The notes under the pieces are model-generated. The model was not told the DNA's origin and searched no databases. It saw nothing but the letters and a program-made list of their open reading frames with translations. Below, in pieces: positions 1 through 26,474 of a DNA stretch of 26,474 nucleotides. The position numbers and the translations under genes are program-made. Each line of letters opens with the position of its first letter. The first letter of the stretch is position 1. The stretch is from positions 1 to 26,474 of the forward strand of contig JBJCIZ010000782.1 of assembly GCA_051294375.1 (NCBI GenBank), read 5' to 3'. This DNA comes from Paraspadella gotoi. Taxonomy: Eukaryota; Animalia; Chaetognatha.

Positions 1-255
1 TCTTAAATCGAAATCTATCGAATGCCACCAACTCGTTGAGGGAGCGCCACTACCCGTACTTGTGTCTTCACAAAATCAGAATGCAGCCTGTACACTGCCC
101 TTGAAGGACTAAGTTCTCTTTCTTTGCAGATAATTCTCTCTCTTAATTTTAAGTTAGCCACATATCTGATAGTATTCAAAAATAAGAGATGTCGTTCGCT
201 AAATATGACTCGTATTCTCGTGTGTCGATCGGGCCCTTTTAAGAGTTTTCAAGAC

Positions 256-1257
256 TTAGTTAATCACCTTATCTTTTCTTTTAAGAACGTAAACTTCGAG
301 GTCTTGTGTTTTCTGCTCTTTCAACTCGTCATATATCTTTCGTTTTAGATCGAATGAAGTTTCGTTGTTCTCCGTTTCGGATTCTCTCAGTATCTGTTGT
401 TCCTCAATGTAACGTTCACGAATTTCGACCGATGACGACAAGAAGAGCACGGCGAGTTTTCGAAACAGTCATGAGGTTTGCAAAATGTTTTTTTGAAATA
501 TTACGTTGACCAGTTGGATTTAGATTTGTTTTTTGAGAAGGGCAAAGCAATAACGTGAGATAACGGGATGGACGCGAGGCAGTCGGAGATTGGAATAGGA
601 ATGAAGACTGTTACGAGGAAGAGATGATAAAGAAAATGATGCGAGCAATATAAGGAAAATGAGATGAATCGATTTAAATTGATTGAAATAATCAGAGGAA
701 TAGCGAAATGGAATCGACGATTGGCTAATGTGTAAACACAGGAAAAAGGTTTTTCGGCAATGGATTTGAGAAAGTCGCGGATTTAGGAGGCAGCGGACAT
801 TTTCTCCAGCCAAAACGTATCGTAAGATATTGTCAAAACTGTTCGGAGTCATACACGATGTATAGCGACTCGTTTTCCAACCTCGGTTAAGGATGCCTCT
901 CGGCGATCTTTTGGATGCGGAGTTAGTTTTATCCGGGCTTGAAGTACATTTCGTCGGGACCTCCGACGATCAACGATGGAGTCAATTTCCAGCGCGACTT
1001 TAAATGGAAATCTGAAACCGTCGGTTACGCCATCATGGCAGGTTGAATTCGAGTTGTATGCGAGCGGTTTTTGTTCATTCGCGTTCGGACGTCAGTCTCT
1101 GAGCAAAAGTTCCTTCAAGAATACAAATCCTCTGTTGCTGGCAGAGACGTTTTTTCGTTATCAAGTGAAGCAAGCGAGGCGTCTCTCCCATTGACATTTC
1201 TTCGGTGTTGGATGAGCTTGGTTTCTTTGTAGATGCGTCCGCATTCAGTAGCATCGC
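256..1257 (-). CDS. Further coding-like accessory segments (C) near the element 3' end
   Basis: Stop-free minus frame from about 1089 to 520; charged helical ORF 256-450 (EIRERYIEEQQILRESE...LKRKIYDELKEQK). No recognised homology. Confidence 0.35.
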
Positions 1258-1345
1258 CTGACGTAGGATATTATATATTTTTTTTAAATTTTTTTATTTT
1301 TAATGTGATTATTTAAAGATTATTAACAAAGCTTATGATTCAAAT

Positions 1346-1709
1346 TTATTTATCCTCCTCGTCTTCGAGGATGAGGTTTTCTTTCCAACGATATTCCAAT
1401 TATCCAATGAGGCGAGTTGACTCCAAATAGACCCAACTGAGGAAAATATTTTATCTCAAATTTGGATTTTATTGTTTTCCATACAAATTTTAAATGTACA
1501 TGTTGTAATTATCTGTCAAATTAGTTAGAGAAGAGAGAGAGAGAGGATGAGAGAGATTTTGTAATTAAACTGTAATTGATACCTTTGAGAGGTCTTGACA
1601 GACCTCGACGTCAGGGGACTCGGGAGACTTGAGTAAACTCGTCTATAATGAGAGCTTCCTCGTCCTGCAGAATGTATTCCAAGTTCTCGATCAGTTCGAC
1701 GTCACCCAT
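1346..1709 (-). CDS. Putative small two-exon acidic accessory gene B (frame uncertain)
   Basis: TTTCAG acceptor at 1739-1734, ATG at 1709 (MGDVELIENLEYILQDEEALIIDEF), intron 1582-1437 (AAAG|gtatc...ttttcctcag), last exon reading LEYRWKENLILEDEEDK* in one frame. Needs frame correction. Confidence 0.4.
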
Positions 1710-2002
1710 CTTGAATTTATTTATAGGTTTTCTCTGAAATAAGTTGGTGATATTTTTTATCACAGGTCAAATAATTTTATCAAAAATTAGGATATGACGC
1801 AAAAACAGTTTTAAAGGCAGGTGCGAAAAAACAAGAATTTAAAGTTCGCGACATACGCGACAAAAAATTGATCAAGAACTTGTGGCAACCGGTGGTGCTT
1901 TGTCGGTTGAACAGAGAAAGAAGAGCGTAAAAGATGCTCGGTAACAATAGTGGGAAAAATATGCTCCGCGAATTTGAGATTAAGCGGAAAAGAAATGAAT
2001 TG

Positions 2003-2831
2003 TCAGTAAAAGACATCAGTGTTTACGAGAAGTTGCTCTTTCCCTTTCCAAAGCGAGCGACAGGAGAACGACTTCTTTTCTTGGTCTAAACGCGCCCTTT
2101 CCCCGACAACTCTCCCGGAATAATCAGCTCGGTCAGTCGCTTCATGGGCGACTGTCGTCTGCTCCTCATCCGTTTCGTGTCTTGGCAGTATGCCTAGGAA
2201 CAGATGATTTAAAATTAATTTTGTTAAAGGTTTTTATTTTAAGATTAAATTTCATTGAGTTTCTGTAAGCAATTTCATTAAAAATAATATCACCTATGTC
2301 ATCAAATTGGCTGGCATTGATGCCGTTGAAGTAAGTTTTGATTTGTTGTTTGCAGACGTGCTTTTCACGACTGCAAGTTTTGACGTTGGGATTGAATGAG
2401 ACGGTTTTGTCCGATGTCAAATTCGGATTGACATGGTTACGAAATCCTTCTGATCATTCTAAATGATTTAACAAATAATATTATTATAAAGTTAAGTGAC
2501 AAACAATAGGGATCTAACCTTGGATGAAAGGTGACGGATTTGTTTTGAGTGAAGAATTTCGGTAAGTTGTGTCAAAGTGCCATCTAGGCGTGGAAGAAGG
2601 AATTCTGGCGAGGACGACGAGATGTCAGCTTGTGGGGTACATAGAGCAGGAGACTTTGGGGGCGTAAAATGTCCGGCACGGAGTTGGGACTCGTTTTGGA
2701 GACTTGAGAATTGATTTAGGAGTCGGTACTGATGCGTTTCCCGTCGGAGATTCAGAGTTCACATTGGTTTTCCCGTTTCCAAATGACGAGAGGGTACGGT
2801 AGAATCGTCGATAAAGATTCAAGTCGTTCAT
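2003..2831 (-). CDS. Putative three-exon accessory gene A 3' of pol (about 220 codons, S/T/P-rich, SILK and RVxF-like motifs); one internal stop or local frame errors
   Basis: Exons 2831-2519, 2449-2294 and 2193-2003 join in one frame across GT-AG introns 2518-2450 and 2293-2194 (both phase 1, AT-rich). Single TGA at 2627-2625. Confidence 0.6.
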
Positions 2832-2957
2832 ATGTCGACATTTTCAAAGGATTTAGAGGTAAATTTGGACTGGATCTGAATAAATTTAATGGTAATGCTG
2901 CAATAAAAATACGCGCAATTTCAAGAGAAGTGAGATGTGTGCAATAAGAATTCAAAC

Positions 2958-3130
2958 TTAGGGATCGAGTTCTAAGGGAATTAAAGATTTAAGGTGACGA
3001 CGCAGTGTTTTTTTGTTAGCGAGTTTCACGGTCGCTTCGCGTGGGTGAGGTCCATCACCCCAGACTTCAGTTATCACACCTAATTTCCACCCCTCGCGAG
3101 GCATGATAGGGTCCATAAGTAATACAACAA
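2958..3130 (-). CDS. pol: C-terminal end of integrase (DUF5641-like) with pol stop codon
   Basis: VVLLMDPIMPREGWKLGVITEVWGDGPHPREATVKLANKKTLRRHLKSLIPLELDP*, a typical Bel/Pao terminus. Confidence 0.9.
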
Positions 3131-3147
3131 AAAAAATGAGAGAGGAT

Positions 3148-3409
3148 TTATTCCGTTTACGTTTCAAATAATTTGAAAATTGAATAATTGCTTCAGAAAC
3201 ATAAGCTATTCTTCTTACCTTTAAGGAAAAGTTTTCAACTTTTTCCGTCATTTTTAGCACCAATTCATTTCGGAGTTTATTTCAACATTCAAGTTGGGAT
3301 ATTCTTTTGTTGCTCCCAGATATATTAATTCAACTGGAGAATAAATGCTGTGAAAATGTAAAGAATTTAAATTTGGATCAGAAATGAATTATTTTTCGTT
3401 GTTGCGCAA
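3148..3409. repeat. Direct repeat copy 1 (about 262 bp), near-identical to 5028-5291
   Basis: Aligned by eye: identical except for two 1-bp indels. Confidence 0.95.
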
Positions 3410-3754
3410 TAAAAGTCACAACCTGTAATGAGTTCTTCTTGCAGGTCAGGGCAAGAGGAAATGTCTTCTTCCAATGTCGCGGGTCGGAGGGCCAATCAGG
3501 AGCCGGATTTTCGACTGCATCTTTGTCGCGTCATTCGGGATTGGAAGTATTGCCGCGATGCTTGAGGTTTCACAAGGTCTGGTAGGAGAGTGTGACGAAT
3601 GAGAAGACGATAATTTTCCCGCCTTTTTGAGTGAGGTTGTGATTCGTTTTTCACTAACCTTTTAGAAATATCTGAGATATTGATTATGTTTTTGCCAATC
3701 AGCTTCAGCAATTTTAACCAATCTGGGCCCAAGTGAAATAGTTTCCAATTTTTT
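3148..3754 (-). other. Displaced pol segment (post-RNase H linker) lying inside the integrase C-terminus
   Basis: Starts with KNWKLFHLGPDWL, the W..GP.WL motif that normally follows NPAD..SRG. Its far end duplicates 5028-5291. It abuts the 25-N gap. Confidence 0.85.
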
Positions 3755-3779
3755 NNNNNNNNNNNNNNNNNNNNNNNNN
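3755..3779. other. Assembly gap (25 N)
   Basis: Run of N. Confidence 1.
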
Positions 3780-5291
3780 CGCGTCCAGGGTATAAGGAGT
3801 CTTGAGAAGAAAACCATTTGCATCGCTTCTGCAGTGAAGTTACGTATTCGGACGACCAGCGACGCCAGAAATTTTCAATGATTTCCTTTACGCATTTCCA
3901 AGAGGCACGTAGTTTGTCACCTTCAGAAGGAGAATAAGGAATTATACTAACTGCAGATGAAGTATGTAAATAAGGGTATAACAGGTTTAAAGGAGAAAAG
4001 AACCTCTGGTTATTATTATCACTTGAAACATAAGTGAGAGGACGGCGATTAAGAATGCCTGATATTTCAGCCAAGATAGTAGAAAATGTATCAATATCTA
4101 ACTCACTGGGTAAAGCTGCTTTGAGATGCTTTTTTGTCATTCCTACGGCGCGTTCCCAGACTCCTCCCAATGAGACGCCAGAGGAGGGCCAAAGGTCCAG
4201 GAGATTTGTTGCTTCGCGATCTCTTCGCCAAACTTTTCGTCATCCTGAATGAGTTTAAATTCGCGTTTTATTTTCTATCAGCACCAACAAAGTTAGTACC
4301 ATTATCTGATACAATATTTTTTAAACCAGGAAAATGATTTTTAAAACGAATGATAGCATTGATTACAGCGGGCGTTGACATATCACGTAAGATTTCAAAT
4401 GCAATAGCCCTCGTTGTAAAACATGTAAAGAGTAAAATATATTTTGAATTGTAGCCTCTACCTGCGTGTTTTACTTTGTACGGTCCAAACACGTCCAGGC
4501 CGCTAGTGTAGAAAGGAATAGTCGGATCAAGTCGCGACGATGGATAATCTGCCATCTTTTGGAATGTGGCTTCTTGAATGTCTTTTGACAGATAAGACAT
4601 TTATGAATAACATTGTCCACACAGGATCGTCCTCCTAAAAGAGAAAATTCTTTTTTTAAAGAATGAAAGGTGGCTGCAGTGCCAGCATGAAATAATGATA
4701 AATGTTCATAACGTATTAAAGATTGTACAACTTCATCCTTTTTAGGAAGTATGAGGGGGAATTTAGATTCATAATCAAGAGTATTACTATTTCTTAGTCT
4801 TCCTCCTGTTCTTAAACAGCCAAATTTATCAAGAAATGGGTTTAATGAAACAATATTAGAATTTCTTGTTCTTAATTCATTGTGGGAGTCAGGAGAAAGA
4901 CTCCAAGTTTAAAGAGTTCCGTCATTTCTTTTGAAAAATGTTTTAATTGAACAGATTTAATTAATTTAAGTTTGGCGGATTTTAAGTTTTCAGCTGTTAA
5001 TTTTATTTTATATTTAAGTGAGCGGGGTTATTCCGTTTACGTTTCAAATAATTTGAAAATTGAATAATTGCTTCAGAAACATAAGCTATTCTTCTTACCT
5101 TTAAGGAAAAGTTTTCAACTTTTTCCGTCATTTTTAAGCACCAATTCATTTCGGAGTTTATTTCAACATTCAAGTTGGGATATTCTTTTGTTGCTCCCAG
5201 ATATATTAATTCAACTGGAGAATAAATGCTGTGAAAATGTAAAGAATTTAAATTTGGATCAGAAGATGAATTATTTTTCGTTGTTGCGCAA
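3780..5291 (-). pseudogene. pol: RH-IN linker plus integrase (HHCC zinc finger, DDE core, start of DUF5641-like C-terminus), frameshifted
   Basis: Manual translation of 4560-5020: LNPFLDKFGCLRTGGRL..FPLILP..EHLSLFHAG..KCLICQK. Then GLDVFGP, SDNGTNFVGA, GGVWERAV, LNRRPL, FWRRWSSEYVTSLQKR. Confidence 0.95.
5028..5291. repeat. Direct repeat copy 2 of 3148-3409
   Basis: Same alignment; both ORF translations share KMTEKVENFSLKVRRIAYVSEAIIQFSNYLKRKRN. Confidence 0.95.
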
Positions 5292-6525
5292 ATTTGTACA
5301 ATTAGCCAATTTCGATTTCCATTCGGCTTTTTTCTGATTTTCAATAAACGATTCATCTCATTTTGTTCGCCATTTTTATCTCGACCACCTACACTTGAAT
5401 GGCAGGCGGTGGGTCCACCTCAATGGTGGGATTACACGCGACAAAGAGATGGCAAAGAATAATTCTTTGTTGGTTTTTTTTTTTGTGTCACTGAGTGGAT
5501 ATGCGAAATTGGACTAACGTTTCTCCTGCTTCGTTAAAGTCTCTGCAATTGAAAACAACATCATTTTTTGCGGTGAACGTTCGTCAATCAAAGGGCAATA
5601 CTGGAGCACGTCAGCGTCACGTTCTATGGGCAAGTTTTTTGGAACGCCGAAAAGACCATGTGGATCGGCGATGAGATGGGAGTATGTTTTGAGACCAAGT
5701 GGATCATGTTTGCGTTTGCGGCACATGCACCGTAGTCACTTGTAGAATGTACTGAGGATAGCCCTGGTTATGCCTCCTACCGCCACAGAGGACTCTGCGT
5801 CACGATGCTACGTCATCACTCTTTTCAAAAGTGCTAAATGTGTGCTCATCGTTTTGTGCTGTTCACTGTGTTCATGGGGTGCTATGCAACTTCATCACAA
5901 ACTTGATGTGCTTTTCGTGATTCATAATCAGAACTTCGTAATTTTTTTTCATGTGTGAATTTACCAACGCTACCGTATATTTTGCTAAATTATTATTAAA
6001 TTTTCATTTTGATATTTTAGCATTATTTAGCTTTAACTGGCCAAAAAGAAGTACTGTGATGTGTACTTTTATTTTAGAAAAGTGGCCGTTTTTAATTTAA
6101 TTTTATTTGCTTTACCTTTGATACTCAATTTTTTGCTTTCTTTGGTGCGTGGCCGAGTGGAGATCCTAGATTTTATTATTAGTAAGAAAGTAAATAAAAT
6201 GCCGGCCGAATTCTTTAAAAATTCGCAAATGCCCGCTAAGAAATATTTTTGCTCCCTCTGTTCAAACGCCGGTCGGCAAAAGCGTTACCTTATTTTGAAA
6301 GTATTTTAACTTGTTTACTTTACAAATGTTAAACCAAATTTTCTTCTTCTCTTCTCGCCAATAATAAAATGAATGCCACTTTGTACAATTAGCCTAATTC
6401 GAATTCGGGCATTCGCTTTTCTGATTTCAATAAATCGATTCATCTGCATTTTGTTCGCCCCATTTTTTATTCGTCGATGCTTTTCCCCGTTGCTCTTTTG
6501 CTCTTTATTACTGGACATCGAAATA

Positions 6526-8117
6526 TGCCACGGTTCTAAGCGATCGACACGACATCTTAGGCTTCTCTTTGTTCTAACTTAAGTAGCAGAATTCGAAGGC
6601 AGTGTACGCTGTTCTGATTGGTGCCCGTGATTTCGATAGATTTTCGATAAGATTCTTATCGATTCTACCCACGTGGCATCTTCAGATTGCAAAAGTTGTC
6701 ACTGGGTTTTTTAGTTTCTTTTTCAGAGCTTATTTTAGACTCTTATCAGATATCTCGGAATCCTTATTTTTTGTGTGATCGCTTGGTTTGGTGGAACTTT
6801 TCTTTGAAGAAGCATCTCTAATTTTTGCATATTATTGGCTCAAGAACAAGTAAGACACTTTAAATTATATATATTTGCTGAGTTTGTAGCTAAATGTTTT
6901 TTTGGTTATTATCTTTTGCCCAGGACTTCTACAAGCTACAATCAAGCTACTCCTTCAACGACTTACAAGCTTTAGCAGACATTTCGTCAGTCGCTGGGCT
7001 TAGTGGACAGTCGTTATTTCGGCCTTAGCGACGTCGTCTACTGAGACTGTGCGGGCGAGCCCTCTGCCACGAGTGCTAAGGATCGGGAAATTAGCGTTGC
7101 TCTTTTGTCAACAACCTTGCCTAGAAATCCGTTTAGTGATTCCCGATTCCTCAGCGCTTTCTTGAGGATTTTTGGGGAATTATTTTGCTGCCATTTTGTT
7201 GAAGCCTGCGAGTTTGGATAGGAGTACCAGTAAGGGATTTAATAGTTAGGAGATTTTTCTGTCCTCAACACCCACTACCATTTTTTGCCCTTTTTAGGAT
7301 TTGAACTCGCGCTCTTCTTCTTTTGTCACATAACTTGTGCATTGGATTATCATTACCAATATATGGGTTTTTGCCCCCTTTAATGATTATCCAAGTTCCC
7401 TAATCATCTCCTAGAAACAGCAGGGAAAAATCATAGCATGAGAAGATCAAAATTTACCCATTTTCTACATTCAAATCTGATCCTAAAACTATAACTCTAA
7501 GGTTAAAAACGCGGTAATTTGATGCCTGCCTTCGTGTAAAGCTGCCGAGTGAGCTTCGAAGGTGGTATTTAAAACGAACACTGCAAGGCTGTCGAGCAAG
7601 GTGACAGATATTGGATCTTGAGCTGTAGATTGCTCTTGGGCTTAATGATTAAATTAAAATAGTTCCGGACTAAACTCAGAGGTTATATCCGAGTTTTTGC
7701 ACGTCGAGGGGACCCAAGGTGAAATTTTTTGTGATCTAAAATGCCAAGATCTTTTGGGCCGCTCGTTAATGGAAGATTATTTTAATGATAAATACTAACA
7801 AATAGGGCGAAAGAGAGTAAAGAAATTTTGTTAATGAATTAAACAAAACAGTTGAGAGATTTTAATTGAAAGGCATCGAGTTGCCAAAGTGATCCGACTC
7901 CGGAAGTTCAAAGAGGCAGTCCGTGCCAGAGAGCAAAGTCCGAGTTTCGTGTCGTGTTTTATTCGGAATTCCATTCGTGTTTATTCTGTTTTTGGAAAGC
8001 GATAGAGTAATCGTATATTAGATCCCTAACCGTATTATGTTTTTCTTTCCGCACCGTTATTGTTTCATTCGTTATTGCCACTTGTCTAATTTATCTGTGA
8101 CCGTTTCCGTATCTGCG
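6526..8117 (+). other. Probable LTR/5' leader of the second element, with two short GT-AG intron-like segments (6850-6923, 7230-7297)
   Basis: Lies upstream of the plus-strand gag; gtaaga...ttttgcccag and gtaagg...ctttttag; 6541-6652 resembles the reverse complement of 1-231. Confidence 0.4.
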
Positions 8118-9720
8118 ATGGAAGGGTCATTTAATCGATAGTTTAGAAGGGAAAGGGGGAAAGGGATGTGAGCGATTGTTCGAGTGGACGAGTACGGTCT
8201 CTGGTCCACGAACCCCGTTCCGTTATCTCGCAGTCCGTCCTGACTGCTTCCTCAGCTCCTCCCCTCCTCCTATTGCTTCAAAACCATGATCGTTTCTCTT
8301 CCTTCCGCCGTCGCCGCCGAAATATCGCGAGTTCGATCGTTCTGCGCTGACAAATCTCGTCGGCCCACACGCGGACGTTTCTGCGCATTTTTCCTTAACG
8401 CTAGGCGAGGAGCCCGTCATTCTTCTCCTAATAACTCGGTAACGTCCGTACGCATACGGATTCGCCTCGAGCAGAAAGGAGACTAACAAGGTTAGCCAAT
8501 AAGCGGAGCTGAGATTGGAATCGATCGAAAGAAATTGAAATGAACGGAAAAAAGCTGACGTAGAAGAAATCCTTAGAGAAATATAATTAACTGAACTCGA
8601 ACGAAAAGCTGAAAATGAAAAATTTGAAATGGAAATAAATCAAATGCATCAAGAGATTAGAAGATCACGTGATAATGTTTTCCAAAACGCAATAACTTCT
8701 AGGCACGGGTTTAAAACGCCGAGAGGATCGCACAATGGCTCGTTCATCGACGTCGCCGTCCGTAGTTAAAACAAGTCCGTGTGTTTCTAGGGATGCTCGA
8801 AGAGTTTGAAAAAAAGACAGTCTGTCCTGTTCTGCGACTCAGGTTGATTTTCCCCTCCCAACCAATCTAATTGTTATGTGTCTCAGTGTCTCAGAGGGTT
8901 TCCGGTCCGTTTCAGTGCTTTCGCGTCTGATTTCGCACACCCAACTAAAGGTTACGGAGAATTTTCATACAGGCAGTACCATTATCCACACAGGACAGGC
9001 ACAGTTGTGACCGATACTGAAAGCGAAATGGACTCGCATTTGCCCAGCTTTGTTTCCATTCAGAAGACCGCAACTCATAGCTTTCACGATGATGCATAGA
9101 GGAGACCGAAAATTAAAGGTTTAAATGGTAAGGAACAAGAGGATTGATTTTTGAAAGCCAGTTGATTTTGTTTAAACATCTTTAGCTTTAATTATGGTTG
9201 GAGTGAATGATCAGAATGTTTGATGAGTGAGATAAGGGAGTATTTTGATGGAGATGCTTGCGAGTTATAAATATCACAATATGAGGCTTCAAGTGATTCA
9301 CTGGGGGCCGCTAAAAAAGGTTCGGGAAAGGCCTTGAACGAGTTGAAGTTTGGAAAGAAAAAAAAGATACTACATCGGCCCACCAAATGTTTGGAAGAGC
9401 TTTTGAGGGACCCGAAGATTTAAAACAGGGGATTTTTGCTATGGCCGCTAGAAACCTTTGTTCTCCGATAATGGAAGAAGTTTCATTATTCAGTGCGATT
9501 GAAAACTAAGAGGTGGAGGCGACTTTTTCTCACTTTAGAAACGTACCGGGATAGATTGTTTTCAAAAAAAATTGCTTTCTTAGCACTTTCTTAAGCAGCA
9601 CTTGTGGCAAAGAGGATGATCGATTCGGAATGGGAAGAAGTTGCAGAGTGCTGAGTGGCTTTAAAAATTAAATATTCTAAATAATCTCGATGAAGAGTAA
9701 AATGAAGTTGATGCATTTGT
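8118..9720 (+). pseudogene. gag: Gag fragment of a second, related Bel/Pao element in the opposite orientation (very noisy sequence)
   Basis: Plus-strand translation RRPKIK..NGKEQE...MSEIREYFDGDACEL*ISQYEASSDSLGA...LKFGKK...LEELLRDPKI aligns with the main Gag RRPKTKFSGKDK...MRLNELKEYFSGDAQIIISQYETSSDYTDA...LNFGRK...LDDLLKGPRL. An E/K coiled coil lies at 8540-8670. Confidence 0.8.
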
Positions 9721-9726
9721 TAAACC

Positions 9727-10410
9727 CGTGTCGTCGGCTTCAATGCCACGACTTGCGAGATCCGCCGGGTTTTCGTGACCGGGGACGTGACGCCATTCTG
9801 AAATATTAGAAAGGGAACGGATTTTCTTTAGTCTAAAATTTTCAAAAGATTTAAACCTAGTAACCCAATCATTTATCCAACGTAATATTGTCATAGAATC
9901 AGTAAACATTATAATTTGGTCAAATGTTTCGCCTGACTCTCTAACGATTAAATCTCTCATCTGAGCTGCTAATCTGGCCGCTGTTAGTTCTAATTTTGGA
10001 ATACTGTCCCCATGGTCCTCCTGATTTTCAATTAAAACTTTTTGCATTTGGAGCGGAACTACATGGGATTTTGCAAGCATTAGTGATACATTGCAATCTG
10101 AACGATCATGGTTAGATTTTTTTATATATGCAGTCATTCCGTAACCGTCGAAGCTTGCATCGGAAAAAACAAATAATTCCGTGAAAGTCACGTCAAGACC
10201 TAATTTTGAAGTCCATCTAGGAATTTTAATCTTTTTAAGATTGTAAATCTTTTTTCGCCAATTATTAAAATCATTAAGAATCTCATTAGGGATTTCGTCG
10301 TCCCATTCTAAACGTAAATTTGTTGCTTTCTGAAAATTTATCCGACCTTTTAAAATAAAAGGGGAGACTAAACCTAGGGGATCATAAACAGAGGCAACTA
10401 ATTTTAACAT
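9727..10410 (-). CDS. pol: RNase H / Pao peptidase A17 (PF05380-like) region of pol; homology stops at about 9727
   Basis: ASVYDPLGLVSP, IPRW, FVFSDASFDGYG, AKSHVVP, SIPKLELTAA, FTDSMTILRWI, WRHVPGHENPADLASRG in ORF 9661-10410. The last ~18 residues of that ORF are not pol-like. Confidence 0.95.
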
Positions 10411-11640
10411 TTGACGACGGGTTTTTGCTTCTATCTTAGCTCGTTCAGTTATTCTAATGAAAAATATGTCTCTTTTAAAATTATATCCGACACCTAAAAT
10501 TTAATCATCATGTTCATCTAAATTTGGATCTTCAGGCAAAGCATTTTCGCAAACAGAATTTAGATCATCATTTAAATCCTCACCTTGAGAAATATCATGT
10601 GACTTCGGCTTCGCTCGCTCGAAATCAGTTTCGTTGGACCCGATTCCCGTTCCGTTTTCGTCGGGATCTTCATCTGAGGAAAGTAAAACTTCAGGGTGAG
10701 ATGACTTCCACTTCAACAATTCAAACCCCCCCGTTTAAGAGCCTCGGTTAGATATTTTCCATTCTTCTACCGACTTTAACATTGTCAACACTATCTAAAT
10801 AGTCATCAACGTAAAATTTAATAAACATAGCTAAGATAACCTCAGGAGGATAATCGTTTTCAATTATTTTAGCGTGATAGCGAAGGACAAAATTGGCAAT
10901 AGTTGGGCTGCCTCCCCCCCCAAATATTTGGACTAGGCTTTCGTGAATTTCAAGTTCAGTCATTTTTTTATTTTTATACCAATAATAGCGAAACGCGGCG
11001 ACATCCTTAGGGTGAATTTCAATTTGATGGAAAAAACCCTTGATATCTGCTGATAATGTAACCATATTTTTTCTAAATTTCATAAGTATACACAATTAAT
11101 GGATTTAAATTATCTGGTCCTGCAATTAAATAATCATTTAAAGAAGTGCCTTTAGTTTTAGACGCTGCATCTGGCAAATACGAAACTTACCAGGCTTGTC
11201 TGCTCTGGTTACGACATGTATAGGAGTATAATATTCTGGATTGTCGTCATCTAAGTCAAAGTTGGTCGCTTTCCGAGATTGTCCGTCATTAATTGTCTCT
11301 TCCATTGTCTGAAAAACTCCTTCTAATAACTCAGTATTTTTTCGTAGTTTATTAGCAGTCTTTTTTGCTCTATTTTTAGCGTTTTCAATAGTCGCTGGTT
11401 AAGATCTCTAAATATTTTTGCTGTTTCTTTTCTACCCAATTTCCAAGGTGTGGGGGCAATATAATGGCCAGTTTTATGATTAAAACTGATTCCCTCTTCC
11501 AACTGCTTAATAGCTTCAAGGTCAGCTTCGGATGGGTGAGTGACCTCAGACGGATAAATCTCAGTGCCTCGCATGAGAAAGTCGTGACGGAACATGGAAT
11601 GAATTAAATATTCTAAATGATCAGTTTCGGGAATAATGGA
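10411..11640 (-). pseudogene. pol: Reverse transcriptase domain (frameshifted)
   Basis: GHYIAPTPWK, YTPIHVV..KPGKFRIC.DAASKTKGTSLNDYLIAGP, ADIKGFFHQIEIHPKD, FGGGGSP, FYVDDYLDS, LKWKSS, ILGVGY. Confidence 0.95.
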
Positions 11641-11649
11641 ACAGCAGTT

Positions 11650-12237
11650 GATATGTTCATTGGAATCATTAATTTCACTGGCACCAATTAGAGTCCAACC
11701 AAATTTGGTTTTAATAGCGATTGGGTGGCCTTCTGGTCCTACCCTGGTTTCACCCCTACCCAGGCAAAAGCCATTTTAGCGTCAAGAATAACTTCAATAG
11801 AATCATTTTTTAATTCCTCAAACCAAACATCAGTCATGTAATCATATTCTTTAATCTCGTCATTTTCGACATGGTCTGTCATGTTCAGTAGTCATAATGT
11901 CTCCTATTAAGGCACGTTTAATCTCAGTTTCAAAAGATTTATCAAGGGGAGATATTTTAAAATCGCAATAGTCACGCCATGATTGCGTCACGGATTCATA
12001 AGTTGTTAAGTTAGTAAACATTGAATAAGTATTTAAATTTAAAAATATTTGCAATATTAGATGAGACGCAGAGCGAGTCGCTCCTGAGTCTAATAAAGCG
12101 TATGACACAACTTGTTTATCGCCATTTGAAATTATTAGTGGAACAACAGTGTCGAAAAGCACCAGTTGTGGCATACGCTGCTGCAAGTCAGGAGTTTTGA
12201 GAAGTAGGGTTAGAGCTGTTGTCGGTTGTTGATGCAA
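11650..12237 (-). pseudogene. pol: Aspartic protease domain of pol (frameshifted)
   Basis: SYALLDSGATRS catalytic motif; downstream GPEGHPIAIKTKFGWTLIG read across a frameshift. Confidence 0.88.
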
Positions 12238-12239
12238 TT

Positions 12240-15170
12240 AGATTCGGATTGGGAGAGCGATTGATGTGTAGTGTCACGTGGTGTCTTCCGCCGCATGATT
12301 TGCAGCCCAGTAAGGAGCGGCAGTTGATTGTTGAGTGACCTTTATTTAGACAGATAAGGCAAATGTACTTTTCCCTTAAGAAAGGAATGTTTATCATCAT
12401 GAGACATGCTTAAATATTTTTTGCAGAGAGCAAGACTATGAGAAAAATTGCATGCCGGGCAAGGATCACGGTTTGAAGGGTTAGCAGAAGCATTTTGGCC
12501 CTGGTTTTGCTGAGAGGTTTGTTGGTAAGTTTGAGTTTGTGATTGATATGATTGATTTCGAGTTGCTTGATTTGTTACATTTTGAAGTGGACGGCTCATT
12601 CTCAGAGATTGTCCAGCTGTCGTGCGCGGGTTGAAAATGCGGATTTATTTGATTTCTTGAATGTGGTGGGTGGGATTTTGGATTTACATTAGGGTTTGGA
12701 AACATTTGAGCGCCAGTAGGAGATGCTGTTGATGCTGCAGCAAGTCGTGCTGCATAGGGGTTGCTGCGGGAGTGTTGGTAAGTTGAATTTCTTGCAGCAG
12801 TAGACGTGGGTGCTTGTGAAGATTTTAACTCTTTAGGTTTTAAAAAGAAAGCTTTCCTTTCTTGTATTTTTTGAGCTCGTTTTAAAAATGATATAAATTG
12901 AGGAAATTGCATTACTACGTCATCTCTGTCACCATCACGATCTAAGATATCTTGTTCATAGGTTATGCACTGTTTAGCCCAAGCAAAAGCCCAATCTGGA
13001 AATTTAATTCCTATTATTTCTCCGTAAATTTCTTGCGTCGAGAAAGTCGAATCTCTCCCGGTTTCTTTAGCTTTTAAATATATCGTTCTAAATCTAAAAT
13101 AAATGTTTGTACTGCTGCAACATCTCGGTGTCAATCTTGGACCCTTTAGTAAGTCATCCAGTAACTGTCTGGCAGTGAAAAGTTTACGTCCAAAGTTTAA
13201 TTTTAATGCTCTCTTTACCTTTCTTAATGCATCAGTATAGTCACTAGAAGTTTCATATTGTGATATAATAATCTGAGCGTCGCCAGAAAAATATTCTTTT
13301 AGTTCATTCAATCTCATTTCGTCGTAATTCCCTCAATATTAGTCAAAGCATCAAACAAAGACATTTGACTTTCAAAATCTATGTTTTTATCCTTTCCTGA
13401 AAACTTAGTCTTTGGTCGTCTCTGACACATCATATTATAAGATGTTGTTGTAATTGAATATTACATAATCTATTAAAGGCACTGTTACTGTCATTTATAT
13501 TATTTGTGCTAGGATTAATATTATTATTTTGTGGGGCAGCATAGGGAAAGGAGTTGGAATAGTCATTTCGGGAAAACTATTATTTGGAATGACGTTCGTC
13601 GTCATTGTAAGTTGGGGAGTAGGAAAATTAAGAAGAGGATTGCAAACGCTAACCATAGGCGGCGCTTGTTGAGGAAAGATGGTTGGAGCAAAGGTGGTAA
13701 GGGTGGAATAGGTTGTCCATCATGGTTACAGGATGTGAGTTTGGGTGAGTATAAATTGGCGCAAGAGGATTCAAGACTTGAGAGTAGTAAGGAGGATTAA
13801 TGGGTTGCGAAAAGTGAGGGATGGGTGAGTTAGAGGAGGGAGCTGATTATTTTCAGCATGAAAAGGTTGGGGAAATGATTTTGAATTATTGTTTTTAATA
13901 TTTTGATTAGCGGGTAAAAAGTCATTTTGAGACATATTTTGATTGAAACTCAGGTTATCTGGTAAACTTTGATTAATTTTAGGTGACATAGAATTTATCC
14001 TTTCATTCCCTGATACGGGATTTACGAAAGAGTGTGAACTCACCGGAGTTGAGCAGCGTGGTTGTCTTTTTTGAGTAGGAATGTTTTTTTCGGAATTCCG
14101 TTCGGTTGCAGAAACACGAGGGGAAGTCCTAGGAATGATTATTATTAATAATTATCTCTTCTCCCTCTGCAATAGATAATCTATCAAATTCTTGATCACT
14201 GAAATTATCTTTACTTTGTTCAAACATTTCGTAATTTATTAATTCTAATTTTTTCTTTTCTATCTCAAATTCTTTTTCTAATCTTTTTTTCTGTTTTTCT
14301 AGTTCAATTTCGTGTTTTTTCTTTTGTCTTTTTAATTCTGAAAGCTGCTCTAACTGAAGTCTTTTAAACTCACGTTTTTTCTCGTCTATCTGTTGTTTTA
14401 AAGATTCACTTTGTTTGTTAAATTTATATATATTAATTTCCTCATCAGAACAATCGTCCTCAGATGAAATTTGCCGACGCGGTTGATTTCGGTCAGAAAG
14501 AATTGGAATGGGGATGGAGATTGTCTACTCATAACTTGTTTGGAAGGTTTCGAAATCACGGGAGGGTGGTGGAAAAATGAACTCTGGGTAAGTTTTTTGG
14601 AGTTGAGGACGAGACGTATCAGAAAACTCGAAAAAGACGAATCAGACGGATTACAATTCTAGTACGCTGCACTCGCGGTTTCCTCACTAGTGACTTTCGT
14701 ACGGAGTCTTGATTCACTACTAACGTAGGAATTTCGTAAGTTTGAGGGAAATAATCTTCAGGTAAGGAAAATTCAACATGTCTAGGTTCGTGAGTAACGT
14801 GATCAAAGATTTCAGGATAACAGTTACGTTGAGAACGGACGATGGGACCTGTCGTTGAGGAACTGGGAGCCCTTTGTGACGCACGATCAGACAAAACCCT
14901 TTTTGCAACATTCATGACATGGGTTACTCGGTCAGTACCAAGGTGGGTGTAAATTTGAACTGCCTTTGACAGGGTTTCAACTCCCTGGCTCACCCTATTC
15001 CTTGCTTCTAACTCACCTAAAACAGGACCGTTTGTTTCATCAGCATCTACCTCATAACTCATCCTTTCAAAGGTCTCAATGTCCCTAATTAACTCATGAA
15101 CGATCCTACGAATTCCTCGCTCGTTAATATTTTCAATATTCTCAAAAAATTTAGAGTAATCCATGGCCAT
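12240..15170 (-). pseudogene. gag: Gag region of the Bel/Pao polyprotein (frameshifted): N-terminal domain, K/E coiled coil, N/P/S-rich linker, DUF1759-like core, three zinc knuckles
   Basis: ORFs 14619-15170, 13771-14043, 12481-13317, 12342-12599 and 12188-12400. Core RRPKTKFSGK..LKEYFSGDAQIII; knuckles CPACNFSHSLALC, CLICLNKGHSTINC, CKSCGGRHHVTLH, the Bel/Pao pattern. Confidence 0.9.
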
Positions 15171-15490
15171 ACCTTGACGAGTTTGTGATGCGGAGTGAAT
15201 CGTGAATAACGGGAATGATAAAGATAATCCAATGCCTGAGTGTGATTGATGAAGAAAGCAGAAAACGTGGTCAGGCTAAGTAAATTACTTTTCTATGTGA
15301 AAATTTTTATCTAAACGAAATAAGACGGAACGGCGTCATCGCCGATCAGTGACTGACTAAATTTATTAGTAATATTTTATTAAGAAAGAAACTGGTACGT
15401 TTAAATTAAATAAATGTGTAGTTAATTTACGATAAATTAAAATATTTTTCACGTTCAATCAGACAAACAAAGTGATAGTCTTAATTTTAC

Positions 15491-16118
15491 CGGACAGGGT
15501 CGAGCGCTGCTCCGAAATAAACAGGATTAATCACCGTAAGGATAGTAATATTTCCACAGGGTCGAGCTCTGTGATAAATTTAGACAGGATCAATCACTGT
15601 GACATTGTATAACAGGTTTTTAAACACTGTTATGTCCGTAAACAGGTTCTAGCGCTGTTTGATATTTTAAATAATAAAAAACACACGGCGGTCGAGCGCC
15701 GAGCGTCGATCAAGTTCAATCTTTGATCNNNNNNNNNNATTTAAATTTAAGACAAACAGTTCGATCTTGTTTGCCGTTATATATTTAAATATATTATTCT
15801 GTTGCTTCTTAACAACAGCTATATTAATTAATTTTATTTAAATTTCCGCTGAGCGGTCCGGGTCGGACACGGACCGAGATTTAATCAATATTAATTAGCG
15901 GTCGGATTTATTCACAACCGTAATAAAATAATAATTTACCAGGATCGTCCGCTGGTATCATGTTAGGTTACGGTTTCAATACCGTACAGGAAAAATAACG
16001 GGATTTATGACCCTCCGAAATTTCTTATGTCACACGGGTTCAAGCTCCGTGTTTTAATTTTAGAAGACAGGATCGACCGCTGTCTAAGTTTAATATTTAA
16101 ACGGATTTAATCTCGTTT
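15491..16118 (-). ncRNA. Array of about 16 structurally conserved stem-loops in the retrotransposon 5' leader
   Basis: Stems of 3-7 bp with differing sequence enclose, on the minus strand, a 1-nt bulge, G, a mostly 6-nt loop (CTCGAC, GTCGAT, ATTGAT, CTTGAA, ATCGAA, CTAGAA, GACGAT, TCCGAC) and C. AT-rich spacers separate them. Confidence 0.8.
15729..15738. other. Assembly gap (10 N) inside the hairpin array
   Basis: Run of N. Confidence 1.
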
Positions 16119-16200
16119 CATCACTCGCATTCAACACAAATAAATTAACTTAAAAACAGTAATAACCATTTAATTAGAACGAAAGAGGAAGTAAGGATAT

Positions 16201-16209
16201 ACGTACCAG
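16201..16209 (-). promoter_or_regulatory. Candidate major 5' splice donor (CTG|GTACGT) upstream of the hairpin array
   Basis: One mismatch to GTAAGT; sequence becomes AT-rich just downstream. Motif evidence only. Confidence 0.4.
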
Positions 16210-16359
16210 TCTTCACGGGGAAATACTATCGGCTTCGTAACTCATCTCGGTTGCCGATCGCGAGTTGAGAAACGGAAAAATATATTTTTCTGCAATCATC
16301 AGGTCATCTTCGAATAATGAGACGAGGACTGGAAGAATTTACAGATTTATAATATTAAA

Positions 16360-16382
16360 TTCACGAAGCACCGAAAAAATTG
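16360..16382 (-). promoter_or_regulatory. Candidate 5' LTR end (CA) and primer-binding-site-like sequence
   Basis: Minus strand ...ttcctCA atttttTCGGTGCTTCGTGA loosely resembles TGGTGC-type tRNA primer sites; imperfect. Confidence 0.25.
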
Positions 16383-17867
16383 AGGAATAAAAGCTTTTCA
16401 ATGTCACGAAAATACCGTGAGGTGGAGACTTTTCGAGTGCTCTCCCGACAAAACACGCCTCACTGCCCCCCCACAACGCGCGGCTCTCATTCTCTCTTCC
16501 CACTATGGGTAACAGGTCTTGATCAGACACCTCTCAGGGCTTCGCAGGACTGATGAAATGTCTTGAGACCCAGGGGGATCCTGTGGCGCGGGTATATCTC
16601 ACACACCGCCTCACGTTCACTACTCTGTCAAGCCAAATCACATTGCAGATCAGAGGGGGAACACCACCATCCCAGGACAGTCAAGATGGTTCACACTTCC
16701 AACAGTCCTAATGAACTTCACCCTCATGCGTGAGACAAAGCAGACCGTCCATAGAACAGGTAACGCGCCGTGACTGGAGGCTGTTCACTAGAGGGTCGGA
16801 AGCCCCAAAGCACAACAGTGAGACTGCCCATCCAATGGCATCACAGGTAAACCCGGCCTGTTTGCCATACTACTTAGACAAAATGTTTACAAAAATAGGT
16901 GCCGAGTTCCTAGGAATCTATGAAATATTAAACTTTGGAACAACTTACAGAATTAGAGAGACAAAATTGACAGAACGATAATTACTAAATTGGAGGCTAA
17001 CTCAAAAAATACTACATACCCCTAACACCTTCATTCAATGTTTAAACTCGAATGGATTGATGAAGGTAAACATATGATTAGCCAAAAATATTTAATGAAA
17101 CGTTGTTGTTCTAAAAGGTCATAAACAATAATAACTGGTATTTTACATTTATAATTCAAGGTTATTCAATTTACTAACAAGTAGTTTAATAAAATAACAT
17201 AAAATAAAAATATTTTTGTGTCCTATTTTTAAATTTTTTAATGACCATTATTTCAGCGAAAACGTTGCACTCGGCCAATCAGTTTACATCATCGAGTTAC
17301 AGTAGTTTGTATACAAACCAGAAAAGCAATCACTGATGGCACTCTATTACAAGTAAGGATGGAATTTGGCTTAACTCTAAAAATCTGCAATTCTTAACCA
17401 GGTAAAAGATTTTCCTGCCTCCATTTAGAAAATATCAATACTATGTCCCGCATGTCAACAGTCATGAACCAATTTTCTATGAAATTGGTACAACCAACTA
17501 TAAAATTATAAATAAGCTCATGACTCTAGCACATGCTTTGGTGATTTTAGGCCTCAATCACTCTTACAAAGATCAATTACATAGCTGGATCCCCGCAAGT
17601 CTTTCAATCAAGATTCTCTCACAAATTCATTTATTTTTACTTCATTATCCATGAAGTGGAACTGGTTTTAAAAAAACTGTTTTCTAATTGCTATGGACGG
17701 ACCCACTTCCTTAACAGTATTAATCAGAGCAGAGAGAACTTATATGTACTCCACACTAGCATGCAAAATACAGAATTAGTACAACAATAGTAAAATTCTC
17801 CATTTCAGTAGATTAATATTTAGAGACAAAGATGTTTATGTATTTGTACAACGATTTATTTTAATAG

Positions 17868-17910
17868 ACGGACATGTTTCGACTCTTTGGGTCGAGTCTT
17901 CGATCAGCAT
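17868..17910 (-). ncRNA. Minimal type I hammerhead ribozyme of the Penelope-like element type
   Basis: Minus strand atg CTGAT(c)GA a GACTC gacccaaa GAGTC GAAA CATG TC cgt: both core boxes, 5-bp stem II, palindromic ACATGT stem III. One extra C in the core; AATAAA follows. Confidence 0.75.
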
Positions 17911-17949
17911 TTGAAATCACAAACAATTTCAATTGTTTACATTGACTTT

Positions 17950-18150
17950 TTGGAGAGAAAGAAAGAAAGGAGAGAGAGATTGAGAGAGAAAGACAGAGAG
18001 AGAGAGACGAGAGAGAGAGGAGCTTCCAACAAAGAATGAGTAAAGGACAGTGCGTCAGATGTGGGACAGGTGAAAAGTAAGGGAAGGGAAGGAGAGTAAG
18101 GAAATGTGAAATTGGTGTGAAAAAGAGAGAGAGAGAGAGAAAAAAAAATC
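17950..18150. repeat. Imperfect (GA)n / purine-rich microsatellite
   Basis: Runs of gagaga at 17953-18020 and 18123-18141. Confidence 0.9.
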
Positions 18151-19849
18151 AAAGTCAGGGCAAATAGCTTATTTATTAAATGAATGGATAATTTGTATAT
18201 TGTTGTACCAATTTATAAAAAAATAAAAAAATAAAACTAAAGTTAATAACAAAGATTAATAAATAATTGTTTGTGAGACGAGACATCTCGCTTAAAAAAA
18301 AATTCACCATTTTGTCGTAATTAGGAGAATTCCGTTCCTCAATGTCTGACTACCCAATTGCAAACCGCTTTTCCAGAAATTCGGTTAAAAAACACTTGAT
18401 AAACGCACCGATTCGAGAGCGTTACATCTGAAAAGAGCTGTTCCTATTCGTTTTATGGCATTTGATAAAGGATCTTAATATCAAACAGCCAGGGAAATGC
18501 ATACTATCCCGGAGAATTTTCAAACCTCATTTTTCTATAGAAATGAAGGGAAAGTTTACAAACTTACAATTGCACCGGGATTGCTATATGTTCCTGTTAC
18601 ATGGGCGACTTCGATTTCGCGATGTCTGATAGTTTGTGTCTTGAAGAGCTTGTCCTATATTTTTTCTTTTTCTTTTATAATGATTCTTGACATAAAAATG
18701 ATCAGGTTTAAATCGAATAGTCCGATTTGAAGTCGCGAAATTTTAATTTAAAAAGAAATTAAAAGGAAAGGTTGAGAAAAAAACGGATTTTTCCTAATAT
18801 CTTTTGAAGAGAAAATAAAGATAAAGGCGATGGCAATAGTACCAAAAATAAAGCCATAATCATAGGGGGGGTACATACAGATACATTTATAGAATTAGCT
18901 TATGCTAAACCTCCATTACAGGATGAGTGTCAAACTAAGTCAAAATTCTATAATGATATTAAAACTTAATGACACCCCATAAGAATAGATAAAAATTTAA
19001 TTCTTTTTTAATGATTCTGAGAGAAAAAGGCTAAATGTAATTCTAGTTAAAACTGGTAAAGGTTTTTTGGATAAAGAAAATTGCTGACAATTTTTTGTCA
19101 CTTAAAATTTGCTTAGTCTATTTTACAAGCATGCTACAAAATTCTACCAAAATAATTATTGACCCCATCACAGGCCTAAGTATTTATCCTTCTTTTTCAC
19201 CAGCAAAAATAGACAGGATGGTTTACTGAAAGGGCACGGAAAGCCATCAACTTCTTCACGTTGATATTATTTTCAATATAAATATAAGCGAATTTTTTAA
19301 TTATTAACTCTTACAGGCATTCATAAGATATTACACTTTCATAATCATCCCAGATGTAATGTAATTTATATTTTTGCTACCAAGACATAATAAGAATAAC
19401 AAGAGCAAGTGTGGATTCCGTTCGCTCGATTTAAGAAAAATAAATTAACTAGGCGGAATTATAAGTTTGTAAGGGAAATCAGAATCGAGCCGAAAATCTT
19501 TAAAAGGCGAGAATGTTGGAAAAAAAGGGGGTGAATTGTGATTGCTGAGTTTCCCTACAAGATTCCCTCGACCAACTTGTGCAACAGGTCCGAATATAAG
19601 CTGGGCAAACTGGCAGATTTTACAATATTCCCGTCATTCCACACTATCCGAATTATACTAAAACAATTTTTTATTTAAAAAGAAAAAAGTCACTGCTTCC
19701 TTTTTCCGCATATAAGGCGGCTTCCTCAGTTATGACAAATGTGGAAGATTTTGAATTAATGAAAAATTGAAGATATTGAAAAGGAAGAATAACTTAATGA
19801 GGGATAGATATGATTAAAGGATAAGGAACAAATAAGGTGACGAAAGAGC

Positions 19850-21220
19850 TCAAACTGAGCCTGGCCCCACCCTGCAGGGCAAATGAGGCGCTAACAATGA
19901 GCTCGAGTCCTTGCTTGTAATGAGTTGAGAGGACTATATGTGGGGAGTGGGACCGAGGTTGGTGATGCTGAAAGGATCTGCGGATGATAATACCATGCGG
20001 CCACTTAATATTCTCCCGTCGACCCTTCCGATAAAGGTTGCGAGAGCCCTTCCCATCCTGACCGTGCCAGCGGCAGATTGTCTGTTCTGGCTGTTTAGAA
20101 ACAGGAGATACAGACTCCCTCTCCTCCTCCTGCCAGCTGTCGCTGGCCGGCGCTCAGTATGACGCAAAGAGATCTTACCAAGTTGCTGCTAGGTTTGGGA
20201 GATGGCATTGATCGCCATTGCCTGCTAGCGAGGTCTCCGCCTGACACCATTGAGTGGGGACAGGGGAATCACCGTGCGTTTAGGTGGCGTTGGGTGCTCC
20301 ACCACAGTTATTGATTAGTAAATACACTAGACTTGCGAGGGAGTAATTTGAACTCGTCCTCCATCCGGTTCAAAGAGCTCGGCGCTTTGAGTAAATCGCC
20401 TCTCCTAAACTGCTTAGATGAACCAGTTTTGGTCATGGAACGCGCACTTACAAGACAGTCTTCCTCTCTTAAACATATGGCCATATTGTCACATGCTCTG
20501 CAATTGCGAAAGGAAAAACCCTCCTGAATCGCTGATAGGGCTTAGACGTGCTGCTGGAACGATCTGAAACAGATTTGCCTGCTTGACCCAACATGATGCT
20601 GCTGTACAGGCCTGTCTGCGACCCGCCCCTGCACAGGCGCACCCACAGCACGTGGCTCCCTGATGCTCTTTCCGATCCCTCCGGGTGAATTTTGCCCTTT
20701 TGGTTTCACCAATTGCTCAGCGTAGCATAGTCGGGGCGTTGTAACTGAAATGCCAGATCCCGCTCTTGCTAAGCACCCGCACCAATGATATCAGATGATC
20801 CCCCTGGTGGTAGCGGGAGGGACCAACGTGACCCACCGTTTTGGAGACTCTTCCCTGCTTATATTCTTCCGAGTTGTCTCACCTGGTGCGGCGGCCTAAG
20901 ACTCGCGTACCTTCAGCAGCAAAAGGCCCTTTCGTTTCCCGGGGTGCGGTAGGTTTAACTACCCGTTAAGCAGACTACTTGCAACAGCCCCCTTGATTGT
21001 GAGCCACCTAGATCCTCAGCCACGATTCTCTGACCGAGAACCTCGCCCTCTTTCATGTAAGCCACAGAGTAATACTGATGCCAGAGCTCTTTTGATGTGC
21101 CTCAACTTTCGGCGAGCCTGAAGCTCGGGGTGACGGAATCAGAATTCGCCCTTCTGGTAATGCTTACCTAGAAGTTTTAACAAACAGATGAAAAACAATC
21201 TTTAAACAAATGTGCTTACC
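19850..21220 (-). pseudogene. GC-rich degenerate coding-like block, unassigned
   Basis: Visibly higher GC than flanks; long minus frames with scattered stops (ELWHQYYSVAYMKEGEVLGQRIV; LISLVRVLSKSGIWHFSYN); 52-bp gtaagc...ttctag intron-like segment at 21219-21168. Confidence 0.35.
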
Positions 21221-22977
21221 CATTCAACTAACAAATTTTGTTATTACCCATTTAAAAAAATGATTAAAAACAGAATGTTAACATATAAATAAAAACTTTA
21301 TTTTTTATGTAAATATGGAACCTGCCAGATATAACCGTATTTTCTCGCAAGCTAATTAGCTCTCAGTACATCAATGATACCTTATTGTTACTTTATGTTT
21401 TCGATCGACACCATAACATGACCCCTCTATAACATACTCATAAATACTTAAACATGTTCTTAACCGGCTAAATTGTATCTAAGATCGCGAGTAACTTTTA
21501 TACATCAGTTTTAACTTAATTTAGAAAAGTATAATATTGTAACAACAATCTTACATCATTATACTTTACAACGGCTATATATTACATCTTATAATACTCT
21601 GTTCTGCATATCTTCTCATTTTCCAGAATAGCACTTAGCTTTACACATATTTTAGAGGTTGTGTAAATATAGACACATGACGATCTGTCTACCTCGAGCA
21701 AATTACTAACTCAGTAACATCACCCTCACCTCTCCTGGATAAGATTACCTATCAAGATATAAGTCGTGAATAAATCTTACCTAACTACAGAATTTTCTTC
21801 ATTATCAGCCTCATAGCAAAATAAGCAAATTATACAAAACAAGGATAAAGGAAGAATAAAACCACAAGTTTCTAATTCGAGATATTGCATATATTTTTGT
21901 ATTTCTCTTCTTTCGTCTCTCACTTTCTCTTTTTCTCTTCATTATTTATCTTCATATATTTTTCTAGTCGTTAGTTCTTGAAACCCTTGTTATTTCTGTT
22001 TTTATTTTTCTATAAACATGACCATAAATAGAAATTATGAATAGTTAATTTATTGATTGAATGTTTCATTGGGATCAAATTATCAAAAGATTTATTGATT
22101 ATTGAATATTTTTTTCAGCTTTTATTAAAAAATATATCATGATTGAAGGATAGTTTTAGTTAGCTTAATGTCCTTAAAACTCCCTTATTAGTTTTTTTAT
22201 TAATACTGTTTTCATTCATTTTGCTCTTATTTACAGTTGCTTCTTTGTTCGTTTAAAAGGCCTGAAATAAAAAGTAGCAAAATGCGAATTTATTTCATAC
22301 AAAATTTAATGCAAAGAGAATGTATGCAACTATTTGGCATTTGCATATATATTATATTTCAATATGTTCTTTGAACTCCGGGAGAGCGTTGATAGGTGGA
22401 AGAGAAAGGCCTCCTGTCCCCGGAGGAAGTCTCCTTCTGACAGCGTGATAAACAGAACAGCCTCACGCCACATGCCAGCTCACTGCCATGCCCGTAATAC
22501 TTTAAACAATCGCTGTTACACTCCAATCCGCCCTGCAACTCGCCGACACGCTGTAAACACCTCTACGGTAAACGAACAGCACCGATTTATTATATCATTA
22601 TATAACTTAACCTTTTCTTATCAGAAATCAATAATATCTATCATTTCTTTAATTTAAAAAAATCTCTTTATATAGTTTGTCTTAAAATAAATATCCATTA
22701 ACAGCTCTTTTTTCTTTGTTAATATGTCACTTTTCTGATATAAGTGGTCAACATTCAAAAATATAACTAAAACATAAAATTAAATAAATGCATTTGGAAT
22801 TAATTTTACCCAAGAAAAAGCATTTATCAAAAAAATATGAAGAAATGTAATCATTAAATGGATGCTTTCAAAGTATTTAAAAATATACCTCTATAATAAA
22901 CCATATTAAAATTTGGCGAATACTTGAAAAAGGCGCTCAATAACAAAGTTAACCAGTCTTTTTGGTTTTTCTTGCTT

Positions 22978-23060
22978 AATAATTATTATTTTATTATATT
23001 ATATTATATTATTATTATTATATATTATTATTATTATAATATTATCATTATTTTTTTTTT
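22978..23060. repeat. (TAT)n microsatellite
   Basis: Imperfect tat/tta repeats. Confidence 0.9.
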
Positions 23061-23859
23061 ATATTTGAATTTACTTAAGTATCAAACCACGAAAAGCAAA
23101 TCGGATTGGAGGCTCAAGCGATCTCTGGCAAGAATGAACCAATAAATCGTGATTAGTCGGATGAACTAGAATCAACAACAGCTTGCAGAATCATTGGAAC
23201 TTCTCAAATAAAATCTCATCTCTCGATTTTGCCCCAAAAATCAATCGGCTCTGCACGGTCGGTGCTTCTAATTGTCGGCTTCGGTTATGTTGGTTATAAA
23301 TATAAGACGGAATTTGATTTGCCAGTGAAGTTAAATAACAAAGGCTAAGTTTTTTTGTGTCATTCATGTGATTGAGAAGGAAAAATATTGAACAAATAAA
23401 GTCACTTGCGGCGCTACACATTGGATATCACCATTTCCCCTGTTCCTTTAATGTGGGTGGCAGTAGTAGATACGACACCCACACCTTGCAATACTAAGAA
23501 CACACACGGACAACATGACAACCAATGACGAATGAAGGTTCCACCTGTATTCTTGGTGAAAGGGACCTCTCTGCACTAAAGTCAATCTAAATGACTGAAG
23601 GTCAATTCAAGTCACCAGATGTTATTACTTTATTTTTAGTCAGATCTTGATTTATCAGCAGTTTCTGACTAAATTTCACTTGCCGGAGTCATCGGTCCCA
23701 CCCCAAAATCTTTCATTATAAAATCATTATTTATCACATAGAGAAACCTCGAATATATTAAATTAAGCAAAATAAAACAATGTCCGTCGCTTTGTCTCTT
23801 AGCAAAAAACTCAATTACTCGTGACTTGAATGGATAGAATAGAATGAAATTAAAGATTT

Positions 23860-25210
23860 GATTGGAAATCATGCAAGTGGAAATGAGTTAATGGAAAAAC
23901 ATAAGTACATAACTAAAAATTTTTTACTTCAATTTATAACCTATAATTACGCGAAGTATCATAATTGAGTATGAATATATGAGATGAAATTTTGTTGGGA
24001 GGTAGGAAAGTGTGTGACGAAGCTGGATATAAAATTTAATGAAATCATCAAGCAGAATTCGAGTTTAAACGGAAAAAACATATGTACAGTCCAATCATGT
24101 GGATCATTTTATTATTTTAACCATAACGACTCAAATTAATCCTATGGTGGATAATTTGGGAAGAAATTTTGTGTGCGAGTGTAGGAAAGTGTGAGATTGG
24201 AGCAGTATAAAATGTCTCAATGGAATCGGGAGTGGAAAATGAGTCTCTGCATTGAAAAACCAAAAGATCGACGTTGACTTGAATGCTTTATTATTCTGCT
24301 TATTGCATAAATGTTTTAATTACTAGTTAAGTAAGAATGAACAATTTGAAAAAAAATGATTGCAATTTAAACTAACTGCATGTTTAAACAATATTTACTG
24401 CAAGCTTGCATAATTTTTTAACCTTACATGAATTTTTAAACTTCCCATATATTTTTCAAGGTTGAAAAAATGATCGCAAGTTGAAAAAATGATGCAAGTT
24501 ACAAAACGATACGAGTTTGAAAAAATGAATGTGAGTTTAAAAAATTTGTGAGCTGAAAACATCTCGATTGTTAAATTTAAATAAGTTTGATCAAACAATG
24601 TCGAATCTGCCACGATCATTATCGGTAAATAATTAATTAATAATTCAAATTGATTCAAGGTAATTAATTAAGCAACTTAATTAATTAAATGACCCAAATG
24701 TTTGTTTTTAGGTCTTTTCGTCACTAACGCACGACATAAGCAATGATCGATGATCGAGAATAATGCGATATGAAGCTTGACTTGATTCTGATTGAACTGA
24801 TTTTAATTATGTTTTCATTTAATGATTGACTCATTGATTAATTTATTGATAATTAATACATCATTGGAAAACTTTACACTTTTGATCATAAAGGAAAAAA
24901 TAAGCATAAATCAGATTTAGTGCAATCAGGCTTGTGTTTTTTCCATCTTAAACTCATTTCTACCAGATCGATTCCATTGGAAACTGATTCCAGCTTAACT
25001 CAACACACTTTTCGCGTACCCAACATTACCAAATTCAAGGATTCCAAATCGGCCATCACTCATGAGCAATGGTGTGTTCAAATAGTGAACAATATTAGTT
25101 TTGTTGTTTTTTCCATTTAAACTCTTTTCCACTCGAACGATTCCACTCAAAACTACATATTCAGCTCAATCACACACTTCCCTACCACACACAAATTTTC
25201 ATGTCAAAAT
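23860..25210. mobile_element. Foldback/MITE-like structure: degenerate tandem units as inverted arms around an AT-rich core with an 18-19 bp minisatellite
   Basis: Plus units at about 23860-23905 (partial), 23985-24090 and 24160-24265 (gtaggaaagtgtg...tggaatc...gagtggaaa.gagtttaaa.ggaaaaaaca); inverted copies at about 24930-25035 and 25100-25205; aagttgaaaaaatgatgc repeats at 24457-24560. Confidence 0.6.
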
Positions 25211-26474
25211 CCATCCATCCAATTAACAAGTTAATTGGTGTTTTTGCTAAGGTGGTACGGCACGGAGGACAGATGGGGTGGATCAGACATCATTTTTTTT
25301 GCATAATTATCATAATTCGATGTTCTGACATGATATAAGGTGTATACACTGCCCGGACAATATGAGGGGGCGGACCGACGGACCAACAAAATGAATACTA
25401 TAGAGTCGAGATCTTGCTCTTTTATCAGATCGACTAAAAATAACAAGTGAAAAACGTATATGCCGGTTTTGAAAAAATTATGCAAGTTGAAATAAAGATG
25501 CAATGTACTATGTCTATAATTATTTATACCATAGTAACAGCTTCAGTTTAATCGGTGAAAGCGATTTACATTGTATTTGGCGCAGCCACCGGGGTTGATT
25601 TAGATGTATATGGTATGATGTTATGATCAGTTTAATATCACAAATATTAAAGAATATATCGTGATTTATCATCTGATTAGCTGCTAATTATCATAGGCGG
25701 ATCCGACATGTTTGCTCAACTTGTTATTAATTCATGAATGTATGATTACAATTTTTTTTTTCAGATCCCTACTTATAGTTCCGTTTGCTTTACTACAAAT
25801 AGAGCAAAAAAAAGCCCTGGATCTTAAAGTTTCATTGGCAGAAAAATACAAAGGTTACTCACATAATATAAATTCTGAATTATTAAAGCAAAAACAAGTA
25901 AAACTAAGTTTTAAAAAAACCCTTTCACGGCTGCTTCCCGAAACCTCTTAACGATGTTAGTATTGGTATTATTCTCAATTTCCCCTCGATTCCCCTACAT
26001 TATTAAATATGTTCTCAAAATTCCTCCGCGCTCCTGTCGATTCGCGCCTCGCGTGCCTTGCCTCTTCCTCCTACCTTATCTTCTCCATATATCCTCCTCT
26101 TCTTCCTCTTTTCCTCGCTTCTCCGCGGACGCTGCTCGTGCCCTCCTGGCATTTCAGTTTTTGCTTTCCCTCCTCGATAGCACCTCGTTCCTCGATTATT
26201 TTTAGTGATTTATGGGTTACCTTGGAGATCCGGGGTCATACAAGTAGGTTATTAAATAGTTAGTAAATATTTATCGAATTCCTCTTACTGCTTTATATTA
26301 AATAGCTTAGCTAATAGTATAGAATGCTTCGATGTACGTTATTGACTGTTAATCGTTTTGCTTCAGCTTTCAAACCCTACTACATCGATGTTCTGTACTT
26401 TTACTCTACTAAATAATACACTACAATGGTTAAAGCATTTCCCTCGACTTCATTTCCTTAGATATATTTCACTT

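Follow-up and report, generated by a model that had tools for sequence, protein, structure and literature searches.

The window (the whole stretch of Paraspadella gotoi DNA analyzed here, 26,474 nucleotides of contig JBJCIZ010000782.1) contains a broken Bel/Pao element on its minus strand, with an array of hairpins upstream of the element's gag gene. When 17 frames of the element were scanned, Peptidase_A17 (E 4e-36) and Integrase_H2C2 (E 4e-8) were above the Pfam cut-off, and RVT_1, rve and DUF5641 were below it. The domains support the Bel/Pao context that a preliminary description, made from the letters alone, had given to the array, and the array lies upstream of gag, whose ATG is at position 15170. 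The Belpaoviridae are metazoan elements (ICTV profile, PMC8742986), and the Bel/Pao domain order of protease, RT, RNase H/Pao peptidase A17 and integrase is present, with the integrase part displaced in the window.

The first open frame of gag (14619–15170, minus strand, as are all parts of the element) begins at that ATG; its translation has no Pfam match, and no homolog of a Gag core was found at E 0.001 among proteins of similar length. Bel/Pao Gag's triple Cys-His box motif (PMC554778, in part) can be read in the translations as three boxes over two frames (12188–12644), with weak zf-CCHC matches below the cut-off. A protease motif, the RT (YVDD) and pieces of the Pao peptidase A17 lie in several frames at 9661–12237 (translations and Pfam), and integrase pieces (H2C2, rve and DUF5641, by Pfam) lie at 2958–4908. 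A putative promoter at 16316–16352, read from the sequence, consists of a candidate TATA (16352) and an initiator-like site (16320). Many frameshifts break the coding regions and ~4 kb of high-copy repeats lie inside pol; run contigs join the pol and integrase parts differently from the window, and so that part is rearranged or misassembled. Bel/Pao LTRs are 0.2–1.2 kb long, and no direct-repeat pair was found within the window; the 3′ end of the element may lie outside it. The leader gave no match to a relative's 18-nt primer-binding site at three or fewer mismatches, and no convincing candidate for one.

We also note several other repeated sequences. A 270-nt direct duplication (3140–3409 and 5020–5291, 98% identity) lies around the integrase block within the scrambled pol, and an inverted similarity of 66% between 9089–9321 and 13217–13433 suggests that a piece of a related element lies in opposite orientation inside the pol insertion. 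Three related pieces of 80–90 nt (5288–5377, 6375–6467 and 656–734; 76–84% alike, with high run depth) are likely a dispersed repeat or an LTR piece of another family. Upstream of the element are high-copy repeat pieces (16519–17023 and 17428–17600; depth hundreds to thousands). Run contigs that depart from the element at 16441 go on into sequence almost identical to the window's right end (26443–26474) in reverse complement, pointing to a second copy of the 5′ part of the element, inverted and lying just past the window, or to a collapsed assembly. Farther away, a long degenerate inverted repeat (23962–25225, 62%) around a 19-nt tandem repeat (24461–24545) looks like an old foldback or MITE-like element, and a GC-rich segment (19794–21100, up to 55%) with a minus-strand frame of 119 aa and no Pfam match is possibly a piece of another mobile element.

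The hairpin array and its transcript context

The array occupies positions 15491–16118 of the minus strand and has 18 hairpins (49% A+T) with spacers that are 82% A+T, and its units are spaced 24–57 nt from center to center. It ends 320 nt before the gag ATG, both lie on one unbranched DNA contig, and a short run of Ns between two units interrupts it. All 18 hairpins of the preliminary description, about 16 regarded as typical and two as atypical, were recovered at their positions; we number them u1 to u18 in the sense direction. Fourteen have a full sense-strand form: a stem of 4–8 bp, a one-base bulge on the 5′ side, a G-C pair and a loop of 6–8 nt ending in R-A-H (6 nt in 11 of them and 7–8 nt in three). 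The statement that nearly all units carry the same bulged cap holds for 14 of the 18; u12 (15686–15701), which had been listed as typical, has no bulge, and u4 (15999–16017) is degenerate.

At the 5′ end of the array, u1 (16099–16118) has a 5-bp stem, bulge A, the G-C pair (common to all full-form units) and a 7-nt loop. Units u2 (16065–16085; bulge C, hexaloop GUCGAU) and u3 (16032–16052; bulge A, hexaloop CUUGAA) have 6-bp stems, and the degenerate u4 has a 3-bp stem and a 10-nt loop. Next are u5 (15969–15986), an unbulged perfect hairpin with a loop of the shared type, AUUGAA; u6 (15937–15957), with a 6-bp stem, bulge C and hexaloop GACGAU; u7 (15899–15920), with a 6-bp stem containing an interior U-G pair, bulge U and a 7-nt loop; and u8 (15854–15876), with a 7-bp stem, bulge U and hexaloop UCCGAC. 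The plain hairpin u9 (15799–15818) has an unrelated loop and is outside the motif. The middle of the array continues with u10 (15751–15775; 8-bp stem with an interior G-U, bulge A, hexaloop AUCGAA), u11 (15708–15728; 6-bp stem, bulge A, hexaloop AUUGAA), u12, an unbulged perfect hairpin with the G-C pair and hexaloop CUCGAC, u13 (15640–15660; 6-bp stem, bulge C, hexaloop CUAGAA) and u14 (15609–15633; 7-bp stem, bulge U, 8-nt loop). The last four are u15 (15584–15600; 4-bp stem, bulge U, hexaloop AUUGAU), u16 (15555–15573; 5–6-bp stem, bulge A, hexaloop CUCGAC), u17 (15521–15537; 4-bp stem with an interior G-U, bulge U, hexaloop AUUAAU) and u18 (15491–15514), which has a second bulge in its stem, bulge C and hexaloop CUCGAC, and whose 3′ arm contains the last exon bases before a splice donor. 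Among the 14 full-form units the bulged base is A in five, U in five, C in four and never G (p 0.058). The loop ends in R-A-H in 16 of 16 tabulated units, its commonest cores are UCGA (5) and UUGA (4), and the three loops of 7–8 nt contain no G.

The donor directly after u18 belongs to a probable 255-nt GT-AG leader intron (15236–15490, minus strand) that has a pyrimidine tract and a CAG acceptor and is represented by one junction contig of depth 3. This contig is from runs X8/X9, which are taken to be RNA by guess and are likely one data set, and it has no counterpart in runs X1 and X2; neighboring X8/X9 contigs break where a splice bubble predicts. Since a comparable junction in the 3′ part of the element also occurs in DNA run X3, this one may derive from a reverse-transcribed spliced copy; splicing of the sense strand is implied either way. 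X8 contigs cover 15490–16070 apart from the N run, and the gap in their cover at about 16071–16316 is uninformative; they also have a variant on the free first loop base of u13 (depth 3.8), which may be an error. Immediately before the array, a candidate GT-AG intron of 58 nt (16149–16206, minus strand) was read from the sequence and is without read support; together with the intron of 255 nt, it would turn the array into a separate exon. A strong donor-like site, AAG/GTATGG at 15172 (minus strand), overlaps the start of gag 63 nt after the leader acceptor and could splice the array exon to 3′ genes. In the 3′ part of the element, short frames without a Pfam match may hold a spliced accessory gene, and a 146-nt GT-AG interval (1437–1582, minus strand) is skipped by contigs of X8 and also by those of X3, a DNA run; there may therefore be DNA copies that lack the intron.

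Since the array is upstream of the donor at 15490, it would be present in spliced RNA too. It has the location of a retroviral-type packaging signal, in the 5′ leader before gag, and would not be confined to unspliced RNA; the sites of MMTV, ALSV and HIV-1 are likewise not so confined (PMC8096270, in part).

Structure, covariation and strand

The array is real. A strict pattern for the structure, which was defined with the data already in view, matches 13 times in 651 nt; 12 of these matches are named units and one lies across two units. In 2000 dinucleotide shuffles it matched 0.52 times on average and at most 4 times, and in the remaining 25.8 kb of the minus strand it matches 28 times. Selecting sites by the cap letters only is less circular, and 11 of the 13 such sites in the array pair at four or more of five stem positions in the register with a one-base 5′ bulge, compared with 5 of 137 outside the array (p 2e-11); in four other registers 0–1 of the 13 array sites pair. 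A model built from the 11 hexaloop units recovers the held-out u14 (15.7 bits) and, weakly, u1 (9.3 bits), and all 12 of its matches with E <0.1 in the whole window are inside the array (11 being the training units), the best match elsewhere having 11.8 bits and E 0.71. The two halves of the array have fold z-scores of −2.6 and −3.9, the scores of 100-nt sliding segments are modest on both strands, and plain hairpin density does not single the array out; the shared cap alone sets it apart.

Within the 11 hexaloop units the cap columns G, loop A and C are invariant, and columns 4–6 of the 5′ stem arm carry 0.1–0.5 bits. Of 27 departures from the commonest stem letters 24 keep pairing, 18 by two-sided change, and 22 two-sided cells were counted against 7.7 in shuffles (reached by 0 of 500); the units are paralogs chosen as hairpins, and so these covariation figures are not probabilities. 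Template switching can generate multi-base compensatory changes (PMC8794818, in part), and because it can also produce compensatory stems, covariation alone is no proof of RNA function. The idea that selection acts at the RNA level stands in part: the cap-only test and the paired stem changes support selection on structure and cap, and the array is likely under selection, but the argument for the strand from two G-U pairs alone is weak.

The G-U pairs that the preliminary description had placed on the minus strand in the stems at 15521 and 15899 are correct, and there is a third at 15751–15775, giving three interior pairs possible on the minus strand only and none on the plus strand only (p 0.125). 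In the loops, the core UCGA becomes UUGA four times (4:0) and never UCAA, so stems and loops together give 7:0, in events that are not independent. Folding energy picks no strand, with unit sums of −92.8 kcal/mol for the minus and −102.2 kcal/mol for the plus strand. Stem probability is at least 0.75 in 10 of 14 units at a 60-nt span and in fewer at 400. Units u15–u17 are predicted to cross-pair at equilibrium through their shared arms, and so local folding there would need co-transcriptional folding or a binder. Overall, the units likely fold in the sense (minus-strand) RNA.

By analogy with the T-loop motif (PMC4919913, in part), a T-loop-like fold of the cap is possible. Both strands of the array unit resemble the G-N-U-Y-R-A of the tRNA T-arm or B-box, from which the unit differs in having a six-base loop plus bulge rather than a seven-base loop, stems that are often longer than 5 bp and no strict B-box; there is no tRNA gene in the window. 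Annealing of the units to host tRNA T-arms was rejected by inspection, as the units mismatch the positions opposite T54 and C61; these tRNA positions are invariant and tRNA capture is thus unlikely.

Copies, relatives and precedents

The DNA runs X1 and X2, from two studies (X1 is possibly the source of the window), each contain one contig that runs from 14607 to ~16430 without a substitution, and DNA run X3 has a like contig with four other letters and 11 gap positions over 13909–16431. Depth over the array is flat (174 in X1 and 31 in X2), compared with hundreds to thousands on neighboring repeats. A satellite or MITE, whose presence genome-wide the preliminary description had named as evidence against its reading, is rejected among copies of at least 80% identity by this flat depth and by Tandem Repeats Finder, which reports no tandem array. 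Contigs drop rare variants, and copies below 80% identity are unseen, so the run data give no between-copy covariation.

In Rfam, positions 15000–17500 have four weak matches, all far below the gathering score. A metagenome scan supplied Bel/Pao relatives, of which the best 80 of 165 were kept; these represent 78 loci that are 29–58% identical in the peptidase. The search of related leaders that had been proposed did not extend the array: the 78 loci contain none, the model giving five scattered matches at E ≤10 in 439,917 bases. Frames were mapped for the 37 loci with long upstream DNA, and 29 upstream stretches (151–2635 nt, their limits being drawn roughly and perhaps taking in LTR or flank) were given a motif-free test in which at most two hairpins share a cap, versus eight in the window (shuffle maximum 3). 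As judged from these distant loci, Bel/Pao elements do not have the array in general; the closest among the best 80, L006 and L008, start inside coding sequence and their leader is missing. In one distant Bel/Pao locus (L020) the DNA upstream of gag has, at 1150–1420, tandem repeats of degenerate sequence in which a GGTAGA core recurs, and no shared-cap signal.

A pattern of three units has no match in metagenome contigs, and no Bel/Pao relatives were found in viral contigs. A two-unit pattern has five matches in viral contigs, four of which are phage tRNA T-arms read antisense, and 14 in prokaryote genomes against ~11 by a rough chance estimate; at such matches the model never finds more than two units. 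We note that in the prokaryote loci L087/L092 (595–663) and L094 (597–659) both pattern units score as full hairpins (17–22 bits).

Searches of accessible full texts on Bel/Pao and retrotransposon leader structures and their analogs gave no Bel/Pao leader hairpin array, in agreement with the preliminary description, according to which no such array is known to have been described for Bel/Pao. The original Pao paper reportedly has tandem sequence copies in the R region of the LTR; these too are repeats close to the 5′ end of the RNA in a Bel/Pao element, and differ in being described as tandem LTR copies. PMC3118150 has no match for hairpin, stem or untranslated, and the ICTV Belpaoviridae profile regards the replication of these elements as poorly understood and mentions neither a packaging nor an export signal (PMC8742986).

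Possible functions of the array

A conserved cap with free stems and loose spacers is how a recognition site repeated along single-stranded nucleic acid looks. The reading we prefer, tentatively and with a confidence that stops somewhat short of even, is that one hairpin, in 14–17 degenerate copies that likely fold in the sense RNA, offers multivalent docking, most probably to the element's own Gag, for packaging. Many Gag molecules would then gather at the 5′ end of the RNA and so start particle assembly on this RNA. The units would have arisen by local duplication and their stems would have drifted through paired changes, template switching perhaps helping, as selection kept the cap. We prefer Gag because the array lies upstream of gag, because Gag has the triple Cys-His box and because of the analogies with multiple packaging signals and MMTV; by analogy, Gag would be the binder and packaging the job. 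Zinc knuckles read G, and the G-less loops of 7–8 nt fit poorly, which counts against docking of Gag. Counting against the reading as a whole are covariation that is seen among paralogous units chosen as hairpins, rather than among diverged copies of the family, compensatory changes that template switching can make, a folding energy that does not favor the sense strand, the predicted cross-pairing of u15–u17, the expected presence of the array in spliced RNA, a splice junction known from one contig of depth 3 and the lack of an array in the 78 loci and 29 upstream stretches.

Packaging signals of the MS2 type likewise consist of many stem-loops that vary in sequence, have a loop motif (and, in MS2, a 5′ bulge) in common and are read by coat protein (PMC6281560, in part). 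They are dispersed over the genome, whereas the array is packed into 630 nt of leader, without others in the window, its bulge base varies and it is known here from sequence alone. The 5′ regions of HIV-1 and MoMLV have hairpins before gag beside the major donor, some with self-complementary loops. Similarly, retroviral packaging and dimerization regions such as MMTV SL4 are 5′ untranslated hairpins before gag, the MMTV Gag site being just upstream of the major donor (PMC8096270, in part). Such regions consist of a few distinct hairpins, unlike the 14–17 copies of one form seen here, and the primer-binding site of the array's element was not found. Among the retrotransposon cases covered here, the nearest is the palindromes of Sirevirus LTRs, which are likewise hairpin-capable repeats in 5′ non-coding LTR retrotransposon sequence and vary among families; there the arms are more conserved than the center and the repeats are in the upstream half of the LTR, whereas in the array the cap is conserved, the arms vary and the sequence runs unbranched into gag (PMC4728375, in part).

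Alternatively, though this is unlikely, the array may bind a host or accessory protein for export, localization, translation or splicing, in a Rev/RRE-, CERV- or IRES-like manner, with u18 tuning the donor. Several observations are in line with this: the array is upstream of the donor and hence in both RNA forms, in u18 the donor's last three exon bases are paired (unpaired probability 0.03–0.06 at a 60-nt span), the inferred 1150-nt leader has nine upstream AUGs that would hinder scanning, and additional short frames and a GT-AG junction are present in the element's 3′ part. No accessory protein was found, however, as 0 of 24 pieces pass a Pfam cut-off, and an export element is expected in unspliced RNA only, which counts against the export form of this idea. 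A precedent is Cer1 of C. elegans, whose export needs CERV, a protein from a spliced message (PMC10309623, in part).

Rather less likely still, the loops may kiss one another (U-A, Y-G, G-Y, A-U) in a lattice that dimerizes or compacts the RNA, with or without protein. The palindromes to which the preliminary description had drawn attention in several loops are not enriched when strict pairing is required (9 of 16, p 0.12), but self-complementary 4-mers that allow G-U are present in 13 of 16 loops versus 8.6 in within-loop shuffles (p 0.006), and this on the sense strand only, the plus strand having 10 of 16 (p 0.34). The C/U exchange opposite a fixed G is one that wobble pairing tolerates, although a C-to-T change at CpG would likewise yield UUGA. 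Shared ancestry means that the loop count is not independent, and a 6-bp run occurs in just 2 of 136 loop pairs, both A-U only.

Sites on double-stranded DNA, for a transcription factor, an insulator protein or, as weak B-box-like sites, TFIIIC, are improbable. The units are near-palindromic, and 10 minus- and seven plus-strand 9-mers are one mismatch from GWTCRANNC, which we take to be the B-box consensus; the antisense tRNA T-arms in four of the five viral matches of the two-unit pattern agree with this. No unit is a strict B-box on either strand, though, the sole strict match straddling a stem arm and spacer, and DNA sites predict neither that unrelated arms change together over 5–8 bp nor the G-U asymmetry. 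Clustered motifs in the A+T-rich spacers of a retrotransposon 5′ UTR are also the design of the gypsy insulator, which has 12 Su(Hw) sites (PMC2374998, in part). That insulator keeps a linear DNA sequence, and the array, whose stems vary in pairs, does not.

We give equally little credence to a neutral minisatellite of quasi-palindromes whose pairing is kept by template switching in DNA replication or reverse transcription, even though template switching creates and repairs stems (PMC8794818, in part), the bulge is lost from u5 and u12, as if they had been corrected to perfect palindromes, u15–u16 and u17–u18 look like a two-unit duplication and no conservation was seen in the relatives tested (78 loci, 29 upstream stretches), because 14 units keep bulge and cap, stems and spacers are too diverged for Tandem Repeats Finder, and drift should strike loops as often as stems, yet R-A-H is kept in 16 of 16.

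Docking of Gag, the reading we prefer, can also be joined with kissing of the loops: in an operator array, each of the 14–17 bulged hairpins would dock one Gag and kiss others via its UYGA loop, in a lattice that dimerizes the genome and nucleates the particle. This combination we judge unlikely, to about the degree of binding by a host or accessory protein. If it is true, Bel/Pao elements would gain in the array their first defined cis-acting RNA signal, and the engineered MS2/PP7 arrays would have a counterpart in nature. As a compact array with one sharply defined cap, it is a small and cheap test object for RNA recognition in Bel/Pao elements, and if a partner is found, the cap and its protein could serve as an RNA tagging pair. 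It also bears on the wider question of whether, in place of a single strong signal, retrotransposons use stem-loops that are weak but repeated many times.
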